Sequence record: NC_054909.1
Reading direction: 5' to 3' (one strand)
DNA from: Escherichia phage EC121
Length of the DNA stretch: 64,000 nucleotides
In this document: in pieces, positions 1 through 64,000 of the stretch
How the letters are laid out: every line of letters begins with the position of its first letter
Position numbering within the stretch: position 1 is the stretch's first letter
The notes under the pieces: generated by a model
Told to the model about the DNA's origin: nothing
The model's input: only the letters and a program-made list of their open reading frames with translations
Databases searched by the model: none
Made by a program: the position numbers and the translations under genes

Positions 1-2178
1 TTAGGCCGCAAGGGCCTTCATAGTTTTAGCGATTTGGGAAACTTCATCATCACTCAAAGAGCTGCGATAACCGATGAAGTCGGAAACAATACGGAATTTC
101 TTGGTAAACTCAGCAACCATTTTATCACTGTTTTTTGAAGCATTATTTGATAATACATCAAAAAGATTAGTTATTGTCCAGATGTCATGACCGATGGTAT
201 CTTTTCCACCGTTGAAATATACACCCTGTAATGAACTAACCATATTAGCGAGTCGTGTATATTCTTCAGAAACTTCATCTATACTGAAGTACTTCATCAT
301 AAAATCTAATTCAGGATACTTAATAATTTTATCAATATATCGTTTAGCTGAACTTGAATAACCTACATACTTATCATAATCTACAGCATCAAAAGCATCT
401 ACATATAAATCACGTAGAGTTTCAAAAATACATTGGCACTGACCAAGTTCTTTTACCTTTTTCTGTAAAAGTGGACGAATAACATAAAATTCATTAATGC
501 CAATAAGATTAGCCATACGAGTCAAAATACTCGTAGATGGATGACAAAGCGATGTAGTACCATCCATAGAGAAAATATCAGAACGATGCATATACGCTAC
601 ATAACCAGTAATTTCATCTGCTTCTGATGTGAGTGTAAACAGTTCCTCTTTTTCCCAGCGTCCGTCTTTAATTTCAAACTTAAATGCAGTAGCAGCTTTA
701 GGACGAGGAGCTTTACTTTTAACTACCTTCGGAATATAACTTTTAACTAAAGCTTCAATTTCTGACAAATAATGAATGTTAACTTCATCACTTTCAAACA
801 TTGCCATAATATCAGGGAGTAAATCAATCTGCGATTCTACTTCCGGATTAATAAACAGAAGACGCTCATTGTGATGAATATTTAAAGTGTTATTAAATTC
901 ACTATCATCTAATGCACGTGCTAATCCACGGATAATATTAACACGATTTTTAATATTATCAATGACGATATTAATTTTTGTTGTGTTAATACCAAACAAA
1001 CGATAGCTTGACGCAACGGCTGAAGTTTCATGACTTTGCTTAATGCGTTTCAGTCGAGGGTCAAGATTTACTTCATACACAACCCCTGCATTGCATAACT
1101 TACTGTCAGGTTCAAACATGCTCTGCATCTTCTTATATGACAGATTTTTAGTCGTGAATTTGACCGAATTACTAATCATATAATCTCGAGCAGAATACCC
1201 CATCTTCATCAATTCACGGTATGTATGACGAGGAGATGTAGATTCTTTAAATCGTTTTACATCTTCATTAAATGCCTTCTCACTGAGTTCTTTAACACGC
1301 TCAATAATATTTTTACGAGTACGATCATCTAATGAAAGAGCCTCACGCGATGGAGCAATATCAAGTGAACCCATTGGAAACTTAATGTAATTCACTTCAT
1401 TGCGGATGCTTAACCAGTTACGGTCTCTAATAACACCATCAATAGGATAAACAATACCGCCATAGATAGCGTACAATCCACCACGATCTGGCCAATATCT
1501 TTCTGGATTTACACCGTAATAGTCATCAAAATCCGGAAAATAATCAATTTCACGGTCAAGACCATTAATGATAGCCAAATCTTTGAATGGTCGCATGATA
1601 TAAGAAACTTCATAAGCAAAGTTTCTAAAGTCTTTTTCTTCAACTGGAACTACGATTTCAATACCAGTTTTATCGTTTGGACCCATTTCTTTTACGAATG
1701 TAGGTTTAATCTGCGGACCGTCACCATCCATGTAAGCTACATAACCGCGAATTTCACCTTTATGGTACGAAGTAATACTAAACGTATCAGTATAACTAAA
1801 CGGAGATTTAGAACCTAAACCAAATCCACCAATGAAATCGTTAGATTCAGCCTTAGATGAACTAAAGTATGAATTATACAACCCGGGAGAATTATCATCA
1901 CCTTGAATATCAAAATCGCTCATACCTGGACCAAAATCTCGGCAAACAAATCGTGGATCTAAACGTCCAGGAACTTGAATGATAAATTTTTCAGGATTTC
2001 CATTGAGAGCATGGGCATCAATCATGTTGGTAATCAATTCACGGACTACTGCGCGAATCTTGTTTGTATACAAGTCAGATGACAGAATTTTAAATACTTT
2101 AGGAGATGCTGTGATGCTAAATGCTTTTGATTTAGAACCATTACCAAGAATTGTTTCTTTTTCAGTGGTGATAATCAT
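1..2178 (-). CDS. rIIA: rIIA protein (membrane-associated, rapid-lysis / exclusion-sensitivity locus)
   Basis: 725-aa ORF; stop codon at positions 1-3; sequence and length agree with recalled T4 rIIA. Confidence 0.95.
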
Positions 2179-2188
2179 AATTTCCTCA

Positions 2189-2392
2189 TTAATTCATATT
2201 GCGTTTAATAACTTCAGCAACTTCTAGTAGTTCATCTTTAGTTGCGGTGTCGGATTGAATTTTATCTCTAATATCCTTAAAGCGGTTTTTAAACTCTTCA
2301 GCTTCTCCCATATCGAAAAAGCGTTGAATGATTCTATATTCTCGATGAACTGCTTTATCAAAAAGTTCTAAATTTACTTTATATGATTTCAT
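2189..2392 (-). CDS. rIIA.1-like small protein
   Basis: 67-aa ORF immediately upstream of rIIA, same strand, 10-nt spacing; position matches T4 rIIA.1. Confidence 0.6.
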
Positions 2393-2417
2393 TTCAATAT
2401 CCTCATTTGCCCAATTA

Positions 2418-2447
2418 ATTATACCACATCCTTGTGGTAAAGTAAAC
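2418..2447 (-). promoter_or_regulatory. sigma70-type early promoter (GTTTAC, 17 nt, TATAAT)
   Basis: Minus strand reads GTTTACTTTACCACAAGGATGTGGTATAAT just upstream of rIIA.1; a near-identical copy lies at 48692-48721. Confidence 0.6.
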
Positions 2448-4264
2448 TACTGGCTCATCCATTCTTTACGAAGGTCAGCATTATCCCCCATGAGCATTTC
2501 AAAAAGCTCTTTCCAATTCTCAGGAAGTTTAACAACATCATATACTGGGTTTTGAATCATCTCACGATATTCAGATTTTTCCAAAGAGCCAAGTCCCTTA
2601 ATATAACGGATGCTATGTTTAGGTAGAGCATCTTTGGCACTCTCATATTCAGCGACCGTATAAAACCATTCTTGTTTTTTACCGACCTGAGCGATGATTA
2701 CGGGAGTTTTGACGAAGCGAATTCTTCCTTGTTCAAACAGTTCTGGCCAATTACTAAAAAATCCGAGCAGAGAAGGATAAATGCTTCCTAGACCATCGTG
2801 GTCAGCATCAGTCATAATAGCAATATTATGATAATTCAAGTTTTCAGCCTTTTCACCAAGAACTAATCCAGTGATTGCGCAAATATCAAACAGTTCTTTG
2901 TTTTTAAGCATATCAGCATATGACATACCCCAACTGTTGAGAACTTTACCACGTAATGGATAACCGCCATGAAGTTCTTTATCACGAACATCAATAAGAT
3001 ATCCGATAGCAGAATCACCCTCAGTCAAGAAAAGAGTAGTGTCAGCGTCTTTACCGCAAAGATTCGCTTTAATATGTTTATGAACCTTAGCTTTAGAAGC
3101 CTTTTTAGCTGCTTTAGTTTCTGCTGCCTTTTCTGCCGCCAATTTACGAGCCAAAGCAGCTTCAATAATTGGCATTAAAATTGCTTCATTATTTAAAATA
3201 GCACGTGAAATCTTTTTAGCATCAAGCTGAATATGACTACGAATTTCACCAAATGGAGAAGTCAAACGCTCTTTAGTCTGAGAATCAAATCGCATGTTTT
3301 TCATATCACGAACAAACATAACGATAGTCAAACATTCTTTAACCCGTGCTTTAGTTACATCAATTTTGAACTTACGTTTGATTTGTGGAATAAGGTCTTC
3401 ACAAATATCATCCATAACGCAGTCAATGTGATGGCCGCCATTCTTAGTATGAATGTTATTAACGTATGTTAATTGACGAAAACCATCCAGTGAACGACCA
3501 ATCGCAATAGAACAATTTTCTTGTTCTTGAACGATAGCATGCTCATCATATTGGCGTGCGTATTTCTTAAAATTGCCCTGAACCTTTTTACCATTAAAGG
3601 TAAATTGAATATCAGGATAAACTACTGCAAGTGTCTGGAGACGATCTAGTGTAATGTCAAGATAAACCTGAGATAGCTCATTAGTTTCAAATGACATAAA
3701 ATCAGGAATGAAAGTAACACGAGTTCCTTTCCATTTTCCAGGAATAGTTTCCCATGATTTATTTTCCATGCCATTTGAACAACGAACTACAATATTATTT
3801 TGACCATCGCCAGTTTCACCGACAAACATCACAGAAAAAATGTTAGTTAAACTAGAACCAACACCGTTCATACCGCCAGTGACGCGTTCTTTATCATCAC
3901 CGAAGTTACCACCTGCTTTTGGAATAGTCCAGGCGGCAACAGGACCAGGAATTTCTTCGCCAGTAGGTGTTTTAACCATCGCTTGTGGAATACCACGACC
4001 GTTATCTTCAACAGTTACTTGATTGTTTTTAATAGTAACATTAATTTTATTCGCGAATTTAAACTTAGTACGAATACCTTCATCTACCGAGTTATCGATA
4101 ATTTCATCAATAAGCTTAACAAGACCAGGTACATACTGAACACTTTCCCATTTACCAAACAGAAAGCGCTCATGCATTTCATTAGCGGAAGAGCCAATGT
4201 ACATGCCGCTACGCTTTTTGATATGTTCAATATCGCTCAGAATTTTAATTTCATTCTTAATCAT
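2447..4264 (-). CDS. 39: DNA topoisomerase II large subunit, uninterrupted gp39 (T4 gene 39 plus gene 60 as one ORF)
   Basis: 605 aa from ATG at 4264 (track start 4267 is GTG); GyrB-like ATPase N-terminus; C-terminal 160 aa matches recalled T4 gp60 with no bypass gap or mobA insertion. Confidence 0.92.
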   Translation of the reverse strand: MIKNEIKILSDIEHIKKRSGMYIGSSANEMHERFLFGKWESVQYVPGLVKLIDEIIDNSVDEGIRTKFKFANKINVTIKNNQVTVEDNGRGIPQAMVKTPTGEEIPGPVAAWTIPKAGGNFGDDKERVTGGMNGVGSSLTNIFSVMFVGETGDGQNNIVVRCSNGMENKSWETIPGKWKGTRVTFIPDFMSFETNELSQVYLDITLDRLQTLAVVYPDIQFTFNGKKVQGNFKKYARQYDEHAIVQEQENCSIAIGRSLDGFRQLTYVNNIHTKNGGHHIDCVMDDICEDLIPQIKRKFKIDVTKARVKECLTIVMFVRDMKNMRFDSQTKERLTSPFGEIRSHIQLDAKKISRAILNNEAILMPIIEAALARKLAAEKAAETKAAKKASKAKVHKHIKANLCGKDADTTLFLTEGDSAIGYLIDVRDKELHGGYPLRGKVLNSWGMSYADMLKNKELFDICAITGLVLGEKAENLNYHNIAIMTDADHDGLGSIYPSLLGFFSNWPELFEQGRIRFVKTPVIIAQVGKKQEWFYTVAEYESAKDALPKHSIRYIKGLGSLEKSEYREMIQNPVYDVVKLPENWKELFEMLMGDNADLRKEWMSQ

Positions 4265-4317
4265 CACTTATCCTCGTTTGGTTTCGGGAATATTATACTC
4301 CGGTAATCATAAAGCTA

Positions 4318-4333
4318 AAGGCCCGAAGGCCTT
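4318..4333. terminator. GC stem-loop AAGGCC-CGAA-GGCCTT (UUCG loop on minus-strand RNA)
   Basis: Perfect 6-bp stem with tetraloop directly after the stop of the lipoprotein ORF; T-rich flank on plus side. Confidence 0.4.
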
Positions 4334-4603
4334 TTATTTAAAACGGATAGTCGAATCCTTGAAGAATAGACCAGAACATACGGTTCCTTCTACTTTCTGC
4401 CCGGTAGGTCCAATAGCACGAAATCCAGTATGTTGGAAATCATTTTCAGAGCAACCGAACCAATTGTATCCAGTGATTTCAATATTAGTAAAACCACTTG
4501 AAGATAAAACTTTGGTTGCATTATCAGCATCAGTACATCCTGCTAAAGACACTGCTAATACTAATGCTGCGATAGAACGATTAATATATTTCATAGTTTT
4601 CAC
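4334..4603 (-). CDS. predicted lipoprotein
   Basis: 89 aa; signal peptide ending in lipobox LAGC. Confidence 0.5.
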   Translation of the reverse strand: MKTMKYINRSIAALVLAVSLAGCTDADNATKVLSSSGFTNIEITGYNWFGCSENDFQHTGFRAIGPTGQKVEGTVCSGLFFKDSTIRFK

Positions 4604-4974
4604 TCAAATTTAATGGCTTGAAGGAGACTAATAATTCTCAAGCGACTTCTTTCATCTTTAACTGTAAAAGAAAGAGGGTCGCCAGATTTCATAGTGATAG
4701 TGCATTCAAAATCAAAATCTTCAGGAACTTCTTCGAAGAAGTCAAATTCTTCATCATAAATTAGAACTTCACTCCGCAGACTGTGAAGAATTTTTCCAGC
4801 ATTTCTGCTAGTTGCTGTACTAATCATTGTAACATTATGACCTTTCATATCTTCAACGATAAATTCGCTTGTAGATATTACGGCATTAATAGAACCATTC
4901 CTATTACTAGCAGAAAGTAGATATTTCTTTTCTTCACCTTCGCGAATGCGATATTTCTTACCAATTTTAAACAT
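4600..4974 (-). CDS. hypothetical protein
   Basis: 124-aa ORF, 4-nt overlap with downstream gene; no recognised domain. Confidence 0.45.
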   Translation of the reverse strand: MFKIGKKYRIREGEEKKYLLSASNRNGSINAVISTSEFIVEDMKGHNVTMISTATSRNAGKILHSLRSEVLIYDEEFDFFEEVPEDFDFECTITMKSGDPLSFTVKDERSRLRIISLLQAIKFE

Positions 4975-4976
4975 AA

Positions 4977-5153
4977 TTACCCTTTAAGTAAGTCGTAAAA
5001 ACCACCATTCACATGCTTAGGAGCGGAAACTAACCGAATAGCAACCCGATGACAATCAGGACATACATCAGTATCCCTTTCAGAAATTTTCTTGATTTTT
5101 TCGTATTCTTTTGCACAGTCTTTGGATTGACATTTATAATCATAAAGCGGCAT
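4977..5153 (-). CDS. small zinc-ribbon protein (FmdB-like CxxxxC...CxxC)
   Basis: 57-aa ORF not in the track (below 60 aa): MPLYDYKCQSKDCAKEYEKIKKISERDTDVCPDCHR...; fills the gap between neighbours with 2-nt spacers on both sides. Confidence 0.5.
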   Translation of the reverse strand: MPLYDYKCQSKDCAKEYEKIKKISERDTDVCPDCHRVAIRLVSAPKHVNGGFYDLLKG

Positions 5154-5155
5154 AA

Positions 5156-5569
5156 TTATTCCTTAAAGTGAGCTTTCAACATCTGATACAAAGACCATGC
5201 CTGTACATTATTTTCAATAGTAACGTTCATAACCGGGAATTCAGATGGATCAGTTATTGTTGCAGATTCTTCCTGCTCTTCAGCTGCCTGGTATGGATTT
5301 TCAACTTCATTAAAGAATTCAGCTTCATTCGATGAAAGCCAAATAAAATCTTCATCCAAAATATCTTTACCAGAAGATAGTACTAAATTTCCAGCAAATG
5401 ACATAATTTTAATAGGACGCCCAAGAGCATCCACATCTAAAATTTTAAAAGGATGCATACCTAAACGGCGTGCATAGATTCCGTTATCAGTATGGTCTTT
5501 AATAAAATTTTCTTGAGCTTGTTTATTTTTAAATTGATACCATTTATTAACTTCAAATTTAATAGCCAT
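5156..5569 (-). CDS. hypothetical protein
   Basis: 137-aa ORF, tightly packed; acidic C-terminal half. Confidence 0.5.
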
Positions 5570-5784
5570 TAATAAATTTCCTTCCAGTAAGTTGTACCAT
5601 CTTCAGTGATTTCACGAAATACACCGTAAATTGGTTGTTTATCCCCAACCTTTTCATACACATAAACCGAAGTCAAGTGAGTAAACTTAGCAGTGTGTTC
5701 CTTTTGAACTACTACCAAATCTGGATCGAATAACACATCTTCAAATTCGTCATTAGTGCAGCTCTGAACAATTTTACGTTTCAT
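5569..5784 (-). CDS. hypothetical small protein
   Basis: 71-aa ORF with GAGGAA RBS 5 nt upstream of ATG; overlaps downstream start by 1 nt. Confidence 0.5.
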
Positions 5785-5823
5785 TACAATTTCCTCATTA
5801 ATTGAACATTGGAGCGATGCGTT

Positions 5824-5945
5824 TCAGAAGAGTAGCAGCACCTTTGGCAAATTTTCCATTTTATTCTCCAAGTTATTTTCTGTATCAGTAGTTGATATTG
5901 ATATAGTACCATAATCAACTACTGATGTATACAGTTTTATGAAAA
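5824..5945 (-). repeat. promoter-leader cassette copy A (palindromic variant) with 11-codon upstream ORF
   Basis: Shares about 60 nt with copies at 25.1 and 53.1 kb (GGTACTATA..ATCAACTACTGATACAG..TTGGAGAATAAAATG); here a 17-bp inverted repeat flanks the -10 region; leader ATG at 5859 opens MENLPKVLLLF-stop. Confidence 0.5.
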
Positions 5946-5956
5946 AATTTTAAACT

Positions 5957-6445
5957 TTATGCATAGAGAGCTTTGCTATAGTGTTTAATCCAGCTTTCAG
6001 GAATGACTTTGTATGTTCCTAAAAATACCACATTATACAGCTTAACACCGTCTTCTACCCACTGATCGGTAATGTATGCGCACATAGCACGAGTATAAAC
6101 AGCCAAACCATCATCTTTGATAAATTTAAATTCACAAGGAGCAATGAACTTAATAGCCTGACCGAGTTTCCACTTAAAGTCTACACCTACATGCGAAGTA
6201 TCAATCGTTTCAATTCCTTTAGCAGGAACAGCTTTCAAAAACGCAGATTCAAGAAATTTCGCACGAACATAGCCAAACTGAGGTTTAGACTTTCCATCTT
6301 TAGGAATGATACGCACTTTTACTTCAGAATCTTCATCTTTAACGCCGTGTTTAAGCTGAATGCTTACAATTTCGACCAATTTTCCTGCTGCTTTAGAACG
6401 GGATTTATCAGATACACGAGCAATTTCACCAATATTAATAATCAT
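5957..6445 (-). CDS. hypothetical protein, paralog A of a tandem pair (motB-region)
   Basis: 162 aa; C-terminal CAYITDQWVEDGVKLYNVV matches CGWVTDQWIEDGVELLNVV in the next ORF. Confidence 0.55.
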   Translation of the reverse strand: MIINIGEIARVSDKSRSKAAGKLVEIVSIQLKHGVKDEDSEVKVRIIPKDGKSKPQFGYVRAKFLESAFLKAVPAKGIETIDTSHVGVDFKWKLGQAIKFIAPCEFKFIKDDGLAVYTRAMCAYITDQWVEDGVKLYNVVFLGTYKVIPESWIKHYSKALYA

Positions 6446-6489
6446 AGTTATCTCTCACTTGTTAAAAAGATTTTATACTCCACAGGACC

Positions 6490-6519
6490 ATTATACTCTG
6501 GTCCCAAGAGTTTGTAAAC
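6490..6519 (-). promoter_or_regulatory. early promoter (GTTTAC, 18 nt, TATAAT)
   Basis: Minus strand GTTTACAAACTCTTGGGACCAGAGTATAAT between the two paralogs; -10 lies in the loop of a short hairpin. Confidence 0.5.
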
Positions 6520-6521
6520 TA

Positions 6522-7007
6522 TTAATTCAAAATAGCTACCACTGCACTACGAGGTACTACGCTAAAATCACCTGCATGAACAACGTTCAGAAGTTCAACA
6601 CCATCTTCAATCCATTGGTCTGTTACCCAACCACAGACCGAAATAAATGGAGTCTTGATAGCTACTGCACGAGTCAAAAGGTCAGTAGGATCAACTTCTT
6701 TGAAGAGGATAAGCTCTGCTTCAAAGACTATAGTTTTAATTACTTCATCATTATCTAAGCGATGTGCTCGAATCACGTAAGCTTTATTCTTATCATACCA
6801 ATTACTTTTTGAAAAACTTTTAACCACAAACTCGCCTTCACCAAAAACACTAGTCAATGCTTTATAACCCAAATCTAGTTCAGTAGTTTTAATTTCAGTT
6901 TCAACCAGTTTGTAGGTTTTGCCAATTTCGATGGTCCGAGCAGTCATAAAGGTTTCCTTAATTTCTAATGGTTTAACAAGAGTGCCGTACATGCTTGCTA
7001 TATCCAT
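6522..7007 (-). CDS. hypothetical protein, paralog B of a tandem pair
   Basis: 161 aa; shares C-terminal motif with 5957-6445. Confidence 0.55.
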   Translation of the reverse strand: MDIASMYGTLVKPLEIKETFMTARTIEIGKTYKLVETEIKTTELDLGYKALTSVFGEGEFVVKSFSKSNWYDKNKAYVIRAHRLDNDEVIKTIVFEAELILFKEVDPTDLLTRAVAIKTPFISVCGWVTDQWIEDGVELLNVVHAGDFSVVPRSAVVAILN

Positions 7008-7067
7008 ATCAAATATTTTATCTATAGGATTTGGGGGTGTATTCAGGATTATAATTAAATTTCATAA

Positions 7068-7580
7068 TTATCTCATTTCAATAAAATCTACAAGTTCAGC
7101 ATGGGATTTGCGGAACATTACTTGGTGTCCGCCAATGATAACTTCATCTTCAGGAACTTCATAAATCGCAATGTACATTCCACGATCTTTTAAGTCTTCA
7201 CGCTCTTCTCGGGTGAACCATCTCATCATATCATATTCACTAGCGAAAGCAAAATGGTATAATGCAATAAACCGCGATGGAATATACTTTTCAGACGGTG
7301 AATAATTTTTATCCCATTTAGTTTTAATAGCATTATTAGCATTTTCAACTAATAACTTATCATCGTGTGGAATAGGAATACTTTCATGGCTTTCATAATT
7401 ATCGCTATGATGATGAAATGACGATGAATTAATACCACAAAATTTTAGCCAAGTTCGAGTTTTCATAGAATCAAATCCACGATAAGGAGTTGATTGCACG
7501 CATAACTCTTGCCTAATTTTCACTATACCACTATCATCATTTAATGCGCTAAACGATGATTCAACACGATAAATTTTCAT
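7068..7580 (-). CDS. hypothetical protein
   Basis: Track ORF trimmed to ATG at 7580 (MKIYRVESS...) with GAGGATAATAAA RBS; the longer track start falls inside the promoter. Confidence 0.5.
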   Translation of the reverse strand: MKIYRVESSFSALNDDSGIVKIRQELCVQSTPYRGFDSMKTRTWLKFCGINSSSFHHHSDNYESHESIPIPHDDKLLVENANNAIKTKWDKNYSPSEKYIPSRFIALYHFAFASEYDMMRWFTREEREDLKDRGMYIAIYEVPEDEVIIGGHQVMFRKSHAELVDFIEMR

Positions 7581-7605
7581 TTTATTATCCTCAGTAGCTA
7601 TGGTG

Positions 7606-7637
7606 TTATAATACCACAACTAACCGAGGAAGTAAAC
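7606..7637 (-). promoter_or_regulatory. early promoter (GTTTAC ... TATTAT)
   Basis: Minus strand GTTGTTTACTTCCTCGGTTAGTTGTGGTATTATAAC. Confidence 0.45.
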
Positions 7638-7643
7638 AACTTT

Positions 7644-8327
7644 TTATCGTTTTGTTGGAAGAGATAGAGGATCGCACTCTTCCTCTGACGGAGCATCTTC
7701 AAGACCCATAGCATACCGCAAAGCATACTTCATCATCAGGATGTCTTTCGCACAGTCATGAATAGAATCATGCGCAACGAACCCGTCTAAAGTTCCCTTT
7801 GGAAGAGGACATGTGGTCATATCACGAACAAGCAGAAGTGCTTCAATTCTGGTGCGAATATCGCGTTGATTCCAGAATTTACAAGGTTCTAACTTAAACG
7901 TATCAAGCTCATTCTCGGAAACGCCGTTAAGACGTTGAATATCGCGAATGAGATCAACTAAAATTGGAAAATCAAACGACATTCCACGGCACCAGCCCTG
8001 AGATTTCCAAGGATCGATATTATGCGCATTGATGTAATCATTAAATTTTGCAATACCATCGATAGTGCTTACATCTTCATCTGATGGCGCAATATTTTTT
8101 CGAGCTTCAGGAGATTGATTTTTCCACCATTCGATAGTGCTTTTAGTAAAAAGACGATGTCCTTTTTGGCTTTTTAAATCAAATTTGATTTTAATGCCGC
8201 GTGAAACTAATTCATCAAATGTTTCAACTACTTCTGGATTAGGGTCAAAGGCAATAACAGCCAAATCAATAACAGCTGCCTTTTCACCGCTTCCCATTGT
8301 TTCAAAATCTATAATAAAATCAAACAT
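7644..8327 (-). CDS. dexA: exonuclease A (DEDD-type 3-prime to 5-prime exonuclease)
   Basis: 227 aa; N-terminal IIDFETMG (DxE exonuclease motif I); size and position match T4 dexA. Confidence 0.8.
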   Translation of the reverse strand: MFDFIIDFETMGSGEKAAVIDLAVIAFDPNPEVVETFDELVSRGIKIKFDLKSQKGHRLFTKSTIEWWKNQSPEARKNIAPSDEDVSTIDGIAKFNDYINAHNIDPWKSQGWCRGMSFDFPILVDLIRDIQRLNGVSENELDTFKLEPCKFWNQRDIRTRIEALLLVRDMTTCPLPKGTLDGFVAHDSIHDCAKDILMMKYALRYAMGLEDAPSEEECDPLSLPTKR

Positions 8328-8602
8328 TAAATTTTCCTCGCTAAATCGCGAATTTGACCTACAGTATAATCTTGGATATAAACTTTATTAATAGGCTCAT
8401 CAATAAATTTTGCCATAGATTCAATATCTTTTTGTATCTCTTCAAGACTGTATACTATCTTTAAAGCTTTTTCGCGAATAGTAACATTATCAGGTCCTGA
8501 ATTTTCTTGGATGACAGCTTTAACATTTGTCATAAGAGATTTAAACTGCTGCAAACTTAATTCAATCATTAATAACCGCCTTATAAAGATGGCTAATTTC
8601 AC
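8327..8602 (-). CDS. small acidic helical protein (dexA-dda intergenic family)
   Basis: 91-aa ORF (probable start at internal ATG near 8569); same architecture as its two neighbours. Confidence 0.45.
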   Translation of the reverse strand: MKLAIFIRRLLMIELSLQQFKSLMTNVKAVIQENSGPDNVTIREKALKIVYSLEEIQKDIESMAKFIDEPINKVYIQDYTVGQIRDLARKI

Positions 8603-8822
8603 CTAAAACATAATCACTGATTGTAACAGTTTTCACTTCGCCGCAAAAGAATTCTAACGCAATCAAATCTCGTTCAATTTCTTCCAATTGAAGCATTAAC
8701 TTGCCTGATTCAATTTTCACGTTTTTGCGATTTTTACTATAAGCTATTTCATAAATTTCGCTCACTTTATCTTGAAGCAGATAAAACTGGTCTTTAGTTA
8801 TTTCCACGAATAGCTTCCTCAA
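8562..8822 (-). CDS. small acidic helical protein
   Basis: 86-aa ORF in tandem array; overlaps neighbours. Confidence 0.45.
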   Translation of the reverse strand: MRKLFVEITKDQFYLLQDKVSEIYEIAYSKNRKNVKIESGKLMLQLEEIERDLIALEFFCGEVKTVTISDYVLGEISHLYKAVIND

Positions 8823-9054
8823 ATTTAATCAGCAGCTTACAGACACTTTCATCTAATGTAATTACCGTGTCTGTATTACTATGATATGATTGTTTTTCAA
8901 TTCGTTTAATTGCTAGTATAGTATCACTTATAAGATTAAGCTTATAAAGGAGCTCAGCTCCTGTTATCATAACACTGAGGTTATCTTGCTTATCAGTATG
9001 CTTCTTTATACCATCTATTAGACGATTTAAATATTTTGAATTGATGTTAATCAT
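8794..9054 (-). CDS. small hypothetical protein
   Basis: 86-aa ORF directly downstream of dda. Confidence 0.45.
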   Translation of the reverse strand: MININSKYLNRLIDGIKKHTDKQDNLSVMITGAELLYKLNLISDTILAIKRIEKQSYHSNTDTVITLDESVCKLLIKFEEAIRGNN

Positions 9055-9060
9055 ATATCC

Positions 9061-10380
9061 TCACACATAAAACACATCATAACGACCACGAGTGACACCA
9101 ACATAAAGAAGCTGCTGAGCTAGTTCAGCATCTGCATAATGAATACAAGGCGTATAGATGAAAGCACGGTCTACAGACATGCCCTGAGCTTTATGGAATG
9201 TTGATGCAGGAAGTGCTTTCACTTTACTAAACTGTGATTTAGCATCCCAAAAATCACTCCACGGAGCTTTTCCACCTTTATTCCAATTTTTATACGTTTC
9301 TGCCGTTTTACCTAAAAATAAGTTAAACTTATACAGCTCTTCATCAGATGAAATTATTTTAATCTTTTCACGATAATATTCATCATCGCCGTAAGTTTCT
9401 ACTGTTAAATCCCAATAACGAATTAGATATTCTCCAGAAACACCACGAGCTTTAACAAATGTTGATGTATACTCTGCTTCTATAATACGAACTAATTGTC
9501 CGTTATTAAAAATAATTTCTGACACAGGCTTTCCATCAATTTTATATGTTTTAATTAATGGTTCCTGCATTACAATAATTTCACCAACGATAAAATCTTT
9601 ATCAGTTTCAAAAATCTTTTTGCGAATAATGCTATTTAACTTGTCGACAGATTTATTCGTAAATGCCATTACGCGATTTTCAAACAAATCATCTAGCGAT
9701 TTTACGATTGAAAAATAATTTACCATAAAATCGCGTAAAGCGGTATCACCAGTAAATCCACGTACTCCATGCCCGTCAACAACTTTATCATAAATCCACT
9801 TACCGTTGCGAACATCAGTAGCTACATCAATAATAGGAGCATTACTGCGTTTAACTTCAGTGAGTTCACACTGATAAAAATCTTTATGCGTAAAGAATGG
9901 ACTGATATAAGCAGTGTTTTCTCCTGGGTCAACAGGTCTAATTTGCTTATTATCGCCTATTCCAATTATAGTACACCACGGCGGGATAGTTGAAAGCAGA
10001 ATTTTAAATAGCTTTCTATCATACATTGACACTTCGTCGCAGATTAATACTCTGCATTTAGCTAAATCCGGTACTTCTTTTTGTTCAAAAAGAACGTTTT
10101 CTTCATATGTTACCGGGTTAATTTTGAGAATACTGTGAATAGTACTCGCTTCTTTCCCTGACAGTTTAGAAAGAATCTTTTTAGCTGCATGAGTAGGAGC
10201 TGCTAAAATAATGCCAGTTTCGCCCGTAGATATTAAGGCTTCAATGATGAACTTAGTAAGAGTAGTCTTACCAGTACCAGCAGGTCCATTAATAGTTACA
10301 TGATGTTTCTTTTCTTTAATAGCCCTCATAACGATGTTAAAGGCATTTTTCTGGCCTTCGGTCAAATCATCAAATGTCAT
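9061..10380 (-). CDS. dda: Dda DNA helicase (SF1B)
   Basis: 439 aa; Walker A GPAGTGKT; near-identical to recalled T4 Dda over its full length. Confidence 0.97.
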   Translation of the reverse strand: MTFDDLTEGQKNAFNIVMRAIKEKKHHVTINGPAGTGKTTLTKFIIEALISTGETGIILAAPTHAAKKILSKLSGKEASTIHSILKINPVTYEENVLFEQKEVPDLAKCRVLICDEVSMYDRKLFKILLSTIPPWCTIIGIGDNKQIRPVDPGENTAYISPFFTHKDFYQCELTEVKRSNAPIIDVATDVRNGKWIYDKVVDGHGVRGFTGDTALRDFMVNYFSIVKSLDDLFENRVMAFTNKSVDKLNSIIRKKIFETDKDFIVGEIIVMQEPLIKTYKIDGKPVSEIIFNNGQLVRIIEAEYTSTFVKARGVSGEYLIRYWDLTVETYGDDEYYREKIKIISSDEELYKFNLFLGKTAETYKNWNKGGKAPWSDFWDAKSQFSKVKALPASTFHKAQGMSVDRAFIYTPCIHYADAELAQQLLYVGVTRGRYDVFYV

Positions 10381-10688
10381 CGTAAATTCCCTGCAATTGG
10401 TATACTAACAATACGCCCAGTATCTAAAATTCGCCGATATAATCTTTGTGTGTCTACATCAGGCTTAACATGTTTAACTTCTATTTTATTAAACCAAAAC
10501 TTGCGTGGAGTCTCAACTAATCTCGGAATTCCCATACCTAAAGCTAGTCGATACTGATCTTTAAGAGTGGTAAATACTTTATCAGCAATCTCCCTTTCAA
10601 AAAATACAGCAGGGCGGTGTTCATCAAGAGGAACAGGCACTGCAAATCCATCTTTGTCTCTATACACTATCGCATATACATAAAACAT
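10377..10688 (-). CDS. hypothetical protein (dda.1 position)
   Basis: 103-aa ORF overlapping dda start by 4 nt. Confidence 0.55.
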   Translation of the reverse strand: MFYVYAIVYRDKDGFAVPVPLDEHRPAVFFEREIADKVFTTLKDQYRLALGMGIPRLVETPRKFWFNKIEVKHVKPDVDTQRLYRRILDTGRIVSIPIAGNLR

Positions 10689-10689
10689 A

Positions 10690-11436
10690 TTATCCTCGGA
10701 TAAGTTTAAAAATTGAACAATTTAGCGGGTATCCTCTTTTCAGTTTAAGTTTATCAATAAAAGACAAGTTTTGATACCGCTCTACACCTTGAATAATTTT
10801 ATCACACATATCATATTGCATTTCTGCTTCTGACAACTTTTTCACAGTTTTCCAATCAGAGCCTTTAAGAAGAACGTTCAATTTAACAACTTCAGCGCCT
10901 TCTGCTATACGAGAACCATCAATACGAGCTTTGAGTGCTACAATCGTTAGCTTAATGTCAGAGGTTTGTTTTGATTTAGAAAGCTGAGAAATGTGTTCAA
11001 TTCGGTTTTCACGTTTTTTCTGTATAGCTTTAATTTGATTATAAGTCTTTTTGATTTTAGCCCATTTCTTTTCATCTAAATTTAGTTTATGAACTTTTTT
11101 CGCAGATGAACGACCAATTCGCAAAGCAAATAAATCACGCTTTTCAATCAACTCTTCTAAAGTATAATCAGAACGAAATGTATTATACTTTTTCTTTACT
11201 GCAATAACATTCCCTTTAATGTATCCAACGTTATTATCAAAACGTTCTAATGATAATTTCTCTCCTTCAATACGATTATCAAAAGGTTCTCCTGAGTAAG
11301 CGCAAACTTTCTGGTCTAAAATGTTCTTAATGTAATTGAAGTCTAAGTTAAAATCTTTAGAACGTCTTTTTGCAGATGCCTGAGTATGCTCTAAACGACG
11401 TTTAATTTTACGAATTTGATTATTAGACAGTTTCAT
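10690..11436 (-). CDS. srd: Srd-like protein (basic, about 29 kDa)
   Basis: 248-aa basic ORF at the position of T4 srd between dda and modA; assignment by position and size only. Confidence 0.45.
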   Translation of the reverse strand: MKLSNNQIRKIKRRLEHTQASAKRRSKDFNLDFNYIKNILDQKVCAYSGEPFDNRIEGEKLSLERFDNNVGYIKGNVIAVKKKYNTFRSDYTLEELIEKRDLFALRIGRSSAKKVHKLNLDEKKWAKIKKTYNQIKAIQKKRENRIEHISQLSKSKQTSDIKLTIVALKARIDGSRIAEGAEVVKLNVLLKGSDWKTVKKLSEAEMQYDMCDKIIQGVERYQNLSFIDKLKLKRGYPLNCSIFKLIRG

Positions 11437-11479
11437 ATTTTTCTCACATCTTACGGACGATTGACTACTATACTATAAC

Positions 11480-11510
11480 ATTTTTACCTTGGCTTGTAAA
11501 CAACTTTATG
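11480..11510 (-). promoter_or_regulatory. early promoter (GTTTAC, 17 nt, TATAGT)
   Basis: Minus strand GTTGTTTACAAGCCAAGGTAAAAATGTTATAGT upstream of the srd-like gene. Confidence 0.45.
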
Positions 11511-11558
11511 CAAAAATGCTTTAAAACTTTCGTGGTATAATGAATCTAAGTCCTTCCA

Positions 11559-12161
11559 TTATAGATTAAATCCTTCAAAATCAAGAGTATAGATAGTGTA
11601 TGTTGAATACTTTTTATACTCATATCTATCTGCAATTCTAAATACACTTCCAGCTGGTATCATTACTTCCTGTTCATCTGAAACTAATTCCATATTACGA
11701 TAACGATGGCTATCTGGAAACTTAAAACTCGGACTATATTCTTTACAACGTAGAGCTTTTATAGCATACTCCTGGAAATTAAACACCATAGGAGCTTTGA
11801 ATTCAAAAATAACTTGTGTGTTGTATTCTAATCCAGAAGCAAAGTGTAGAGCTATATTTTTATCATATGAAGCTGATACTACTTTATCAAATGTAATAAT
11901 ATCAATTCCTTGATTTAACACCTGTTTAGTCTCAACTGGAACACCTCTCCAAAGAGGTTTATCGTTTGGAACCAAACGAGATTTGATTATTTCATTTAAC
12001 CAAGAATGATCGTCTGGCTTATTAGTAATACAATGAATTAAAAGTTCAATTTCGGATAAATTAAATCCTTCAGAAAGTAATTCTTCACGAATAGAAGCAC
12101 GCACCGATGCATCCATTGATTTGATTTTAAAATCTTTTAATTGCATTGCTGAATATTTCAT
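11559..12161 (-). CDS. modA: ADP-ribosyltransferase ModA
   Basis: 200 aa; R-S-E triad context (WRGV..., SAS, EQEVMIP); size matches T4 ModA. Confidence 0.75.
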   Translation of the reverse strand: MKYSAMQLKDFKIKSMDASVRASIREELLSEGFNLSEIELLIHCITNKPDDHSWLNEIIKSRLVPNDKPLWRGVPVETKQVLNQGIDIITFDKVVSASYDKNIALHFASGLEYNTQVIFEFKAPMVFNFQEYAIKALRCKEYSPSFKFPDSHRYRNMELVSDEQEVMIPAGSVFRIADRYEYKKYSTYTIYTLDFEGFNL

Positions 12162-12781
12162 TCAACTACCTCAACATCATACACTTTAAATGTTCCAAAT
12201 GAATCGTGTAATTTTTCTTTTGAAATAGAAGTTATTTTATACTTTCCAATTGGAATCATCCATTCTTGTTCACGTACAATCATCATTAAGTTATCAGTAC
12301 GTTCTGAATCTAATCCATCAGTATCTTCATATGTATACTTAAACTCAGTATTAGGAGAAGAAAGTATAATATCGCTGATATGGTCAGAATAATTAAAAGC
12401 TTTATCAGTTTTTAAGCGAAATATTATTTCAGTGGAATATTCAACATAAGAAAAAGAACACGCTGTGTGCAAACTAGTAGTAAATGAATCTACTCTGCTC
12501 GTTGAAAACACTTCTCCGACTTGTAAATCTTTAATGAGTTCTTTTGTCGATTTTGATATACCACGATATAGCTGATAAGGCGATTTAGTTAAATGCTTTT
12601 TAACGATTTTATTCAACTGCTGATGAAGAGCTTCATTCTTTTTGGCTTCCATACATTGCCAAAGAATTGACTGTTCAAAGTCAGTAAATTTTTCACAGAC
12701 CTTTTTATACATATCATATTGAAAATCGACACTTTCAGCTTTTATAGATAACTGTTCAACATCTGCAAGATTAATAATCAT
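12158..12781 (-). CDS. modB: ADP-ribosyltransferase ModB
   Basis: 207 aa; paralog of ModA with YRGIS, STS, EQEWMIP motifs; 4-nt overlap with modA. Confidence 0.75.
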   Translation of the reverse strand: MIINLADVEQLSIKAESVDFQYDMYKKVCEKFTDFEQSILWQCMEAKKNEALHQQLNKIVKKHLTKSPYQLYRGISKSTKELIKDLQVGEVFSTSRVDSFTTSLHTACSFSYVEYSTEIIFRLKTDKAFNYSDHISDIILSSPNTEFKYTYEDTDGLDSERTDNLMMIVREQEWMIPIGKYKITSISKEKLHDSFGTFKVYDVEVVE

Positions 12782-12805
12782 GATAGCCTCCGTATACTTC
12801 AGAAG

Positions 12806-12838
12806 CTATCATATCATTGTTAGGAAGGAAAGTAAACA
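12806..12838 (-). promoter_or_regulatory. early promoter (GTTTAC ... ATATGAT)
   Basis: Minus strand GTTGTTTACTTTCCTTCCTAACAATGATATGAT upstream of modB. Confidence 0.45.
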
Positions 12839-12849
12839 ACTTTTTTGAA

Positions 12850-13032
12850 TTATTTTGCCCAGGGAGCCCAGGGCGGAGGGTCAAGATGGTATGAAGCTAG
12901 TTCTTCTAGAAGAGCATCTGGGGCTTCAATTCCATAATTCTGTAATACTATACGGTACTCTTTCTTATAATCACTAGAATCATTCTGGATATTCGTAGAA
13001 TGATTATCTTCTAACATCTCAAATAAATCCAT
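12850..13032 (-). CDS. small hypothetical protein with Pro/Trp-rich C-terminus
   Basis: 60-aa ORF; C-terminus LDPPPWAPWAK is encoded by an unusually GC-rich stretch. Confidence 0.4.
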   Translation of the reverse strand: MDLFEMLEDNHSTNIQNDSSDYKKEYRIVLQNYGIEAPDALLEELASYHLDPPPWAPWAK

Positions 13033-13040
13033 ATTAATTC

Positions 13041-13511
13041 CTAGCGATAAAAACCAAAATGACGATTAGCTTCAATAATCTTTCTTTCTTCTTCGGACAT
13101 TCTCCAGCGTAGTCCAACATCAAAATGAGCCCAGACCATCTTAACAAATGCATTTATATCTTTAATATCTTCAATAATGAATGTTTTACTTTTATAAGGT
13201 TGACTAGCTAATTTAACTTTATCGTCTTCAAACAGGTCAAAAAGACCATATTCATGAGCTCTTTTATAGCCTTTAATAGTTAAAGCTTCAGAAGAAGAAA
13301 ACGGTGAATCAGTATTCCGTAAAATATCTTCAGTATGCTTTATAATTAGAATAACATTTTCTGGATATTTTCTTTCTTTTATATCTTTAATTAAAAGATC
13401 CGGATTTTCTGCTAAAGGAATAATTAATGAACACTTTTTATCAAGTGTATTTACTGATTTACCTTCTTTAGACATAAATTCTATTGAATAACGTTTTGCT
13501 ACTTCAATCAT
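13041..13511 (-). CDS. hypothetical protein
   Basis: 156-aa ORF, no recognised domain. Confidence 0.5.
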
Positions 13512-13668
13512 GTGATTTCCTTTTGCCTACTAATGGACCGTCAGGAATTTTGTTTTCCTGAATGTATTTCTCATTTTCTTCCATCATTTTACTGCCAATT
13601 TTAAGAAGCAAATCCATTGCTTCATTTGCTTTAGCTTTAGCCTCTTCTAACGTCATATCTTTGTTCAT
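13504..13668 (-). CDS. small hypothetical protein
   Basis: 54-aa ORF not in the track; GGGGA RBS; ATGA overlaps with both neighbours. Confidence 0.4.
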
Positions 13669-13868
13669 GATTTATCCCCATAGATGTCTCTCATCAATTT
13701 AAGCGCTGAGCGTTCTAATTTCTTTTCTTTCTCAGCACTAATCATTGATTTCATCCATTCTTCTGATTCGTTCTGCATTTCTTTATTTACTTGTTCAACC
13801 CAACCATCATCAATATACATTGAGTTTGGTCTATTGAACCATTCAAGCATCTTCTTCAGAACTTTCAT
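13665..13868 (-). CDS. small hypothetical protein
   Basis: 67-aa ORF, ATGA-coupled to the downstream ORF. Confidence 0.45.
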
Positions 13869-14340
13869 TTGTTTTACCTAAAACAATAGTAGGAGCATCG
13901 TCAAATTTATGAATTTTTAGTAAATTTGGATTTAAATTATTCCATAAAGAGGTAATAAAATATGATAGCGCATTTTCTTCTGTAATTATAAATTTATTTC
14001 CCTTATCTATTTTCCAGTCATATATTGAATCATATGAATATAATGGCAATGGTTTATTGTTATAATATGATTCAGCAACATCAATATAGTTAGATTTAGT
14101 AAATGCTTGAATTGACATAAATGGAGAATTTCGTACAGTTTCAATAATTCCGATCTTTTTAAGTTTTATTTCAACATCTTCTGGAACTGGCATTGAAATA
14201 AAATCTTCTACTAGATACATGTTATTATCATATCTTTTATCAATCATTACTGCTACGGTAATTGGAACGTCTTTAGCAAACGACAAACTATTACTGCTAA
14301 TATACATTTCAAACAAAATCGCTTCCATAATTTTCCTCAA
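13843..14340 (-). CDS. hypothetical protein (mrh-region)
   Basis: 165-aa ORF; no recognised domain. Confidence 0.5.
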
Positions 14341-14675
14341 TCACAAGATGTAGATGAACAACTAGAATCACAAGAACTTCCACATGAATCGCCCGTCCAT
14401 ACATGAACAGGAACATTAGTGTCATATGAATCAGAACTAGACTGTGTATTCTGCGTATTAGATGATGTAGGTGTTGACCAACGCCAAGGATTTTTATAAT
14501 ATTCCTGGGCTTCTTCATAAGTCATAGTAACTGCTTCTACTGTTCCATCTCCCATATAAACATATTCAACTACAGTTAAAGGAAGGTAGTCATTTGAAAT
14601 AGGAACTACACCTTCTCCCGGAGTCGTAGAGAAAAAATCCGTAAAGAAACTTTTAAACCAATTAAAGATAAACAT
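14337..14675 (-). CDS. hypothetical protein with Cys/Ser-rich C-terminal tail
   Basis: 112 aa; hydrophobic N-terminus; tail [18 protein letters not shown]. Confidence 0.45.
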
Positions 14676-14887
14676 TACAAAAAGCCTCTTTGAAATTCGA
14701 CTCTTTGAAATCCACCCCAGTCAGTATATCGCATTTCAGCATTGAACTCGACTGAACCATCTGCATGCATCATGAATGAATGCGTGACGATATCACAATC
14801 CCAGCTTTTCATACCCCATTTATCAGAGATAGCTTTATCAAGAACCTTCTGGAGGTCTTCATTTGGTTTAATCCAACGATTTAACAT
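14675..14887 (-). CDS. small hypothetical protein (srh position)
   Basis: 70-aa ORF; GAGGAG RBS; first gene after the promoter at 14914-14943. Confidence 0.5.
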   Translation of the reverse strand: MLNRWIKPNEDLQKVLDKAISDKWGMKSWDCDIVTHSFMMHADGSVEFNAEMRYTDWGGFQRVEFQRGFL

Positions 14888-14913
14888 AGTGCTCTCCTCT
14901 ATAAGATAATTCT

Positions 14914-14943
14914 ATTATACCATACTCATTGTGGAAAGTAAAC
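14914..14943 (-). promoter_or_regulatory. early promoter (GTTTAC, 17 nt, TATAAT)
   Basis: Minus strand GTTTACTTTCCACAATGAGTATGGTATAAT immediately after the soc terminator hairpin. Confidence 0.6.
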
Positions 14944-14952
14944 CGGTAAAAT

Positions 14953-14980
14953 GAAAAAAGGACTCCCGAAGGAGTCCCTG
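14953..14980 (-). terminator. intrinsic terminator after soc
   Basis: Minus-strand RNA GGGACUCC-UUCG-GGAGUCC followed by UUUUUU, starting 6 nt after the soc stop. Confidence 0.7.
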
Positions 14981-14985
14981 AATTA

Positions 14986-15231
14986 TTAACCACCAGTTAC
15001 TTTCCACAAATCTTCGTTTGCAGTAATCCATGCATCACGTTGATTTTCTTCGTATACAGTAGTATATGCTGCTTTTTCTGAAGGGAATGTCTGGTAATGA
15101 GCGCCAGAAATTTTGTGAACGTCAGAATAAAGAGGGAAAGCTACAGAAATTTCCTTTCCTTCAATTTTCTTATTTCCGTCTAATTTCTGCTCAAATGTTT
15201 TAATATTAACATAACCGCGAGTACTAGCCAT
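14986..15231 (-). CDS. soc: small outer capsid protein Soc
   Basis: 81-codon ORF, sequence matches recalled T4 Soc (MASTRGYVNIKTFEQKLDGNKKIEGKE...); late promoter upstream. Confidence 0.95.
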   Translation of the reverse strand: MASTRGYVNIKTFEQKLDGNKKIEGKEISVAFPLYSDVHKISGAHYQTFPSEKAAYTTVYEENQRDAWITANEDLWKVTGG

Positions 15232-15262
15232 GTAATTCTCCTTTTATTTAAATTACATGACT

Positions 15263-15270
15263 ATTTATAA
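15263..15270 (-). promoter_or_regulatory. late promoter TATAAATA
   Basis: Plus strand tatttata is the reverse complement of TATAAATA, about 30 nt upstream of the soc ATG with GGAGAA RBS. Confidence 0.6.
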
Positions 15271-15303
15271 TAAATTCTCACAGCTTTTAAGCCGTCGTTT
15301 ATA

Positions 15304-15822
15304 TTAATAACCTCGGTCTTGACGAGCGAAGTTTTCAGCATTTTTCAGATAATAAAGTTTAAAGATTTCTTCAGCCGTAAGACCGAGACCTTGGAACATG
15401 TTCAGAACGAAATGAAGAATATCAATCATTTCGAATTTAATTTCCAACTGGTCTTGTGGAGATAAATCAGTAATCAGAGTTTCACGACGTTCACCGTGTT
15501 GCGACTTCCAAGGCTTCCATACAGCAGACGCATCTTTTTCGCCATTGCTCATACCACCAAGAGAAGTCAGAAGTTCGCGGAATTCATCATCAATATAATC
15601 TTTCTGATTACGCAGCCAATCAACAACTTCACCTGCAGTAGCCAAATCATCAGGATGACGGTTATATTCAGGTTTATCTTTAGCTAAACGAACTTGCAGA
15701 GATTTCTGCATATCAAGCATAACCTGCAGCGGGTCTTTTTCATCACCGAGAATATCCCAGTATTCATTTTGAGCTTTATCAGCGCCTTCAATCAGTTGAC
15801 TACATTCGTTAAAGTATGCCAT
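15304..15822 (-). CDS. 56: dCTPase/dUTPase gp56
   Basis: 172 aa from ATG at 15822 (track over-extends with a hydrophobic N-terminus); matches recalled T4 gp56; GAAAGGA RBS. Confidence 0.9.
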   Translation of the reverse strand: MAYFNECSQLIEGADKAQNEYWDILGDEKDPLQVMLDMQKSLQVRLAKDKPEYNRHPDDLATAGEVVDWLRNQKDYIDDEFRELLTSLGGMSNGEKDASAVWKPWKSQHGERRETLITDLSPQDQLEIKFEMIDILHFVLNMFQGLGLTAEEIFKLYYLKNAENFARQDRGY

Positions 15823-15855
15823 TATTTTTCCTTTCAATTCATGGGTTAGTAGATT

Positions 15856-15880
15856 AATTATACAATAAATATATAAAGCA
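15856..15880 (-). promoter_or_regulatory. candidate MotA-dependent middle promoter for gene 56
   Basis: Minus strand TTGCTTTA (MotA box), 11 nt, TATAAT. Confidence 0.5.
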
Positions 15881-15893
15881 ATAAGGAGGATAT

Positions 15894-16094
15894 ATGGTAC
15901 AAAAATTAATGGCACTTGTTAATGCCATAAAAGGTAATAAAAAACGTATAGCTTTTACTATTTCTGCTATGGTAGGAATTTTACTCTGGAATTTTGTTTT
16001 ATCACCAATTGCTATTGCTCATGGTGTTAATATTCCAGTAATTACTCTTGATACATTCGTAGATTTAGCATTTGCTTTAGTTGGGTTAATTTAA
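15894..16094 (+). CDS. small hydrophobic protein encoded on the plus strand
   Basis: 66-aa ORF with strong SD AAGGAGGA 4 nt before the ATG; two predicted TM segments; sits in a 270-nt gap with no minus-strand ORF. Confidence 0.45.
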   Translation: MVQKLMALVNAIKGNKKRIAFTISAMVGILLWNFVLSPIAIAHGVNIPVITLDTFVDLAFALVGLI

Positions 16095-17119
16095 ATCTTA
16101 GCATATTTAGATAGCCGCATTTTAGCCATCAACCCTTGAGCAATATTATTTTTCATATATTCCATAATTTGTTCAGGGGTTGCACCTTCCTTTCTAATCA
16201 TATCATTAACATCTTTTGATTTCCAGGGAGATTTGTCCCAAAACATAACCCTTTCTCCTGCATCAACTAATTTAGTCATTCGTTTAATAGTGTCAGGGTG
16301 ACGAGGTTCATTATCTAAAACCCATACACGTCTATCTTTAAATGGAACAATTTCTAGGTCTAATTGACCACCCGTAATAGCTATACCATTTTCAATAAAA
16401 AGTGAATCTATAGGTCCTTCTAGAACATATACATCACCATCTTTGACTCGTTCAACTCCATAGATTTTTGTTGCCTCAGGATAAGCTTTGATGGTGATAT
16501 ATTTTTGAGGAGCATCTTTCTTTAATGCACGTCCTTGAAAAGACTCGGCTTTTCCGTTAGCATTATAAATTGGAATAACAAGACGAGGCTCGGGCATTTC
16601 CTTTTTATATGTTCCTGGCGCTATACTATTAACTAATTTAGGCCATTCGGTTGTAAACCAAAGATATTTCCATTTATCCTTTGGAATACAACGAGCTTTT
16701 ACATATTTTATAATTGGATGGTCTTCCGCCAGTTTATCTAGTCTAATGCATGACGGAAGAGATTTAATTATTTTCTTCTCAGGTTGTTTAGAAAGTTCTT
16801 TAGGTTTTTCTACTGGACGACTTTTACCTTTTTCTTTTCTTATTTCAAAGATATACTCACGATATAAATCAGGTTCAAACTCCTTTAAATATATTCCGAT
16901 TGGTGCATGATAGTTACAGTTATAACAATGAATATTTCCTTCATTATTATCGCCATAATACCATCCACGGGCTTTATTTTGATCGGTTTTTGAATCTCCA
17001 CAAACAGGACATCTAAACCGTAATTTAAAAGTTGAACTATTATTTACTTGTGCGAATTTAGGTAAATGAGCTAATGCACGGTATGCAAACTCATTATCAA
17101 TCCAAGGTATTGATGACAT
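16091..17119 (-). CDS. 61: DNA primase gp61
   Basis: 342 aa; zinc ribbon CPVCGDS...CYNC and TOPRIM region; matches recalled T4 gp61. Confidence 0.96.
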   Translation of the reverse strand: MSSIPWIDNEFAYRALAHLPKFAQVNNSSTFKLRFRCPVCGDSKTDQNKARGWYYGDNNEGNIHCYNCNYHAPIGIYLKEFEPDLYREYIFEIRKEKGKSRPVEKPKELSKQPEKKIIKSLPSCIRLDKLAEDHPIIKYVKARCIPKDKWKYLWFTTEWPKLVNSIAPGTYKKEMPEPRLVIPIYNANGKAESFQGRALKKDAPQKYITIKAYPEATKIYGVERVKDGDVYVLEGPIDSLFIENGIAITGGQLDLEIVPFKDRRVWVLDNEPRHPDTIKRMTKLVDAGERVMFWDKSPWKSKDVNDMIRKEGATPEQIMEYMKNNIAQGLMAKMRLSKYAKI

Positions 17120-17121
17120 TT

Positions 17122-17286
17122 TTACTCTTCTTTTTCTTTAGATTCCTCTTTTTTCTTTTTAGGAATCTGTTCAGGACCTTTATTTACTACAGCGCCTGAC
17201 GTTGTTCCAGTGGAGATATTTTCAGGATTACCACCTGAATCTCCAGCTACCATATCTTCTTTGATAAATTCTTTATATGTTTTCAT
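17122..17286 (-). CDS. small Lys/Glu-rich protein
   Basis: 54-aa ORF not in the track; 2-nt spacers to both neighbours. Confidence 0.4.
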   Translation of the reverse strand: MKTYKEFIKEDMVAGDSGGNPENISTGTTSGAVVNKGPEQIPKKKKEESKEKEE

Positions 17287-17287
17287 A

Positions 17288-17914
17288 TTAACCTCTATTC
17301 ATAAAAGCATTAAAAATTTGGTCATCAATAGAAACATTTACTTTAGACTGTTTTTCTGATGGTAATTCATATCCACATATTACAATTTTGTGATCAATAT
17401 CAAAATACACAGAAGCAATATGATTAATGATGTTTTCAGTAAAGTCTAAATCAACATCAATATCTTTTTGACCACAGCCCAAAGGATAAATAATGCGAGT
17501 AATTCGATTATCTTTAACAAAGATTCCACCGATATACTCTGTGCTGCGTTTAAAGTCTACACGCCGACGAAATGAAAAATATTCAGGCTCTTTATGAGCT
17601 CTGCTCATAGGACACAACGAGTAACTAGAATAAGAGATGTCAAATCCTACGCCTTCGATATGAGCCAAAGTGTCATGATTAAACCAATTATAATCGTACG
17701 CCAAATCCATTAGATTATAATATGTAAAGGGCACCGGATTAACATCATTAGTCACAAGCATGTAATTAGCAACTGCTATAATTTCATTGTTTTTAACGAA
17801 TACAAACCGTGATTGATGTGAATGACCTGGACCCGCGTTTTCACGATTAATGATATAACACTGGGCACCTTTATATTTGTATGTATCTTTGCACTTGTGC
17901 ATTTGATAGAGCAT
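17288..17914 (-). CDS. hypothetical protein (61.x region)
   Basis: 208-aa ORF between spackle and primase. Confidence 0.55.
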   Translation of the reverse strand: MLYQMHKCKDTYKYKGAQCYIINRENAGPGHSHQSRFVFVKNNEIIAVANYMLVTNDVNPVPFTYYNLMDLAYDYNWFNHDTLAHIEGVGFDISYSSYSLCPMSRAHKEPEYFSFRRRVDFKRSTEYIGGIFVKDNRITRIIYPLGCGQKDIDVDLDFTENIINHIASVYFDIDHKIVICGYELPSEKQSKVNVSIDDQIFNAFMNRG

Positions 17915-18207
17915 TATTCACCTACCACTTCAGCGATGATATTTTTATTATTAAAGTTTTTATCGCAATACAGAACATAATTATACTGCATTACACCACC
18001 AGACTTAAGCTGTTTTTGCACTTCAGCTTTCATTTCAGGACGGTCACGCTCAACGATATTCATAATATCTGCTTCAATTTGAGTTTCAACTTCAGTCTGA
18101 TCTGCAGTCATAGACCACTCGCACAAATCTTTGTCATAACCCGCCATAGCAGGCTGAGCAGCGCAAGAAGATAAAGCAAAAATTGCAGCAAAGATAAATT
18201 TTTTCAT
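17914..18207 (-). CDS. sp: spackle periplasmic protein Sp (superinfection exclusion, lysozyme inhibitor)
   Basis: 97 aa with signal peptide; near-identical to recalled T4 Sp. Confidence 0.9.
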   Translation of the reverse strand: MKKFIFAAIFALSSCAAQPAMAGYDKDLCEWSMTADQTEVETQIEADIMNIVERDRPEMKAEVQKQLKSGGVMQYNYVLYCDKNFNNKNIIAEVVGE

Positions 18208-18234
18208 GATAATCTCCTCAGTAGTTTATGTTTA

Positions 18235-18265
18235 TATAGTATCTCAATTTCCAATAAAAGTAAAC
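18235..18265 (-). promoter_or_regulatory. early promoter upstream of sp
   Basis: Minus strand GTTTACTTTTATTGGAAATTGAGATACTAT; GAGGAGATTATC RBS follows. Confidence 0.45.
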
Positions 18266-18267
18266 AG

Positions 18268-18525
18268 TTATTTTAAAACTTCTGCATAATCACATGTTAC
18301 AAACTGTTTCTCTAACTTGGCGATTTTACGAAAGTATCTTTTGCATTGACGAATCTGTCGCTTCGTAGGGCGCACAGCAAACTTAATAAATTCCACTCGA
18401 CCAAATGGAGGACTTTCTTCTGCTGGAATATCTAATACTAATTCCCACGTATCTGCAATAAGTGCTTTGAATTGAGTATTTTTCCTAACATTATACGGAG
18501 TAGGTTTAAATAAAACGATATGCAT
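18268..18525 (-). CDS. hypothetical basic protein
   Basis: Track ORF trimmed to ATG at 18525 with GAGGA RBS (85 aa), which removes the overlap with the upstream ORF. Confidence 0.5.
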   Translation of the reverse strand: MHIVLFKPTPYNVRKNTQFKALIADTWELVLDIPAEESPPFGRVEFIKFAVRPTKRQIRQCKRYFRKIAKLEKQFVTCDYAEVLK

Positions 18526-18526
18526 A

Positions 18527-18709
18527 TTATCCTCGGCAATCCACTTCGCATACTTTCTTGTCATCAATGAAAGCTTTAACTAGTGCTTTATTAACTTCAG
18601 CATATTGATTAGTAGCCCAGTGAACGTCATCTTTCATCATTGTGATTTCTTTAGTAAACATGCTTTCATTCTTAAACCACCCCATAAAAACTACCTTTAC
18701 CAATTCCAT
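18527..18709 (-). CDS. small hypothetical protein
   Basis: 60-aa ORF directly downstream of gene 41. Confidence 0.45.
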   Translation of the reverse strand: MELVKVVFMGWFKNESMFTKEITMMKDDVHWATNQYAEVNKALVKAFIDDKKVCEVDCRG

Positions 18710-18767
18710 AACAATCTCCTCATTTAACCAACAAGACTACTATACCATAGTCTTGTCAGCTTGTAAA

Positions 18768-20195
18768 CTAAAATTTTAATTCATTTGCCAAAGCATCTAA
18801 CTGAGCTCGAGCGGATTCGTTTCTTTGATAGCGATTCTGTTCAGCTTGAATCTGCTGTGAACCTGCTACTTCGTTCACTTCAGTTGGAGTAGAATCTTGT
18901 TCAATTTCTACCCATTTCTGATTTCCTTTTTGAACACCCATCAAAAACTTATTCCATTTATTCTTATCACCGTATCGTGATTTGATTTGCTTAATGAGTT
19001 GTTGTTCAGCAGCTGCTAGCTCCTCGGTTTCAATGACCGCAAGCATAAAATCGGCTGTTGCTGGAAGACCGGCAGATTCCGCAATATCGCTCATGTTAAC
19101 ATCAGAAGAATCCCAAGCTTGCTTACCAACCTGTGCTGCAGTCCAAAGAACGGTTTCGGTTTCAACAGCCAGAGCACGCAATTCCTCTGCGATAGCTTTA
19201 ACAGTTGTGTAACTATTTTCTGAATAAACTCTGATGCGGCAAGATTTACAAATACCTAGATAGTCAACAATAATGATTGTTGGAACAAAATTCTTCTTGA
19301 GCTTTAATTCATTTAAAAGCGACCGAAATGTATTAGCGTCTGCTCCACCAGTAGGATACTGTTTAACGATTAAACGACCGAGAGTAGATTTCTCACGCCA
19401 TTTTTCCATCTTTCCTTTATACTCAGCGTAAGAAATATGCCCATCATCAATGTCATCAAGAGAAACATCAAGCATATTAGCGTCAATACGCTTAGCACAA
19501 ACTTCTTCTGCCATTTCCATGGAAATGTAAAGAACATTATGTCCGAGCTGCAAATAATCTGCTGCCAATGAACACAGACCTAATGACTTACCGACGTTAA
19601 CACCAGCCATTAAAACGTTCAGTGTTCCAGTTTCAGCTCCACCTTTAGTAATTTTGTTTAGAATTCTGAGTTTAAATGGAACTTTACGAGCTTTATTCAT
19701 ATAAGATAGCCAGCGTGCTTCGTAGTCATCCATCCAATCATGACCAACGTAGCTATCAAATGAAATTGATAATGCTTGGCGCATGATGTCAGGAATAGCA
19801 CCAACGTCCGGCATTTTCTTATTTCGTTTTTCCGGAGGAAGCTCAGCATTAGTTTGAATTTCGATTATTTTAGACGTAGCATTAAACATCGCCCTTTGCT
19901 GAACATATTTTTCTGTTTCTTTTATTAACCAACTGTGGTCTTCTGGAGAATCGGCTAGTTTCGAAATAAGTGTTTTTACACCAGAATATTCTGTTTCAGT
20001 AAATGAACTATTTTCTAATGCAACATTTAACGCATTAATAGATGGAACGCTATGGTACTCATTAACATGAGATTTAATTAATTTGAATGTATTTTTAGCT
20101 GGACCACTTTCAAAATATTCTGAATCCATATATGGCCAAACTTTTGAAAAATAAGCTTGATCAAATATGAGATGAGAAAGAATAATTTCTACCAC
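18768..20195 (-). CDS. 41: replicative DNA helicase gp41 (DnaB-like)
   Basis: 475 aa; Walker A AGVNVGKS; matches recalled T4 gp41. Confidence 0.97.
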   Translation of the reverse strand: MVEIILSHLIFDQAYFSKVWPYMDSEYFESGPAKNTFKLIKSHVNEYHSVPSINALNVALENSSFTETEYSGVKTLISKLADSPEDHSWLIKETEKYVQQRAMFNATSKIIEIQTNAELPPEKRNKKMPDVGAIPDIMRQALSISFDSYVGHDWMDDYEARWLSYMNKARKVPFKLRILNKITKGGAETGTLNVLMAGVNVGKSLGLCSLAADYLQLGHNVLYISMEMAEEVCAKRIDANMLDVSLDDIDDGHISYAEYKGKMEKWREKSTLGRLIVKQYPTGGADANTFRSLLNELKLKKNFVPTIIIVDYLGICKSCRIRVYSENSYTTVKAIAEELRALAVETETVLWTAAQVGKQAWDSSDVNMSDIAESAGLPATADFMLAVIETEELAAAEQQLIKQIKSRYGDKNKWNKFLMGVQKGNQKWVEIEQDSTPTEVNEVAGSQQIQAEQNRYQRNESARAQLDALANELKF

Positions 20196-20204
20196 ACTTA
20201 CTCC

Positions 20205-20549
20205 TTAAAAGAATTTAAATTTTTTCTTTGACCTTTTATTAAATGCATCTTGTAGTTGCATTGTAATACATTTTTCTACATGAGGAGCTAACTCAGCTTT
20301 TCTTTCTTGGTCAAGAACAGCAAAGTCCATTACGACTTTTCCATCAACCCAATCTAATTTTGTCACATACACAATGTGTGTAGAACCGTCTTCTAGTTTA
20401 ATGACAATCTCCTGGATAACATTTTCCATGGCAGATTTAATTATCTTAAGAGATTCATTAAAAAGACGTTCTTTTCTTTCTTCTTCCCCCTCCGAAGAGG
20501 GGGATTCATCGATAATTTCTAGATCTAAATCTAAATCATCTTTATTCAT
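20205..20549 (-). CDS. 40: gp40 head vertex assembly chaperone
   Basis: 114 aa from ATG at 20549; position between uvsX and 41. Confidence 0.7.
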   Translation of the reverse strand: MNKDDLDLDLEIIDESPSSEGEEERKERLFNESLKIIKSAMENVIQEIVIKLEDGSTHIVYVTKLDWVDGKVVMDFAVLDQERKAELAPHVEKCITMQLQDAFNKRSKKKFKFF

Positions 20550-21723
20550 TAAATTCTTCCATATCACTTAACTGATCTAGGTCAGTTTCTAAATCAGCTG
20601 CTGATTTACTTTTACTTTCTGGAGATTTAAATTTTTCAACCTTTGAGTTAATCAATTCATCAACTTCAGCTTCAACAATTTCATTACTATCAATAGCACC
20701 TAACTGATAAGCACGTTTAATAGCATCTCGGAATGGTTGATGCTTAAATAAAGGACCCCAGAATGTAGTGCAATTGGTATCTTTTGCACGCCAAGATTTT
20801 TCTTCGCGAATCATCTCGCCGGTTTCTTCGTCAAGAAATTCACGAGCATACCAGCCATTTTTAGGTTTTACCACAAATCCTAATTCAAGAGCCATATCTA
20901 ACAATCCAGAATAAGGATCGATACCACCGTCAAATTTAACATCAATAAAGAATTTACTTTTTTCTTTAACGGTACGAGATTTTTCTACATTTAGAACAAA
21001 TTGATACCCCTGAAGATCAGAACCATCTTTAATCTGGCGCTTACCGATAATGAATACAGTATCAGCCGAATACATTACGCCTGTACCACCTGTCATCACG
21101 GTTTTACTAAACATTTCAATTGTTTCAATTGTATGGTTAACCGCAACACATGGAATGTTTTTAATACTAAAATAAGGAGTAACAATACGGAATAATGACT
21201 TCAGTGATTTAGCACGAGTCATATCTGCCACAGATTTTTCATTCAAGGCATCTTCCGTTTCTTTCTTAGAAGCCATATTACCAATTGAGTCGATGAATAC
21301 AATAACTTTTTCACCACGCTCAATAGCTTCAAGCTGATTCACCATATCAATTTTCAGCTGTTCAACTGACTGGATTGGTGTATGAATTACTCGTTCCGGG
21401 TCAACTCCCATGGATCGCAAATAAGCTGGAGTAATACCAAATTCGCTATCATAGAATAGACATACCGCGTCAGGATATTTGTTCAAATACGCCGCAACCA
21501 TAGTCAAAGACATATTTGATTTAAAGTGTTTAGAAGGACCTGCAAAAATGGTTAAACCAGACTGCATACCACCGTCAATCGCACCAGAAATAGCGATATT
21601 AAGCATTGGGATTTTTGTACGGATTACATCCTTTTCATTAAAGAATTTAGATGTAGTCAGTTCAGCAGTCATTTTAGAAGTGGAAGCTTTAATCAAACGG
21701 GATTTTAAATCTGCAATAGACAT
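20542..21723 (-). CDS. uvsX: UvsX recombinase (RecA-like)
   Basis: 393 aa; matches recalled T4 UvsX along its length. Confidence 0.97.
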   Translation of the reverse strand: MSIADLKSRLIKASTSKMTAELTTSKFFNEKDVIRTKIPMLNIAISGAIDGGMQSGLTIFAGPSKHFKSNMSLTMVAAYLNKYPDAVCLFYDSEFGITPAYLRSMGVDPERVIHTPIQSVEQLKIDMVNQLEAIERGEKVIVFIDSIGNMASKKETEDALNEKSVADMTRAKSLKSLFRIVTPYFSIKNIPCVAVNHTIETIEMFSKTVMTGGTGVMYSADTVFIIGKRQIKDGSDLQGYQFVLNVEKSRTVKEKSKFFIDVKFDGGIDPYSGLLDMALELGFVVKPKNGWYAREFLDEETGEMIREEKSWRAKDTNCTTFWGPLFKHQPFRDAIKRAYQLGAIDSNEIVEAEVDELINSKVEKFKSPESKSKSAADLETDLDQLSDMEEFNE

Positions 21724-21800
21724 TCATTTTTTCCATAGGCAACATTATATTTTCCTCACTGGTTAAAGATAGAATAATTATAACACAATAAATTTAGGCA

Positions 21801-22643
21801 TTAATCAACTGCTATTGGATGAATAGCATTAAACTTATGAAACGCTTCTGATTTTTCTTTGCGCGAAACACACATGCGAAGAACTTTTAATGGCTCGTCT
21901 TCTTCACCCAACGATTTTCTCTTTTCGATATTCGATGTTTTCCAACGAGCTTGCTCTGGAAACTCTCTATTGATTTGCTCAAGAGCTCTATTATGTTTTG
22001 AATTACTACGAATTGAACTACATCCGCCTGGAGCTTGTGCTTTTCCAGATACAACCAGATATTTGAACAAGGCCAAATGCGGATAACCTTGATTAATTAA
22101 ATTGAGAAATGCATACATATCTTCGCATAAATCAATTTTTCCATACCCAATTTGTTCTGTCGTAAGTTTTCCAAGGTCATACCATGTATTCGTGAATCCA
22201 TATGAATTTTCACGATAATTACCCCAAGATGAAGTAATTTTAAAAATTGGTAGACGAGCATGGCCATGATAATATCCGCAATCCATGGCATCCTCAACAT
22301 ATTGAATCAATTCATAGAACTGTTCACGAGTTAATTGATTAATTTTATCTACACAGCGACGATCATCTTTCTTTCGCATTGAACTCATACGAATAGTAGT
22401 ATCATCGTCAATCATCCAAATTCGTTGACCTGCATACATATCAGTAATTGCTTTACGAGTACCAGCAATTCCATTGACATCATCAGGAATAGTTATAATT
22501 TTAGCTCTAGACCCATAAGCGTCATAATAAGCTTTTTCTTCGTGTTTACGTACTACAATATGAGGTTCATAATCAGATGGAAACATATCAAGGGCAGAAA
22601 CTGCCCCGACACGCTGATAACTTGGAATTACGAATTGAATCAT
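21801..22643 (-). CDS. GT-A fold glycosyltransferase at the beta-glucosyltransferase locus
   Basis: 280 aa; VIPSYQR start and IDDDT (DxD) motif; unlike recalled T4 beta-gt; sits between uvsX and gene 42. Confidence 0.6.
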   Translation of the reverse strand: MIQFVIPSYQRVGAVSALDMFPSDYEPHIVVRKHEEKAYYDAYGSRAKIITIPDDVNGIAGTRKAITDMYAGQRIWMIDDDTTIRMSSMRKKDDRRCVDKINQLTREQFYELIQYVEDAMDCGYYHGHARLPIFKITSSWGNYRENSYGFTNTWYDLGKLTTEQIGYGKIDLCEDMYAFLNLINQGYPHLALFKYLVVSGKAQAPGGCSSIRSNSKHNRALEQINREFPEQARWKTSNIEKRKSLGEEDEPLKVLRMCVSRKEKSEAFHKFNAIHPIAVD

Positions 22644-23281
22644 TTAAGTGCCTTACATTTGTCAAAATGGTATCTTGTCATATTTGGCCCACGTCCTTTT
22701 AGTCCGCAATGCGGACATATTTTTTCTATCAAATTATGAGGTTTTCCTTTACGATTTTTAGACATCGTTTCTTTAATTATTTTAGCTTTTTCTACGCCAA
22801 AAATTTCTTCATAAGTTTTACCAGAATTTTCCTTGGCTCGATTTATAATTCCATATGCCTGCTCATTTTTACCATACATTGGATTACCTTCGCCTTTCAT
22901 TCTTTTAGAATGATCAGGACGCTTGATTCCACGAAAGGCATTTCCGCACTTATATCTTTCTTCTGGAGATAGTTTTTTACCGTACATTCCATTTAATTTG
23001 CCTGGAAAACTTCCTCCCCATGCTTCATTCTTTAAATTATATGAATCCGGACAATTAGCAGCATCTAAACAAGTTAAAATAATTTCTTCAACCTGTCTAA
23101 ACATTGGTCCTTCATATAATATTTCTTTATTAAAGGATTTTATTCCATATTTCTTTTTAGCATGTTGCCAAACTACACCCGAACCATCATAATTCGGGTT
23201 GTGACCATCATGACTTCCTATATACCACTTTTTAGTTTTAGGATGTTTATACTTATAAACATGTGGCACATTTACTTCCAT
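22640..23281 (-). CDS. free-standing GIY-YIG homing endonuclease (Seg-like)
   Basis: 213 aa; VYKYKH...KWYIGS motif, repeated NUMOD-like segments (NPMYGK), C-terminal CPHCG...C zinc finger; paralog of 42362-43192. Confidence 0.7.
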   Translation of the reverse strand: MEVNVPHVYKYKHPKTKKWYIGSHDGHNPNYDGSGVVWQHAKKKYGIKSFNKEILYEGPMFRQVEEIILTCLDAANCPDSYNLKNEAWGGSFPGKLNGMYGKKLSPEERYKCGNAFRGIKRPDHSKRMKGEGNPMYGKNEQAYGIINRAKENSGKTYEEIFGVEKAKIIKETMSKNRKGKPHNLIEKICPHCGLKGRGPNMTRYHFDKCKALK

Positions 23282-24012
23282 TTTCCAGTATAATCCTTTT
23301 TAGCAATATGAGTCTCACCGGTGTTCCACCAATGGTCAACTAAATAAAACTGATTTTCGTACACATGAAGACTTCCAACGTTCCATATAATAGAACCTGC
23401 TTTATATTGCCGCGATGGGTCGCCTGCATTCAAATCAGATACTAATTTATCTAGTACGTATTTTTGCCAAGCATAATCATTACGATAGCCTGCCCAGCAA
23501 TCATTGCTTCTCATGCTAACAACCGCATTGACTTTCTTATCACGAATCAGGTACTGTACTGTATTAGTACACATGAAATCTGACATACCATCTTTATTGT
23601 AGTCAAATTGCATGGATGGACGAGTATAAATCATGATACCACGTCGAGAATCAGGATTTTGACCAAGTTCAGCTAAACACATATCATACTGGGCATAGTT
23701 ATTTTCTGACCAAATAGCCCAACCATAATTCGAGTTAATTTCGCCTTTAGAAGATGCTACCTGCTGCCAAATCTTTGGTGTTTCACCTGGAATATCTTTA
23801 ACAAACAAGCTCTTAGATTTATACCATTCAAGTTCGCGCTGAATGTATTCATCATTAAGAGCGCCAAAAATAAACGGTTCATCTGCTATAAATGATGCGC
23901 CAATAATTTCAATAGTTTTAACGCCAGTTTTATCAACTACGAAATCTTTTTCTTTTAATGCAAGCCCCAAATGAAGACGGATTTCTTCAACTGTCATAGA
24001 GTCACTAATCAT
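23272..24012 (-). CDS. 42: dCMP hydroxymethylase gp42
   Basis: 246 aa; near-identical to recalled T4 gp42. Confidence 0.96.
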   Translation of the reverse strand: MISDSMTVEEIRLHLGLALKEKDFVVDKTGVKTIEIIGASFIADEPFIFGALNDEYIQRELEWYKSKSLFVKDIPGETPKIWQQVASSKGEINSNYGWAIWSENNYAQYDMCLAELGQNPDSRRGIMIYTRPSMQFDYNKDGMSDFMCTNTVQYLIRDKKVNAVVSMRSNDCWAGYRNDYAWQKYVLDKLVSDLNAGDPSRQYKAGSIIWNVGSLHVYENQFYLVDHWWNTGETHIAKKDYTGKWK

Positions 24013-24019
24013 TTAAACC

Positions 24020-24169
24020 TCAATTGATACATTCATATTTAACTTGTAACAGTAATAAACCCCACCCTATGATAAGAGTTGGAATCATAGCAGGAACTGT
24101 TACGCTATAGTATATACTTATTATAACCATCAAGATTAAAAGCAACACTGCTATAATTTTGCTTTTCAT
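24020..24169 (-). CDS. small membrane protein
   Basis: 49-aa hydrophobic ORF not in the track; its ATG overlaps the imm stop in an ATGA arrangement. Confidence 0.45.
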   Translation of the reverse strand: MKSKIIAVLLLILMVIISIYYSVTVPAMIPTLIIGWGLLLLQVKYECIN

Positions 24170-24417
24170 TCCTTCTCTCTGATGATAATTACCTGATTTG
24201 GTTGTGCAGACTTTTTAGTTTCACCCACAATTGACCAAATAAATGTAATAAACCAACCAATAATTGACCAGTTAAACAGTAAAGATGTGAAAAAGATTCC
24301 TACTGTCGATTTTGACCCACGCATCAAGGCGATAAACCATGGAAGCATGTATATAATAATAGCCAACACACCTGAAACTAAAACCATAAAAATTGAACCT
24401 GCTACTAAAGTTTCCAT
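24166..24417 (-). CDS. imm: immunity protein Imm (superinfection exclusion)
   Basis: 83-aa polytopic membrane protein; size, position and sequence as recalled for T4 Imm. Confidence 0.85.
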   Translation of the reverse strand: METLVAGSIFMVLVSGVLAIIIYMLPWFIALMRGSKSTVGIFFTSLLFNWSIIGWFITFIWSIVGETKKSAQPNQVIIIREKE

Positions 24418-24424
24418 GTTTTCC

Positions 24425-24805
24425 TCACTTAGTCAAATTTTTTACACATGAATTATAAGAATTCACTACATACTCCATCGGAGCATTTTTACCAGTACGC
24501 CATTGGTAATTATTAGCCCAATTAGCCCAAATTTCGGCGCAGTAATTTTCAATTTTTTCTTCGCGTGTAATTACATCCGAATTACGATATGCTTGAGCAG
24601 ATTCATCTGGACGAATAGCTTCGTCAAAATTCGCCTGCATTTGTTCGACTGTTTGCTTTGGAGCTTCTTTATAACACTTGACATTAGGATTATAAAATTT
24701 GCTTGAACAGTTTACAATTTTTCCTACATCAGACTGATTTACTACCGGTCCTTGAGCTACACAACCAGTAAGACCTAATGCAATAACCAAAATAGCGATT
24801 TTCAT
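24425..24805 (-). CDS. predicted lipoprotein
   Basis: 126 aa; signal peptide with lipobox LTGC. Confidence 0.5.
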   Translation of the reverse strand: MKIAILVIALGLTGCVAQGPVVNQSDVGKIVNCSSKFYNPNVKCYKEAPKQTVEQMQANFDEAIRPDESAQAYRNSDVITREEKIENYCAEIWANWANNYQWRTGKNAPMEYVVNSYNSCVKNLTK

Positions 24806-24815
24806 AATAATTTCC

Positions 24816-25052
24816 TCAAATGCAAGTAGTAATTACTCCAGTAGTGCTTATGCAGGTATTACCCATTTGCACACCTAAAGATCCATTTGTATTCACATGA
24901 AGATTATCATCAATTTTAACTGATATTTTACCATTAGTGTGAATAACGGTGCTAGATTTAATCACAGGTTGAGTATCATTTTCAACACTAACAAATGGAA
25001 CTGCTACTAATGCAACTAAACAAACTGCTAAACATCCCATAACAATTTTCAT
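24816..25052 (-). CDS. small secreted/membrane protein
   Basis: 78 aa from ATG at 25052 (track start is TTG); hydrophobic N-terminus; driven by cassette copy B. Confidence 0.5.
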   Translation of the reverse strand: MKIVMGCLAVCLVALVAVPFVSVENDTQPVIKSSTVIHTNGKISVKIDDNLHVNTNGSLGVQMGNTCISTTGVITTCI

Positions 25053-25150
25053 TTTATTCTCCAAATCTGTATCAGTAGTTGATAGTTGTATAGTACCACA
25101 GAAGAACAGTCTTGTAAACAGTTTTGTGAAAATTTTTTAGGGAATTCTAA
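25053..25150 (-). repeat. promoter-leader cassette copy B
   Basis: CCCTAAAAAATTTTCACAAAACTGTTTAC, 17 nt, GGTACTATACAACTATCAACTACTGATACAGATTTGGAGAATAAAAATG; homologous to copies at 5.9 and 53.1 kb. Confidence 0.6.
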
Positions 25151-25202
25151 AGGTCCAGAATCATCTGTTTTTCATAAGTATAGATTTATATTACTTGTAT
25201 GA

Positions 25203-25228
25203 AAAAGGGACCCGGAGGTCCCTAGATT
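25203..25228 (-). terminator. intrinsic terminator after gene 43
   Basis: GGGACC-UCCG-GGUCCC followed by U-run on the minus-strand RNA. Confidence 0.6.
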
Positions 25229-25235
25229 TATTCTA

Positions 25236-27932
25236 TCAGCCAAACAGGAAGTCTAACGAAGCTTTTTCTTCATAGTCCATACCAGCCGATTCACACATGC
25301 CTGCAAGCGGTTTAACAAACGATTTTTGGAACAAAGTTGAGTAGTCAATCCAAGACAGTACATCAGAACGAATTTCTTTTGGAAGTTCTGTACCCGACGG
25401 CCAAGCAATGCACTTGTCACCAAATGGATTTCCCTCACGTAATGGAAGAACCATTACTTTATTTCCATCCAAAATTGGAGCTACACCCAGACCACTAACA
25501 GCTCGACGATAAGTTAGCACCCCACGAATATGGAACGGGCATTTAAATCCTGGCCAACCTTTATCATCATATTTCGCTATATCGTTCGCAGTTTTTACTT
25601 CAGCAATAACTTTATAGTCAAGTTGACGATATTCTTTCTCAAAGTTCTTATAATATTCTTGAACAGACTCTTCGCCTTCTTGAAGAATACGACGGATACT
25701 TTCTTCAAGAGCTTCTTGGACCGCTTTAGGCGTTGAACTCTGCTGAGTTTCCATACCCATGATTTTTAGATGCGGTTCAGCAAATCGCTTATCTTCCATA
25801 TCATAAACGTTCAGAGCATAACGCTTTTTCGCTTTCCAAAATCCACCAACGCCCTTTGAACCAAGTGGAGGGCAAGAAATAGCTTCACGGTCCATATGCA
25901 TCAGATGCTCGCGGTTATTCATATAATCACATAACTCACGATATGCAACATCAATCATAGGTTCCATCTTTTTCTTACCGAACTGATTCATGAATTCAAC
26001 TAAATCGTTCTGCTCTTTGAATCGGTCAAGACCAACTTTTTCAATAACTTTATCTACACAAACATATACCGAATCAGTATCACCTGCTGCGATGAAATCT
26101 TCGCCATTAGTTCCACATACTTTATTCAGATACTCATTAATTTTACGAGCAATCCACTGAATACCGACTTGGCCGAAAATTGTGATAGCAGTAGCATTTC
26201 GCAAATCATAGTAGCGGAAATGAATATTACCAAGAGCACCGTAAAGGCTGTTAATAAGAATTTTACGGTTCAGCTGATTTGTATTAGCAAGTGTAGCCGC
26301 TTTTTCACATTCTTCAATCAAACTATTGAGAACAGATTCAGTATAATTCGATAGTTCATTTAAGAAATCATCACTGAACTTAACATATCGTTTAACTTCA
26401 GGTTTAGTTGAACAAGACCCTGCGCCTTTCATAATAATCTTTTTAATAGCTTCGGCATTCATTTCTTCGGCGAACATTTTCTTTTTCCAGTCTTTACGCT
26501 GGAAAAATACTTTAGCGATTTCCTTTGGAATGATACCTTCTTGATGCTTATCATACATCCATCCATTCGGAGAACAAGAATATTCATCACTCGGTTTAGG
26601 AGCTGTTCCTGCGATATATTCATGAATTGGATGAACTTTAAACTGACCACGAATAGTCTCAGGACTAATGTTAACCTGACGAATAATGCTAGGATACAGA
26701 GACGTCAAGTCAAAACTCATAATATATCGACGAGCAATTGGTTTAGGTTCAAACACAAATGCACCCGGAAAACTTTGTTTAACGTGCGAACCTTGTTGAG
26801 GAATAACCTTATGTTCACCTTTCAATGAGTTAAAAATAATAGCATCCCAAGTTTTAATAGGACTCATTACACCAGAAAAAGGCATTTTAGCGTAATAAGA
26901 CATACTTAAAACTAGATCGATAAACCCGCGAATTTTATCAATTGCTTGAACTGATTCTACGTCAATGATGTTATAACTGATATATCGTTGATGATTAGTC
27001 TCACGAAGTTTATTAATAGGACCATCGTACGGTAATTTACCTTTTTTGGTTTCATGCTGAGCAACTGATTCCAAAGAGAATGACGGCAAATTAGTAAATG
27101 CGAATTTCTTATACAAATCTAAATAATCAAGAATAGATACGCCATCAATAGAATAAATTTCTTTGCTACCGTACATATTTTGAATTAGTTTAGATTTTAC
27201 TCGACCGATTGGAGAGAAACGTTTCATACTGCGTTCACCGAGAACCATTTTAACGCGATTCATGATATACGGAACGTCAAATCCCTCAATATTCCAACCA
27301 GTAAAAATAGCAGGTCGTTTCTGTTCCCAAAGATTGATATATTCCATGAGCATATCGCGCTCATTATCGAATGGCATATAAATTACTCGGTCAAGAATTT
27401 CTTGAGGAACTTCATCACCACCTTCACAGTCAAGCTTAGCAGCTAACTTTGCGTCCCATTTTGATACTGAACCATACATTGAATTCAAAAGGTCGAAAAC
27501 ATAAAAACGATCATCAATTGAATCGTAATGAGTGATAGCATCAATTTCATATTCAGCTTTCATTGGGTCAGGAAATTTATCACCAGTAACCTCAATGTCA
27601 CAGTTAGCTACACGAACAAATTTTCGGTCATAAACAATTTCTGAACCGTATGTATCACTGATATAAGCGAGTTTAAAATCGTTCATACCGAGAGCTTCGA
27701 GACCGATGTCTTCCATTCGTTTCATCCAATCTCGAGCATCTTTCATTGATGGAAATTTTTGAGGAGCGCAGTTTTTACCATAGATGTCTTTGTACTTTGA
27801 CTCTTCCTTACAATGTCTAAACATAGTTGGAAGATATTCTACTTCACGAGTACGTTCCTTTCCGTTTTCATCAATATAACGTTCAACAATGTTATTTCCG
27901 ACTGTTTCGATAGAGATATAAAATTCTTTCAT
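25236..27932 (-). CDS. 43: DNA polymerase gp43 (family B)
   Basis: 898 aa; matches recalled T4 gp43. Confidence 0.98.
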   Translation of the reverse strand: MKEFYISIETVGNNIVERYIDENGKERTREVEYLPTMFRHCKEESKYKDIYGKNCAPQKFPSMKDARDWMKRMEDIGLEALGMNDFKLAYISDTYGSEIVYDRKFVRVANCDIEVTGDKFPDPMKAEYEIDAITHYDSIDDRFYVFDLLNSMYGSVSKWDAKLAAKLDCEGGDEVPQEILDRVIYMPFDNERDMLMEYINLWEQKRPAIFTGWNIEGFDVPYIMNRVKMVLGERSMKRFSPIGRVKSKLIQNMYGSKEIYSIDGVSILDYLDLYKKFAFTNLPSFSLESVAQHETKKGKLPYDGPINKLRETNHQRYISYNIIDVESVQAIDKIRGFIDLVLSMSYYAKMPFSGVMSPIKTWDAIIFNSLKGEHKVIPQQGSHVKQSFPGAFVFEPKPIARRYIMSFDLTSLYPSIIRQVNISPETIRGQFKVHPIHEYIAGTAPKPSDEYSCSPNGWMYDKHQEGIIPKEIAKVFFQRKDWKKKMFAEEMNAEAIKKIIMKGAGSCSTKPEVKRYVKFSDDFLNELSNYTESVLNSLIEECEKAATLANTNQLNRKILINSLYGALGNIHFRYYDLRNATAITIFGQVGIQWIARKINEYLNKVCGTNGEDFIAAGDTDSVYVCVDKVIEKVGLDRFKEQNDLVEFMNQFGKKKMEPMIDVAYRELCDYMNNREHLMHMDREAISCPPLGSKGVGGFWKAKKRYALNVYDMEDKRFAEPHLKIMGMETQQSSTPKAVQEALEESIRRILQEGEESVQEYYKNFEKEYRQLDYKVIAEVKTANDIAKYDDKGWPGFKCPFHIRGVLTYRRAVSGLGVAPILDGNKVMVLPLREGNPFGDKCIAWPSGTELPKEIRSDVLSWIDYSTLFQKSFVKPLAGMCESAGMDYEEKASLDFLFG

Positions 27933-27985
27933 AGATATTCCTTAGTTTATAGCCCGAGTTATTAGGCTCTTGATATATTATACTC

Positions 27986-28005
27986 CAATTAAGGGGGCCG
28001 AAGCC
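27986..28005 (-). terminator. stem-loop GGGGC-UUCG-GCCCC between regA and gene 43
   Basis: Stable UUCG-loop hairpin; weak U tract, so it may be an RNA-stabilising element rather than a terminator. Confidence 0.4.
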
Positions 28006-28011
28006 CCTTGC

Positions 28012-28380
28012 TTAATTACCAATCGTATATTTAGGAACGAGTTTCCATTCATGTTTTTGTTTAAAAGAAATAACTCGGAAGTTATTAGTTAAATCTTTCA
28101 TAAAAGTTCTTTGACCAGGAACGATTTCAATCAGTCCCCAATCTTCTAACAGCCATGCAATCGAATCACGACGAACTTCATCTTCTTCTGTCATTTCAAC
28201 TTGACGACCATCCATACGAAGCATTTCTTTAAAATGAACGATATAGTATAGTCCTTTTTTCTGAAGAATATGACAGGACTGATACAGAACTTTATCTTTA
28301 TTATTAGCAATTCCCATACGAGTCAAAGTTTCTTTTACTTTCAGAAAATCTTCAGGTTTTTTAAGAGTAATTTCAATCAT
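28012..28380 (-). CDS. regA: translational repressor RegA
   Basis: 122 aa; size and position as in T4. Confidence 0.9.
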   Translation of the reverse strand: MIEITLKKPEDFLKVKETLTRMGIANNKDKVLYQSCHILQKKGLYYIVHFKEMLRMDGRQVEMTEEDEVRRDSIAWLLEDWGLIEIVPGQRTFMKDLTNNFRVISFKQKHEWKLVPKYTIGN

Positions 28381-28381
28381 T

Positions 28382-28945
28382 TTACCATTCCAATGCTAGT
28401 TTTTTGAGTTGTTTCTGTTCTTTTACGTTCTTAGTCACTTCTTTCAAAAAATCATCCGTGACTAAACCTTTTAGTTCTTTTAATACTAAAGGAAGTTTTC
28501 CATTTTTAGTAAGAATTGATTTATAGTTAATTGCATCATTTGTATTAACTTGATACCGCTTAGCAAGTAACTTAATAATCAATACTTCGGTAGAATCTTC
28601 GACCAGTTTTGCCCATTTACCATATCTTTTACCCCGAGGAACAGCAGCCATCAGATAATTAAAATGGGCTTCATCGCTTAAACCTGATCCAATTAAATTC
28701 ATCGCATATACAGCTGGCATGCATTCAGGAAATTGTGATAATGCATTCTCAACCATGTATTTTGAATAATCTTTTTGAGCAATAGAGCATTTAGTTTTAT
28801 TATTAATAGCTCCAATTATTTCAAAAAATTCATTTTCAGCTTTTTCCTTAAAAGAATCAGCAGCAGATTGGACAGCTGTCCAATCTTTTGAATACCAAGC
28901 AACTTGATGCTCGTTTAATTGAATATCATCTTCAAATAAGCTCAT
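28382..28945 (-). CDS. 62: clamp loader small subunit gp62
   Basis: 187 aa; position between regA and 44. Confidence 0.9.
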
Positions 28946-28946
28946 A

Positions 28947-29906
28947 TCACTTCCACTGCATTTCGCATGCTAATTGAATGAAAAGATATGCTAAATGTAA
29001 TTCCGTATTAGCCGCAATTCCGTGATACTGGTTATTTTCACCAACAATTTCATACATACGAATAATACTTTGTGGAGTTACGCGTGTATAGATTTCTTCG
29101 GCAAGTTTACCTACGAACCACGAATAATCAGCTGCATATTTTGGTGCTAAAGCTCTGAGCTGTTTAACATCTTTATTTTTGAGAGACTCAAGAACATCAT
29201 CAATAGCACCACGATCGTTAGTAACCAGTGATAAAATACCAGCATCCAAAACACCTTTAGATGAATAACTATCGAGCTCACCAATAGTTTTACGAAAATC
29301 AGGAAAATTCTTTTTAACTAAAGCTGCTACAACTTTCATATCAGCTATAGCAATTCCTTCATGCTTACAGATTTCAGTCAATCGACGAATCATCTGCTTC
29401 ATCATTTCAATTTTATCTTCATCGGTCGGTTGACCGAACGTAATAACTCGGCAGCGTGACTGAAGCGGTTTAATAATACCATCAATATTGTTAGCAGTAA
29501 TAATAATACTACAGTTTGAACTATAAGCTTCCATAAAGGAACGAAGATGTCGCTGAGACTCTGCTAATCCTGAACGGTCAAATTCATCAATAACGATTAC
29601 TTTTTGACGACCATCAAATGAAGCTGCGCTGGCAAAATTAGTCAAAGGACCGCGAACGAAATCAATTTTACAATCTGACCCATTCACAAACATCATATCA
29701 GCATTTACATCATGACACAATGCTTTTGCTACAGTTGTTTTACCTGTTCCTGGAGAAGGAGAATGAAGAATAATATGTGGAATCTTACCTTTACTTGTAA
29801 TAGATTTAAAGGTTTCTTTATCAAAGGCGGGAAGAATACATTCATCGATAGTAGATGGACGATATTTCTGTTCAAGAATGTGTTCTTTTTCATTTACGGT
29901 AATCAT
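28947..29906 (-). CDS. 44: clamp loader ATPase gp44
   Basis: 319 aa from ATG at 29906 (track start is TTG); Walker A SPGTGKTT; GAGGAAA RBS. Confidence 0.93.
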
Positions 29907-29937
29907 AATTTCCTCATTCAAGTTTTAGTGTAAATTA

Positions 29938-29956
29938 TAAAGGGCCGAAGCCCTCT
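29938..29956 (-). terminator. stem-loop GGGCUUCGGCCC
   Basis: UUCG hairpin between genes 44 and 45. Confidence 0.4.
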
Positions 29957-29957
29957 A

Positions 29958-30644
29958 TTAAAAATCGTGGGTAGAATCAGCTTCAAGAGCTACTACATAA
30001 TTCGCGTGTTCACCTTCAAATTTAGCAGCACCTTGTTTACCTTTTGCCCAGAGCAGAAGTTTATAATTTCCTGGTTGCATTTTCATATTTGCCATATTGA
30101 TAATGAAATTAAATGTATTTTCACCATCATAATCACCAAGAGTCAAAGAATATTTAACACGGGTCAAAGCAGAATCTTCTACTTTATTAAAACCGTTAAT
30201 TACGATTTTACCTTCTTTTACTGTGATAGCAATTGTATCAATCTGCAGACCACGAGATACACGCAACAGTTGTTGAAGGTCTTCAGCTTTAATTTCAGTA
30301 ACAACAGATGCTACCGGGAATGGAATTGGTTTATTAGGAGCAACTACTGTACTCGGATCGGCTGCTGGCCAAAAAATTGTTGAACGGGCATCAGCAATTT
30401 TAATATTTCCATCTTCTGACTGGGAAATTTCTGCATCATCATTAACTAGAGACAGAATACCGAGAAAACCGTTCAAATCGTAAATTGCTACATCAAAATC
30501 AATAACGTCAGAAATATTTGCTTCCGCATAAGTTGTACCATTAACTGCGCGAGTCATAATAAATTGACCTGATTTAAGCATAATGCCAGAGTTAATAGTA
30601 GCGAAATTTTTCAAAATATTCAGTGTGTCTTTAGATAATTTCAT
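29958..30644 (-). CDS. 45: sliding clamp gp45
   Basis: 228 aa; size and position as in T4. Confidence 0.92.
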   Translation of the reverse strand: MKLSKDTLNILKNFATINSGIMLKSGQFIMTRAVNGTTYAEANISDVIDFDVAIYDLNGFLGILSLVNDDAEISQSEDGNIKIADARSTIFWPAADPSTVVAPNKPIPFPVASVVTEIKAEDLQQLLRVSRGLQIDTIAITVKEGKIVINGFNKVEDSALTRVKYSLTLGDYDGENTFNFIINMANMKMQPGNYKLLLWAKGKQGAAKFEGEHANYVVALEADSTHDF

Positions 30645-31387
30645 TTCAATTTCCTATTTACATAATAGTTAGACCAGGACCGTACAGCACCCTGATAAGA
30701 TTCGTCGTTAAACCCATTAGCTACTGCAATTTTACGAAATTTATTATAACTTGGTTTTCCGTAAGCATGCCATAAAGATTTTAATTCATCTTCATGTTCA
30801 ATCCAAGTTCCTCTAGCTTTAGATTTTCTAAATTTTGATTTGAATTCCGGTAAATTATTTCTAACAGTTGCTTGAATTGAAGCTCTCTGTCTTCTTTCAG
30901 CATTATTCCATAATTCTTTTTGAGATTTAGAAATTTTTGATCTTACACTTTCTGAATTCATTATATCACTAAACTTTTTAGCATAACTACAATCAAGATA
31001 TTTCAATTTCATCTTATTTGAGAGTTTAAGCTTTTTCTCATCGGTCCAGTGATTCTTCATTGAATTAGATATTTTGTATTTTACTTCAGAACTATGTTTG
31101 TAACCTTTACGAATACCGACATACTCAGGCGTAATTTCAGATTGCGAAAGCTTTACAATTTTTCCAGTTAAAACATTTTTATATGTTCCATATCCTTTAG
31201 CACCAATTAAAGTATTTTCATCTGCGTATGCTTTATTAAAATATTTTATATTACTTTTTGCTTTAACTTTTAATTGAAAAAATCTCTCCAATTTTCTTGG
31301 ATCTAATATAGTTTCAGCTAAAATTTTGACGGTATATTTAGTGGTTTTAATAAGTTCAAAATATTCATCGCTATAACTCGATGACAC
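30641..31387 (-). CDS. homing-endonuclease-like protein, N-terminus unresolved
   Basis: 248 aa starting at GTG; NUMOD-like repeats; C-terminal domain shared with the HNH protein at 33867-34721; 44 in-frame codons upstream carry no start codon. Confidence 0.5.
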   Translation of the reverse strand: MSSSYSDEYFELIKTTKYTVKILAETILDPRKLERFFQLKVKAKSNIKYFNKAYADENTLIGAKGYGTYKNVLTGKIVKLSQSEITPEYVGIRKGYKHSSEVKYKISNSMKNHWTDEKKLKLSNKMKLKYLDCSYAKKFSDIMNSESVRSKISKSQKELWNNAERRQRASIQATVRNNLPEFKSKFRKSKARGTWIEHEDELKSLWHAYGKPSYNKFRKIAVANGFNDESYQGAVRSWSNYYVNRKLK

Positions 31388-31525
31388 GCTTCCAGTATAA
31401 ATCTTTCCAGCTGAATCAATTATATTTGTTCCATCGAAAATTGCGTTAATTTTTGAACCTATATAATAACACGGGAAAAATATTTTTAGCTTCCCGCTCT
31501 GGAAAGCTAATAAGATATACTAAAT

Positions 31526-31915
31526 TCATTTATTAAACTCGGCCACAATTGTTTCCGCAACAATTTGTGCAGCAACAATCAGACGTTCATCTGCATTACC
31601 GCAATAATCATCTTCAAGGCGTTCACCACATGAAGTCATAATAAATTTAGCACCGGCGTTTAGGGATTCTGCAGTATGTTTGCGCATTAGTTCAATCCAT
31701 TTATTACTTACTTCACGATCGATAGCTTCATAATACGCATGACGAGCAGGTGCAGATTTAATTTTGTTCTGAATAACTTCCATTGCGTTATCAGAAAGAG
31801 ACAAAACCCATGCGCGACGAATTTTATTTTGGTTTTGCGGATTTGAGTCAGAACGCACGTGTTTTGGCTGAATATCTTTTACATCAACAGTATAATTCAC
31901 AGTAATTTTAGTCAT
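31526..31915 (-). CDS. rpbA: RNA polymerase-binding protein RpbA
   Basis: 129 aa; matches recalled T4 RpbA. Confidence 0.85.
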
Positions 31916-31924
31916 AATACACCT

Positions 31925-32113
31925 TTAGTCATAATAATCAGTAACAGTCCAAGCTTCATTTCTATTGGACATTATTTTTGTATATTCTGCTTTAAATGCA
32001 TTCCTAAGCATAGATTCAGTAACTATATGCTCTTCATTAGAAAAATTATTTCTCAGAATATATCGTTTTATTTCAGGAAAAGTTAATAGATGCTGTCCAG
32101 TTGAATATTCCAT
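31925..32113 (-). CDS. small hypothetical protein
   Basis: 62-aa ORF between gene 46 and rpbA. Confidence 0.45.
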   Translation of the reverse strand: MEYSTGQHLLTFPEIKRYILRNNFSNEEHIVTESMLRNAFKAEYTKIMSNRNEAWTVTDYYD

Positions 32114-32168
32114 GTTTTTCCTCCATAGAGATTATACTCTAATAAATTAAAGCATAATCTCTTATAAA

Positions 32169-33851
32169 TTAAACCATTACAGTAAATCGACCAACTTTCT
32201 TCATTTGAAGATGCTGACCGTATTCTTGCGGGTCATGGTCTTTATGCGAAATTATAAAAACATTAGTGTTTTTCATTGAATTTATAATATTAGCTACACC
32301 TTTAATACCTTCGGCATCAAATGACCCATCAAACACTTCATCGAGTATTAATGTACTAATACTAACACCAGATACAATAGAAGCAATATCACGCCAAGTA
32401 AATAAAAGAGCAATATCAATTCTTGCTTTTTCACCTTCACTAAATGAAGCATAACTAAAATCTTCGCGACCACGGGATTTAATTGTCTCATTAAATTCTT
32501 CATCTAATGTAAACACATAATCCGCTTCCATTATTTTAAGATAATGGTTAATCTGCTTATTAAATAATGGAATGTACTTTTTAATAATAGCACCTTTAAT
32601 ACCAGAATCTTTGAGCATATCAGTCAAAATTCCTCGGTGGTATTTTTCCATTACTAAATTAGTTTTTGTCTTAACAATTTTATCAAGTTCTTCTTGAAGC
32701 AGTGCTATTTCATCAGCATGGTCAATAAACTCAGAAGATGCTTTTTCTATAGCCGCTTTAACCTTTTTAGCTTTATCTACTGTCGTGATTAGAGATTGCT
32801 TTTTATTGCGAATATCATTTGCCAACGACTGTTGGGTTTTAATATTATCTCGGTATTCATCAACAAGAACTTTTAAATTATCACGATGCGTTGAAAGCTG
32901 CTCAAACGAATGCGTGCATTCAGAAACTTTATCTTTAATTTTAGAAACAACTTTATCACCGGAACTCAATTGTGACAAACAGGTTGGACATAATCCACCT
33001 TCGTGATACATATTAATGACTTTATTATACGAGTCAATTTTCGATTTAATTAAAAATGCTTCTTGGCCGATTTTATTAAATGCATCAGTCGGGTCTTCAT
33101 CCAAAACAATATTAACTAATCTTTCATTAGCTTCTTCTATTTCCGATTTTAGCGTTCTAGCTTCTTTTGCTAAATCATCATACATATTTTGCAGACGAGT
33201 AAGGTTGTCACCCGTTAATTTTTTCTGGCGTTCAACGTTATCATTATATATTTTAATTTGTTGGATAATATTATCTTTTTTAACATCAAGCACCTGGTTC
33301 TGCGAATTTAATTCACGTATTAGTGCTTTATTAAGCTTATCCATTTCAGCTAATGTTCCTACCTCAAGCAGGTCTTCCACAAGCTTTCTTCGCGCAGGGG
33401 TCGACAAACCCATGAAAGGGGTATACCCTGCTGTACCAAGGACAACAATCTGCTTGAAACTGGCATATGACATTCCGATAAGCTGTTCAAATTCTGCTTG
33501 GAAATCTTTACTGCTGGCAGATTCATTAAGACGTGTACCGTTAACGGTGATTTCGAAAACGTTTGGTTTTTGTCCTCTTTTGATATAGTACTTTTTCTCA
33601 TCATATTCCATCCACAGTTCAACTAAAAGTTCTTTCTTATTTGTGCTGTTTATTAATTGACCTTTCTTTACATCACGAAATGGCTTGCCAAAAAGCCCAA
33701 ATGTGATGGCTTCTAGCATAGTAGACTTACCACCGCCATTTCGTCCAGTAATAAGAGTTTTTTGAACCTTATCTAATTGAATGTCAACTCCATTTTGACC
33801 AACTGACATTATATTTTTATATTTTACTCTATTAAGTTTAAATGATTTCAT
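32169..33851 (-). CDS. 46: recombination endonuclease subunit gp46 (SbcC/Rad50-like)
   Basis: 560 aa; Walker A GRNGGGKST, coiled-coil middle, CPTC zinc hook, ABC signature. Confidence 0.96.
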   Translation of the reverse strand: MKSFKLNRVKYKNIMSVGQNGVDIQLDKVQKTLITGRNGGGKSTMLEAITFGLFGKPFRDVKKGQLINSTNKKELLVELWMEYDEKKYYIKRGQKPNVFEITVNGTRLNESASSKDFQAEFEQLIGMSYASFKQIVVLGTAGYTPFMGLSTPARRKLVEDLLEVGTLAEMDKLNKALIRELNSQNQVLDVKKDNIIQQIKIYNDNVERQKKLTGDNLTRLQNMYDDLAKEARTLKSEIEEANERLVNIVLDEDPTDAFNKIGQEAFLIKSKIDSYNKVINMYHEGGLCPTCLSQLSSGDKVVSKIKDKVSECTHSFEQLSTHRDNLKVLVDEYRDNIKTQQSLANDIRNKKQSLITTVDKAKKVKAAIEKASSEFIDHADEIALLQEELDKIVKTKTNLVMEKYHRGILTDMLKDSGIKGAIIKKYIPLFNKQINHYLKIMEADYVFTLDEEFNETIKSRGREDFSYASFSEGEKARIDIALLFTWRDIASIVSGVSISTLILDEVFDGSFDAEGIKGVANIINSMKNTNVFIISHKDHDPQEYGQHLQMKKVGRFTVMV

Positions 33852-33866
33852 TTTGTATCCAATTGT

Positions 33867-34721
33867 TCACAATGAAGAAAATTCTTTAACTAAAGCCTGT
33901 AATGAAGCCTCTATTGGATATCCATTCTTAACTAACATTTTCCTAAACATTACATGTTTAGGACGATTATATGATATCCACAATTCATACAATTTATCTT
34001 TATTATCCCAATGATAGCCTTTTCGTCGAGATGCTATATGAGCTTTTCTAATCTCCGGATTTTTCCAACTAGCAGCTACTGAATTTGATATAGCTATTTT
34101 ATATTCAGGTTTTGATAAAGCAGCACGAACAGCCTTTTGGTGTTTAATTTTATTTTCTTCGTTATTAAACCATTCCCTTGAAGCCATTGAAATTTTTTGT
34201 TTTGTTTTAAAATTATTTAATCTTTCTTTATTATCTTTCCTATTTTTTGCTACTGAAAAATATTTTAATGCCCTTTCTCTAGCAGCATTTCTATTTTGCG
34301 GATTTGAATAATACTGTTGAAGCCTTTTTGATATTGTGTCACTTACATCTTGTTTTATAAAACTATATTCAGCAGCTATTAAATCAACTTCGGCTAAAGA
34401 TAAATTTTTATATGTTTTTCCTGACATCATTCTATTTAAAGCATTTAACATTTTTCCATTTTTACCTTTTGCTAATAAGAAGTGTGCTTTAAAATGATTA
34501 AAATGACTTAAATTAACTAAATTCCATGTAGATTTTAAATATTCAGGAAATATTGATTTAGGAAGCACGTGGTGTGCTTCCGTTTTACCTGGAGTTTTAA
34601 CAGTTGAATTCACAGAAATAAAATTAATGTAAGACTTGGCGTCTTCTTCACTCAACGCTAATTTTTCAACTAATTCCTTTATTAAAAATTCATCATTAAT
34701 GTCAAGTTTAAAATTCTTCAC
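33867..34721 (-). CDS. free-standing HNH homing endonuclease (Mob-like)
   Basis: 284 aa from GTG with AAGGA RBS; HNH motif TEAHHVLPKS; NUMOD-like repeats. Confidence 0.7.
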   Translation of the reverse strand: MKNFKLDINDEFLIKELVEKLALSEEDAKSYINFISVNSTVKTPGKTEAHHVLPKSIFPEYLKSTWNLVNLSHFNHFKAHFLLAKGKNGKMLNALNRMMSGKTYKNLSLAEVDLIAAEYSFIKQDVSDTISKRLQQYYSNPQNRNAARERALKYFSVAKNRKDNKERLNNFKTKQKISMASREWFNNEENKIKHQKAVRAALSKPEYKIAISNSVAASWKNPEIRKAHIASRRKGYHWDNKDKLYELWISYNRPKHVMFRKMLVKNGYPIEASLQALVKEFSSL

Positions 34722-34981
34722 AAAAGATTCCTTTTAATGTATCTTTTAGACCATTCTATCATATCATCATAATCTAAAAAGTATTCATCAAATTCAGCCA
34801 TGCAAACAACACCTTGTGCTGCTTTTGATGTGATATAAATTATTCCAACATATCTAGAATCTTCTTCGGTATAATCAATATTTGCTATGAATTCATCGTT
34901 AATGTCAAATGTCGAAAACTTCACAATATGCATCCTTAATACAAGATACAGCCATATCTTGTAATGATTTAGGTGTGTCAT
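34718..34981 (-). CDS. small hypothetical protein whose 5-prime region is duplicated in the HNH gene start
   Basis: 87-aa ORF; segment FDINDEFIANI mirrors LDINDEFLIKEL of the HNH gene; overlaps the upstream ORF, start uncertain. Confidence 0.35.
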   Translation of the reverse strand: MTHLNHYKIWLYLVLRMHIVKFSTFDINDEFIANIDYTEEDSRYVGIIYITSKAAQGVVCMAEFDEYFLDYDDMIEWSKRYIKRNLL

Positions 34982-35168
34982 TATCTAAAATGTTGAAGTT
35001 AAAAGATACAGCCCAGTCAGTGCAGACCGTAACCTTTTTAATACAATTATCTTCAACCTCTAGCGGTTCAAACCAATATTCAATAATTTCTTTATGCCCA
35101 ATATCATCTTTTACTTCGCATTCAAAATGCTGACTCATCATAACATTTTTAAATTCATCAAAAGTCAT
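34905..35168 (-). CDS. small hypothetical protein
   Basis: 87-aa ORF overlapping the gene 47 stop by 4 nt. Confidence 0.45.
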   Translation of the reverse strand: MTFDEFKNVMMSQHFECEVKDDIGHKEIIEYWFEPLEVEDNCIKKVTVCTDWAVSFNFNILDNDTPKSLQDMAVSCIKDAYCEVFDI

Positions 35169-36184
35169 TGTGTTGCCTCTACATATAGCTGATTCGCATA
35201 TTGAATAAGTGCTTCACGGTCAGAATCAGTGATGTCTGGAATTGCATTAATGTATTCTTCCATCAACGTCTGAAGAGATTGAACTTCAACTTCTTCACTG
35301 TCATCTGACTCGACAGAGTTATCAATCTTTGACACAACTCGTAACGAATGCACAACTTTTTCTAGTTCAGATTCGAACTTCGTCAGATTTTTGTCTACTT
35401 CAGTTACTATAACACGTACTGATAGATTTGTAAAATCTTTATAGTCAATTTTTCCCTTAAATGGATATTGAATTCGACGATGCCAGGTAGTGTTGTTTGG
35501 AATAAATTCCATTCGTTCTGTTTCTGTGTCAAACATCCAGAACCCACGAGGGTCATTCTCGTCACCTGCAGTTAGTGTCCATGGTGTCCCAATATATCTG
35601 ACGTTTGCAGCCTCAGAAATAGTATGGAAGTGACCAGACCACACTTCTTTATAAGTCTTAAGGAAATCAGGTTCAAGACCGTGAGATTTCATTCCTTTAT
35701 AAAAATAAAATCCATTCAGTTCCCAGTGACCAACACAAAAAGAAGCAGATGAAGTTTTGATGTGTTCAAGAATTTCACCAGTATTTTCTTCGCACATCCA
35801 AGGAATTAAATCAATCAAACACCCGTCAAAATCTACTGTTGTAGGCTTATCATATACTTTAACATTAGGATATTTAGCCAAAAGCTCAGTAGAGGCATTT
35901 GGATGCATTACATTTTTGTAGTGGAGATCGTGATTTCCTACAATAGTATGTAGGGTAATACCAGCACCATCAAGCATTTGAACTATTTCACGGGCAAACT
36001 CCATAGTTTTATGCGTGATCGCTTTTCGCACATCAAAAATATCACCGTATTGAATCCATACCGTAATTCCATTTTTCTTAGAATATTCTATCGCTTGCTT
36101 AATTCCATCAATTTGAATACCGCGAATCCACTCATCATCAGCTTTAACGCCTAAATGCCAATCACCTAAATTTAAAATTTTCAT
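35165..36184 (-). CDS. 47: recombination nuclease subunit gp47 (SbcD/Mre11-like)
   Basis: 339 aa; calcineurin-like phosphoesterase motifs (DWHLG, GNHD). Confidence 0.96.
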   Translation of the reverse strand: MKILNLGDWHLGVKADDEWIRGIQIDGIKQAIEYSKKNGITVWIQYGDIFDVRKAITHKTMEFAREIVQMLDGAGITLHTIVGNHDLHYKNVMHPNASTELLAKYPNVKVYDKPTTVDFDGCLIDLIPWMCEENTGEILEHIKTSSASFCVGHWELNGFYFYKGMKSHGLEPDFLKTYKEVWSGHFHTISEAANVRYIGTPWTLTAGDENDPRGFWMFDTETERMEFIPNNTTWHRRIQYPFKGKIDYKDFTNLSVRVIVTEVDKNLTKFESELEKVVHSLRVVSKIDNSVESDDSEEVEVQSLQTLMEEYINAIPDITDSDREALIQYANQLYVEATQ

Positions 36185-36321
36185 ATATCAAGAACCGTCA
36201 TTGAAATGCAAAATAAAATTATTGAAATAAATCCATCTGGAGTGCTAAAGAACCCAATCCAACATGCTCTAGTGAATAGATAAAATGCAAGAAAAAGTAT
36301 CACATATCCAAGAAATATCAT
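36181..36321 (-). CDS. small membrane protein
   Basis: 46-aa hydrophobic ORF not in the track; its stop overlaps the gp47 ATG (ATGA). Confidence 0.4.
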   Translation of the reverse strand: MIFLGYVILFLAFYLFTRACWIGFFSTPDGFISIILFCISMTVLDI

Positions 36322-36344
36322 TATATCAAACTCCGTATAAAGCT

Positions 36345-36362
36345 AAAGGGCCGAAGCCCTTT
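36345..36362 (-). terminator. stem-loop GGGCUUCGGCCC at the alpha-gt stop
   Basis: UUCG hairpin overlapping the TAA stop of alpha-gt; T-rich flanks. Confidence 0.45.
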
Positions 36363-37563
36363 ATTTTGTAATAATGTCAAACTGTTCTTTAAAGCAGAAG
36401 CTTGAATCTTGATGCTGATACAAAAATTCATAAGCTTTTTCACGTTCGCGGTCATAAAGAGTTCGGTCAGATGACAGTTCTTTAATACGTTCAAATGTTG
36501 ATTCCATGTCATTTTCATCAAACCAAACGATACCGCTATCATGAGAAATTAATGGAGTATTATCAACACGGAATTTTAAATTTTCGCCTGTAGATTTCCA
36601 AAATACCGGAATTGTTCCACATGCACCAAGCTCGAGATGAGTATATTCTAAAGAACGTTGTAGATATTTTTTATCCAACTTACTCAACTGATAACCAAAT
36701 CCGGATTTACTCATGCGTTCAAGCATTTCGCTATTTACATAACGGTCAAGAATTTGCGTTGGCAAATTAGGAGCAATTTTAATTTGGTCTACTTGATGAA
36801 GACGATAATACTCGTATGGAATTCCTTTTTCTTTAATAGGAATGAACGCTGGAGAACGTTCCAGACCTTCCATAATAGTACTTAGTCCTGCAGGTTTAAG
36901 ATGTTTTTCATGAAAATCAAACATCTGATAAAAACCTTTCCATGTAGTCGTACGACCAATCCAACGGTTAACATTCATGTTAACTTCAGAAACATCTTTC
37001 CAGTAGGTTGACCGAACCTTCGCAATATCCATAGGAGGCTGAAAGTTATATACGGTCGGTGCTTCTTCAATATCATCAAACAGAGAAACTGTTTCTGGAT
37101 ACCATTCTTTCATCAAAACTTTATTAAAATCGCCATTATCAGAATGACTAAAAATAACATCAGCTCGACGAACAGTTTCTTCTAATCCCAAATTTCGGCG
37201 CAAAGAAAGAGAAGAATGGTCATGTTGATAAACTACAACACGAACCGAAGGCTTAATGTTATCAATAATTTTTTTATAGTTATTAATAGTGTCTTCTTCG
37301 ACCGAAGTAGCAGGAACTGAATTGATAATTAGAATATCACAATCATTTACCAGCTTAAGTGTTTTATCGTATTCTTTTGCCAATAAAACCGGAATTGAAA
37401 ATGATTTATAATCATGCGCACAATTACGAGTAAATGATTTATCTTTAGCATAAACCAAAGTTACTTCATGACCATTTTTAATAAACCAATCACGTTGCTC
37501 AAGAGAAAATTTAGTTACACCACAACCTTCAAGACCTCGAGCCATAAAAATACATACTTTCAT
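36361..37563 (-). CDS. agt: DNA alpha-glucosyltransferase
   Basis: 400 aa; near-identical to recalled T4 alpha-gt. Confidence 0.96.
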   Translation of the reverse strand: MKVCIFMARGLEGCGVTKFSLEQRDWFIKNGHEVTLVYAKDKSFTRNCAHDYKSFSIPVLLAKEYDKTLKLVNDCDILIINSVPATSVEEDTINNYKKIIDNIKPSVRVVVYQHDHSSLSLRRNLGLEETVRRADVIFSHSDNGDFNKVLMKEWYPETVSLFDDIEEAPTVYNFQPPMDIAKVRSTYWKDVSEVNMNVNRWIGRTTTWKGFYQMFDFHEKHLKPAGLSTIMEGLERSPAFIPIKEKGIPYEYYRLHQVDQIKIAPNLPTQILDRYVNSEMLERMSKSGFGYQLSKLDKKYLQRSLEYTHLELGACGTIPVFWKSTGENLKFRVDNTPLISHDSGIVWFDENDMESTFERIKELSSDRTLYDREREKAYEFLYQHQDSSFCFKEQFDIITK

Positions 37564-37806
37564 TTAATATCCTCATTGTTTTGGTTTATTTTACCAAAAA
37601 TTTATAAAGCAATATAGGAGCCGAAGCTCCTATCCGCATAATACACCATACAGAGGCTCATTAGAGCTTCTAAATTTTATACGCTTATATGTTATAGTTC
37701 CTTCTGCTTTAGCTTTATCATGAGACTCTTTAAAGCGTCTCATCATTTCTGCTTTAGAGGAACGAATTTTATTATAATCTATTTCAGAAGTCTGGGTGTT
37801 CATCTT

Positions 37807-38013
37807 TCACAGTTGCCACCATTTTTTGACTTGATAGGAATCAACCCACACTTTCATATTAGGGTCTGCTCTTACAATAGGAGGATTAACTTCTTTAATT
37901 GAACTATCATGGTATTCTTTTTCAGAAATTTTCACACAAAGATGACCGTTCAAAGATTCAGTAAATCCTGCATTAATTTTAAGACGCTTGAATTTTACGT
38001 TTGTAAGCATCAA
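37807..38013 (-). CDS. small hypothetical protein
   Basis: 68-aa ORF. Confidence 0.4.
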   Translation of the reverse strand: MMLTNVKFKRLKINAGFTESLNGHLCVKISEKEYHDSSIKEVNPPIVRADPNMKVWVDSYQVKKWWQL

Positions 38014-38296
38014 TCATATCCTCAATCTGCGATCTAGTAGTCTTCCAAAGAATACTAATGAGTTCATCGTTATATGGCTGTTTTAGAATATCCCGACTTT
38101 TCTTGATAGCATATTCGTATTGAGCAAAATTATTGTTTTCAGCTGCAATCTGAGCGTGCTTATAAAGACGGTTCAGTTCGCGTTTGTTTTTAGACAATAA
38201 CTTATTTGCTTTTCTTTCTGCTTCAAGACGGTTCTTTTCTTCAATAGAAGAAATAAGCTTTTCCACTTCAGCATTAATTTCGGGTTTATCAGTCAT
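37979..38296 (-). CDS. hypothetical helical protein
   Basis: 105-aa ORF, charged and helical. Confidence 0.45.
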   Translation of the reverse strand: MTDKPEINAEVEKLISSIEEKNRLEAERKANKLLSKNKRELNRLYKHAQIAAENNNFAQYEYAIKKSRDILKQPYNDELISILWKTTRSQIEDMIDAYKRKIQAS

Positions 38297-38297
38297 A

Positions 38298-38516
38298 TTA
38301 TTTCTCTAATATAAAATAAAAATCATCATCTGTTAAATGATACCGATAGTTTAATTCTACACCATTAGATTTAAAAGCGGTATCATACGGATTTTCTGGA
38401 TCAATATCAATGTCAAGAGCTAAAACTTCCCTGAGATACATTTTAAGTAAATAGGGAATAGCTTCAACTTCAGGTATTTCTTCCAGGAATCCGGAGAGGT
38501 TAATCGTTAGCCTCAT
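38298..38516 (-). CDS. small hypothetical protein
   Basis: 72-aa ORF overlapping the gp55 3-prime end. Confidence 0.4.
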
Positions 38517-39057
38517 ATAAAAAATCCAAACTAGGAGAATCGTCTACAACACTTTTCTTTTCAGCCCCCGGTGTTCTATAGGTTGATTCTTCGTAATGCG
38601 TCATTTTATCGTAGATGTCTTGAATAAAAGTTTCATCTACTAACGCAACCATATCGTCGTCACGACTGTCATAGACATTGTGAACGAAGTAACTGTATTT
38701 CTTTGCAACTTCCTTACGTTCTTTTTTAATACGTTGGACGAATGCATTAAAACAAGCTTGAGTTATATATGCATGTGGGTTTTTATATTTCGTTTCATCA
38801 AAATTATGAAGCCCCTTAATAGAAGCTTCTATACCATCTGCAATCATTTCTTGTTTCCAGGATTGGGTGTATCCTGAAAAGTTGAAACGTTTAGATAAGC
38901 CTTCTGCAATAAGCATAATGGCTAATCCGATAGTATCATTCTGACGAACTACTTTATTTGGATCTTTATTATTTGCTAATTCTGTTTTCCAATCAATAAT
39001 AGCTTGTAAAAGCTCTTTATTGTTTACGTAATTATATTTAGGCTTAGTTTCTGACAT
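38500..39057 (-). CDS. 55: late-transcription sigma factor gp55
   Basis: 185 aa from ATG at 39057; matches recalled T4 gp55 ([23 protein letters not shown]...). Confidence 0.92.
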
Positions 39058-39135
39058 TTTCACCTCTTAGCTCAATTCATAGATCTATTATATCATAATA
39101 TTTGAAGATCTATCTTAAAGCATAGAGGATATCAG

Positions 39136-39405
39136 TTATCTAAGTAAGCAGTATGCTTGGAACACTTTCTCCATCATCTTTTTAAATTCATGAATATCTA
39201 TGTAATGACTAGTTAAATCAGCGTGATATAAAAAGTCTAAAAACTTTTCATGCGTGCTAACATATTCACTTTCATTTAATTCAGAAACATGGCTTTCCCA
39301 ATATCCAACACCAGTCTTATTTGGGAAAAATGAAATTTTCATGTATTGATCAACATAGAAAATGCCATAATTTTCAATAGTAATAGAAATATTAATAAAT
39401 TTCAT
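39136..39405 (-). CDS. small hypothetical protein
   Basis: 89-aa ORF. Confidence 0.45.
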   Translation of the reverse strand: MKFINISITIENYGIFYVDQYMKISFFPNKTGVGYWESHVSELNESEYVSTHEKFLDFLYHADLTSHYIDIHEFKKMMEKVFQAYCLLR

Positions 39406-39617
39406 ACATTCATCAACTTAGCCGCTTCAAGAGCTGCATCTAGTGAATCAAATTGGTCAACATATTCAATCAATTCGCCGTAATTAGCATATAACCACCA
39501 TTGGCTAAATTCATACTCAAGGATGAATCCGTTTCCTTCAATTTGAGTTAAACCAATGCCATTTGTATTTACTTCATATCCAGCAAGACGCAAATCGTTA
39601 ATAAGAGCTTCGTTCAT
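39402..39617 (-). CDS. small hypothetical protein
   Basis: 71-aa ORF, ATGA-coupled. Confidence 0.45.
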   Translation of the reverse strand: MNEALINDLRLAGYEVNTNGIGLTQIEGNGFILEYEFSQWWLYANYGELIEYVDQFDSLDAALEAAKLMNV

Positions 39618-39619
39618 AA

Positions 39620-39946
39620 TTATACCTTAGTAATTTTCAGGTCTGCAAATTTTTTCTTGCGTTGATTTTTCATGCGACGAATAGTTTTATCGGAAATTTC
39701 ATGCTTTTGATAAGCTTTAGATTCTACACCAAAAGCTTTAACATCAAATTCTGACAAGATATATTGAACCAACAATTCACGGACAGTGTTGCGTCCAATC
39801 TTCTGATCATTCTGTTTCATCGTCTGATGAAGTTCTTTTTCCCATTTATCCAAAATTTGAGGAGTTACAATATCGCCTTTTTCTAGCAAAGAAACTACTT
39901 TATCATATGCGTAAGAATTGATGGCGTTTTTAATTTGAATAGTCAT
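39620..39946 (-). CDS. hypothetical protein
   Basis: 108-aa ORF with GAGGA RBS downstream of a terminator hairpin. Confidence 0.5.
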   Translation of the reverse strand: MTIQIKNAINSYAYDKVVSLLEKGDIVTPQILDKWEKELHQTMKQNDQKIGRNTVRELLVQYILSEFDVKAFGVESKAYQKHEISDKTIRRMKNQRKKKFADLKITKV

Positions 39947-39985
39947 ACATTATCCTCAATTGCGTTAAAATTTTATTATCCAAAA

Positions 39986-40000
39986 AAGGGCCGAAGCCCT
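39986..40000 (-). terminator. intrinsic terminator GGGCUUCGGCCC plus U-run
   Basis: Hairpin followed by UUUUUU on the minus-strand RNA. Confidence 0.55.
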
Positions 40001-40200
40001 TAGCTAAACTGTTTGGCACCCTTCCAGCCTTCGTACATCATTGCGGCTGATATTAATATTGCTCCTGAGCAACTTGAATATTTGTGATTCCAAAACCAGT
40101 TTAGAAAAACTTCGTCATCAATACCTTGAGCTATCATATTTTCAAAGAACTGACGACGAGCTTCAGCAATTCGTTGCGATAATTTAGATTCAGGATTCAT
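40000..40200 (-). CDS. small hypothetical protein
   Basis: 66-aa ORF. Confidence 0.45.
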   Translation of the reverse strand: MNPESKLSQRIAEARRQFFENMIAQGIDDEVFLNWFWNHKYSSCSGAILISAAMMYEGWKGAKQFS

Positions 40201-40416
40201 TTAAATTTTCCAGTTACCATTTTCATCAATAAATTTAATCCAGTCATTTACTGACCACTTGGTCGTATCGCCCTTTGGAGCAACATTTAAAGTGTATAAT
40301 CCTTGTTTAAAAAGCATTCGTTTGATATTCATATTTTCCTCAGCTGTAACGATAGCACTCGTTTGATTTACGCTTAGCAACTCGTTGAGAAGTATTATAA
40401 TCAAAATCATCATCAA
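40201..40416 (-). CDS. small hypothetical protein
   Basis: 71-aa ORF; likely starts at an internal ATG, since it overlaps the upstream ORF. Confidence 0.35.
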   Translation of the reverse strand: MMMILIIILLNELLSVNQTSAIVTAEENMNIKRMLFKQGLYTLNVAPKGDTTKWSVNDWIKFIDENGNWKI

Positions 40417-40678
40417 TGTAAACTGATTTTTTCAACTTTCTTACTTCACCACGTAATTGGCGATTTAGCTCATCTTTAACTTCTGAATCAATGCCTTTCA
40501 TTCTACGCCATTTATCAGAGCGAAAAATGTTTTCGACAATATCTTTATGACTTACACCATCAGGAGCTTTACGCTTTCCGAAATAGTCATAATCACGAAC
40601 TTTCAAGTCTTTACGACGATACGTTTTACCCATGGAGTTTAATTTCCTTAGCAACTGAACTAAATACAGCACGGTCAC
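40340..40678 (-). CDS. basic hypothetical protein
   Basis: 112-aa ORF; probable start at internal ATG near 40633. Confidence 0.45.
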   Translation of the reverse strand: MTVLYLVQLLRKLNSMGKTYRRKDLKVRDYDYFGKRKAPDGVSHKDIVENIFRSDKWRRMKGIDSEVKDELNRQLRGEVRKLKKSVYIDDDFDYNTSQRVAKRKSNECYRYS

Positions 40679-40814
40679 AAATCATCTGTTTATGTAACTT
40701 GAGTATAAGATAATAAACTTCAAAACCGTTTACATAAGTAACACGAACAACATTACCATTAATAAAATAATATTGTCCCTTTTTTAATTTCTTTATCAAC
40801 CACAACCATATCAA
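40626..40814 (-). CDS. small hypothetical protein
   Basis: 62-aa ORF, first gene after the promoter at 40866-40897. Confidence 0.45.
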   Translation of the reverse strand: MIWLWLIKKLKKGQYYFINGNVVRVTYVNGFEVYYLILKLHKQMICDRAVFSSVAKEIKLHG

Positions 40815-40865
40815 ATCCTCAAAGGCAATTCATGTGTTAATAATACCACAGTTTGAACTTCTTGT

Positions 40866-40897
40866 AAACAACTTTGTGAAAATTATTTTAGGGAATG
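40866..40897 (-). promoter_or_regulatory. early promoter with conserved upstream element
   Basis: CCCTAAAATAATTTTCACAAAGTTGTTTAC, 17 nt, GTATTAT; the upstream element is shared with cassette copies B and C. Confidence 0.55.
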
Positions 40898-40925
40898 ATA
40901 AGAAGGGAACGATAATATACAGAAT

Positions 40926-40948
40926 GTGAGAAAGAAAGGCCCAGAGGG
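40926..40948 (-). terminator. intrinsic terminator after nrdH
   Basis: GGGCC-CUCU-GGGCC followed by UUUCUUUCUC on the minus-strand RNA. Confidence 0.55.
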
Positions 40949-40954
40949 CCCGTC

Positions 40955-41278
40955 TTAGTCTTCTATGATATCTCTATCATATCCAAGTGAAATGAGAGTT
41001 TCTTTGAAGTGTTTAATGTTCTTTTGTCTAGAATCATTAATGAAAATGACTGGATAACGAATGTTAAGAGATGTAAATCCAGCGCGTTTAGCAAGAGATA
41101 CAATCAGTGGACGATCATACTCGATCTTACCATTATTTGTAAGAACTTTATAGAAAGTAAAAGGAGCATTGAGCTCCTTTAGAAGTTTTGTAACTGATTG
41201 ACATCCAGGACAACGACCAACTTCATCTGGAATTCCATAGACTTCAATCTTATTCTTTAAGTTCGAGTTTTGTTCCAC
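40955..41278 (-). CDS. nrdH: glutaredoxin-like protein NrdH
   Basis: CPGC active site in KIEVYGIPDEVGRCPGCQ; no in-frame ATG near the fold start, so a GTG start with AAGGA RBS is proposed (track over-extends to 41407). Confidence 0.6.
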   Translation of the reverse strand: MEQNSNLKNKIEVYGIPDEVGRCPGCQSVTKLLKELNAPFTFYKVLTNNGKIEYDRPLIVSLAKRAGFTSLNIRYPVIFINDSRQKNIKHFKETLISLGYDRDIIED

Positions 41279-41561
41279 GAGAAATAATTCCTTGATAAGC
41301 CCAATATGGCGGGTTAACAGAATCATCGCCAGAATTTTCTTCAGGAAAATAAACCTGGATAACAAATCCAGATTCATCAAAGGTAAAATAAACCGTAGGT
41401 AATTCACCTAACAATTCAGCACGATTATTAATTTCTTCGAGTTCTCGTTCACGTCCGGCCCAAAAACTAGGATTTAGACTACATTCATAGAAATAATAGT
41501 CATTACCGAACATATCAAAACCATTCCAACTCTCTACCACATACCGCTCAAAACTAATCAT
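41250..41561 (-). CDS. hypothetical protein
   Basis: 103-aa ORF. Confidence 0.45.
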   Translation of the reverse strand: MISFERYVVESWNGFDMFGNDYYFYECSLNPSFWAGRERELEEINNRAELLGELPTVYFTFDESGFVIQVYFPEENSGDDSVNPPYWAYQGIISRGTKLELKE

Positions 41562-41563
41562 AA

Positions 41564-41779
41564 TTAAGCCTTTTTATCAAGAACAGCATTCAGTTTGCTA
41601 GTAATTTTATCCAGACGCTCATTGAACTCGCTAGAAGACAGTCCTTTTTCTGGAGAAATCAAACTAATCACGAAAAATATAGCAATAAAAGGAATAAGGA
41701 AAATAGCTCCAACTGCCATAAACAGAAAGAATGTTACAGTTGTAAGAAAATCAGCTAAACCTTTACGAAATTTATACAT
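41564..41779 (-). CDS. small membrane protein
   Basis: 71 aa; long hydrophobic N-terminal segment. Confidence 0.45.
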   Translation of the reverse strand: MYKFRKGLADFLTTVTFFLFMAVGAIFLIPFIAIFFVISLISPEKGLSSSEFNERLDKITSKLNAVLDKKA

Positions 41780-41894
41780 ATTTTACCCTTAATTGATTAA
41801 CCAAGCATTGATAAGCACTAAACTATACTGTGAATAAAATTCTGGACCAAAATGAAAAATCATATCATTTATAGTATCCATAATATAATTCAAT

Positions 41895-42365
41895 TTAATC
41901 ATGTTTCCACACCCCATCGGTATTTGACCAAAGTCGCTGATTATCTGATCCTCGCCACAGCTTTTTAGTCGGAAGATTTTTCTCATACTTCCCATCAATA
42001 ATAACATCAACATATTTAAGCATTTCTAGTTGTTTAATATCTTCAAACTTATATCCTGTCCACAACCAAATGCTTTTATTTGGATAAAGATTTTTTACTG
42101 TTTGAACAATGCAATGAACAGCATCTCGGTTATCAGGATAGAGAGGGTCTCCTCCAGTTATAGTTAATCCTTCTATATAATCGTTATTCAAACATTCAAT
42201 TAATTGTTCCAGCGTTTCACCAGTGAATGGAACACCATTTCTAGCATTCCATGTTGATTTATTATAACACCCTTCGCATTTATGCAAACAACCTGTAACG
42301 AAAAGAACGACCCTGCAACCAGGGCCATTCACAAAGCAGCACGGGTATATTCTGTCATAATTCAT
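41895..42365 (-). CDS. nrdG: anaerobic ribonucleotide reductase activase NrdG (radical SAM)
   Basis: 156 aa from ATG at 42365; cysteine cluster CLHKCEGC; ATGA overlap with the upstream endonuclease gene. Confidence 0.9.
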   Translation of the reverse strand: MNYDRIYPCCFVNGPGCRVVLFVTGCLHKCEGCYNKSTWNARNGVPFTGETLEQLIECLNNDYIEGLTITGGDPLYPDNRDAVHCIVQTVKNLYPNKSIWLWTGYKFEDIKQLEMLKYVDVIIDGKYEKNLPTKKLWRGSDNQRLWSNTDGVWKHD

Positions 42366-43192
42366 AATAATATCCAATTTTTCCAAGCTTCATCAGTAGA
42401 ATTACAGCGTTTTAGTATAAGATGTCTAGAAACTTTTATGGCATTTGAGCACTTTTTAATTGAATCATATTTAATACCGTCAACTGAAACGGTTTTGCTA
42501 GTTGGAGAAATTTTTCCATACATTGGATTTTTTGAACCAACTTGAAGTCCTTTTAAAGCTTTTGAAAGCTTTTGTCTAGATTCCAATGACATGGGAGAAT
42601 TCTTTTTACCTTCAATAATTCGCTTGCGATGAAGTTCGCGTTCTTCTTCACTCAAAGAATTGTAATATTTTTTAACACCGTTTGATATAGATAATTTATC
42701 TTTCTCAGACCGCTCTCCAGCTAATTTACTTCTAACATCTTTTCGCTTCATAGCTATGCTTACGGCTTTATTTAAATTTGCTTGATGCTCTGGCGTACGT
42801 TTATATTTCTTTAAAGCACGTGAAATAGCTATTTTAGTTTCTTCTGTTCTCTTTTTACCTTTATTTGCTAAACTATTTTTGCGGCGATGTTCAAGTGTCT
42901 GTTCATAGGCAGTTCCACCTTTTCCACCAGGTTTAATATTATATGTATTTTCTTTTAGACAATACTCTTCGGTTACAAGTTCAGCTTCTTTATCATACAT
43001 TTGTTTTTCATTATCAAAAACATGTAAAATTTCTTTATTAAAATTTTTTCTACCATATTTTAATAAAGCGGCACGAATCAATGTTCCTGACCCCATATAA
43101 CCGTCATTTATGTTATCGGTGCTATGCGCACCGATATATTCCTTTGAATTAATTATATTTGTTATTTTATAAATTATATAATACCTATGCAT
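42362..43192 (-). CDS. free-standing GIY-YIG homing endonuclease
   Basis: 276 aa; canonical YYIIYKITN...KEYIGAH motif, NUMOD-like repeats, C-terminal HTH-like tail; wedged between nrdD and nrdG with overlaps on both sides. Confidence 0.8.
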   Translation of the reverse strand: MHRYYIIYKITNIINSKEYIGAHSTDNINDGYMGSGTLIRAALLKYGRKNFNKEILHVFDNEKQMYDKEAELVTEEYCLKENTYNIKPGGKGGTAYEQTLEHRRKNSLANKGKKRTEETKIAISRALKKYKRTPEHQANLNKAVSIAMKRKDVRSKLAGERSEKDKLSISNGVKKYYNSLSEEERELHRKRIIEGKKNSPMSLESRQKLSKALKGLQVGSKNPMYGKISPTSKTVSVDGIKYDSIKKCSNAIKVSRHLILKRCNSTDEAWKNWILL

Positions 43193-45002
43193 GTTTTACT
43201 CGTTTTACCATTTCTTTCATTTTACCTAAATTCCATGGAACAACGCTAGGAGTTCCAAGATATCCGCATGTTCTTCTTATTGTGTTCATCTTTTTAGGAT
43301 CAGTTTCTCCACAAATAGAACAAACAAACCCGTTTTCAGTAGGAGTCATTTCATGGGTACTTCCGCATGTAAAACACTTATCTACTGGCATGTTAACACC
43401 AAAATAATCTAAATGTTGTGCAGCATAATCCCACACGGCCTCAAGACCTTTTAAGTTATTTTTCATATCAGGAAGTTCAACATAAGAAATGTGACCACCT
43501 GTCGCAATGAAATGATATGGCGCTTCACGAGAAATCTTTTCAAACGGAGTAACATTTTCTTCTACTGAAACGTGGAAACTGTTAGTGTACCAGCCTTTAT
43601 CAGTAACATCCTTTACACTTCCATATTTTTCTGTATCAAGTTTACAGAAGCGATAGCAAAGGTTTTCAGCAGGAGTAGAATACAAGCTAAAAGCAAAACC
43701 AGTTCTTTCAGTCCACTGTTTAAGATGAGCATTCATTTTAGTTAAAATTTCTTGTCCAATATCACGACCGACAAGAATATTCAATTCGTGAATACCAATG
43801 TATCCCAAAGACACTGAACTTCTACCGTTTTTAAATAACTCAATTATGTCGTCATCAGGTTTAAGACGAACCCCAAATGCACCTTCTTGGTAAAGAATAG
43901 GAGCAACAGTAGCTTTAACTCCTTTTAAGGAACTAATTCTACACATCAAAGCTTCAAAACACAAATCCATTCGCTCATTGAATAATTCAGTAAATTTCTG
44001 TTCATTGAATTGTGTTCCAATATAAGAATCTAACGCAATACGAGGAAGATTCAGTGTTACAACACCAAGATTATTACGTCCATCAAGAATTTCATTACCA
44101 GTCGAATCTTTCCATACGCTCAAGAAACTACGGCAACCCATTGGAGAAACAGGAACAGATGAACCAGTGATAGCTTTATTGTTCTTAGCTGAAATAATAT
44201 CAGGATACATCCTTTTGCTTGCACACTCTAAAGCAAGCTGCTTAATATCATAGTTCGGATCGTCTTTATAAAGATTAACACCTTCTTCAACGAACATAAC
44301 AAGTTTAGGGAAAATAGGAGTTATCCCATCACGACCAAGACCTTTAATACGATTTTTCAGAATTGCTTTCTGAATCATTCGTTCAGTCCAGTCAGTTCCC
44401 GTACCAAATGTAATTGTTACAAAGGGTGTTTGTCCGTTTGAACTAAAGAGAGTATTTACTTCATATTCATAAGCTTGGAATGCATCGTATACATCTTTTT
44501 CTGTTTTAGATTGAGCATAATTCAATGCATCAGCGATTTGCCATTTTTCTGCATCCTCAATATGTTTTGCATAGGTGCGTTTAACATAAGGAGAAAGTAC
44601 TTTATCTACATTAGCAAAAGTCGTTCCGCCGTATTGGTGGGAAGCAACCTGTGCAGTAATTTGTGCCATAATTGCAGTAGCAACGCCAATTGATTTAGGA
44701 GTTTCAATCTGCGCATTACCTAGCTTAAATCCGTTCTCAAGCATTCCTTTTAAATCTACTAAACAACAATTAGTAAATGGAAGAGCAGGGGAATAATCAA
44801 TATCATGGAAATGAATAATTCCGCTTTCATGCGCTTTCATAATAAAAGACGGGACCATATTTTTGGCAATGTGTTTAGACACAATACCAGCCATAAGGTC
44901 CCGTTGAGTTGGAAAAACACGAGAATCTTTATTAGCATTCTCGTTCAAAAGGTCTTTATTAGTTTTATGAATCAATCCTTCAATTTCTTTTTCAATTGTC
45001 AT
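43185..45002 (-). CDS. nrdD: anaerobic ribonucleoside-triphosphate reductase NrdD, intronless
   Basis: Contiguous 605-aa ORF; C-terminal glycyl-radical region and zinc ribbon CFTCGS...CSICG. Confidence 0.97.
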   Translation of the reverse strand: MTIEKEIEGLIHKTNKDLLNENANKDSRVFPTQRDLMAGIVSKHIAKNMVPSFIMKAHESGIIHFHDIDYSPALPFTNCCLVDLKGMLENGFKLGNAQIETPKSIGVATAIMAQITAQVASHQYGGTTFANVDKVLSPYVKRTYAKHIEDAEKWQIADALNYAQSKTEKDVYDAFQAYEYEVNTLFSSNGQTPFVTITFGTGTDWTERMIQKAILKNRIKGLGRDGITPIFPKLVMFVEEGVNLYKDDPNYDIKQLALECASKRMYPDIISAKNNKAITGSSVPVSPMGCRSFLSVWKDSTGNEILDGRNNLGVVTLNLPRIALDSYIGTQFNEQKFTELFNERMDLCFEALMCRISSLKGVKATVAPILYQEGAFGVRLKPDDDIIELFKNGRSSVSLGYIGIHELNILVGRDIGQEILTKMNAHLKQWTERTGFAFSLYSTPAENLCYRFCKLDTEKYGSVKDVTDKGWYTNSFHVSVEENVTPFEKISREAPYHFIATGGHISYVELPDMKNNLKGLEAVWDYAAQHLDYFGVNMPVDKCFTCGSTHEMTPTENGFVCSICGETDPKKMNTIRRTCGYLGTPSVVPWNLGKMKEMVKRVKHA

Positions 45003-45472
45003 TTTAAACTCTTTCTAAGCTGCTTCTTGAATGAAGCTATTAATTGTGTTTTGGTGTCAGATTCATTATATTCAAATCCTCTTTGAAGCATCTCGGCCAT
45101 CATTTCCTCTTTTCCTAAACGAGAAAATTCCTTTGATTTATCTCCAACGAAGTTAGGGTGAATATTATTTTGGGTGTAATCGGATTTTAAATAAGTAAGT
45201 AAATTTTCTAACCATTCAAGATAATCAACACCTTGTCCCTTTAAGCCAGAACGATTAAATTTATGCTTCATTTGACCTTCTGCGGCATTGCAGAGATTAC
45301 AAAGCAATCCACGTACCTTTCCTGCTTTTGGTCCATTTAATTCATGGTCATGGTCGAGGTGATTAGCTTGAACGTCAGGATTTAGTTCTCGTTGGCAAAT
45401 TAAGCATTTACCATTTTGTGCATCATAAAATTTCTGTTTTTCTTCTTTGTATAATTTGCCAGTCAATAACAT
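44999..45472 (-). CDS. 49: endonuclease VII (Holliday junction resolvase) gp49
   Basis: 157 aa; zinc-binding CLICQ...CNLCN and H-N-H-like core. Confidence 0.9.
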   Translation of the reverse strand: MLLTGKLYKEEKQKFYDAQNGKCLICQRELNPDVQANHLDHDHELNGPKAGKVRGLLCNLCNAAEGQMKHKFNRSGLKGQGVDYLEWLENLLTYLKSDYTQNNIHPNFVGDKSKEFSRLGKEEMMAEMLQRGFEYNESDTKTQLIASFKKQLRKSLK

Positions 45473-45515
45473 AATAAAACCCTTACCTTAAATAGATAAG
45501 GGTATTTATTATTTT

Positions 45516-46019
45516 TCAAGTATTGTAAAACATTTGATGCAATCGCTTATATTGCTGAATCATTCGGTCAGAAAAAGAAATTTGAGTTTCAAGCCATTCA
45601 ATGTATTCTGCGGCAGCTTGCATCAGGTTACCTTCATAGCCATCGTTATTTTCTTGCGCAGCTAATTTAGCTAATGCGTATGAAATACGTTCACCTTGAA
45701 AATCGGCTTTAGGCTTCTGAACAACTTGATTAGTTCGCTCTACAACTTCTTCAATTTCGCCATTTTCGACTGATTCAGTATTCCATAAGCACCAATACGT
45801 AATTGACTTATCATAGATATTAATAATCTTTCCGTCGGAAAGTTCAATTTCAATAATTCCAGTATCAGGCTCTATATCATCTTCACATTCTTTTGCAAGT
45901 TCACGAACTTTAAAGACAGTACCTGCACTAAGTTCCGGCCAGTAATTACACAGCCCTGTATCAGCACGATTAATTCTAAACCACTTATCTACTGTAATCA
46001 TGTCCCATCTCCATATCAA
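45516..46019 (-). CDS. hypothetical protein at the pin locus
   Basis: 167-aa ORF between gene 49 and nrdC; assignment to Pin would be by position only. Confidence 0.45.
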   Translation of the reverse strand: MIWRWDMITVDKWFRINRADTGLCNYWPELSAGTVFKVRELAKECEDDIEPDTGIIEIELSDGKIINIYDKSITYWCLWNTESVENGEIEEVVERTNQVVQKPKADFQGERISYALAKLAAQENNDGYEGNLMQAAAEYIEWLETQISFSDRMIQQYKRLHQMFYNT

Positions 46020-46124
46020 TTAAGTCATTTATCGTTGGTTCATTATATATTGTTTCTTCATCAGTGTAAACCGGTTCTTCCGGCTCTGGCTCTACAGTTT
46101 CCCATCTAGCCGCCCACCAAGGTT

Positions 46125-46445
46125 TTATAGCGTAATCCATTCTCGTACTGTCTGAGTTACTACACGTTCATGGGGCTCGACTAGTTCAACAGTCGGAACT
46201 GCATAATACCAGTCAGAATGATAAGAACCTGACCGAGATTCATTTACCGCTACATGTACGTTATGTTTTGGACTAAAATAAACACACTGACGATATTGAC
46301 ATTTGCCGTCTTGTACCCAGTCTTCTATTTCGACAGGTTTAAGATAATCGGAAAAATCGAAATCATAGTTTTCCGAAAATGCATCATGGTCTTCAATGAT
46401 TTCGCTCAGAACTGCATCAACATCTAATTTATTTTCAATAGTCAT
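46125..46445 (-). CDS. hypothetical acidic protein
   Basis: 106-aa ORF. Confidence 0.45.
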   Translation of the reverse strand: MTIENKLDVDAVLSEIIEDHDAFSENYDFDFSDYLKPVEIEDWVQDGKCQYRQCVYFSPKHNVHVAVNESRSGSYHSDWYYAVPTVELVEPHERVVTQTVREWITL

Positions 46446-46455
46446 TTTTCACCAA

Positions 46456-46626
46456 TTAATTTCGCAATTTATTAAGTTCTTCATCATCAATCCAGGATTC
46501 TAGTCCTGATGGCAGGGCACATTCAATTTCCCAAAGAAGTTCTTCAATTTTCTGAAGACGTTCTAGTTCTTCGGCTGGAATAGCAACCATTGACGGAGCT
46601 CGTGATACATTAATATCGTAAATCAT
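46456..46626 (-). CDS. small hypothetical protein
   Basis: 56-aa ORF not in the track; 2-nt spacer to the upstream gene. Confidence 0.4.
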   Translation of the reverse strand: MIYDINVSRAPSMVAIPAEELERLQKIEELLWEIECALPSGLESWIDDEELNKLRN

Positions 46627-46628
46627 AT

Positions 46629-46844
46629 TTACCCCAATTTAACCACACAATCGCCGTATTTCCACTTAGAAATAGACTTTTCACCATTAGAATAATAAAC
46701 TTCGAGTTTAGCACGATTATTTTTAATTTGAATAACCTTTGCTGTCATCAAAGTTCCATACCCATAATAAACTGCAACTTCATCACCTACATATACCGCG
46801 CTTCCGCGGTAATCATGGATATAATCAGTTCCTTCGAGAATCAT
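46629..46844 (-). CDS. small hypothetical protein
   Basis: 71-aa ORF overlapping the nrdC stop by 4 nt. Confidence 0.45.
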   Translation of the reverse strand: MILEGTDYIHDYRGSAVYVGDEVAVYYGYGTLMTAKVIQIKNNRAKLEVYYSNGEKSISKWKYGDCVVKLG

Positions 46845-47104
46845 TTAAAGTATTCCCGCAATTGGTCAAATCCACCAATATGACTTCCATCAGGAGCAAA
46901 TACCTGAGGCATCGTCAAACCAATTTGAGTATCACGACCTAGTTTCGTTAGAAGCTCAGCGATTTTCTCATCATCAAAAACACCTTTTTCCGGCATAATG
47001 TTGATAAATTCAAACGGCTGTTTCTTCACAGTCAAGAGACGTTTTGCATTATCGCAATACACACATTTATGGATGTTGCTATCATAACCATATACTTTAA
47101 ACAT
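46841..47104 (-). CDS. nrdC: thioredoxin/glutaredoxin NrdC
   Basis: 87 aa; CVYC active site; matches recalled T4 thioredoxin. Confidence 0.9.
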   Translation of the reverse strand: MFKVYGYDSNIHKCVYCDNAKRLLTVKKQPFEFINIMPEKGVFDDEKIAELLTKLGRDTQIGLTMPQVFAPDGSHIGGFDQLREYFK

Positions 47105-47105
47105 A

Positions 47106-47348
47106 TTATTCCTTAATTCCTAGTACTTGTTTAAAAGTCTCGTCGTAATCAAGACTTTGACCTGTTTGTTCTTTATGTTTGTATATAATATCACTTACTT
47201 CTGATAGCATATTTTTATATGAACGAGTTAAAGCAGATTTAAGCACGCTGTATCTATCAGGAAATTTACCATGTTCATTATAATAAGCTATTGCTAATTC
47301 ACGGACTGCCTTTTCAGCAATCTCCATATATTCTTTACGCTTTGTCAT
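47106..47348 (-). CDS. hypothetical protein
   Basis: 80 aa from internal ATG (MTKRKEY...), which avoids overlap with the upstream ORF. Confidence 0.4.
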
Positions 47349-47349
47349 T

Positions 47350-47739
47350 TTAATCCAAAATATTATTAGGCATTGGTTGAACACTCGCAAGTTCTTTAAA
47401 GAACTCAGTAGAGTCAGGTAATTTAACCATTTCCGGAGCATGCTTACTAAATTTATGTTTGCAATGACGGCATTTATATTCAAGTTCCGGTTTACGCCAG
47501 TTAATCAATTGAACTTGTTCAGTACCGCATTCAGGACAATTAGGAACGTTTTTAGAAGCCCTTTCGCGACGTTCAACCATAACCATAATAGCATCCCAGG
47601 CTGGAGGTTTAAAATCTAAATCATCACAACCATGAATCTTTCCGCGCATTTCCAGATCGTCTTCTTCACCAGCCATAATAATTTTAATTAGACTGGAATT
47701 ACTTGAAGCTGCAATATCTTCTAATAGACGCTTTTTCAT
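47350..47739 (-). CDS. zinc-ribbon protein
   Basis: 129 aa; CPECG...CRHC motif pair. Confidence 0.5.
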
Positions 47740-48692
47740 TTCAATACCTCAATAGCATTACGTAAACCATTTGCTTTTGCATTAAGAGCTTTTAACAATT
47801 TAGTGTGTTCGGCAATCTGAGCTTCAACTTCAACCAGTCGAGATTTGAGATATTCACGTTCTTCACTCATGTTATCAATCTTTTCTACTTTAGGCTCTTT
47901 TACAACTGTCTTATATGTATTAGGATTCTTCAGTTTAATTAGAATACGTGAACTGTATAACATTGAACCATTATCTTCGATTTCGTCATACATTTCTACT
48001 ACGTCCATAATTTTTAACATCATGCGAAGTTTATAAGACAACGAACGAATAGTTTTGTTGTGCTTATTAATTTCTCTAGCTGTCATGGTGCCGAGATTAC
48101 GTGAGTAATAATAAGGAACCTGGATATTAATTAATACTGATGAACCACCTGGCTTGTGTGTTACTTCATCAGCAATAACCCAGTCCTTAACATGAACTGT
48201 ATTTGTACGGTCATCGCCTGCGGTAAATAGTTTGCGAGCATGCTTAAAAAGCATATTCACTTGGGTATTGAATTGACAAGCAAATTTATCAGCAAATTTA
48301 GTTTCAGGAATGGTAGATAACCAATCAGCTAAATGGGTCTTTTTAACATCGTTAACAATAGTAAATTCAACCAAATCGATTATAGATGTCGCAGATTTAA
48401 TGAAGCTTGGCTTCATAAAGTTTTTAATGTTATCGCGAGCTACAGTAGAAGATAACATACGAGAACGTTTAAACCATTCAAGCAAATTGCCTAACGAATG
48501 AGAATAAGCGTTTTGAGTATCTTTACAGATATGATTTTCCTGGCCAACATATTGAAGGAAATCACGAAGAATATTATTAATTACTGATCTGTGTCCGATC
48601 TGATAATTGCGGTGTTTAGTAATAAGACTGTCAAAATAATCAATATAATGTTTACGAGTCATATTAATCTCCTCAGTAGAAAGTAAGAACAT
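47736..48692 (-). CDS. hypothetical protein with C-terminal coiled coil
   Basis: 318-aa ORF; the promoter at 48692-48721 suggests the true start is the internal ATG (MTRKHY...). Confidence 0.55.
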   Translation of the reverse strand: MFLLSTEEINMTRKHYIDYFDSLITKHRNYQIGHRSVINNILRDFLQYVGQENHICKDTQNAYSHSLGNLLEWFKRSRMLSSTVARDNIKNFMKPSFIKSATSIIDLVEFTIVNDVKKTHLADWLSTIPETKFADKFACQFNTQVNMLFKHARKLFTAGDDRTNTVHVKDWVIADEVTHKPGGSSVLINIQVPYYYSRNLGTMTAREINKHNKTIRSLSYKLRMMLKIMDVVEMYDEIEDNGSMLYSSRILIKLKNPNTYKTVVKEPKVEKIDNMSEEREYLKSRLVEVEAQIAEHTKLLKALNAKANGLRNAIEVLK

Positions 48693-48721
48693 TATACCAC
48701 ATCCTTGTGGCGAAGTAAACT
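48692..48721 (-). promoter_or_regulatory. early promoter (GTTTAC, 17 nt, TATAAT)
   Basis: GTTTACTTCGCCACAAGGATGTGGTATAAT; spacer nearly identical to the rIIA.1 promoter at 2418-2447. Confidence 0.55.
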
Positions 48722-49739
48722 AGTTTAGTGCATTTAGTGCATTGTTCAGTTTAGAACGTTGCTTCGTGAGATTTTTGACTTTTTCTTGAGCTTTTTCTAG
48801 CATCTTTTCAGCTTCTAACACTTCATTAGTTGCTTTAACGAGTTCATCATCTACTGCCTTAAGGGACTTCTCAATCGCATCCGCGTGCCATTTTTCAACA
48901 GGTTTAAGACTCGGATTTTCAACAGGAAGAAAATTCGCTTTATTGAATTTCCATGCATCCTTATTACCTGAACTATACATCCAAAATTTAGGATCGTTTG
49001 ATGAGTAATTGGATAAATTTAAGATATCTTGCACTTCCTGCTTTTTCTCTTGCGGGATTTCGTCCTTTCTCAAAAAATCGTATTTAAATGAAACGATCAT
49101 ATCAAGTTCATATATTGTTGTGTCTAATTTAAATCGCTCAAAACGAGGTAAAATCTTAGACTGAACAGCGGCAACAACATCCATATACTTAAATGCTTCT
49201 GCCAACTGCGATTTAAGGCATTCGCAAATTGAAAGAGAATTTTTTGTATTAGGTTTAAAGCTAATTCGTGCAGTTCTGTTATTTTCTTTTAATGGTCTTA
49301 CTTCCATCTGAAGAGTATAACCATCAAATTTCAGGTTCTTTAAGTTAATGTCAGAACCTTTTAATCGACTAGCCGTCGACAAAATTTGCTTTAATTGTTT
49401 ACGGAATAGAGCAATAAATCTCCATTCAATACGATAATGATTTGGATTAAAAAATCCAGATGATAAATCGACCTTACTCTGACCAACGCCTTGAACAAAT
49501 AGAGGATTTTTATAATCAATAGTTTTACAGAAATCGGTGAGCTGCTCACGAGCCGTCATTTGTGTAATATACCCCGCTTTACTAAAATGACGTAACCATT
49601 CACTGCTATTCATATATTTAAAGTGAATATCACGATTAACTTTATCAGGGTCTAAATTATTTTGGCACAAAAATGTCATAACATCACGAGTATAGCTGGC
49701 ATTACGAACCATATCTTCAATTTGAGAACGAGTTTTCAT
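48720..49739 (-). CDS. hypothetical protein with C-terminal coiled coil
   Basis: 339-aa ORF. Confidence 0.55.
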   Translation of the reverse strand: MKTRSQIEDMVRNASYTRDVMTFLCQNNLDPDKVNRDIHFKYMNSSEWLRHFSKAGYITQMTAREQLTDFCKTIDYKNPLFVQGVGQSKVDLSSGFFNPNHYRIEWRFIALFRKQLKQILSTASRLKGSDINLKNLKFDGYTLQMEVRPLKENNRTARISFKPNTKNSLSICECLKSQLAEAFKYMDVVAAVQSKILPRFERFKLDTTIYELDMIVSFKYDFLRKDEIPQEKKQEVQDILNLSNYSSNDPKFWMYSSGNKDAWKFNKANFLPVENPSLKPVEKWHADAIEKSLKAVDDELVKATNEVLEAEKMLEKAQEKVKNLTKQRSKLNNALNALN

Positions 49740-49747
49740 GGTGTTCC

Positions 49748-50671
49748 TTAAGATTTAAGTAAATCGACAATTTTAATTAACTTTTCACGCTCAGATTTAG
49801 CTTTACTACTCAGTCCAGATAGTCTGAAAATTTCATCATCATATTGTTGAATAGAAATATTCAGCTCTTCAATCTGTTTATTAAAATAATCAATTTGTTC
49901 AGAATGTTTTTCGTTACTACGAACTGGTACAGGTTTCGTAGGCAATTTAGTTAAACTGGATTCATCCGGGCGATAAATTAAAATACAACTTGAACCAATC
50001 GGGCATTTTGCACCAGATGAATATTCTAATGTTCCAGCTTCTTTTAAAACTTCAAAAGCTAAACAGAGATGATGCCCCATATTAACATAATCTGTAGAGC
50101 GAGCTCTGATGTAATAATCATCTCCGCGAATACTAAATTTAAAGCATTTAAGGTCTTCTGTATTATTGGTCTTAAAAATCATTTGTTTATCTAGACCTTT
50201 AGCTAATCGAGCGCCTAATGCTAATAATCGTCGTTGATTTTTCCACAAATCCGCAATCATTTGATCGAATGATAATTTTGGCATTAGTCGACCATAAAGG
50301 TCATATCCTTTATTATAATTACGAAGGATTTCACTCGCATTAATGCGAGACAACGCTCCAATTTTATTAAGGGCTTTCATGATACGATTAGATAAACTCA
50401 TTCCAGACCCGTTTGTTCGCTGTAGATGTTTTTCTAATCCAAATCCAATATCAACTTTAAACTTATCTAAAATTTCTGCATGAACATCTTTGTCGATAAC
50501 ATTCAAATCCAAAGTTGGGTTAAATCTATGAAAAAATTTATCTGGCTCTCCACGGCGAAGTACAGTCCATTCATTCAATTTTTTATTAACTAAAGATTTA
50601 ATTACTGCATTGACATTATTAATTACTACTGACATATTTTCCTCACTCATTTTCAATTTTACTAAATACAC
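49748..50671 (-). CDS. hypothetical protein with C-terminal coiled coil
   Basis: 307-aa ORF. Confidence 0.55.
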   Translation of the reverse strand: MYLVKLKMSEENMSVVINNVNAVIKSLVNKKLNEWTVLRRGEPDKFFHRFNPTLDLNVIDKDVHAEILDKFKVDIGFGLEKHLQRTNGSGMSLSNRIMKALNKIGALSRINASEILRNYNKGYDLYGRLMPKLSFDQMIADLWKNQRRLLALGARLAKGLDKQMIFKTNNTEDLKCFKFSIRGDDYYIRARSTDYVNMGHHLCLAFEVLKEAGTLEYSSGAKCPIGSSCILIYRPDESSLTKLPTKPVPVRSNEKHSEQIDYFNKQIEELNISIQQYDDEIFRLSGLSSKAKSEREKLIKIVDLLKS

Positions 50672-51050
50672 AGAATATGATTGAACAGACTACATAAGCA
50701 CCACACACAGATTGAACTAATACCATTCCAAAGAACCAGACAATATTATCAAACCATGTCTGTTTTACGTCGAAAGGACGTAAACTTACAGTAATATTAT
50801 CACCTTTTTCTATTGAAGAATACATCTCTGGGGAAATATATTCACTAAATCTATAACCGTCTTTGAGTTCATATACAGCAATAAACGATAAACTAGACCC
50901 CTTTCCTTGAGTTCCTGTAAGGGTATTAACTACAGTAACATCATAATCTTTATAATGCATATAATCATTAATAGCATAATAACCATATGCAATTGCTATA
51001 CATAAACAACATATCAATAAATTCAATCTTTTAATTATCAACTGTTTCAT
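50643..51050 (-). CDS. membrane protein
   Basis: 135 aa; hydrophobic segments at both termini. Confidence 0.5.
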   Translation of the reverse strand: MKQLIIKRLNLLICCLCIAIAYGYYAINDYMHYKDYDVTVVNTLTGTQGKGSSLSFIAVYELKDGYRFSEYISPEMYSSIEKGDNITVSLRPFDVKQTWFDNIVWFFGMVLVQSVCGAYVVCSIIFCVFSKIENE

Positions 51051-51105
51051 AATAATCTCAATTAAAAGGGCTTAGAACCATTATACCATCCTTGGTATAA
51101 AGCGG

Positions 51106-51633
51106 TTATGCGAGTACCGTCTTTAACCGTTCTTCAAACTTCCGAAGAGTATTTTGGCGTTCAGCTCTTTGCTTTTTGTAAGTTTCAATACGCTCTGAAA
51201 TGAGAGTGTATCGTTCATTTACTGATTCTTTCATAAAATCAGGAATTTCACGAGAAGCTTTAATCTCGTCAAATTTATCAATAACAGCTTGCTCTTCAGC
51301 AATTAAGTTATCATACATTAAAATATCTTTCTTGATGAACTCAATATCTTCTTGAGTTACACGAGATAATTTAGATGCTTTATCCTTTTTGTACTGTTCG
51401 TTAGTATCACGAGACCAGTGTAATGTACGATTTTTATTCGTATTTTTGTAAATTTCTACAATACCGATCTCATCAATAATAACGATCCAATTCCAACGCG
51501 ATTTGTAAATTTGTCCTCCATCAACAGTGATTTCACCTCCGATTGAGATGTCATTAAAGAACTTGCTTTGTGCTTCTGATTTAAATTTACCATCGTTGTA
51601 ATTTACCAGGTTGAAAATATCTTTAGCGTTCAT
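51106..51633 (-). CDS. hypothetical protein
   Basis: 175-aa ORF, charged C-terminal helix. Confidence 0.5.
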   Translation of the reverse strand: MNAKDIFNLVNYNDGKFKSEAQSKFFNDISIGGEITVDGGQIYKSRWNWIVIIDEIGIVEIYKNTNKNRTLHWSRDTNEQYKKDKASKLSRVTQEDIEFIKKDILMYDNLIAEEQAVIDKFDEIKASREIPDFMKESVNERYTLISERIETYKKQRAERQNTLRKFEERLKTVLA

Positions 51634-51693
51634 TTTGTGTTCCTCCGTAGTTGATAGGGTAATAATACCACAGAGGAACAGTCTTGTAAACCA

Positions 51694-52008
51694 CTAAAAG
51701 AAACTTCTTTCACAATTTTTTCCACTGAACCATGCGCTCACTGCTTTCTTAGTCTCAGGAGCAGTGTTATCCATAAACCATTCAAAGGCAGCCTTTTTAT
51801 GATTCTGGAGGGCTTCTCGGGCTTTAATCTGCTCACGGTCTATTAACACTAACATATGAGCCTTTCTTGTCACCATGGGCTTCTTATGATTTTTTGAATA
51901 CTCCCAATCATTTGTCCATCGCATTGTTGTTGCGAACTGAAATACTGCTTCTTTAATTTTAGTTTCGTAAATTTCACGAGCCTTTGAGTATAACATCACT
52001 ACCTCCAT
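51694..52008 (-). CDS. hypothetical protein
   Basis: 104-aa ORF. Confidence 0.45.
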   Translation of the reverse strand: MEVVMLYSKAREIYETKIKEAVFQFATTMRWTNDWEYSKNHKKPMVTRKAHMLVLIDREQIKAREALQNHKKAAFEWFMDNTAPETKKAVSAWFSGKNCERSFF

Positions 52009-52097
52009 TCACCAGTTTAATTCTAGTCATCTTTTTAATGGCAGTCCATATAATCTATTTCTGAACTGCCTTTTTGTCATAGAAGTCCTCTTATGAA

Positions 52098-52841
52098 TTA
52101 TTTCAGAAGAGTAACCTCAGCGATTTCTTCCCAACCGTTTTTGTCGGTCATAATAAAGTCAGCAAGATAAAGAGCAGTACGCAGTGAAACATTGCGTAAA
52201 CGATTAACATTGACTTTCATCCATGATAATGCTTTATAAGTTTCTTCATCAGAAAGACCGCGCTTTTGCATCATGTCAGTTGAAAGAATAACATCTTCAA
52301 CCCTGACCATAATTTCTTCATTAGTGTGAACACCCAAATCCAAATAAACTGAGCGGGACACTAATGCTTGTAAATGTGGAGCAAGTTTAGTACCACGGTC
52401 TAATTCGCGGTCAATATCAACGTTTGTGATAAAAACAATAGTTCCTTTAAATTCAAACTCGCGCTCAATGCCTTTTTCTTCTAAGTAAGAAGATGCAGTG
52501 CTCCAGCAGACTTTACGGGTCTCTCCAGTGTCCAGAGCAGCTTTTAGAAGATTAAGAATGTCCATATCAGAGAAAACATCCACATCATCAATCAAAAGGA
52601 CAGAATTCTCTTCACGATTATTCCAAAGCTGTTCATAAAGACCAATACCAGAGATTTTACCATTAATGCTTTTATACTCAATGTATCCAATATCATTTGC
52701 TTTATTTAAAGCTTTATCTAAAGAATACGTTTTACCAATACCTGCTGCTCCCGAGATAATTAATGAACGAATGTTTCCGTTAATAATACCATTCGTCATC
52801 ATTCCCATAACATTAAATCTTTTATTAATGCGGGTTTTCAT
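52098..52841 (-). CDS. P-loop NTPase (AAA-like ATPase), 5-prime end unresolved
   Basis: 247 aa; Walker A SGAAGIGKT and Walker B VLLIDDVD; the frame stays open for about 68 codons upstream with no start codon. Confidence 0.6.
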   Translation of the reverse strand: MKTRINKRFNVMGMMTNGIINGNIRSLIISGAAGIGKTYSLDKALNKANDIGYIEYKSINGKISGIGLYEQLWNNREENSVLLIDDVDVFSDMDILNLLKAALDTGETRKVCWSTASSYLEEKGIEREFEFKGTIVFITNVDIDRELDRGTKLAPHLQALVSRSVYLDLGVHTNEEIMVRVEDVILSTDMMQKRGLSDEETYKALSWMKVNVNRLRNVSLRTALYLADFIMTDKNGWEEIAEVTLLK

Positions 52842-52996
52842 ATCTTCATACGATTCTTTAACTTCTTCAACTTTTACACCATCATATGAAATGTCTGATT
52901 TGTAAACCCAAACACCGCGACGCTTACCGTCAATTTCAACAAAAACTTTACCATCTCCTTGTGCATCTACCGGAGCATTATCTGGGAACCATTCGC

Positions 52997-53068
52997 CTAA
53001 GAGTTCAAAAGTTCCAGAGATTTCTTTACCGAAGTAGATACCCTCTTATTGATAGTTACAGTTTTCAT
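52997..53068 (-). other. 23-codon leader ORF behind cassette copy C
   Basis: ATG with GGAGAA RBS encodes MKTVTINKRVSTSVKKSLELLNS; it overlaps, in another frame, the open upstream extension of the ATPase ORF. Confidence 0.35.
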
Positions 53069-53150
53069 TTTATTCTCCAAATCTATATCAGTTGATAGTT
53101 GTATAGTACCATAAAGCTTTATGCTTGTAAACAGTTTTGTGAAAAATTTT
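53069..53150 (-). repeat. promoter-leader cassette copy C
   Basis: TTTTTCACAAAACTGTTTAC, 17 nt, GGTACTATACAACTATCAACTGATATAGATTTGGAGAATAAAATG. Confidence 0.6.
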
Positions 53151-53162
53151 TGAAATAAAAAA

Positions 53163-53180
53163 GGGAGCCCGAAGGCTCCC
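53163..53180 (-). terminator. intrinsic terminator after the NTase-fold gene
   Basis: GGGAGCC-UUCG-GGCUCCC followed by UUUUUU on the minus-strand RNA. Confidence 0.6.
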
Positions 53181-53182
53181 TA

Positions 53183-54196
53183 TCATTTATAATAACTTCT
53201 GTGGTTTTCAAGATAGACCTTCTCAAGGAAGTCATCCCAGAAACTCATGTCTACTGTTTTAGGCATACCGTTCTTAGAAGCTTCAGTAGATGCTGCTTCT
53301 ACTTGATCGACCACATCTTCTAAAAACTCTTGAACCGTTTTAAATGGATGCTTACCCAACTTCACGTCGAGAATAAATGGAGCGTCTTGAAGTGGATAAA
53401 TCAAGTCGCCAGTTTTGTAAATTTCCAATAGTTGGAGTCCACCACGACAAGCATGACTTAGTGCTTTCCAATCAATACCTTCATTAGCTTCGGCTTTACG
53501 AGCACGTTCACCATATTCAGCATCTAATTTGTTCAGTGACTGCTTAAGCTCAATAAGAGAAAGCGTTGTCTGATATTTACGACCCAGCACTGTATAGAAC
53601 GTTTGTGGACCTGTTTTCTCATGATTATGGAACACCCATTCACAGAATTCGTTCTCTGGAAGACGATGCTTAATATCTTCAATTTTAGTGCGACGTTGTC
53701 CTTGTGTTCCATCTTCTCGGTAAACATTCCGTTGATCAGGAATTTGATTAACTACTTTCAATACATCACGTAATGCAGCCAAACGAGAACCTTTAACACC
53801 ATATTTAGAGGCTTGTTTACGAACATATCCTAAATAGGATTTCATGTTAGTCGTATAAAAACGAGAACGGTTGTCTTGAATAAACTTCCACACATCAGGC
53901 AAATCAGATTTAACCACTAGTTCAGGTGGAGTGTGAAGCATATCCAATGCTACAGTTTCACCATCTGCTGCTAATTTAAAGAAATATTTAAGACTGTATA
54001 GTTCATGGTCAATATCATCTTTAGTGTTTTTAGATGATGTGTTGTTAGTGTTTTTACTCATGTGCTCTTTGACATTTCCGATAAGAATATCGCGAGCAGG
54101 AGGAACAAAGATTTCTTTAAAATCTACATCAGATTCTGGGGTAGAAGTTCCATAAAGATGACTACCGAAATAGCTTTTCATTACTGTTTTCATCAT
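53183..54196 (-). CDS. nucleotidyltransferase-fold protein (pol beta / minimal NTase superfamily)
   Basis: 337 aa; N-terminal FGSHLYGTSTPESDVDF matches the GS-x(9-13)-DxD NTase signature; rest of protein unassigned. Confidence 0.55.
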   Translation of the reverse strand: MMKTVMKSYFGSHLYGTSTPESDVDFKEIFVPPARDILIGNVKEHMSKNTNNTSSKNTKDDIDHELYSLKYFFKLAADGETVALDMLHTPPELVVKSDLPDVWKFIQDNRSRFYTTNMKSYLGYVRKQASKYGVKGSRLAALRDVLKVVNQIPDQRNVYREDGTQGQRRTKIEDIKHRLPENEFCEWVFHNHEKTGPQTFYTVLGRKYQTTLSLIELKQSLNKLDAEYGERARKAEANEGIDWKALSHACRGGLQLLEIYKTGDLIYPLQDAPFILDVKLGKHPFKTVQEFLEDVVDQVEAASTEASKNGMPKTVDMSFWDDFLEKVYLENHRSYYK

Positions 54197-54654
54197 TCAG
54201 CCTTATATTCAATAACAGGACATACTTTAGCTTTACGAGCTTTTAAAAATTCAACGATAATCGATTTCTTGGGTTGAATAAGAGGTAAACCTTTATTTTT
54301 CCTATCAATGTTTTCTACGTGTAAAGCATAATCCTTTTTCCATTTATAATCTTTATATTTTTCACGCAAATGTACAGGAATAACAAATGAACCAATAATA
54401 AGTAAAACAACCAAAAGCGCAAGTATAAATGCTGATGGAAGCAAAGTCCATAAACTACCAAAAATAAGCCAGCGCTGTAAACTTTCTGCACAAATAATTG
54501 TCAGCCCTACGAGTATAGCACACCCAAAAATAGAAACGAAAAATGTAGGGATAACAATAGACCAAAAGTATGCACATAGCGTCTTAGGTCGTTGCCATTC
54601 GTCGTTAAACAATTTGAATAATTTATAATGCCAAGAGTTTTCATTAATAATCAT
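54193..54654 (-). CDS. membrane protein
   Basis: 153 aa; two to three predicted TM helices; basic C-terminus. Confidence 0.5.
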   Translation of the reverse strand: MIINENSWHYKLFKLFNDEWQRPKTLCAYFWSIVIPTFFVSIFGCAILVGLTIICAESLQRWLIFGSLWTLLPSAFILALLVVLLIIGSFVIPVHLREKYKDYKWKKDYALHVENIDRKNKGLPLIQPKKSIIVEFLKARKAKVCPVIEYKAE

Positions 54655-54656
54655 AA

Positions 54657-55178
54657 TTATCCTTTCATTGGAGGCGTAACGGTTGTTAAATACTTAATCA
54701 TAGCTTCAGCTTCTGATTTTGATAATGAAATTTCTTCATTGTTTTGACGAATAGAAATAAAATCCGGATGACGGTCACCACCAGCTTTTAAAACACACAT
54801 ATAAGTATCAACTTCGCCTTCAATATTTGAAATGATTGAAGCAGTTCCACATGAATGCGGTTTTTGATAAATCAATACAGCTTTTCTTCCACCGTTTGAC
54901 TGTTCATAGGCTTTTAATACATCAAGCAAATCAGTTCTTTTATCAATAGCTAAAATATTATTTTCATCTTCAATGTTAAATCCTTCGGATACTTCATAAA
55001 GCGTTACCCATAAATCACCGATGTCAATAACAGCATTTACTTTTCCACGGCTTTCAAGAGTATGACAAATTTTCTTGATTTCGTCATAACTCATTTTAAT
55101 AATATCATCTCCTTGACTAAGAAAGATGTCATTTTTAAATTCAACACGAATTAAACCGCTTCCACTTGAAATAAACAT
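54657..55178 (-). CDS. hypothetical protein, tandem paralog 1
   Basis: 173 aa; C-terminus ...EAEAMIKYLTTVTPPMKG resembles that of the next ORF. Confidence 0.5.
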   Translation of the reverse strand: MFISSGSGLIRVEFKNDIFLSQGDDIIKMSYDEIKKICHTLESRGKVNAVIDIGDLWVTLYEVSEGFNIEDENNILAIDKRTDLLDVLKAYEQSNGGRKAVLIYQKPHSCGTASIISNIEGEVDTYMCVLKAGGDRHPDFISIRQNNEEISLSKSEAEAMIKYLTTVTPPMKG

Positions 55179-55184
55179 ATTTCC

Positions 55185-55739
55185 TCACTTTGAAATCATA
55201 GTTGGAATGACAGAATCAAGATAAGTCTTTAGTGCAATAGCTTCATCTTTGGTAAATGTGACAATATGTGCTCGAGAATCATCAATTTGGCGAACAAGTA
55301 CGACATCGCCATCTTCATAAGAAGTCTTGACATCCAAAGTCGTAGTATAATTTGCAGCTACTGGATTAATAATGCTAGCACCGCGATCTTTAGCCCATTG
55401 AAGTTTAGCCTTTTCGGGTGTTTCGATTGTTTCAGATTCCAAGAATTCTTTCACCTTGGTAACGAATGTTGCCCAATTGTTGATAGAAAGACACATAAAT
55501 TCAGTTTCAATATTACCGCCGTAAAGGCCACGATAAAAACGAACTTGGAGGTCGCCTGTAATATTAGTTACACCGGTAACTCCTGAGGGAGCATAAGATA
55601 AAATCGCAGCCAGTTCCATAGGAAGAATAGTAATATTATCGTCTTCCTGCGTCAGAACGTATACATTATCACGTTTTTCGATAACCAGGTCACCGAACAA
55701 ATCAGTTGTTTCAATTACAGCTTTCATATTATTTACCAA
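55185..55739 (-). CDS. hypothetical protein, tandem paralog 2
   Basis: 184 aa; C-terminus ...DEAIALKTYLDSVIPTMISK. Confidence 0.5.
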   Translation of the reverse strand: MVNNMKAVIETTDLFGDLVIEKRDNVYVLTQEDDNITILPMELAAILSYAPSGVTGVTNITGDLQVRFYRGLYGGNIETEFMCLSINNWATFVTKVKEFLESETIETPEKAKLQWAKDRGASIINPVAANYTTTLDVKTSYEDGDVVLVRQIDDSRAHIVTFTKDEAIALKTYLDSVIPTMISK

Positions 55740-55914
55740 TTAAAGTTTCAATATAAGAATCAAGATTTACTTTAGCTTCTTCCATAAGAGTTTTGTATTT
55801 AATCTTGTTAGCATGTCCGGAGAAAGCTGATTCATCAATAATTGTTGATGTATGAACAGCTCTACTATACGTCTCAATTAATTCTCTTAATTTAAAAGCC
55901 TGCTCACTTGTCAT
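55729..55914 (-). CDS. small acidic helical protein (array member)
   Basis: 61 aa; shares N-terminal (S/T)xEQxxKL..LI and C-terminal DxYIE pattern with neighbours. Confidence 0.45.
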   Translation of the reverse strand: MTSEQAFKLRELIETYSRAVHTSTIIDESAFSGHANKIKYKTLMEEAKVNLDSYIETLIGK

Positions 55915-56078
55915 TACATACTCCTTTGAATAATATCAATAATGTTGTTCACCAAATTATACGTAAACATTGGGTAATTATATTGAATCATCACATACAC
56001 AACAAACAAAACTTTCATTCTCTTCTCCTTGGCAGTTGACAAGATTACTATACCATAACCTTGCCAACTTGTAAACCA

Positions 56079-56252
56079 TTAAATGACGTTTTCGATAAAA
56101 TTCTGAAGCTTTGTATGAGCATCAACCATGATTTTCATTTCTTCCTTTGCGAAAGCTGTGCCTCTTTCACGAGAAGAACATTCATAGTCAGAAACTGCAT
56201 TAGCATATTCTTCAATTAGCTTCATTAAAAACATCTGCTTTTCAGTTTTCAT
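56079..56252 (-). CDS. small acidic helical protein (array member)
   Basis: 57-aa ORF not in the track: MKTEKQMFLMKLIEEYANAV... Confidence 0.4.
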   Translation of the reverse strand: MKTEKQMFLMKLIEEYANAVSDYECSSRERGTAFAKEEMKIMVDAHTKLQNFIENVI

Positions 56253-56436
56253 TATTCCACCTAATCATTTCAAGATATTGAACTAACTTAGCTTTGGATT
56301 TATCCAAATCCTTTTTAGCTGTTTCTATACCGTCGTATGAATATCCTTCACAATGCTCAACTGCTAATTGATATGAATCTATTTCAACATCACGTGCTAA
56401 TTTAATGATTTTTTCAAACTGTTCGTGTGTTAGCAT
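56242..56436 (-). CDS. small acidic helical protein (array member)
   Basis: 64-aa ORF. Confidence 0.45.
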   Translation of the reverse strand: MLTHEQFEKIIKLARDVEIDSYQLAVEHCEGYSYDGIETAKKDLDKSKAKLVQYLEMIRWNNEN

Positions 56437-56438
56437 AC

Positions 56439-56642
56439 TTAAACTCTCGTATTATGATCGATAATTTCATCAAGAAACATATCTAACGCTTCTAAAGCAT
56501 TATCAACTTTAGTTTCAAAGTCTTTAATGCCTTTATTCGAAATACCCGATGAATACCAAGCAAAGTCAATCAGCTCTTCATCTGCTTTACGAATTGAAGC
56601 CACTAATTCCTTGATTTTATCTGCTTGCTCTATACTAATCAT
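56439..56642 (-). CDS. small acidic helical protein (array member)
   Basis: 67 aa from internal ATG ([14 protein letters not shown]...). Confidence 0.45.
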   Translation of the reverse strand: MISIEQADKIKELVASIRKADEELIDFAWYSSGISNKGIKDFETKVDNALEALDMFLDEIIDHNTRV

Positions 56643-56830
56643 TATTCCACCACATATGACAGAGAGAATATTGCACACGCCATGTGAGTTGCAACTTCAT
56701 CACACATATTATAACGTTTCTTAAGAAGTTCTACCAGTTCTTCACTAGTAACTTCATCCATGTCGACGAAAAAATCACCATTAATGATGACGTAGATATT
56801 TCCTTCTTGATTGAGTGCTTCAATTTTCAT
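56642..56830 (-). CDS. small hypothetical protein
   Basis: 62 aa from ATG at 56830 with GAGGAG RBS; the longer track start lies inside the promoter. Confidence 0.5.
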
Positions 56831-56851
56831 GATGTTCTCCTCTTTATCCGA

Positions 56852-56888
56852 TAGTTGTATAGTATCACAGCTCAAACGGAAAGTAAAC
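56852..56888 (-). promoter_or_regulatory. early promoter (GTTTAC, 17 nt, TACTAT) with cassette-type leader
   Basis: GTTTACTTTCCGTTTGAGCTGTGATACTATACAACTATC... immediately after a terminator hairpin. Confidence 0.55.
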
Positions 56889-56903
56889 CGGTAAAATGAA
56901 AAA

Positions 56904-56921
56904 AGTCTCCCGAAGGAGACT
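56904..56921 (-). terminator. intrinsic terminator
   Basis: GUCUCC-UUCG-GGAGAC followed by UUUUUU on the minus-strand RNA. Confidence 0.6.
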
Positions 56922-56925
56922 AATG

Positions 56926-57312
56926 TTATTCGAGGGAAAGAAGATACTTACTCTGGTAAAACATCCCAGTAATATCATCTATCGTGCTTTGAATGGCTGG
57001 AGGCATTTCTTTATAAATGCTGTTAGATTGGTCTAGTATGCGATCAATCATTTTAATTGTGTCGGTAGGAAGTTTACTGGCATCTGGAATTGAAGGTGTG
57101 TATTTTCTACCAGAATACCCCAAATATTGCTCACCAAATTTATCAATCAAATCTGGCAATTCGGAGAAAATAAAATCGTATGCTTTGTGTCTAGCATAAC
57201 TTTTAGTTTCAAAATGTGCAGAATGAAAATAAGCTTGTGCAGCCATTAATAAACCTAAGTATTCATCTGCCTTTGAAGGTTTTCCACTTTGTGAAAAGTC
57301 GCTGAATTTCAT
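56926..57312 (-). CDS. hypothetical protein upstream-adjacent to rI (rI.-1 position)
   Basis: 128-aa ORF overlapping the rI stop by 4 nt. Confidence 0.55.
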
Positions 57313-57602
57313 TCAGTCTCCAATTTAATGTTCATAATTCTAGCGTATGATTGTGCCATCTCCGCGCCTCGTTCTATACATTCGAAATCAGAAGAGCACG
57401 GGTCATTTTTATAGGTCGTTCTCATAAAACTATAGAATTGTTCAGATGATTCTACGCTTTTATTTTCAAAAAGCATATAAACATGTCTAATACCAGATTC
57501 CATAAATTTATCAAAATGAGGATCGACATTCGCTTCAATCGATGGAGATAAAACAAATGACAATCCTAGCATGGCAAATAGTGCCGTTGCTTTTAAGGCC
57601 AT
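57309..57602 (-). CDS. rI: lysis inhibition regulator RI (antiholin)
   Basis: 97 aa with N-terminal signal-anchor; sequence as recalled for T4 RI. Confidence 0.8.
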   Translation of the reverse strand: MALKATALFAMLGLSFVLSPSIEANVDPHFDKFMESGIRHVYMLFENKSVESSEQFYSFMRTTYKNDPCSSDFECIERGAEMAQSYARIMNIKLETE

Positions 57603-57614
57603 AAAGGCCTCCTA

Positions 57615-57827
57615 TCATTTTTGTCCTGTATTTACTTTATGCCGATGCACGGCCTTAACTTTATCAAGGTATTTTTCAAAATTTCGCAATCTAGTATAGT
57701 CTGCCGGAGATTGGTTGAGTGATACTTCTCGACGCAAAGCTGAAATGATATTTCCAACTTCCCTACGAATTTCATCTAATTGAAGCACAGTAAGATTGCG
57801 AAGTTGCTTTTCAGTTAATTGTAGCAT
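57615..57827 (-). CDS. small basic protein
   Basis: 70-aa ORF. Confidence 0.5.
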
Positions 57828-57869
57828 ATATACCCCTTTAGTTAGATAAACCTATTTATAACTTTTGCA

Positions 57870-58451
57870 CTAACCGAGCTTTTTAGTTAATTCGTTCCAG
57901 TGTTTTCTACACAAAGAAACATAAATTTCATCACCAATACAGATTTGATTACCTTCTTTAACTGGTGTTCCATCTTCCATTAATCGAGCTGTCATAATCG
58001 CTTTTTTGCCGCAATGACAAACTGCCTTTAGTTCAATAAGTTTATCTGCAATCGCTAAAAGTTCTTTAGAACCTTCAAACAATTTTCCAGCGAAATCAGT
58101 CCTTAATCCATAAGCCATAACAGGAACATTATATGTATCAACAATTCGGCTTAATTGGTGCACCTGTTCAGTTTTTAAAAACTGAGCTTCATCTACAAAT
58201 ACGCAATGAATATCTTTTTGTGCTTCAGCCCATTTATAGAACTCGAAAATATCCATATCATCTGTAATAATATTCGCTTCCTGTTTAATTCCAATGCGAG
58301 AAACGACTTCGCAGACAGAATCGCGAGTATCAATAGCAGGCTTAAGAACTAATACACCCATTCCACGTTCTTTATAATTATGTGCAGCAGTCAAAAGAGA
58401 AGCAGATTTTCCAGCATTCATTGCTGCATAAGTAAAAATTAAACTCGCCAT
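57870..58451 (-). CDS. tk: thymidine kinase
   Basis: 193 aa; P-loop AAMNAGKS and zinc-binding cysteines near the C-terminus. Confidence 0.95.
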   Translation of the reverse strand: MASLIFTYAAMNAGKSASLLTAAHNYKERGMGVLVLKPAIDTRDSVCEVVSRIGIKQEANIITDDMDIFEFYKWAEAQKDIHCVFVDEAQFLKTEQVHQLSRIVDTYNVPVMAYGLRTDFAGKLFEGSKELLAIADKLIELKAVCHCGKKAIMTARLMEDGTPVKEGNQICIGDEIYVSLCRKHWNELTKKLG

Positions 58452-58452
58452 C

Positions 58453-58641
58453 TTAGTCCTTAGTTAAATTTTCTAAATATGTTTCTAAATCATTTTCAGC
58501 TTTATCGATAGATTTTACTAATTCGTAATATGTTTCGGCATCTCCATATTCAGAAGATATTTCAAAAGACAAATCCTTTTCTAAACTAACAATTTCACTA
58601 ACTAAAAATAATATTTCGTTCTTTTGTTCGCGAGTAATCAT
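58453..58641 (-). CDS. small acidic helical protein (tk.1 position)
   Basis: 62-aa ORF; same family pattern as the 55.7-56.7 kb array. Confidence 0.5.
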   Translation of the reverse strand: MITREQKNEILFLVSEIVSLEKDLSFEISSEYGDAETYYELVKSIDKAENDLETYLENLTKD

Positions 58642-58823
58642 AATGAATTTATATAATCAATGAGTTCTTGTTCTTTATTATCGAATTCTTTAGAAAGTTC
58701 TTCGTACTCGTTTGCACTAAAAGGACCGCATTCATTACAAACTTTTTCCAATTCGCTATTTTTATCCATAACTTCGTGGATAAGAGAAAAGAGTTTGTCT
58801 TTTTGTTCTTTACTCAGACTCAT
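58638..58823 (-). CDS. small acidic helical protein (tk.2 position)
   Basis: 61-aa ORF, ATGA-coupled. Confidence 0.5.
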   Translation of the reverse strand: MSLSKEQKDKLFSLIHEVMDKNSELEKVCNECGPFSANEYEELSKEFDNKEQELIDYINSL

Positions 58824-58993
58824 ATATTAAATCCTAGAAGTTTTAAGATAATTCGCTTTTGCTTAAATATTTCCATCGTTAAATGATCAGTATCTTTTTG
58901 ACCAATTCCAATAGCAAAACCCTTATTTACGGCAAGTTCAATTAAATTATCAATATTGCGTAAAACTTCATAGCGTAACTCAAAATTATTCAT
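58820..58993 (-). CDS. small hypothetical protein (tk.3 position)
   Basis: 57-aa ORF not in the track; ATGA overlaps on both sides. Confidence 0.4.
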   Translation of the reverse strand: MNNFELRYEVLRNIDNLIELAVNKGFAIGIGQKDTDHLTMEIFKQKRIILKLLGFNI

Positions 58994-59217
58994 TTTGGTT
59001 CACCTTCTTTAACGAAATCCGGATAAGGATTAAATCCAGAATAAAATCCTTCACCTTTATGATTGCTACAACCCTTGTTCGAGCAATAGCACCAATAATC
59101 GAAATCACAAGCCATTTCATCGTTGCATAAAGCAAAAACAACCGGCCACTTACACTTTTCACAGTGGGCATTTTTAAGAATACTAGTTTGGCTCATAACC
59201 ATGTAACCTTTAAGCAA
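58990..59217 (-). CDS. Cys-rich small protein (tk.4 position)
   Basis: 75-aa ORF with about 9 Cys (HCEKCKWP...CNDEMACDFDYWCYCSNKGCSNH), likely metal-binding. Confidence 0.5.
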   Translation of the reverse strand: MLKGYMVMSQTSILKNAHCEKCKWPVVFALCNDEMACDFDYWCYCSNKGCSNHKGEGFYSGFNPYPDFVKEGEPK

Positions 59218-59405
59218 TATTCTTCTACATGTTGTTTACGACCTTTCTTATCAATAAAGGTATATTCAACGAATGTTCCAATGTAGTCTTTATCTACATC
59301 ATGTGGACTATTAATTGGACATTTAGTACGGCAAATGCGTTCCCATTGACGAATAATTACTGCTTTGTTTTTAGGATCAAACGGATGCGGGTAATGTACT
59401 TTCAT
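59193..59405 (-). CDS. small hypothetical protein
   Basis: 70-aa ORF with one CxxxC pair. Confidence 0.45.
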   Translation of the reverse strand: MKVHYPHPFDPKNKAVIIRQWERICRTKCPINSPHDVDKDYIGTFVEYTFIDKKGRKQHVEEYCLKVTWL

Positions 59406-59856
59406 AATCCACCACTATTAAATCAATATCAGGAGTAAACATGTCGATTAATTTAGAAACCTTATCCCAATCGCCGCCAGCAATACCACAACCTATACGC
59501 GGAATGTAAATTACTGGTTTAAACAAAAGGGTTTCTGCCTGTAGATTTAATTCTATCATGCAGTTTACTAAAGCACCATAATCAAGATTAGGACCTGGTT
59601 CGTATTGCGTATACAGGTTATAGCATATGCCAAAACCATTAGGTTTATGTTTAAAAACAATAGACATATCGCCTAATTTATCACGAGAACCGTACTCAGT
59701 AGTGGTTTTATCTATTTCTAAAATTTTGGGATAGGCTCTTGCTAATTGACCCGCTACGCCTGAACCCATAGTATGAAAACAATTGCACCCGTGCGCAATA
59801 ATATTACCTTGAAGAAATAGGGCGACAATATCGCCCTTGATATATTTTACAATCAT
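59377..59856 (-). CDS. macro-domain-like protein (possible ADP-ribose binding or hydrolysis)
   Basis: 159 aa; GDI...QGNIIAHGCNCFHTMGSGVAGQLA and IPRIGCGIAGGDW resemble the macro-domain nucleotide-binding loops; judged by eye. Confidence 0.5.
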   Translation of the reverse strand: MIVKYIKGDIVALFLQGNIIAHGCNCFHTMGSGVAGQLARAYPKILEIDKTTTEYGSRDKLGDMSIVFKHKPNGFGICYNLYTQYEPGPNLDYGALVNCMIELNLQAETLLFKPVIYIPRIGCGIAGGDWDKVSKLIDMFTPDIDLIVVDYESTLPASV

Positions 59857-60200
59857 CTAGTACTCAATCCTCGATTATAAGAATCTACTAAACGGTCAAC
59901 CATTGAATGACAAGCGGCTTTATCTTTCTCCTCCGCAACTGAACATTCTAAGGTATTCCACTTTTTAGCATATCGTTTTAACAATGTATCATTTTTGTAT
60001 CTGCTTGATTTATCTCTTTCTCCGTCTTTATATGCATATATTAATTTCTGCGCAAATTCAGCTTGGCATGCTTTATTTTTCCCACAATAATCCGCGGCAG
60101 TACGGTTTACATACTCTCTAATTTCAGTATATGATGTATCTGCTGATGCAGAAGCAGAAAATGAAATTAATCCTATACATAAAACCAAAATTTTAGTCAT
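59853..60200 (-). CDS. secreted protein
   Basis: 115 aa; cleavable signal peptide MTKILVLCIGLISFSASASA. Confidence 0.5.
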   Translation of the reverse strand: MTKILVLCIGLISFSASASADTSYTEIREYVNRTAADYCGKNKACQAEFAQKLIYAYKDGERDKSSRYKNDTLLKRYAKKWNTLECSVAEEKDKAACHSMVDRLVDSYNRGLSTR

Positions 60201-60738
60201 TTACTATTTCCAAAAGTTTATTATTTTTAAGGTAATTAGCCTTTTCTAGGACTTCAGAAGCATATTTAGAACCTGCTTTAACATTCCATCCCGAATTATA
60301 AGAGGATATCGCCTTTCTTATATCGCCCTTATGTATATTTAACCAATAAGAAAGTTCAATGTACGCCCAGGAAGCTGAATTGGACCGTTTATTCAACATT
60401 CTTTTTATTTCAGCATCGGTCATATTATAACCAAGTTCCTTAACTCTTGCTCGCATGGTCGGCAAATAATTTTGGAACATTCCATAGGCATGATGCTTTG
60501 GTTTAGATTTTAAATTAACTCCGGCAGAGCTTTCTTGCCATAAAATAGCAGCCATTATATGACCCAATCCGCTCTTGTGGATATTTTTGTGTGTTTTATA
60601 TTTTCCATCCTTAGAAAATTGTTCCCCGAATTGATATGCGTAACGCATGTTATCGAGTTGGACATTACTGAAAGTATGCTCGGAGCTATGTGCCATCATT
60701 GAAATGGCCAATAGACCAGCGAGTAGTGCTTTTCTCAT
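60193..60738 (-). CDS. periplasmic lytic transglycosylase-like protein
   Basis: 181 aa; signal peptide; ILWQESSAG...YGMFQ resembles the SLT catalytic E-S...G-MQ motif. Confidence 0.55.
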   Translation of the reverse strand: MRKALLAGLLAISMMAHSSEHTFSNVQLDNMRYAYQFGEQFSKDGKYKTHKNIHKSGLGHIMAAILWQESSAGVNLKSKPKHHAYGMFQNYLPTMRARVKELGYNMTDAEIKRMLNKRSNSASWAYIELSYWLNIHKGDIRKAISSYNSGWNVKAGSKYASEVLEKANYLKNNKLLEIVND

Positions 60739-60745
60739 GCTTACC

Positions 60746-61207
60746 TCATTGAGTTTTAATTACTGCTTTAGAAGCCTTTCCTGGTAAACGACGACTGTTG
60801 ATAATTGCCATCCTGCACTGAAGCGACGGGTCTTTGAACTTTGCATTAGGTTTACAAACTGTAAATCCAAGCCAAAGATTTCCATCTGTGATTTCTAAAC
60901 GCCCAGGGCGATATTCAACCCCATCAATAAAATCCTCATCAATGTCAGGACGCGGAGGCATACTCAGGAATTCATTAACTTCTAAAACATGGTCTTTTAT
61001 TTTGTGGAATAATTCAAAAACATATGTCTCATCAATCTCCCGTTGAATTGCACGATCAAGAAGATGCTGAGAATATTTTAGATGAAACGATGAGACTCCT
61101 GCTGCTTTTGATGCCTCACGAATCTCATTGTTAATTTGACGAAACTCCGACTCAAAGTGACGACGGAGCTTATTTCGACGGATAAAAACTTCTGTGTTGA
61201 TAGTCAT
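60746..61207 (-). CDS. regB: RegB endoribonuclease
   Basis: 153 aa; size, position and sequence as recalled for T4 RegB. Confidence 0.8.
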   Translation of the reverse strand: MTINTEVFIRRNKLRRHFESEFRQINNEIREASKAAGVSSFHLKYSQHLLDRAIQREIDETYVFELFHKIKDHVLEVNEFLSMPPRPDIDEDFIDGVEYRPGRLEITDGNLWLGFTVCKPNAKFKDPSLQCRMAIINSRRLPGKASKAVIKTQ

Positions 61208-61234
61208 GTTATTCTCCTCTTAACTGATAGAAAA

Positions 61235-61265
61235 ATTATACCACAGTCAAGAGGAAAAGTAAACA
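61235..61265 (-). promoter_or_regulatory. early promoter (GTTTAC, 17 nt, TATAAT)
   Basis: GTTTACTTTTCCTCTTGACTGTGGTATAAT upstream of regB. Confidence 0.55.
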
Positions 61266-61266
61266 G

Positions 61267-61587
61267 TTATTCTTTAAATCTAATCAATTTATTCATAGAC
61301 TTTGAAACTTCTTCACGAACCTCATGTAGATTTTTAAGCTGTTCAAGACGCTGCTCATAGTAAGCAATTTCATCTTCTTCGAGACAGTCCTGTGAATCTT
61401 CTTTAAGATAACGTGCGTAGTCCTGGAAAGCTTTACGGACTACTTCTTGGAAGTCATCAAGACTTTGAATTTTCTTAGGAGCAACAGATACACGACGAGG
61501 GGCAGTATAATACTCGTAACCAAACCCTGCGCTTAATTGAGCCATTAATATTTTTCCTCTGGTTGGAACACTGCGCGACAAGCCCAC
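61267..61587 (-). CDS. hypothetical helical protein
   Basis: 106-aa ORF. Confidence 0.5.
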
Positions 61588-61847
61588 ATACTAGCTTCTT
61601 TGAGTTTCGTTTTAGCAATAGTTAACTGATCGAGGCTTTCAGCATAATTCTTCGCGAGTTCATCATCTTCACAGCTATCGAATGCTTCCCAGAATTCATC
61701 GTATAAAGCATCAAAGATAAGTCCTAAACGAACTTCAGCGTCTTTGATAGCATTCACTTTACCGATTTTCTCTTCAGTATGCGGCTTATAACCTTTAATG
61801 TCTTCAATCATATTTGACTTCCTCACCAGTACATAAATCATATTCAA
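61545..61847 (-). CDS. small acidic protein (vs.4 position)
   Basis: 100-aa track ORF; probable start at internal ATG ([11 protein letters not shown]...), giving about 88 aa. Confidence 0.5.
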
Positions 61848-62025
61848 CTAAACGAATAGGTTCATGAATGCCATATCCTTGAACAGAAATTTCTGTCGTA
61901 GGATAAATTCCATCAATATCACCCATATTCCAGGCTTCATTAAATTGTTGTTCGCCTGAATTACTAAACCACTCGGCGAAAGCATTTAGCACATCTTTAG
62001 AACCTTCAATAATTATCTTTGCCAT
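61804..62025 (-). CDS. small hypothetical protein
   Basis: 73-aa ORF; its stop abuts the downstream start. Confidence 0.45.
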   Translation of the reverse strand: MAKIIIEGSKDVLNAFAEWFSNSGEQQFNEAWNMGDIDGIYPTTEISVQGYGIHEPIRLVEYDLCTGEEVKYD

Positions 62026-62387
62026 TACAAACTCTCAGTAAAGGTACGAGCGATAACGTCGCGCTGCTGTTCCGGAGTCAGAGAGTTAAAGCGAACTGCA
62101 TAACCGGATACACGGATGGTCAGCTGCGGATATTTTTCCGGATGCTTAACTGCATCTTCCAGAGTTTCACGACGCAGAACGTTTACGTTCAGGTGTTGAC
62201 CACCTTCAATTTTAACTGTAGGTTGTGTTTCAATTTCAATTTCACGGGCATGCAAACCGTAGAAAATTTCTGGGTCTACAAAAGAGTCCTCTTTAAAGGT
62301 TTTAGAGACAATAATTCGTGCTTGAATACCATCTTCAAAATAAATAGTACCTTTATGTGTGCCTTCAAGAATTTGATATGCTTTCAT
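62025..62387 (-). CDS. autonomous glycyl-radical cofactor (GrcA/YfiD-like)
   Basis: 120 aa; C-terminal [17 protein letters not shown] is the glycyl-radical signature shared with pyruvate formate-lyase and YfiD. Confidence 0.75.
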
Positions 62388-62394
62388 ATAAACC

Positions 62395-62724
62395 TCAATT
62401 AGAAAATAAATTTATCCAAGATTGTTCTTTAATTAAAAATGGCTCAGAATCATATGCCATTAAACTTTGGGTGATTAGTCCTTTAAAAGGTCCATCAATA
62501 AATTCCATGGTAAAATATGGAATTTTATTCATTAACTGCGCGTTAGGAGCAGTGCACAAAACTCTGCATCCTTTGAATACGCCTTTTTGTAATTTGTATT
62601 GCTTGGGATAAAATTCGCTCAAAATGTTATTATTTGCCAAAATTTCAAAATGATTCACCAATTTATTTTTAATAGTTTTTGGCGAAAAATAAAGATATTC
62701 GAAAAGCTGTGTGTCTGTCATCAT
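62395..62724 (-). CDS. hypothetical protein
   Basis: 109-aa ORF. Confidence 0.5.
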
Positions 62725-63311
62725 TGCATTCCAATCACAAAAAATTGAGGACGAACTGTTTCACCTGTTTCAGCATTATAGCTTCGACAACAGTGTTGTA
62801 CCGTTTTAATATGGATATTGTAAATCTTATCCATATCAGGAGCTTTAATAGGTTCGTCAATTATGTACAAGATACGAGAAAGCGATAACCCACGGAATTT
62901 ATGACCTTCATTACCGATAAAACTACGGACAGAATCAGTAAATAAACGGAATCGAATATCATCATTAGAATAACGCGAAAATTCCTTTTTAATGTTATTT
63001 GCAGAAATTTTAGCGTAAGCTGAAGTATTAGAAAGAACAATAACTGTTCCGCCATCATACAACCAATTAGCAGCAAAGTTAGTCACAGCAATTGATTTAC
63101 CGGATTGACGTCCACCATCTAGTCGAAGTGTACAATACTGTTTAAGTAAGTCTTCAAATGGCGGGATATATTCGTTTTTACAAATTTCTTCTACTCTAGC
63201 ATCAGAATGGTGTGTAAAAGCATTCATCAGGGATAGATAAGGACCGGTTAAAAATGTTCTCATTTTATTCTCTCTAAGTTTGGGCCATTCCGTGGCGCAT
63301 GAATTGTCCAT
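62721..63311 (-). CDS. hypothetical protein with P-loop-like motif
   Basis: 196 aa; GGRQSGKS resembles Walker A. Confidence 0.5.
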   Translation of the reverse strand: MDNSCATEWPKLRENKMRTFLTGPYLSLMNAFTHHSDARVEEICKNEYIPPFEDLLKQYCTLRLDGGRQSGKSIAVTNFAANWLYDGGTVIVLSNTSAYAKISANNIKKEFSRYSNDDIRFRLFTDSVRSFIGNEGHKFRGLSLSRILYIIDEPIKAPDMDKIYNIHIKTVQHCCRSYNAETGETVRPQFFVIGMQ

Positions 63312-63404
63312 TTCTGCATTTACCCATTACCGCACTTGGGCTCGACCTTATCACAGGTTGGCGGGAATCCCTCACAGAATCATGAGGTCCAGGTTGTTCC
63401 CATA

Positions 63405-63878
63405 TTATTTGAACGATTTAACGTACTGAATAGAACCCTTACTATTCACGAAAGCGATTTTACCATTTTTGTTATACATGGTAGCAGTACGTTGATAACC
63501 ATAAGTTTGTTTACCAGATTGATAACCAACTAATGCAAAATTATCTTCACCCATTTTATTCTGCTTAGCGCGAATGCGTTCATGGCCATGTGCCATAAGA
63601 ACCTTAGCATCACCCGTTGCAATGGATCTACGAGTTTTTTCATCTTCAACTGTATTAACAAAGTCGTCAAATGAATCAAATTTAGCATGAGATTTATTAT
63701 ACAGTTTTCCATCTACTGCATAATTATATCCTTGTACATCCATCTCAACTTCTGTACCGTCATCCAATACAGCAGTGATTTTCTGTCCTTTTTTAAATTT
63801 CAAAAGATCAGTAAAAGATTCAGCAATAATTTGAGAATTAATAGCTGCTTCAGTAATAAATTCTTGATATGTTTTCAT
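63405..63878 (-). CDS. hypothetical protein
   Basis: 157-aa ORF; does not match recalled T4 DenV. Confidence 0.5.
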   Translation of the reverse strand: MKTYQEFITEAAINSQIIAESFTDLLKFKKGQKITAVLDDGTEVEMDVQGYNYAVDGKLYNKSHAKFDSFDDFVNTVEDEKTRRSIATGDAKVLMAHGHERIRAKQNKMGEDNFALVGYQSGKQTYGYQRTATMYNKNGKIAFVNSKGSIQYVKSFK

Positions 63879-64000
63879 GTGTATCCTTTAATTTTTATTC
63901 TTTAGGGAAGTTTTTAGAATATGCATCATAAAGCTTATTTCCAATACGGCGGAAAACTCTAGCCGCAAAACGATTTTCTGGGTTTTTAATCATGATTTGC

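Follow-up and report, generated by a model that had tools for sequence, protein, structure and literature searches.

In T4, the periplasmic protein Spackle inhibits the gp5 lysozyme. DNA translocation from an incoming phage is blocked by the inner-membrane protein Imm, which binds that phage's tape-measure protein gp29; two residues of Imm, R33 and W50, are important for exclusion (preprint 10.64898/2026.03.06.709160). The product of T4 imm.1 is early at both the RNA and the protein level, as is Sp (supplement, PMC9697503). At the level of genome organization, genes of T4-type phages are shuffled by way of PeSL promoter-terminator cassettes (Arbiol et al. 2010; Comeau et al. 2014; PMC2839356, PMC4122927). 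Here, we compare with these systems the imm region of Escherichia phage EC121 (NC_054909.1), within a stretch of 64,000 nucleotides, hereafter the window, that belongs to a Tequatrovirus (T4-like) genome. An earlier note on this DNA had described a cluster of envelope proteins around imm and, naming only imm and imm.1 for this place in T4, had suggested that the additional genes could extend superinfection exclusion or mask receptors. The features of the interval, with window coordinates, are the following.

25236..27932, minus strand: gene 43 (DNA polymerase), the upstream neighbour, given as context
25206..25223, minus strand: terminator hairpin, from the sequence by hairpin scan
25090..25118, minus strand: early-type sigma-70 promoter-like site, from a motif scan
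24816..25052, minus strand: ORF78, 78 aa, phrog_4189; accessory gene that T4 lacks
24806..25038, no strand assigned: segment of 233 bp missing in T4 and PST, from alignment
24425..24805, minus strand: imm.1, 126-aa lipoprotein precursor, DUF5481 / phrog_1754; ortholog of T4 imm.1
24166..24417, minus strand: imm, 83 aa, PF14373 / phrog_1039
24020..24169, minus strand: 42.1, 49 aa, phrog_3610; its start overlaps the imm stop
23272..24012, minus strand: gene 42 (dCMP hydroxymethylase), 7 nt downstream of 42.1, given as context

The minus-strand interval from gene 43 to gene 42 is tightly packed with ORF78, imm.1, imm and 42.1, the four envelope ORFs of the earlier note, all of which are present on this strand at the positions given there. 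The successive gaps through to gene 42 are 10, 7, −4 (ATGA) and 7 nt, and each of the four small-ORF starts is preceded by a Shine-Dalgarno sequence. Each ORF matches a PHROG family (phrog_4189, 1754, 1039 and 3610; E 1e-26 to 1e-44), and these matches, along with the pN/pS values and the invariant residues of 42.1 described below, argue that the four are real genes rather than chance reading frames. NCBIfam and Rfam searches over the region yielded nothing relevant. A megablast search with positions 23900-25300 matched 517 phage records, with best identities of 98-99%; in 496 records the match spanned 80% or more of the query. From each search, 40-45 rows spread over the results were inspected individually, and seven lineages were covered. 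The four-gene block is standard for T4-like phages: it is real, ordinary and already catalogued, its genes being annotated in hundreds of phage genomes, mostly as hypothetical proteins, and Imm is the only one of the four products with a known function. Based on the gene packing and the promoter scan, we infer that ORF78, imm.1, imm and 42.1 are read as a single early transcript. Taken as a whole, the locus is very probably the imm region typical of a T2/T6-like Tequatrovirus, with envelope genes headed by a cassette and with Imm.1 as a proposed exclusion or protection accessory. The main value of the present analysis lies in correcting the record: of the three genes taken for extras, two are present in T4 itself.

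By homology, the 83-aa ORF is the superinfection immunity protein Imm, the ortholog of T4 Imm. It matches PF14373 with 58.2 bits (cut-off 27.9) and phrog_1039 with E 2.3e-32, differs from T4 Imm by 2 substitutions with R33 and W50 kept, and shows a pN/pS of 0.03-0.29 against other phages. The earlier note was right both in identifying imm and in assigning its neighbours to the envelope. An in-frame upstream ATG in T4 that gives rise to a 94-aa Imm is absent here (window 24417-24450 compared with positions 6625-6658 of the T4 stretch). The 94-aa product is the form of T4 Imm used for cryo-EM (preprint 10.64898/2026.03.06.709160). Because the upstream ATG is missing in this phage, the 83-aa Imm is supported as the conserved product.

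The lipoprotein that the earlier note took for an extra gene beside imm.1 turned out to be imm.1 itself. The 126-aa ORF matches PF17578 (DUF5481) with 237.6 bits (cut-off 27) and phrog_1754 over its full length (E 3e-44), and it is collinear with T4 imm.1 at ~98% identity. The gene lies directly upstream of imm, with a 7-nt gap in this phage, and has the same position in T4, T2, RB27, PST and RB69. Its LTGC lipobox was read correctly. The N-terminus, MK-IAILVIALG-LTG/C15, combines a basic n-region with a hydrophobic h-region, as in lipoproteins, and the lipobox ILVIALGLTG/C conforms to a PROSITE PS51257-type pattern ([LVI][ASTVI][GAS]C, with the Cys within residues 15-35), with Cys15 as the residue predicted to be modified. 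The +2 residue is Val in this phage and Gly in RB69. Lipoproteins without Asp at +2 go to the outer membrane; since the residue here is Val rather than Asp, Imm.1 would be lipidated at Cys15 and sorted to the inner leaflet of the outer membrane.

Within Tequatrovirus, Imm.1 is tightly constrained, with a pN/pS of 0-0.09 against other phages. In the closest 30 of the 40 listed records, which include Escherichia, Shigella, Yersinia and other host isolates, it is 97.6-100% identical. Altogether, 500 records carry Imm.1 at no less than 95% identity and 155 carry the Mosigvirus form at ~33%. The record counts for Imm match these: 500 at no less than 80% (497 of them at no less than 95%) and 156 at 60-80%. 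Across T4-like phages, lipoproteins of phrog_1754 adjoin imm or gene 43 in seven lineages. The gene order is 43 - imm - 42.1 - lipoprotein in Dhakavirus and Gaprivervirus and lipoprotein - imm - 42 in Moonvirus and a Klebsiella T4-like phage, and in Kagamiyamavirus the lipoprotein gene directly follows gene 43. These proteins of other lineages are longer than Imm.1 (138-167 aa) and fall into phrog_1754 together with it (E 1e-15 to 1e-52). Invariant positions of the joint alignment include the lipobox Gly (G14), Y38, C89 and C120, and nine of ten sequences have the lipobox Cys15. The homology of the short and long lipoproteins is based on this shared PHROG membership and the invariant residues, not on hhalign. 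With the signal peptides removed, hhalign gave only an E value of 7.9e-5 over a 14-residue motif, and with the signal peptides included, the match was confined to residues 1-30. The invariance of C89 and C120 throughout the family makes it probable that a Cys89-Cys120 disulfide holds the periplasmic domain of Imm.1 together.

The Imm.1 family looks small and confined to T4-like phages. A single-sequence search among 1.84 billion representatives recovered only 6 proteins. A profile built from 10 diverse members recovered 28 clusters, most of them on long contigs, several of ~165-175 kb; the source names were those of phage proteins only (EcS1, a Serratia phage), and none of the 28 clusters gave a function. 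In the structural model of Imm.1 (pLDDT 64.5), a C-terminal helical hairpin is confidently predicted, and a fold search produced no significant match in the PDB or BFVD. In general, no family or fold that would give a function for Imm.1, 42.1 or ORF78 was found. A literature search returned no paper on DUF5481 and a single phage paper with the name imm.1, where its role is a matter of speculation and "to be proven"; the main text of the CRISPRi-ART paper on T4 does not mention imm.1. The T4 RefSeq record (NC_000866; positions 6637-7014 of the stretch compared) labels imm.1 "iduronate sulfatase", which looks like an annotation error.

The last gene of the block, 42.1, belongs to phrog_3610 (E 1.6e-26) and, as the earlier note stated, is joined to imm by an ATGA overlap of stop and start (24166-24169). 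It was detected by tblastn in 750 phage records from five genera and has 12 positions that are invariant across these genera. Proteins of this family are 45-49 aa long and consist of two hydrophobic helices split by P-x-MIPT, followed by an end of the form Q-x-K-[YF]-x-C-x-N, which in this phage reads K-Y-E-C-I-N. The pN/pS against other phages is 0.27-0.53. The name 42.1 is used in the RB27 and RB14 annotations. T4 itself contains an intact 49-codon 42.1 (NC_000866 26227-26376), with 88% protein identity and the same ATGA overlap with imm. The earlier note's statement that T4 has only imm and imm.1 here was correct with respect to ORF78, which T4 lacks, and wrong with respect to 42.1. The RefSeq T4 record leaves this intact, conserved gene (positions 6228-6377 of the stretch compared) unannotated, which also looks like an annotation error.

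The ATGA overlap of imm and 42.1 is found in Tequatrovirus and Dhakavirus, and 42.1 follows imm in Gaprivervirus as well. In Mosigvirus and Kagamiyamavirus, 42.1 follows a SIS-domain gene (arabinose-5-phosphate isomerase-like) with a 4-nt overlap and with no imm adjacent. In the stretches compared, this overlapping pair occupies positions 1818-2593 in Mosigvirus G2285 and 1824-2593 in EcS1, where the SIS-domain gene is annotated as arabinose-5-phosphate isomerase; a membrane microprotein would thereby be translationally coupled to a cytoplasmic sugar isomerase. Because 42.1 also occurs without an adjacent imm, it is less closely linked to Imm than Imm.1 is.

ORF78 starts with the ATG at 25052, six bases downstream of a GGAG; the alternative TTG start at 25064 has no Shine-Dalgarno sequence. 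The protein consists of a hydrophobic N-terminus (residues 1-25) and a strand-rich C-terminal part of ~50 aa with Cys67 and Cys77. The earlier note described it as a signal-peptide protein. The hydrophobic N-terminus (at least 21 aa) is indeed there, but inspection by eye found no AxA-type cleavage site in it, so that a cleaved signal peptide does not follow; an uncleaved signal anchor may be just as likely. In the structural model (pLDDT 54.1), the C-terminal remainder is predicted at low confidence as short strands, and a PDB profile search returned only noise. The pN/pS is 0.36-0.60 against other phages, where the upper value comes from only 3 substitutions, and 0.36-0.45 against diverged alleles. 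Among phages, the N-terminal region (residues 1-21, 24990-25052) varies by insertions of a 7-residue CLVALAx unit, which give 78-, 85- and 89-aa variants; one of the length variants gains an L-A-A-C motif, and its UniRef name is "Lipoprotein".

The slot occupied by ORF78 is polymorphic, with three alleles: ORF78, a T2-type 83-aa ORF, and the empty state of T4 and PST. A tblastn search found ORF78 in 324 phage records. Because 295 of these matches are near full length, the ORF78-bearing slot is the commonest state among sequenced Tequatroviruses. In T2 and RB27, the slot holds an unrelated, non-membrane 83-aa ORF (phrog_18567), which was found in 38 records, in 31 of them at no less than 95% identity; T2 additionally carries a 35-aa ORF in the slot. 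In the T2 record AP018813, the product of this 83-aa ORF is named "tail tape measure protein", apparently in error. T4 and Yersinia phage PST lack window positions 24806-25038 (233 bp), a segment bounded by the similar ATGAAAAT start regions of ORF78 and imm.1. In the alignment, the 5'UTR of T4 imm.1 together with ATGAAAAT pairs with the corresponding region of ORF78 in this phage, its 5'UTR and start, rather than with what lies upstream of imm.1. This homology of the T4 imm.1 5'UTR to that of ORF78 shows that T4 lost ORF78 by a deletion between similar gene starts. In Shigella phage CT01, a remnant of ORF78 lies between duplicated copies of the promoter, the 5'UTR and the first 33 imm.1 codons (positions 1290-2046 of the stretch compared), an arrangement suggestive of a recombination intermediate in this polymorphic slot. 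The CT01 record annotates a 179-aa fusion ORF across the duplicated imm.1 segments and the ORF78 fragment.

The surroundings of the slot match a PeSL cassette. The stop codon of gene 43 is directly followed by the hairpin AGGGACC-TCCG-GGTCCCT and a T run (25223-25206). Downstream, the promoter-like site at 25118-25090 consists of TTTACA, a 17-nt spacer and TACTAT, with a TG before the −10 hexamer; the promoter upstream of the slot is conserved in T4, PST and T2. The segment 25053-25145 recurs in the window at 53069 (53069-53151), 51666, 5879, 40860 and 56850. These five copies, all in the same orientation, are 84-96% identical over 21-86 bp and fit the earlier description of the sequence upstream of ORF78 as a cassette copy; related phages have about 8 copies of the promoter segment per genome. 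A stem-loop terminator followed by a predicted early promoter, repetition and flanking indels are all found here. ORF78 is best explained as a cassette gene that the phage can do without, in the polymorphic slot downstream of the promoter.

The opposite flank of the block is also mosaic. A 213-aa ORF on the minus strand (22640-23281) that overlaps both the TAGT-type glucosyltransferase gene (21801-22643) and gene 42 encodes a homing endonuclease according to its match to phrog_314 (E 2e-31). The Pfam search was negative, and a GIY-YIG identity was not confirmed by it. The ORF is full length in only 76 phage records and absent from KMB23, T2 and RB27. Gene 42 is only 89-91% identical at the nucleotide level to its counterparts in these three phages, compared to 95-99% for imm and imm.1. 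This mosaic pattern around gene 42 could result from endonuclease-driven co-conversion.

The observations on the four genes can be combined into a simple model. Under this model, an early-promoter cassette located after the gene 43 terminator would head the run from ORF78 through imm.1, imm and 42.1 into gene 42. Imm.1 would be anchored in the outer membrane, display a largely helical domain of ~110 residues in the periplasm, and serve as an accessory, periplasm-facing part of an early envelope-protection or exclusion programme. This role is proposed because the gene adjoins imm in several lineages and, in RB69, lies with imm beside sp; such linkage across lineages suggests that Imm.1 and Imm share a role in exclusion. 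The target of Imm.1 would more likely be phage-specific than a host receptor, considering that the protein is nearly invariant within the genus and strongly diverged between genera with the common host E. coli. As for 42.1, it would be a helical-hairpin microprotein of the inner membrane whose translation is coupled to that of imm in three genera. A more elaborate variant, in which Imm.1 acts on the tail tip or tube at the inner face of the outer membrane as a third component alongside Spackle and Imm, and 42.1 modulates Imm, appears doubtful; if it were true, the genus-level divergence of Imm.1 would help set which phages are excluded. With the Imm-gp29 mechanism now described, Imm.1, whose gene is a conserved companion of imm, presents itself as an obvious candidate.

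Two alternative functions for the envelope genes are compatible with some of their properties. One is that they hide a receptor in the outer membrane and thereby extend exclusion, in the way that FhuA is masked by Llp of T5 and by Cor of T1 and phi80. Lipoprotein-based exclusion is an established kind (PMC9586334, PMC3952083), and Imm.1 is a predicted lipoprotein that is early in T4 and adjoins imm. However, the lipoprotein is not an addition to the T4 set, being T4 imm.1, and the protein encoded in the window has no match to Cor or Llp; its relatives match phrog_1119 only over residues 1-20 (E 0.014-0.059). T-even phages use different receptors (OmpC, Tsx, FadL and OmpF), with which a mask would be expected to vary, so that the near-identity of Imm.1 in the closest 30 of the 40 listed records, despite these differences, argues against a receptor-specific mask. 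The drop to 33% identity in RB69, a phage of the same host, is the pattern expected of a phage-side rather than a host-side partner, and we consider receptor masking improbable. The other alternative is that Imm.1 and the small membrane proteins control lysis or lysis inhibition, as a spanin-like lipoprotein with holin- or antiholin-like partners. A small outer-membrane lipoprotein and small membrane proteins are what the parts lists of spanins and holins contain, and the one- or two-helix proteins of the block, among them 42.1 with its two hydrophobic helices, resemble such parts. The T4 spanins and holin, however, are encoded at other loci, and T4 Imm.1 is early at the RNA and protein level whereas lysis genes are late. 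Moreover, the cluster is located behind an early promoter among replication genes, and no lysis family appears among its PHROG, Pfam or NCBIfam matches, which makes a lysis function highly improbable.

The main rival to the proposed accessory role is that the genes around imm are passengers without a functional relation to it: small membrane ORFs that share its early promoter and have inherited their position in a plastic region, but have roles of their own, for example in host-specific fitness or counter-defence. For ORF78 and 42.1, this is quite plausible: the ORF78 slot is empty in T4 and PST and differently filled in T2 and RB27, 42.1 lacks an adjacent imm in Mosigvirus and Kagamiyamavirus, and unrelated ORFs are known to accumulate in slots flanked by such cassettes (PMC2839356). 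Furthermore, plasmid-borne Imm acts alone (preprint 10.64898/2026.03.06.709160). Conversely, the imm.1-imm pair has stayed together in RB69, where it lies elsewhere in the genome beside sp, and the phrog_1754 lipoprotein stays beside imm through several rearrangements; the ATGA coupling of imm and 42.1, too, is kept in Tequatrovirus and Dhakavirus, and the gene order in Gaprivervirus. Weighing these lines of evidence, we regard the passenger explanation for the neighbours as a whole as possible, if somewhat short of probable, and continue to favour an exclusion-related role for Imm.1.

The comparison with T4 (NC_000866, 26.2-27.2 kb) bears most directly on the earlier note, which had proposed synteny with T4 as a check and had named orthologs of all four genes in T4, with established unrelated roles, as the finding that would speak against it. 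The order 43 - imm.1 - imm - (42.1) - 42, the strand, the promoter and the terminator are the same, and window positions 23280-24805 are collinear with T4 at 93.2% nucleotide identity (97.6% for imm alone). Three of the four genes have T4 orthologs, none of them with an established unrelated role, and ORF78 has no counterpart there. T4 differs in the absence of the 233 bp with ORF78, in the lack of a 42.1 annotation in RefSeq, and in the extra upstream ATG of its 94-aa Imm. T2 and RB27 share imm.1, imm, 42.1 and 42, the beta-glucosyl-HMC-alpha-glucosyltransferase gene downstream, and the same GAGGAAATTATT-ATG junction before imm.1; they differ in that the 83-aa ORF of phrog_18567 (along with the 35-aa ORF in T2) replaces ORF78. 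In RB69 (Mosigvirus), imm.1 is likewise followed by imm, and the LTGC lipobox, the YNPxxKxY and YRxS motifs and the two cysteines are conserved. In contrast to the present locus, the order there is 61.4 - imm.1 - imm - sp, at another locus directly beside spackle; Imm.1 is only 33% and Imm 65% identical, and the 42.1 homolog has remained close to gene 43, where it is coupled to a gene for a SIS-domain protein.

With the PeSL cassettes, the locus shares the stem-loop terminator followed by an early promoter, the genome-wide repeats, and the gain, loss and replacement of flanking genes. It differs in that the ends of the T4 deletion fall in two similar ORF starts, not in two complete cassettes, and in that a duplicated promoter segment is found only in CT01. 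Finally, Llp of T5 and Cor of T1 and phi80 have no homology to Imm.1 beyond the signal peptide, and the conservation of Imm.1 does not follow receptor use; as small, early, periplasm-facing phage lipoproteins, they nonetheless offer a possible working model for Imm.1.

Follow-up and report, generated by a model that had tools for sequence, protein, structure and literature searches.

What kind of element is the stretch of about 100 nt that follows gene 43 in Escherichia phage EC121, and how did it come to resemble stretches elsewhere in the same genome? We addressed this question in a 64,000-nt segment of the EC121 sequence (record NC_054909.1; hereafter, the window), for which a first-pass annotation had described a hairpin-promoter-leader cassette recurring at 5.9, 25.1, and 53.1 kb, with partial copies at 14.9, 40.9, and 56.9 kb, and had attributed its presence at unrelated genes to recombinational spread. 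A 3-kb query around the 25.1-kb site has matches in 570 phage records; the best of these, which belong to Escherichia phage AR1 and its relatives from the genus Tequatrovirus, are ~98.5% identical and span gene 43 (DNA polymerase), imm.1, imm, and gene 42. To judge from these matches, the window is a Tequatrovirus (T4-like) genome. The annotations of AR1 and T4 identify it as the rIIA-to-e early region, in which almost all genes are encoded on the minus strand; therefore, the cassette is also read on the minus strand, and all features described below are located on that strand.

A repeat search of the window without a preset motif recovered the family on the minus strand (as repeats D1, D2, and D7). 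It comprises three full copies, with -35 elements at 5932 between motB and cef (cassette A), at 25119 between gene 43 and a small open reading frame (ORF) preceding imm.1 (cassette B), and at 53132 between nrdC.11 and nrdC.10 (cassette C). When the 99-nt cassette of the 25.1-kb copy was used as a blastn query against the window, with 60 dinucleotide shuffles as the null, cassette C was matched at 53151-53063 (85% identity over 92 nt, 91 bits) and cassette A at 5952-5854 (77% over 100 nt, 71 bits), and two partial relatives, at 51710-51644 (52 bits) and 40896-40840 (51 bits), were also significant. The match at 18281-18198 is marginal, since its 34.0 bits barely exceed the shuffle maximum of 32.6, and the match at 56870-56825 scores 32.6 bits, which equals the best shuffle score. 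Thus, the three full copies of the first-pass annotation and its partial copy at 40.9 kb were recovered, whereas the sites at 14.9 and 56.9 kb do not belong with the trio: they form a separate subfamily that has little in common with it beyond the promoter class and, like the 18.2-kb site, are marginal or promoter-class-only relatives. The relatives at 51.7 and 18.2 kb are absent from the earlier list of copies. The sequence strings quoted there for the cassette are exact at 25.1 kb but do not extend to the other copies, each string having a single match even with three mismatches allowed. Beyond the window, the 99-nt cassette matches ~9-11 places per Tequatrovirus genome, and T4-like contigs of IMG/VR contain as many as six occurrences per genome of a 21-mer taken from the cassette core; at least eight loci were defined in this way and labelled A-H. 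The exact-pattern scan of IMG/VR returned approximately six T4-like genomes, which shows the wider family and is too small a sample for population statistics.

The similarity of the full copies exceeds that expected for members of one promoter class. A scan of the window for GTTTAC-N17-19-TAnnnT found 19 sites with an exact GTTTAC on the minus (early-gene) strand vs. two on the plus strand, and 20 early-promoter-like sites with a nearby Shine-Dalgarno (SD) sequence and ATG were compared pairwise. The three pairs of full copies are the top three in 5'UTR similarity, with identities of 0.70-0.89 against a background of 0.50 +/- 0.08 (maximum 0.68). Over the 30 nt that precede the -35 element, they reach 0.60-0.70 and are among the top pairs, against a background of 0.35 +/- 0.10. 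Self-alignment of the window thus confirms that the family is real and that its likeness extends past the -35 and -10 hexamers, and the proposed conservation of the UTR, ribosome-binding site, and start codon is borne out by leader identities above the background. The description of the spacer requires correction in two respects. GTTTAC and GGTACTATA are separated by 16 nt rather than the reported 17 (in sigma-70 terms, TTTACA-17-TACTAT); in addition, the spacer is not simply variable, as the spacers of the three full copies are unlike one another, yet that of cassette B is identical in 17 of 18 positions to the spacer of the nrdC.8 promoter at 51.7 kb.

Cassette B, from which the query was taken, illustrates the order of parts. 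Gene 43 is followed by a predicted intrinsic-terminator hairpin, AGGGACC-UCCG-GGUCCCU (25206..25223), with a U-run at 25201-25205; the 41-nt segment 25195-25235 folds with a minimum free energy (MFE) of -13.9 kcal/mol (z -2.86), and this hairpin is not homologous to the hairpins at other copies. An AT-rich UP-type element, CCCTAAAAAATTTTCACAAAACT (25120..25142), resembles the UP elements of T4 early promoters (PMC2988021) and has its nearest paralogs in the 40.9-kb promoter and in locus F of other genomes. The core early promoter (25090..25119) consists of the -35 element GTTTAC(A) at 25113-25119, the spacer, and an extended -10 element, TGG plus TACTAT, at 25090-25098, and transcription is predicted from the sequence to start near 25083. 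The 37-nt stretch between the -10 element and the ATG, ACAACUAUCAACUACUGAUACAGAUUUGGAGAAUAAA (25053..25089), holds the 5' leader and is predicted to be unstructured (MFE -1.9 kcal/mol, z +0.73). It overlaps an SD sequence embedded in the RegB/S1 consensus, GGAGAATAAAA (25052..25062; 11 of 11 positions match GGAGRAYARAA), and the ATG is at 25050-25052. The first gene behind the cassette is a 78-codon ORF (24816..25052) with a signal-peptide-like N-terminus, a homologue of AR1 ar1_049 (phrog_4189) that was found by tblastn in 324 of 50,697 phage records. T4, PST, and T6 do not have this ORF, and cassette B leads there directly into imm.1. The indel is flanked by the direct repeat ATGAAAAT, made by the two start codons, and the stop codon of the ORF lies 10 nt from the imm.1 ATG. 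The GenBank record of Yersinia phage fPS-65 lists, at the orthologous site, a terminator, a 'predicted early promoter', the small ORF, and imm.1; in one RefSeq record, one of the cassette sites is mislabelled as attL.

Cassette A (5854..5956) lies between motB and cef, with the motB stop codon abutting the UP element and no hairpin. Its -35 element is GTATAC (5927-5932), its -10 element is TACTAT (5903-5908), 43 nt separate the -10 element from the ATG (5857-5859), and the RegB/SD site, recognized by motif match, is at 5859-5869. The ORF behind it, MENLPKVLLLF (5824..5859), which had been taken for an 11-codon upstream ORF, is what remains, out of frame, of a 90-codon gene (phrog_3720) that is intact in AR1 as ar1_010, was found in ~261 records of the same collection, and was lost here via a deletion between AAAATT repeats that is common to T4. 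Cassette C (53063..53181), located between nrdC.11 and nrdC.10, contains a hairpin (53162-53181) with a U-run, an UP element, a -35 element at 53127-53132, a -10 element at 53103-53108, a -10-to-ATG distance of 34 nt, a RegB/SD site at 53068-53078 (again a motif match), and an ATG at 53066-53068. The hairpin is of the C(UUCG)G type and adjoins the UP element, 29 nt from the -35 element; the 36-nt segment 53155-53190 folds with an MFE of -16.5 kcal/mol (z -3.87). The supposed 23-codon leader before an ATPase gene (52997..53068) proved to be the N-terminus of nrdC.10 itself, put out of frame where two extra base pairs, AG, follow codon 8 (approximately 53043-53044); the remainder of the frameshifted gene extends to 52098, and no other record in the phage collection has the same insertion. 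The downstream genes do differ among the copies, as had been stated, and the signal-peptide-like ORF at 25.1 kb stands; however, the other two had been misread, one being a deletion remnant and the other a frameshifted nrdC.10.

All three copies share the promoter layout and the 3' end. TTTACA-17-TACTAT, with TG before the -10 element, occurs at 25118-25090, TTTACA-17-TACTAT is also present at 53.1 kb, and the -35 element at 5.9 kb, TATACA, has one mismatch to TTTACW. UP, -35, TGn, and -10 elements are combined in one promoter, as in the T4 early promoter (Pe) layout; aaaaaattttcacaaaact and its variants, which belong to the PeSL motif set, are present in all three full copies, and the SD sequence with the start codon, GGAGAATAAAATG, forms the 3' end of each. 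T4 early promoters have been called 'uber' promoters of the UP/-35/TGn/-10 type, in which further regions follow a consensus; they outdo host promoters right after infection and are stimulated further by Alt (Hinton, 2010, Virol J 7:289; PMC2988021). Mapped T4 middle promoters were checked against the three full-copy sites and none is located there; a middle-promoter reading of these sites was accordingly rejected. The GenBank record of T4, inspected for curated promoter features, contains only CDS and a few miscellaneous features, and no relevant work turned up in the literature on RNA-seq mapping of T4 start sites.

The most constant part of the cassette coincides with a processing signal. 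In T4 early mRNAs, according to Durand et al. (2006, NAR 34:6549; PMC1702504), the 11-nt sequence GGAGRAYARAA is needed for efficient RegB/S1 cleavage and must be single-stranded, and the T4 optimum of a strong site is GGAGAAUAAAA (RegB site also in PMC3014915). The window contains exactly three occurrences of GGAGRAYARAA (25052-25062, 5859-5869, and 53068-53078), which are those of the three full copies, against 0.53 expected; because the three are paralogs and not independent events, this enrichment statistic overstates the support. Since the segment from the ribosome-binding site to the ATG is itself the RegB/S1 consensus, its conservation has a functional explanation without recombination. 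As in the strong T4 sites described there, all 11 positions of GGAGAAUAAAA are found over the SD sequence in an early leader predicted to be single-stranded. The folding z-scores of the three leaders are +0.73, +0.76, and -0.27. GGAG is unpaired in the predicted folds at 25.1 and 53.1 kb; the minimum-energy fold at 5.9 kb pairs part of it, weakly (MFE -4.1 kcal/mol, z -0.27). No Rfam family reached gathering thresholds in the window, and the matches around the 25.1-kb site are at chance level.

The weaker relatives share different subsets of these parts. The early promoter of nrdC.8 (51644..51710; -35 at 51686-51691) has CTATCAACTAC in its leader in common with cassette B, and the UP element of the gene 55.6 early promoter (40840..40896; -35 at 40864-40869) shares 84% identity with its counterpart in cassette B. 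Besides the one in nrdC.10, an apparent frameshift was noted at 40780-40785. The separate subfamily consists of the mrh.2 promoter (14938..14979), with a UUCG terminator hairpin at 14958-14979, an UP element, and a -35 element, and of the mobD.5 promoter (56883..56921), which has the same three parts with the hairpin at 56904-56921. These two sites share 28 identical nucleotides across the hairpin, UP, and -35 elements (repeat family D13), and the -10 element and early leader (TACTATacaactatc) of the 56.9-kb site match those of the full-copy trio. The first ORFs after the early promoters, mapped to T4 and AR1, are regB, mobD.5, mobD.2, nrdC.10, nrdC.8, nrdC.3, 55.6, dmd, sp, mrh.2, modB, srd, motB.2, motB, and rIIA.1; by this mapping, the first genes behind these promoters are classical T4 early genes.

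Hairpins with UUCG loops occur at several places in the region and are not a regular part of the cassette. Tuerk and colleagues reportedly described C(UUCG)G tetraloop hairpins in T4 intercistronic regions in PNAS in 1988. The minus strand of the window has 10 UUCG-loop hairpins with at least five stem pairs next to the loop, and 13 candidates are found at four or more pairs with UCCG loops included. A C(UUCG)G tetraloop followed by a U-run is present at 53162-53181, 14958-14979, and 56904-56921, as in the T4 hairpins, whereas the hairpin at 25206-25223 differs from these in its UCCG loop. The view that a UUCG hairpin belongs to the cassette therefore does not hold: there is none at 5.9 kb, the UCCG hairpin at 25.1 kb lies 86 nt upstream of the -35 element, and among the full copies a UUCG hairpin abuts the UP element only at 53.1 kb.

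Comparison across genomes separates the history of the copies from that of the neighboring ORFs. The three cassettes are also present in T4, AR1, PST, T6, and UFV06, where they occupy the same junctions, motB|cef, 43|imm.1, and nrdC.11|nrdC.10. Orthologous copies are nearly identical and paralogous copies are 65-85% identical; by this comparison, the three full copies are therefore old and were inherited vertically at the same junctions as in T4, rather than inserted recently. Both small ORFs, at A (~261 records) and at B (324 records), occur once per genome wherever they are present, with no change of locus detected by tblastn in 50,697 records, and each has the same map position in all listed records whose coordinates start at rIIA. 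The indel junctions beside cassettes A and B are microhomologies of 6-8 bp (ATGAAAAT and AAAATT) at the 3' edge of the cassette, and no second cassette was found on the far side of either ORF.

The sequence of the cassettes themselves is mosaic. Which paralog is closest to cassette B depends on the segment: locus F and the gene 55.6 promoter (P55.6) for the UP element (0.85 and 0.84, respectively), loci D and H for the spacer (0.94), loci E and F for the first 22 leader nucleotides (1.00, i.e., 22 of 22 positions identical among B, E, and F), and locus C for the SD-proximal 20 nt (0.95). Cassette B of PST combines the spacer of locus F (18/18) with the leader of locus G (22/22). Furthermore, a leader dimorphism, long caactACTgatacAg vs. 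short caactgatacGg (a 3-nt indel and an A/G difference linked to it), occurs at both B and C in different genomes: the window and AR1 have the long form at B and the short form at C, PST has the short form at B and the long form at C, and the PST leader at locus C is identical to the AR1 leader at locus B. At least 45 of 513 records have the long leader at locus C, among them RB3, RB5-7, RB9-10, HY01, and UFV-AREG1. Locus B also shows a different 3-nt deletion (caactaatacgg), thus leader indels recur and parallel mutation could account for some of the shared dimorphism. Taken together, mosaicism and the shared dimorphism lend some support to patchwise recombination between cassettes, with which they would be consistent. 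Of the recombinational spread proposed earlier, exchange of cassette segments thus retains some support, whereas movement of cassettes together with ORFs does not, given the fixed loci of the ORFs and the position of the three cassettes at the same junctions in T4; the comparison of flanking genes across T4-like genomes, suggested as evidence for module shuffling, revealed no mobility.

These observations bear on three alternative explanations of the repeated cassette. Independent selection may have brought every copy to the same optimum, comprising the strongest early promoter, an unstructured leader, and an optimal RegB/S1 site, with no recombination between copies. Such pure functional convergence accords with the extension of the T4 early promoter consensus past the hexamers (PMC2988021), with the identity of the SD-proximal 11 nt to the RegB consensus, with the recurrent 3-nt leader deletions, with the stability of the ORFs adjoining the cassettes, and with the much greater similarity of orthologs than of paralogs at sites that are fixed in T4, AR1, PST, T6, and UFV06. 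It accounts poorly for identity at positions without a known consensus, namely the spacer of B and nrdC.8 (17/18), the spacer of PST cassette B and locus F (18/18), and the leader of B, E, and F (22/22), for the change of the nearest paralog by segment, and for the same linked indel and SNP at two loci; moreover, short patches of homology suffice for T4 recombination (Singer et al., 1982, as cited in PMC2839356). We consider convergence as the sole cause improbable.

An actively mobile module, in which cassettes and ORFs are excised as mini-circles between two cassettes and re-inserted at others, so that the copies in the window are recent, appears still less probable. Mini-circles and PeSL-bordered indels have been demonstrated in RB49/phi1 and inferred for PST/T4 (PMC2839356, PMC4122927), and the small ORFs directly beside cassettes A and B are indeed polymorphic for presence and absence. 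Yet the ORF at B is single-copy in 324 of 324 records and that at A in ~261, at one map position in the listed records that start at rIIA; neither is bounded by a second cassette (10 nt separate the stop codon of the ORF at B from the imm.1 ATG), the junctions are 6-8 bp microhomologies rather than cassette-cassette joints, and T4 shares the sites of all three cassettes. A 'hopping module' was accordingly rejected, as both small ORFs are single-copy and at a fixed locus wherever coordinates are comparable (tblastn, 50,697 records). The 11- and 23-codon ORFs behind two of the three copies could also recall leader peptides of a structured cis-regulatory leader, of an attenuator or riboswitch-like type. 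With leaders predicted to be unstructured (z-scores of +0.73, +0.76, and -0.27), no Rfam match, an 11-codon ORF that is a deletion remnant, and a 23-codon ORF that is a frameshifted gene start private to this genome, this structured-RNA reading is effectively refuted and has hardly any probability left.

Very probably, then, the copies are cassettes for immediate-early expression in a T4-type phage and PeSLs as Comeau et al. (2014) use the term, and the likeness among copies stems from functional constraint together with patchwise exchange. We infer promoter, terminator, and RegB activities at these sites from the T4 literature and from motif matches. Where an intrinsic terminator hairpin is present, it would end the upstream transcript and insulate the cassette. 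Host sigma-70 RNA polymerase would start strongly at the UP/-35/TGn/-10 promoter on DNA entry, and the A/U/C-rich unstructured leader with its GGAG SD sequence would allow efficient translation of the first gene. As an optimal target of the RegB endoribonuclease with ribosomal protein S1, GGAGAAUAAAA would lead to inactivation of the message within minutes. The net effect of insulation, strong transcription, efficient translation, and fast RegB inactivation would be a short burst of expression. Under this explanation, the likeness among copies would have two sources, a functional constraint that acts on promoter consensus and RegB site alike in all copies, and patchwise homologous exchange (gene conversion) among the approximately eight paralogous cassettes of a genome, and the 3' edge of the cassette would be a hot spot of small indels by which short ORFs are gained or lost.

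The classification as a PeSL-like promoter cassette of T4-type phages, put forward in the first-pass annotation, agrees with the published T4/PST layout and with the terminator and 'predicted early promoter' annotated at the same site of fPS-65. Comeau, Arbiol and Krisch (2014, Genome Biol Evol 6:1611; PMC4122927) describe the T4/PST PeSL as a stem-loop just upstream of an AT-rich region, TTTACW-N17-TAYWAT, an SD sequence, and a start codon, with the motifs close to indels in hyperplastic regions. The cassettes in the window resemble the elements in that description in genus, in the order of parts, and in their position in hyperplastic early regions beside small variable ORFs and indels, such as the 78-codon ORF present or absent at B and the 90-codon gene deleted at A. 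They differ from it in that a stem-loop lies just upstream only at 53.1 kb, being 86 nt off at 25.1 kb and absent at 5.9 kb, and in that the indels are microhomology events at start codons rather than exchanges between two PeSLs. As defined for RB49/phi1, a PeSL is a repeated cassette in which an AT-rich region and an early promoter of the sigma-70 type are combined with a stem-loop and with the SD sequence and start codon that serve the following gene; promoter activity, terminator activity, and mini-circle formation were shown experimentally (Arbiol et al., 2010, Genome Biol Evol 2:140; PMC2839356). The PeSLs of these phages are likewise many-copy cassettes of promoter, stem-loop, and SD/ATG that are tied to ORFan indels, and gene 43 is bordered by PeSLs there as well; however, their promoters are near-perfect TTGACA/TATAAT, their stems are G/C tracts often located inside the promoter, and their activities and mini-circles are experimental, whereas promoter and terminator activity here is predicted from sequence. 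According to the authors, the T-even elements are analogues rather than homologues of the RB49/phi1 PeSLs (PMC2839356). T4 early promoters in general (Hinton, 2010; PMC2988021) share the UP element, the -35 GTTTAC(A), TGn, the -10 element, and extra consensus positions, and T4 has the same three promoters, but membership in this class alone does not explain the 70-89% leader identity of the three copies.

For this genus, the literature already covers the cassette class, the parts of which it consists, and the role in modular shuffling proposed for it. T4 early promoters, UUCG hairpins, and RegB sites are textbook T4 biology. A small addition of this analysis is that the perfect matches to the RegB consensus in the window coincide exactly with the three tightest copies. 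It is conceivable, if rather doubtful, that the approximately eight paralogous Tequatrovirus cassettes constitute a small co-regulated set whose members have in common an optimal RegB site and the leader ACAACUAUCAACU(ACU)GAUAC and are kept alike by ongoing gene conversion, and that the conserved 5' half of this leader, explained neither by the promoter consensus nor by the RegB site, could bind a factor; if so, the same leader dimorphism would segregate at several loci at once. For annotation, the cassette marks immediate-early transcription units and explains why repeat finders flag these sites, and the short ORFs behind cassettes should not be taken as regulatory upstream ORFs. Leader and spacer segments appear to reassort among paralogous cassettes, which would give modest comparative support to the published recombination model.

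Small ORFs adjoin two of the three full copies of the early-promoter cassette, which combines a promoter, a leader, and a Shine-Dalgarno sequence with its start codon. Next to cassette B, the copy between gene 43 and imm.1, a 78-codon ORF of phrog_4189 (24816-25052, minus strand) has a signal-peptide-like N-terminus and is flanked by gene 43 and, on its other side, by the superinfection-immunity genes imm.1 and imm; 324 Tequatrovirus records have such an ORF, while T4, PST, and T6 are without it. The 11-codon ORF at cassette A, the copy between motB and cef (5824-5859, minus strand), is a remnant, left by deletion, of the 90-codon gene phrog_3720, which occupies positions 5818-6087 in the close relative AR1. 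This gene is intact in approximately 261 Tequatrovirus records and has homologs with about 41% identity in Klebsiella T4-like phages; its deletion is common to the window and T4.

Two further observations concern cassette B. In the interval from the terminator of gene 43 to the AT-rich UP element of the cassette, the octamer TATAAATC (25183-25190, minus strand) matches the T4 late-promoter box consensus, TATAAATA, at 7 of 8 positions and is conserved in AR1 and T4. In the T6 RefSeq record NC_054907.1, part of the orthologous cassette (649-688) is annotated as attL. This label is evidently an artifact of a prophage-style repeat finder, which caught the cassette repeats even though the phage is virulent.

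Two genes preceded by early-promoter cassettes carry private frameshifts, both of which fall inside the first ~10 codons downstream of the cassette. The AAA-type ATPase gene nrdC.10 (52098-53068, minus strand) is put out of frame by two inserted base pairs, AG, that follow codon 8 (53043-53044), as compared with T4, AR1, and PST. The insertion was found in no other record of the phage collection, the best matches spanning 149 nt vs. 151 nt in the window; it could be a recent mutation that inactivated the gene, or else an error in sequencing. The second case is gene 55.6 (ATG at 40807-40809, minus strand), where the A-run at approximately 40780-40785 is A6 instead of the A5 of T4, AR1, and PST; the one extra A shifts the frame, and a 16-codon ORF remains.

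The window was scanned for hairpins with UUCG or UCCG loops and at least four stem pairs adjoining the loop, which revealed 13 on the minus strand (e.g., at 4333, 20502, 28008, 29955, 36361, 37631, and 40001) and only four, all weak, on the plus strand. A UUCG loop is combined with at least five pairs in ten of the 13 minus-strand hairpins; the UUCG hairpin is the classical T4 intercistronic tetraloop hairpin. The early promoters of mrh.2 and mobD.5 share a perfect 28-nt repeat, GGAAAGTAAACCGGTAAAATGAAAAAAG on the plus strand (14933-14960 and 56878-56905), that covers the U-run of the UUCG terminator, the UP element, and the -35 box. These sites constitute a second cassette subfamily, and here the repeat truly includes the hairpin. 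The rIIA.1 and nrdC.3 early promoters (2418-2449 and 48691-48722; 94% over 32 nt) and those of dmd and mobD.2 (18731-18768 and 56039-56076; 87% over 38 nt) are near-identical in the spacer, -10, and -35. Across the genome, early promoters have their cores in common pair by pair, and this extends to the supposedly 'variable' spacer.

Follow-up and report, generated by a model that had tools for sequence, protein, structure and literature searches.

I-TevI, the td intron endonuclease of phage T4, is the structural archetype of the GIY-YIG homing endonucleases. Beyond the intron-encoded type, the Seg endonucleases of T4 are described as free-standing GIY-YIG homing endonucleases (PMC2988022), and homing endonuclease genes go through a cycle of gain, degeneration and loss, with defunct copies in T-even phages (PMC2988022; PMC2790892). 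In the 64,000-nt window of Escherichia phage EC121 that we examined (NC_054909.1; "the window" is this whole stretch of DNA, a segment of a T4-like Tequatrovirus genome), the sequence points to one more gene of this kind, between rpbA and gene 45. Specifically, the locus appears to be a free-standing, intron-less Seg-type GIY-YIG homing endonuclease gene, and we judge it probable, at roughly 0.6, that the EC121 copy is a newly inactivated pseudogene, disabled by one extra C at codon 19/20.

Several described systems bear comparison with this gene. T4 SegG (gene 32.1, between genes 32 and 59) is alike over the N-terminal ~100 residues, including the VY, YYIGSK, Y44, E81 and FN98 positions, and both genes are free-standing between two conserved T-even DNA-replication genes and sporadic in occurrence. 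They differ in site (rpbA/45 as opposed to 32/59), in length (295 aa as opposed to 210 aa for SegG) and in the C-terminal two-thirds, which shows no relationship to SegG but is similar to the DNA-binding module encoded by a neighboring HNH gene; further, the EC121 copy is frameshifted. The gene does not appear to be one of T4's own seg genes, the only T4 match in the protein search being SegG, over the N-terminal third. I-TevI is intron-encoded, whereas the Seg-like gene is not, and the latter has no significant sequence match to the I-TevI catalytic domain. Defunct T-even homing endonuclease genes, such as T4 I-TevIII, have in common with the EC121 locus a simple lesion in some isolates and intact versions in relatives, as in the gain-degeneration-loss cycle, but the EC121 case is a single-base insertion without further decay, and this is putative and may be an artefact. 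Literature searches for an endonuclease at rpbA/45 returned nothing specific. The gene is a new, uncharacterised member of the well-known Seg class and would hold nothing surprising for a specialist; it gives a further glimpse of how homing endonuclease genes come and go in T-even phages.

The minus-strand gene order in the window is 44, 45, endonuclease gene, rpbA, 45.2, 46, HNH gene, 46.1, 46.2 and 47, with names taken from the T4 and phage N2 annotation. In T4, rpbA and gene 45 are separated by a 55-bp spacer, and it is here that the endonuclease gene sits in EC121. The features of the locus, in window positions, are as follows.

30641-31529, minus strand: the whole frameshifted Seg-like GIY-YIG homing endonuclease gene, 889 nt here and 888 nt (295 aa) in intact relatives.
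31527-31529, minus strand: the true ATG start, overlapping the rpbA TGA (31526-31528), in the frame adjoining the tracked one.
31446-31529, minus strand: the remnant N-terminal ORF, 27 codons and a TAA, the first 19 residues being the authentic N-terminus with the "GIY" strand V4-Y5-L6.
31473-31475, minus strand: the lesion, an extra C, giving CCC on the coding strand (GGG on the plus strand) where relatives have CC, at codon 19/20, between the GIY and YIG motifs.
30641-31519, minus strand: the tracked frame, comprising residues 20-295 and the stop, preceded by 17 out-of-frame codons (YILLAFQSGKLKIFF.) foreign to the real protein.
31214-31529, minus strand: the GIY-YIG catalytic domain, residues 1 to ~105, split over two frames, with invariant Y5, Y22, G24, K26, Y44, S47, E81 and N98.
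30833-31111, minus strand: a helical repeat region with degenerate NUMOD3-like motifs, residues ~140-232, a putative DNA-binding linker.
30644-30808, minus strand: a C-terminal three-helix domain, residues ~241-295, common to the HNH ORF at 33867-34721 and probably serving DNA-target recognition.
31385-31387, minus strand: the GTG taken as a mechanical ORF start, an internal Val48 codon of the real protein, with ACTGGAAGCGTG upstream and no well-spaced Shine-Dalgarno.
31486-31510, minus strand: a 10-bp hairpin (TTAGCTTTCC-AGAGC-GGGAAGCTAA) with a T-rich tail, in codons 7-15, directly 5' of the extra C.
33867-34721, minus strand: the neighboring HNH (Mob-like) free-standing endonuclease gene, which shares the DNA-binding module; it lies outside the lesion and belongs to the same modular family.

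The first-pass annotation of this DNA had described the frame at 30641-31519 as starting at a GTG, with 44 more open but start-less codons upstream, and this description holds. The frame runs for 292 codons without a stop, the ORF listing places its start at GTG 31387 to give 248 aa, and the 44 codons 5' of that GTG (YILLAFQSGKLKIFFPCYYIGS...GKIYTGS) hold no ATG, GTG or TTG. From base composition, the probability of an open frame by chance is ~0.014 for 44 codons and ~5e-13 for 292, and the long frame is thus not a product of chance. The open extension is closed upstream by a TAG at 31522-31520, which lies 3 nt from the rpbA TGA (31528-31526) and not 4 nt as first stated. Nor is a usable ATG missing, as had been thought: one lies at 31529-31527 in the neighboring frame, overlapping the rpbA stop (ATGA; ...GAG TTT AAT AAA TGA). 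The ORF from this ATG spans 27 codons, carries the "GIY" strand and ends at a TAA at 31448-31446, and the tracked frame then reads on as ...CYYIGSKINAIFDG..., in which FFPCYYIGS, originally called vaguely GIY-YIG-like, is a true "YIG" motif, with Y22 and G24 invariant in 70 family members. The GIY and YIG motifs hence occupy different frames in the window, VYL being followed ~17 residues on by YYIGS, as a GIY-YIG signature split in two. As one extra C breaks the frame, the real ATG falls in the other frame, which explains the missing start codon.

Comparison with relatives locates this extra base. Megablast with the locus as query returned 23 phage records, 97-100% identical, and with a single exception these align over 960 bases as opposed to 961 in the window. 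In a five-way alignment, the window reads TTTTTCCCGTG where the four aligned relatives all read TTTTTCCGTG, and the C is also extra relative to each of the 11 intact CDSs fetched. Likewise, with an 81-nt query centered on the lesion, 22 of 22 records span the site with 80 nt, and none does so at 100% identity. At the same place, 10 of 12 fetched relatives have an annotated intact CDS of 888 nt, its ATG overlapping the rpbA stop and its TGA overlapping the gene 45 ATG; both ends of the endonuclease gene are ATGA overlaps. The annotated homolog start corresponds to locus position 332, overlapping the rpbA end at 335, and the ATG of the intact homologs stands 47 codons upstream of GTG 31387. When one C is taken out, the window encodes a 295-aa protein that is 100% identical to those of SholemSchwarzbard, SHBML-50-1 and S1P5QW and matches relatives annotated as homing endonucleases, and several GenBank records already carry the label "homing endonuclease" for this gene. 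The intact Tequatrovirus alleles (SholemSchwarzbard XNS39955.1, SHBML-50-1 ANN87261.1, PaulHMueller bas45_0164) share the locus and its flanks and are 97-100% identical once the one C is removed; they have CC at codon 19/20 and the full 295 aa in a single frame, whereas EC121 has CCC. The intact 295-aa gene is unannotated in the GiZh and ESh34 (ON528744.1) records.

Over the 961-nt region, EC121 is 99.9% identical to SholemSchwarzbard, and the sole difference is the extra C. The earlier suggestion of a decaying endonuclease gene stands insofar as the gene is disabled by a 1-nt insertion, but not as to accumulated decay, the rest of the 961 nt being identical to SholemSchwarzbard. To judge from the sequence, the locus holds one very recent lesion, or an error, without accumulated decay.

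To distinguish between these two, we compared the window with phage N2, to which it is ~97% identical over the compared part. Of the 77 indel events, the intragenic ones have lengths divisible by three, are compensated in divergent stretches or fall at gene ends, and the only uncompensated one inside a shared, well-aligned gene is the extra C of the endonuclease. Further, 111 of 126 N2 CDSs have a single-frame, near-full-length tblastn match in the window, the rest being absent or replaced genes. At ~40780 (+ coordinates) there is also a 1-nt difference from N2 in the length of a T run, within codons 1-5 of a gene for a hypothetical 60-aa protein as annotated in N2 (CDS 40802-40984), for which the tblastn match covers residues 6-60 only; this is probably a difference in start-site annotation and not a second frameshift. 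The extra C is a singleton, in that no other record or contig carries CCC, and it therefore has no independent confirmation; exact-pattern scans for the CC and CCC variants in IMG/VR, JGI metagenomes and GTDB genomes gave zero matches.

A sequencing or assembly artefact, by which the phage truly carries CC and an intact, functional 295-aa endonuclease gene and the extra C exists only in the deposited sequence, is the main rival reading and in our view unlikely. Nevertheless, a singleton with zero secondary decay leaves it a serious possibility. The 960 surrounding nt are identical to intact alleles, as a base-calling or assembly error would give, and the CCC variant is unique among 22 records, but genes shared with N2, including those with longer homopolymers, contain no frame breaks. 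Similarly, although the extra C is in a short homopolymer adjoining a T5 run, a 2-to-3-base run is not a typical error hotspot, and a single random error, placed anywhere in the roughly 59 kb aligned, would have only a ~2% chance of hitting this 888-nt gene. Artefacts or low-quality records of this endonuclease gene do exist, given that the frameshifted ESh24 copy comes from an UNVERIFIED record, whereas the frameshifts in JM17 and G2285 are in keeping with real frameshifts being tolerated preferentially in dispensable selfish genes. Taken together, a clean assembly, a 2-to-3-base run that is no hotspot and a dispensable gene that is broken elsewhere favor a genuine and very recent mutation, and it is because the lesion would be so recent that the remaining 276 codons are still open.

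If the extra C is genuine, a full-length enzyme could in principle still arise at a low level if peptidyl-tRNAPro slipped by +1 at CCC-G, from CCC onto CCG, which would yield a down-tuned and less toxic endonuclease. Judging from the sequence, such a slip restores the exact wild-type ...F18-P19-C20-Y21-Y22-I23-G24..., with zero substitutions. Yet the arrangement is not conserved: CCC is found in none of 22 relatives, all of which are single-frame with CC, and the upstream hairpin is not conserved between alleles. In prfB-type +1 frameshifting, an SD-like element lies about 3 nt upstream; here, the nearest SD-like sequence, GGGAAG, stands 14 nt 5' of the site, so that the slippery CCC-G has no stimulator in the right place, nor is a pause to be expected, as the next codon, GTG, is neither rare nor a stop. 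CCC-N is described as a spontaneous +1 slippery site for E. coli tRNAPro, used at up to about 1% for CCC-C, and CCC-G as being shifted efficiently in vitro with the UGG isoacceptor, so that the CCC-G at the lesion is a documented slippery context (PMC4519876). The efficiency expected here is 1% or less. We consider recoding of this kind very unlikely. Trace amounts of full-length enzyme from slippage are plausible, and the CCC-G is best seen as possible leakiness as opposed to programmed recoding. It is likewise highly improbable that a real extra C has been retained as a low-output, frameshift-dependent allele (at or below ~1% of normal); were this true, so small an output might still permit homing from time to time, and the phage would be spared the burden of a nuclease whose translation is coupled to rpbA and 45.

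Translation from a non-canonical start, which the first-pass annotation had put forward, would begin at GTG 31387, or at an AUU or AUA in the open extension, and would give a truncated protein that binds DNA but lacks nuclease activity. This we find barely credible. The open frame would allow it, and bacteria do accept GTG as a start, but in all intact homologs this GTG is conserved as the codon of Val48, inside the protein, and the ACTGGAAGC upstream of it has no properly spaced Shine-Dalgarno. The intact homologs all begin not at the GTG but at the upstream ATG on the rpbA stop, and the upstream region is conserved at the protein level, with Y5, Y22, G24 and K26 invariant in the 70 family members. 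A DNA-binding-only fragment is possible in principle, although any such product would miss the GIY and YIG strands, and an exact-protein look-up of the 248-aa GTG product returned no record. The locus is better annotated as a frameshifted (pseudo)gene of a GIY-YIG homing endonuclease, with its start at 31529, than as a 248-aa GTG protein or a gene with an exotic start.

The family assignment is carried by profile and alignment evidence from the repaired protein. PHROG 655, "homing endonuclease," matches it over the full length (E 4e-33), and PHROG 7504, likewise "homing endonuclease," matches residues 1-103 (E 5e-18). Residues 1-102 are 40% identical to T4 SegG, with E 1e-16 pairwise and E 3e-9 by tblastn against the whole phage collection. 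Other searches gave little: a Pfam scan found no GIY-YIG family at E <= 1, an NCBIfam scan found nothing, phmmer against PDB sequences gave a spurious GNAT match only, Foldseek against the PDB gave nothing, and hhalign of the N-terminal family profile with the single I-TevI sequence was not significant (probability 2%). A representative-library phmmer search returned 130 relatives, and a separate protein homolog search only 5. PF19835 (SegE_GIY-YIG) was reached at E <= 0.01 by only 4 of 70 relatives.

Across the 70-sequence alignment, Y5, Y22, G24, K26, Y44, S47, E81 and N98 are all invariant, and after frame repair, we judged V4-Y5-L6 ... Y22-I23-G24 to show the GIY-YIG pattern, in which the motif strands lie about 10-11 residues apart. 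An AlphaFold2 model built on this alignment (mean pLDDT 87; about 98 over the first 40 residues) predicts an alpha/beta GIY-YIG fold, whose order of elements (strand, strand, helix, strand, helix with E81, then N98) matches the I-TevI arrangement. In the model, E81 is in a helix at residues 77-87, after a strand at 66-73, and from this topology, as distinct from a residue-level structural alignment, E81 and N98 may be the counterparts of I-TevI E75 and N90. Unlike I-TevI, the protein has ~25 additional residues behind the YIG strand, and these include an invariant Y-x-G-S. Further, the canonical Arg (R27 of I-TevI) has no obvious counterpart in the endonuclease family, as residues 25-60 contain no invariant Arg and K26, Y44 and S47 are invariant instead, a pattern also seen in T4 SegG; K26 or the Y-x-G-S insertion may stand in for the Arg. 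By sequence, fold, motifs and genomic behavior, the endonuclease qualifies as a GIY-YIG Seg-type member.

The NUMOD-like repeats of the initial description are upheld at the level of the family, where 51 of 70 members match NUMOD3 and the family profile matches the I-TevI DNA-binding domain 1i3j (E 0.002), but in the EC121 protein itself NUMOD3 is sub-threshold (E 0.11, residues 142-158). In the model, helices at 147-232 carry degenerate NUMOD3-like motifs, and the C-terminal ~55 residues form a three-helix domain.

That this C-terminal domain is common to the HNH ORF at 33867-34721, as originally proposed, is borne out by BLASTP (E 8e-11; about 220 aa aligned, with the highest similarity over the final ~45 residues), which pairs WIEHEDELKSLWHAYGKPSYNKFRKIAVANGF of the Seg-like protein with HWDNKDKLYELWISYNRPKHVMFRKMLVKNGY of the HNH protein in that domain. 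Both proteins match PHROG 655 over their full length, the HNH protein at E 8e-45, and the latter also matches PHROG 12434 (HNH) at E 4e-15. T4 Mob-type HNH endonucleases and the EC121 HNH gene have NUMOD3-like repeats and a C-terminal domain in common with the Seg-like protein and differ from it in the catalytic domain, which is HNH as opposed to GIY-YIG. These similarities suggest that one DNA-binding module is borne by two nuclease heads (GIY-YIG and HNH) in the same genome, through module shuffling between classes. The HNH gene (33867-34721, minus strand) is GTG-initiated and located between 46 and 46.1, a position that is empty in T4, where 46.1 directly follows 46.

The insert is carried by 23 of 495 Tequatrovirus records that share the 5' end of gene 45 (matches to its first 200 nt at no less than 84% identity and, with one exception, no less than 90%), and the site is empty, with the 55-bp spacer, in T4, Lutter and SG1; sporadic presence of this sort is typical of a mobile gene. 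The rpbA/45 junction also holds diverged alleles, 54-61% identical, in Mosigvirus (AV114, JM17, G2285) and Gaprivervirus (VR26). In VR26 the first codon is GTG, but the record places the start at an ATG further into the gene and so gives 633 nt and not about 888. A comparison of 12 in-frame Tequatrovirus alleles, those of 11 relatives together with the repaired window sequence, shows 42 variable sites, of which 31 fall at third codon positions, and a median dN/dS of 0.09, which suggests that purifying selection acts on intact copies over all 295 codons, N-terminus included. In other phages, independent frameshifts are found, each at a different position: in ESh24, in JM17 (between EFQK and TYW) and in G2285 (between SKK and MF), the latter two falling at Lys-rich spots, judged at the protein level. 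These broken copies suggest either recurrent inactivation or recurrent homopolymer errors. Hence, an uncharacterised Seg-like gene is found at the rpbA/45 junction in three Tevenvirinae genera and appears to have been knocked out independently at least three or four times. A polymorphism at the N-terminus of gp45 (DTLNIL) was considered as an immunity allele linked to the homing endonuclease gene (HEG) and was rejected, as the HEG-less Lutter and SG1 also carry it.

The history that best fits these observations is that a free-standing Seg-type gene inserted between rpbA and 45 of a Tequatrovirus, replacing the 55-bp spacer seen in T4. Intact relatives would then translate it from the ATG on the rpbA stop to the TGA on the gene 45 ATG, giving a 295-aa product with a predicted N-terminal GIY-YIG nuclease, helical repeats of the NUMOD3-like type and a DNA-binding domain at the C-terminus. 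The element presumably works as the T4 Seg endonucleases do, and, to go by T4 SegG and SegF, the intact enzyme would cut the rpbA/45 region of co-infecting phages without the insert and be copied in by recombinational repair. In EC121, the change from CC to CCC at 31473-31475 would shift the frame, such that translation from the true ATG would halt after 27 residues, before the YIG motif. A selfish gene that is dispensable and may be toxic would be expected to end in such inactivation, which appears to have occurred independently in three other phages at other sites.

The junction itself offers some further observations on local regulation. The HEG-less 55-bp rpbA-45 spacer (T4 segment 4605-4659; also Lutter and SG1) contains TTGCTTTA...TATAAA, which resembles a MotA-box middle promoter, and the Lutter record annotates a promoter in this spacer. 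As the endonuclease gene replaces the spacer, gene 45 loses that putative promoter position in HEG-carrying phages and is ATGA-coupled to the endonuclease ORF instead. No T4 late promoter (TATAAATA) occurs within the locus. The hairpin at 31486-31510 (about -13 kcal/mol) scored as terminator-like, with its T-rich tail, and might dampen read-through out of rpbA. All Tequatrovirus alleles carry it unchanged, but the Mosigvirus allele lacks it and VR26 has another hairpin in its place, and on these grounds we rejected it as a conserved regulatory element or terminator. Finally, N2 carries extra homing-endonuclease genes that are missing from the window or have only distant paralogues there: an HNH gene between 45.2 and 46 (N2 coordinates 31634-32350), two around nrdD (42547-43377 and 44676-45446) and one near 52 kb (1922-2641 of a separate N2 segment). 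The selfish-nuclease complement is thus mosaic between two phages, N2 and EC121, that are otherwise about 97% identical.

Follow-up and report, generated by a model that had tools for sequence, protein, structure and literature searches.

A candidate Mob-type HNH homing-endonuclease gene within the 5' end of gene 46 in a T4-like phage

Introduction

Free-standing HNH endonuclease genes, their translational coupling to upstream genes, and the carriage of a downstream gene's signals within the mobile element are all established for bacteriophage T4 (PMC2988022). The free-standing HNH homing endonuclease MobE of T4 lies between nrdA and nrdB (PMC2790892, PMC2988022), while a mobC-type endonuclease, of which an annotated mobC is found in phage PST, sits between nrdD and nrdG (PMC2988022, Table 1). 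SegF and SegG cut the conserved gene adjacent to them and spread by break repair, with co-conversion of flanking markers (PMC2988022). Coding regions can also be invaded, as by mobE, which splits nrdA in phage Aeh1 (PMC3045599). An endonuclease insertion likewise splits gene 43 in RB49-type phages, as seen in phage kvi.

The window examined here, 64,000 nucleotides of Escherichia phage EC121 (NC_054909.1), belongs to a Tequatrovirus, that is, a T4-like phage. Its positions 33867-34721 are read, with a probability of roughly 0.8, as a free-standing HNH homing-endonuclease gene of the Mob family, part of an 870-bp block that would have entered the 5' end of gene 46 after codon 6. A literature search returned no paper naming or dissecting an endonuclease at the 46.1/46 junction; the gene, uncharacterised in T2, T6 and RB51, is probably the "other HNH" counted in PMC2993671.

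Results

The gene 46 region

The features of the region, all on the minus strand, are as follows in the order of transcription.

35165..36184, minus: gene 47, Mre11/SbcD-like recombination nuclease subunit (339-aa ORF; gp47 annotation in T4, T6 and PP01), the upstream context
34905..35168, minus: gene 46.2, T4_Y03C family, 87 aa (Pfam PF25721, E=1e-43; annotated in T4, T6 and PP01)
34718..34924, minus: gene 46.1, DUF5487, 68 codons, GTG at 34922-34924 (Pfam PF17589, E=2e-48, model covered end to end)
34890..34908, minus: 46.1 copy of the 19-nt core, TTGACATTAACGATGAATT, codons 6-12, F-DINDEF; present in endonuclease-free T4 also
34729..34733, minus: Shine-Dalgarno sequence AAGGA, 7 nt before the GTG; the same sequence precedes gene 46 in T4
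33867..34721, minus: free-standing Mob-type HNH homing-endonuclease ORF (putative), 284 aa, intact (PHROG matches; "homing endonuclease" in the T6 and PP01 RefSeq records)
34704..34721, minus: left copy of gene 46 codons 1-6, GTGAAGAATTTTAAACTT (VKNFKL), 18/18 against the T4 gene 46 start
34687..34705, minus: endonuclease copy of the 19-nt core, TTGACATTAATGATGAATT (L-DINDEF), at the extreme 5' end of the block; missing from the gene 46 start of endonuclease-free genomes
33834..34703, minus: inserted block, 870 bp, missing in T4 and about 450 other Tequatrovirus records
33852..33866, minus: 15-nt spacer ACAATTGGATACAAA, separating the endonuclease TGA (33867-33869) from the new gene 46 ATG
33834..33851, minus: right copy of gene 46 codons 1-6, recoded, ATGAAATCATTTAAACTT (MKSFKL); the current working gene 46 start, apparently insert-derived
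32169..33851, minus: gene 46, Rad50/SbcC-like recombination nuclease subunit, 560 aa (ORF; annotations in T4, T6 and PP01), its 5' end invaded

The first-pass annotation of this stretch took an 87-aa ORF as the neighbour of the endonuclease gene. The annotated neighbour is instead 46.1, a 207-nt CDS in T4, T6 and PP01 with its own GTG, for which homologues from five other genera have an equivalent start; the TGA stop of 46.2 (34905-34907) falls within the 46.1 copy of the repeat described below.

The inserted block and the start of gene 46

In T4 and about 450 endonuclease-free relatives, gene 46 begins GTG AAG AAT TTT AAA CTT, continues directly into AAT AGA, and overlaps the stop of 46.1. 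Three-way and ten-way alignments place the difference between the two kinds of allele exactly: endonuclease-free T4, ERS-1, PYPS2T, RB32 and RB9 read ...AAGGAATCTTTTGTGAAGAATTTTAAACTT|AAT..., while in the carriers (the window, T6, PP01, SV76 and RB51) 870 nt lie in between and end ...TGAACAATTGGATACAAAATGAAATCATTTAAACTT|AAT. The boundaries of the indel are the same in all ten aligned genomes and place the insert right after gene 46 codon 6, although they can be slid by up to 9 nt because TTTAAACTT stands at both edges of the block.

The endonuclease ORF runs in frame from gene 46's native Shine-Dalgarno sequence, GTG and six codons, and its GTG overlaps the 46.1 stop (GTGA) just as the gene 46 start does in T4. 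At the 3' end of the block one finds the endonuclease stop, the spacer, a new ATG and a recoded set of the six codons, and gene 46 is therefore kept intact. The only SD-like feature of the spacer is a weak GGA, and no stable RNA structure was found in it. The two 18-nt copies of the gene 46 start agree at 13 of 18 positions, the last 9 nt being identical, and the first 15 nt of the right copy are those with which gene 46 starts in Mosigvirus mar005P1, which lacks the endonuclease. Gene 46 codons 1-3 differ between carrier and empty alleles in both genera compared.

On these alignments, the true footprint of the insertion is the 18-nt stretch of gene 46 start that stands, imperfectly duplicated, at either end of the insert. 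By history, the GTG, the Shine-Dalgarno sequence and the first six residues of the endonuclease would then be those of gene 46, whose present working start would be the import. A transposon-type target-site duplication is not what one sees, the copies differing at 5 positions that include the start codon (GTG vs ATG) and the right copy being of a foreign allele type; the pattern fits recombination or repair, not transposition.

Two layers in the direct repeat

The first-pass annotation also described an imperfect repeat joining the start of the HNH ORF to that of the upstream small gene. This repeat is real and non-random, with an identity slightly below the 35 of 42 first given. A repeat search finds it at 34678-34723 and 34881-34926 (46 nt, 35/46 or 76%, offset 203), and a recount by hand gives 36/49, the best 42-nt stretch being 32/42. 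The correct partner of 34690-34725 is 34893-34928, with 28 of 36 positions matching. The interval originally proposed for it, 34888-34925, lies 3-5 nt out of register, and at the offsets of 198-202 that it implied just 6-12 of 36 positions match. The peptides quoted for the two copies, on the other hand, were right, as was the GTG start of the HNH ORF at 34719-34721.

Both copies occupy codons 1-12 of their own genes in equal register. Within a 1-kb spacing no second pair at 35/46 occurs anywhere in the window, and the best of 120 dinucleotide-preserving shuffles of the whole window reaches 33/46, so that chance alone is rejected as the source of the repeat. The core by itself, at 18/19, is matched by 8 of the 120 shuffles; in T4 and T6, in which the 46.1 copy has AAT, the core is identical to the endonuclease copy at 19 of 19 positions, and none of the 120 shuffles matches this. 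A promoter or terminator role for the repeat, which holds a TTGACA, was considered and rejected: a σ70 scan gave no site at either copy, and counts were not above those of shuffles. No RNA structure masking either start was seen (z-scores -0.3 to +0.7).

The left third of the repeat (TGTGAAG..TT..A.A.TT) is already present in endonuclease-free T4, in which the 46.1 and 46 starts agree at 13 of 21 positions. As judged from these comparisons, then, the repeat consists of two layers, its first ~20 nt being an old likeness between the 46.1 and 46 starts and the 19-nt DINDEF core being extra. The core TTGACATTAAYGATGAATT (DINDEF) has one copy in endonuclease-free genomes and two in the window. The earlier expectation that such genomes would hold a single copy of the repeat is thus borne out for the core (GACATTAATGATGAATT occurs once there and twice in T6), while the left third stands in both places in T4. 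The region was correctly suspected to be an insertion footprint, though the left third of the repeat, present without the endonuclease, is by the criterion set in that annotation no footprint, and the real terminal duplication, of gene 46 codons 1-6 at both ends, had been missed. Likewise, a translation-initiation region, GTG included, does appear to have been captured, its source being the downstream gene 46 rather than the upstream small ORF, as the same region in T4 without the endonuclease indicates. The 19-nt DINDEF core is the one part that could derive from the upstream neighbour by copying.

The endonuclease protein

The 284-aa protein matches the PHROG profiles phrog_655 ("homing endonuclease", E=8e-45) and phrog_12434 ("HNH endonuclease", E=4e-15). 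Its HNH motif reads AHH(50,51)VLPKS ... WN(67)LVNLS ... H(76)FKAH(80), and H50, H51, P54, N67, H76 and H80 are invariant in an alignment of 60 homologues. In an AlphaFold2 model (pLDDT 94.9), residues 47-51 and 68-72 form strands and residues 73-84 a helix, in agreement with the beta-beta-alpha core of HNH (His-Me finger) endonucleases; residues 1-9 are a low-confidence coil. HMMER gathered 967 homologues; a word-indexed protein search gave only 6 matches. The protein itself has no Pfam HNH or NCBIfam match and no PDB sequence match, nor was a solved HNH fold retrieved; among the 60 homologues, PF01844 is found in 5, NUMOD3 in 17 and an I-HmuI NUMOD-like domain in 5.

Identity to annotated mobD is ~30% over residues 47-281 (tblastn), and to mobA 41.7% over part of a 93-residue N-terminal query. 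The catalytic HH stands at residue 49; in most of 154 family representatives it lies at 35-42, and in the nearest one at 39, which gives the present protein an extended N-terminus.

Distribution and relatives

The full region with the endonuclease is present in 70 of 519 related phage records, T6, T2, RB51, PP01 and others among them, and each of the listed endonuclease-free records aligns over a 1131-nt span. With the ten aligned genomes, this amounts to a presence/absence polymorphism at one exact site among close relatives. Decayed copies, a stage of the endonuclease life cycle, carry a 2-nt deletion (T2/SV76), a 1-nt deletion (RB51/RB68) or a split ORF (CF-SP2). A comparison of 5 carrier with 5 empty genomes gave no flanking SNP that strictly follows the insert, and no co-conversion tract is visible.

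The nearest relatives, at 44% identity, are those of Gelderlandvirus Melville and of Mosigvirus G2469 and phiEC1, and they too lie directly upstream of gene 46, so that one endonuclease lineage is tied to one conserved target, the gene 46 start, across Tequatrovirus, Gelderlandvirus and Mosigvirus genomes. When G2469 is compared with mar005P1, the right junction again falls at codon 3|TTTAAA, and Melville and T4 share 25 nt, TTTAAACTTAATAGAGTAAAATAT, without a mismatch. In G2469 the opening 22 nt of the Mosigvirus 46.1 are joined to the endonuclease ORF; such fusions therefore exist.

Origin of the DINDEF core

The copy in 46.1 is, on comparative grounds, native there. Homologues of 46.1 from Mosig-, Kanagawa-, Teguna- and Karamvirus keep the pattern F-x-I-x-D-x-[FW], and in the 503 records with a 46.1 at 95% identity or more to that of the window, carriers and non-carriers alike, the alignment spans the DINDEF stretch. 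DINDEF is absent from the nearest endonuclease relatives. The core at the front of the block was most likely copied from 46.1.

Intermediates were sought in several collections. No T4-type 46.1(1-12)::endonuclease fusion turned up in 50,697 phage records, for which an artificial junction was used as the BLAST query and gave two-piece matches only. A protein-pattern scan of IMG/VR together with a degenerate DINDEFLIK DNA pattern returned nothing, as did a scan of JGI metagenomes.

Discussion

Alternative readings

The original proposal was that the endonuclease took or duplicated the initiation region of the upstream gene 46.1, the entire 42-bp repeat being the footprint. The statistical reality of the repeat, the position of both copies at codons 1-12 behind a GTG, and the single copy of the core without the endonuclease all speak for it. 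As the source of the initiation region, however, 46.1 is contradicted because alignment with T4 gives the gene 46 start: the endonuclease's Shine-Dalgarno sequence, GTG and codons 1-6 match that start at 18/18 and 46.1 at just 12/18. The upstream context of 46.1 has no duplicate, the left part of the repeat stands in T4 with no endonuclease beside it, and the terminal duplication is of gene 46, which leaves this proposal very improbable. Only slightly better placed, and still improbable, is the idea that the endonuclease is ancestral in Tequatrovirus and has been lost repeatedly. A caveat on the direction of the indel does apply, in that recombination between the two 9-nt TTTAAACTT copies would restore the T4 allele exactly; in addition, the endonuclease copies, at 98.2-100% identity, have diverged to about the same extent as their flanks, and decayed copies are known. 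Against repeated loss, Teguna-, Kanagawa- and Mosigvirus and fDHCT2 as a rule have empty sites, in which the 46.1 stop overlaps the gene 46 start; the distribution is patchy; and the foreign, Mosigvirus-like type of the right-hand six codons suggests import.

With insertion into gene 46 as the preferred reading, what remains to be accounted for is the core. Here our favoured account, which we hold at a little under even odds, is that the element formerly stood on the 46.1 start and that a broken gene 46 end primed in register on that start. A possible but somewhat doubtful competitor is that DINDEF is the endonuclease's ancestral N-terminus (M-DINDEF-LIK...), the ATG alone having been lost on fusion to gene 46 codon 6, with the identity to 46.1 arising from convergence, sharpened by short-patch gene conversion between the two neighbouring look-alike sequences. 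Unrelated family members begin MDIN or VDIN (VDINIENILK in ZZ1; MDINFKSALK in a 56/soc-locus endonuclease), and DIN-x-E-x-h-h-K may therefore be the endonuclease's own N-terminus. Family starts are indeed often M-(x)-D-I-x-x-E-x-h-h-K, P0016 MDINFKSVLK, P0015 MIDIKEKLL, Melville MIDAETILK and P0007 MIDTICILK being further examples; the six added gene 46 codons roughly explain the length offset to the nearest relative; and the modelled helix 1 starts at D10-E11-F12. Six consecutive identical residues at the same codon positions of adjacent genes are nonetheless far below chance expectation (~0.06^6 per register by our own estimate), and the DNA is identical at 19/19 in T6. The lack of DINDEF in the closest relatives also counts against a native N-terminus, and no evidence of conversion tracts was found. 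The reverse derivation, in which the 5' end of 46.1 is the relic of an earlier insertion of the same kind (VKFSTF a decayed VKNFKL, followed by the endonuclease's DINDEF), is hardly credible. It would explain why the 46.1 and 46 starts are alike even in T4 (TGTGAAG; 12/18 in the coding part) and why the closest outgroup 46.1, that of YenM_P8, has FNLDDEF rather than FDINDEF. Yet 46.1 homologues from four other genera have FHIGDGWFGNI, FYLGDGWYGSV and FSIGDGYIGIV at this place, aligned to FDINDEFIANI with no gap, which points to a stretch native to 46.1; the remainder of 46.1 has no similarity to the endonuclease, and 12/18 beside 19/19 identity is poorly explained by a single old event.

A possible route of settlement

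The 284-aa enzyme would cut or nick endonuclease-free alleles near TTTAAACTT|AATAGAG, and the block would be copied in during repair of the break, which would constitute intronless homing. The split and recoded site may then shield carrier genomes from cleavage, and translation of gene 46 would now rely on the weak new start or on re-initiation past the endonuclease stop. At a putative earlier stage the element would have stood on the 46.1 start, as the Mosigvirus orthologue still does. A broken gene 46 end (...TTTAAACTT-3') could prime in register on the look-alike 46.1 start, and such priming would put 46.1 codons 7-12 at the front of the copied block.

For annotation, the logic of the 46.1/46 locus would be corrected, the endonuclease start being that of gene 46 and the gene 46 start being imported. 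This reading also yields a predicted cleavage site for the T2/T6/RB51 endonuclease, TTTAAACTT|AATAGAG in gene 46 codons 4-8, and the locus offers an example of a selfish gene within an essential ORF that is not split by it. A broader and decidedly tentative proposal joins two ideas: that the DINDEF core is the fossil of a hop of the element from the 46.1 start to the gene 46 start 203 nt downstream, through in-register priming on these two similar GTGAAG starts, and that Mob-family genes may as a rule settle by capturing, in frame, a neighbour's opening codons along with its ribosome-binding site, and supply the gene they invade with a spare, recoded 5' end. Three cases of capture have been seen, at gene 46 (the window), 46.1 (Mosigvirus G2469) and nrdG (the mobC-type endonuclease). 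If the proposal is true, the spare 5' end would both restore the invaded gene and disarm the target site.

Comparison with known systems

Like MobE, the element here is a promoter-less, free-standing Mob-type HNH gene wedged into an essential operon, and its start overlaps the preceding gene's stop, an arrangement suggestive of translational coupling. Both are variably present in T-even phages, and MobE targets the conserved gene next to its insertion site. MobE, however, lies between genes and has its own AUG, whereas the present element sits inside its putative target ORF after codon 6, takes that gene's Shine-Dalgarno sequence and GTG, and brings it a spare 5' end. The activity of MobE has been demonstrated; the enzyme described here is known from sequence.

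The closest T-even paralogue at the DNA level is the mobC type (a 165-nt stretch of the HNH core is 75% identical to annotated mobC; protein identity is 35%). The first ~13 codons of the mobC-type gene of UFV-AREG1 are a diverged copy of the downstream nrdG start, that is, the same design of fusion and duplicated 5' end, although the locus and target of mobC differ and its duplicated stretch is longer and more diverged. In the window, the sequence before nrdG (around 42362) is unrelated and has stop codons in the nrdG frame.

The orthologues in Melville ("MobD-like"), G2469 and phiEC1 resemble the present gene over nearly its full length and share both its position directly 5' of gene 46 and its right junction at TTTAAA (gene 46 codons 3-5). 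Theirs overlap the gene 46 start by 14 nt, in place of the spacer seen here, and have neither the fusion to gene 46 codons nor DINDEF. The Melville orthologue starts at the gene 47 stop, and that of G2469 begins with codons 1-7 of 46.1 and stands in place of the rest of that gene.

SegF (gene 56) and SegG (gene 32) of T4 are likewise free-standing endonuclease genes beside a conserved gene (PMC2988022), though they are of the GIY-YIG class, lie between genes, and have homing proven by experiment. As with SegG, expression elements of the downstream essential gene lie inside the mobile element (promoters in segG; the start codon and first six codons here), and retention of the element is therefore favoured. 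With Aeh1 nrdA and gene 43 the present case shares an endonuclease within the coding region of an essential gene; there two polypeptides result, whereas here the six-codon duplication avoids splitting gene 46. The gain over the known T4 cases is incremental, and what one sees at gene 46 is a tidy but ordinary settling of a mobile gene.

The gene 46 locus with and without the endonuclease

In this region the window is 96-99% identical to Tequatrovirus (T4-like) phages.

Genes of the locus in the window
35165-36184, minus strand: gene 47
34905-35168, minus strand: 46.2
34718-34924, minus strand: 46.1, annotated as 68 codons with a GTG start at 34922-34924; a Pfam DUF5487 model spans the gene end to end
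33867-34721, minus strand: HNH ORF
32169-33851, minus strand: gene 46

The 87-aa ORF named as the neighbouring gene in the first-pass annotation is a mechanical ORF around the 68-codon 46.1. The whole region is present in 70 of 519 phage records matching the locus; among the matches listed, each of the remaining records, T4 included, matches over only 1131 nt. Upon aligning five endonuclease-free genomes (T4, ERS-1, PYPS2T, RB32, RB9) with five carriers (the window, T6, PP01, SV76, RB51), one clean indel of 870 bp separates the two groups. Endonuclease-free genomes begin gene 46 as ...AAGGAATCTTTT GTG AAG AAT TTT AAA CTT / AAT AGA GTA..., with the GTG overlapping the 46.1 stop. Carriers have the same 18 nt, then GAC ATT AAT GAT GAA TTT... 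and the remaining endonuclease, and the insert ends ...TGA ACAATTGGATACAAA ATG AAA TCA TTT AAA CTT / AAT AGA GTA. From the two aligned alleles it follows that the endonuclease has taken over the SD, the GTG and six codons native to gene 46, and that the insert gives gene 46 a new ATG and a recoded copy of the six codons.

The two copies of gene 46 codons 1-6 share 13 of 18 nt, the last nine (TTTAAACTT) being identical, and, as read from these alignments, this 18-nt duplication is the real insertion footprint. The first-pass annotation was thus right to propose a footprint with a captured start, but named the wrong neighbour, the start taken being that of gene 46; it missed this main duplication and took another repeat as a candidate footprint. 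A transposon-type target duplication is excluded, as five positions differ between the copies and the one on the right is of a foreign allele type. Loss of the block, with which the structure alone is compatible, is quite improbable given that other genera mostly have empty sites. No flanking SNPs track the insert among the ten genomes. Separately, RB32 (locus sequence L019) and RB9 (L022), both endonuclease-free, carry at ~1097-1152 (window 33788-33834) a 55-nt patch with 14 substitutions that starts exactly at the gene 46 insertion site (TTTAAACT / AAACCGAGTTAGGTATCAA...) and makes the gp46 N-terminus Mosigvirus-like (NRVRYQNIMSVGGNP). The patch may represent either an allele resistant to cleavage or a tract converted from another donor.

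Identity and relatives of the inserted gene

The HNH ORF matches PHROG 655, "homing endonuclease" (E=8e-45), and an HNH PHROG (E=4e-15). HMMER returns 967 homologues, and H50, H51, P54, N67, H76 and H80 are invariant in 60 of them. No Pfam or NCBIfam model matched the protein itself, and neither did any PDB entry or fold, so that the assignment is based on family homology together with the motif; its relatives match Pfam HNH, NUMOD3 and the I-HmuI NUMOD-like domain. An AlphaFold2 model (pLDDT 94.9) predicts that residues 47-84 form a beta-beta-alpha unit, with helical modules after it. Annotated mobD has ~30% identity to the endonuclease, and annotated mobC 75% DNA identity in the catalytic core; no second Mob-type HH[IV]LP motif occurs anywhere in the window. 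A G+C-rich inverted repeat at 34561-34581 (GGAAGCAC-N5-GTGCTTCC on the coding strand) sits exactly on the catalytic EAHHVLP codons of the otherwise A+T-rich gene, and a scan finds it terminator-like on the antisense (+) strand. In phage kvi (L008, 174-3234) a homologue lies between two ORFs both annotated as DNA polymerase, the known split gene 43 arrangement of RB49-type phages.

The nearest relatives (44% identity), in the Salmonella phage Melville (Gelderlandvirus) and the E. coli phages G2469 and phiEC1 (Mosigvirus), also lie directly upstream of gene 46. In G2469, set against its sibling mar005P1, which lacks the endonuclease, the right junction likewise falls at gene 46 codon 3 / TTTAAA, and codons 1-3 again differ between carrier and empty alleles. 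Decayed copies are seen in T2/SV76 (2-nt deletion; L020, 1080-1932, annotated as two ORFs), RB51/RB68 (1-nt deletion; RB51 is L021, 1084-1948, unannotated) and Gelderlandvirus CF-SP2 (split ORF; L024, 1489-2338). These observations speak for a homing element; cleavage by the endonuclease, self-protection and preferential inheritance are what we infer.

The repeat shared with 46.1

A repeat search finds a single family, 34678-34723 and 34881-34926 (46 nt, 35 matches, spacing 203), with both copies at codons 1-12 after a GTG start. No other pair at most 1 kb apart in the 64-kb window attains 35/46, and 33/46 was the maximum over 120 dinucleotide-preserving shuffles; the repeat is therefore real and not a product of chance. 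The imperfect direct repeat originally reported is confirmed, although its second interval was 3-5 nt out of register and its identity of 35 of 42 becomes 32/42 in the best 42-nt window (36/49 by our own count).

The left part is not a footprint, since it is already in endonuclease-free T4, whose 46.1 and gene 46 starts share 13/21 nt (TGTGAAG..TT..A.A.TT) and no similarity beyond (7/25). The right part is a 19-mer, TTGACATTAAYGATGAATT (L/F-DINDEF), which forms the first bases of the inserted block; its copies match exactly in T6 and with one mismatch in the window. The expected single copy in endonuclease-free genomes thus holds for the 19-mer (one in T4, two in T6), but not for the left part. 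Of other roles considered, a promoter was rejected (the core's TTGACA falls in no scored promoter), as was RNA structure (neither start is buried).

Origin of the DINDEF core

Coincidence is not a credible source: 46.1 and the endonuclease, which are adjacent genes, share six residues at matching codon positions, and in T6 the DNA is identical at 19/19 positions. We favor capture of the core from 46.1, at a probability of roughly 0.45. Consistent with this, F-D-I-N-D-E-F-I-A-N-I aligns gap-free with F-H-I-G-D-G-W-F-G-N-I and variants in 46.1 homologues from four other genera, the 46.1 protein is conserved at 95% identity or more across 503 records, whether or not they carry the endonuclease, and DINDEF is absent from the nearest endonuclease relatives. 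Moreover, in G2469 the first 22 nt (first 7 codons) of Mosigvirus 46.1 are joined to the endonuclease, which replaces the 46.1 body: G2469 (L006, 1444-1465) and mar005P1 (L010, 665-686) are identical over these 22 nt and then diverge, as also in phiEC1 (L023), so that the element demonstrably uses 46.1 starts. This evidence suggests a one-step capture, in which a broken end ...GTGAAGAATTTTAAACTT-3' would anneal in register to GTGAAGTTTTCGACATTT, the similar 46.1 start in a donor carrying a 46.1::endonuclease fusion, and synthesis would then run through GACATTAATGATGAATT into the endonuclease. Against it, such a donor is absent from 50,697 phage records.

On the other hand, family members in unrelated contexts start VDINIENILK (ZZ1) and MDINFKSALK (56/soc locus), and many others start M-(x)-D-I, so DIN-x-E-x-h-h-K may be the endonuclease's own N-terminus, homogenised by conversion; we regard this as rather unlikely. 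That 46.1 is instead a relic of an endonuclease seems barely plausible. Whichever origin holds, the N-terminus is extended, with the catalytic HH at residue 49 as opposed to 35-42 in most family members; AlphaFold2 models residues 1-9 as low-confidence coil. Elsewhere, YenM_P8 (L015, 683-960) and UPEC07 (L016, 1525-1800) pair a T4-type body of 46.1, whose 5' end differs (FNLDDEF), with a non-T4 gene 46 (VKTFKLKKVIYKNIM); the mosaic boundaries coincide with the 46.1/46 junction, the endonuclease's site. Gene 46 is annotated there from an internal ATG, and its true start probably lies further upstream.

Comparison with known systems

The gene at 33867-34721 is probably the "other HNH" endonuclease gene counted once each in T2, T6 and RB51/RB70 by Petrov et al. 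(PMC2993671); the T4 review (PMC2988022) reports no endonuclease at the 46.1/46 locus because T4 lacks one. The insertion is neatly built: the gene is fused in frame to the first six codons of its target, for which a substitute 5' end is brought in, and we found no description of this anatomy in the literature. In the window, nrdG starts at ~42362 (minus strand; region ~42240-42480), and the sequence before it does not resemble the UFV-AREG1 mobC-type endonuclease and has stop codons in frame with nrdG. In UFV-AREG1 (L007) this mobC-type HNH gene lies between nrdD and nrdG, and its start is a diverged copy of the ~13 opening codons of downstream nrdG (MNYDRFYPCDFVN vs MNYDRIYPCCFVN; 1492-1535 vs 2321-2364), the same design, fusion to the target 5' end, as the gene 46 endonuclease. 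Fusion plus replacement recurs at mobC/nrdG and at Mosigvirus 46.1. The gene 46 element belongs, as an uncharacterised member, to the well-known free-standing Mob/HNH endonuclease genes of T-even phages.
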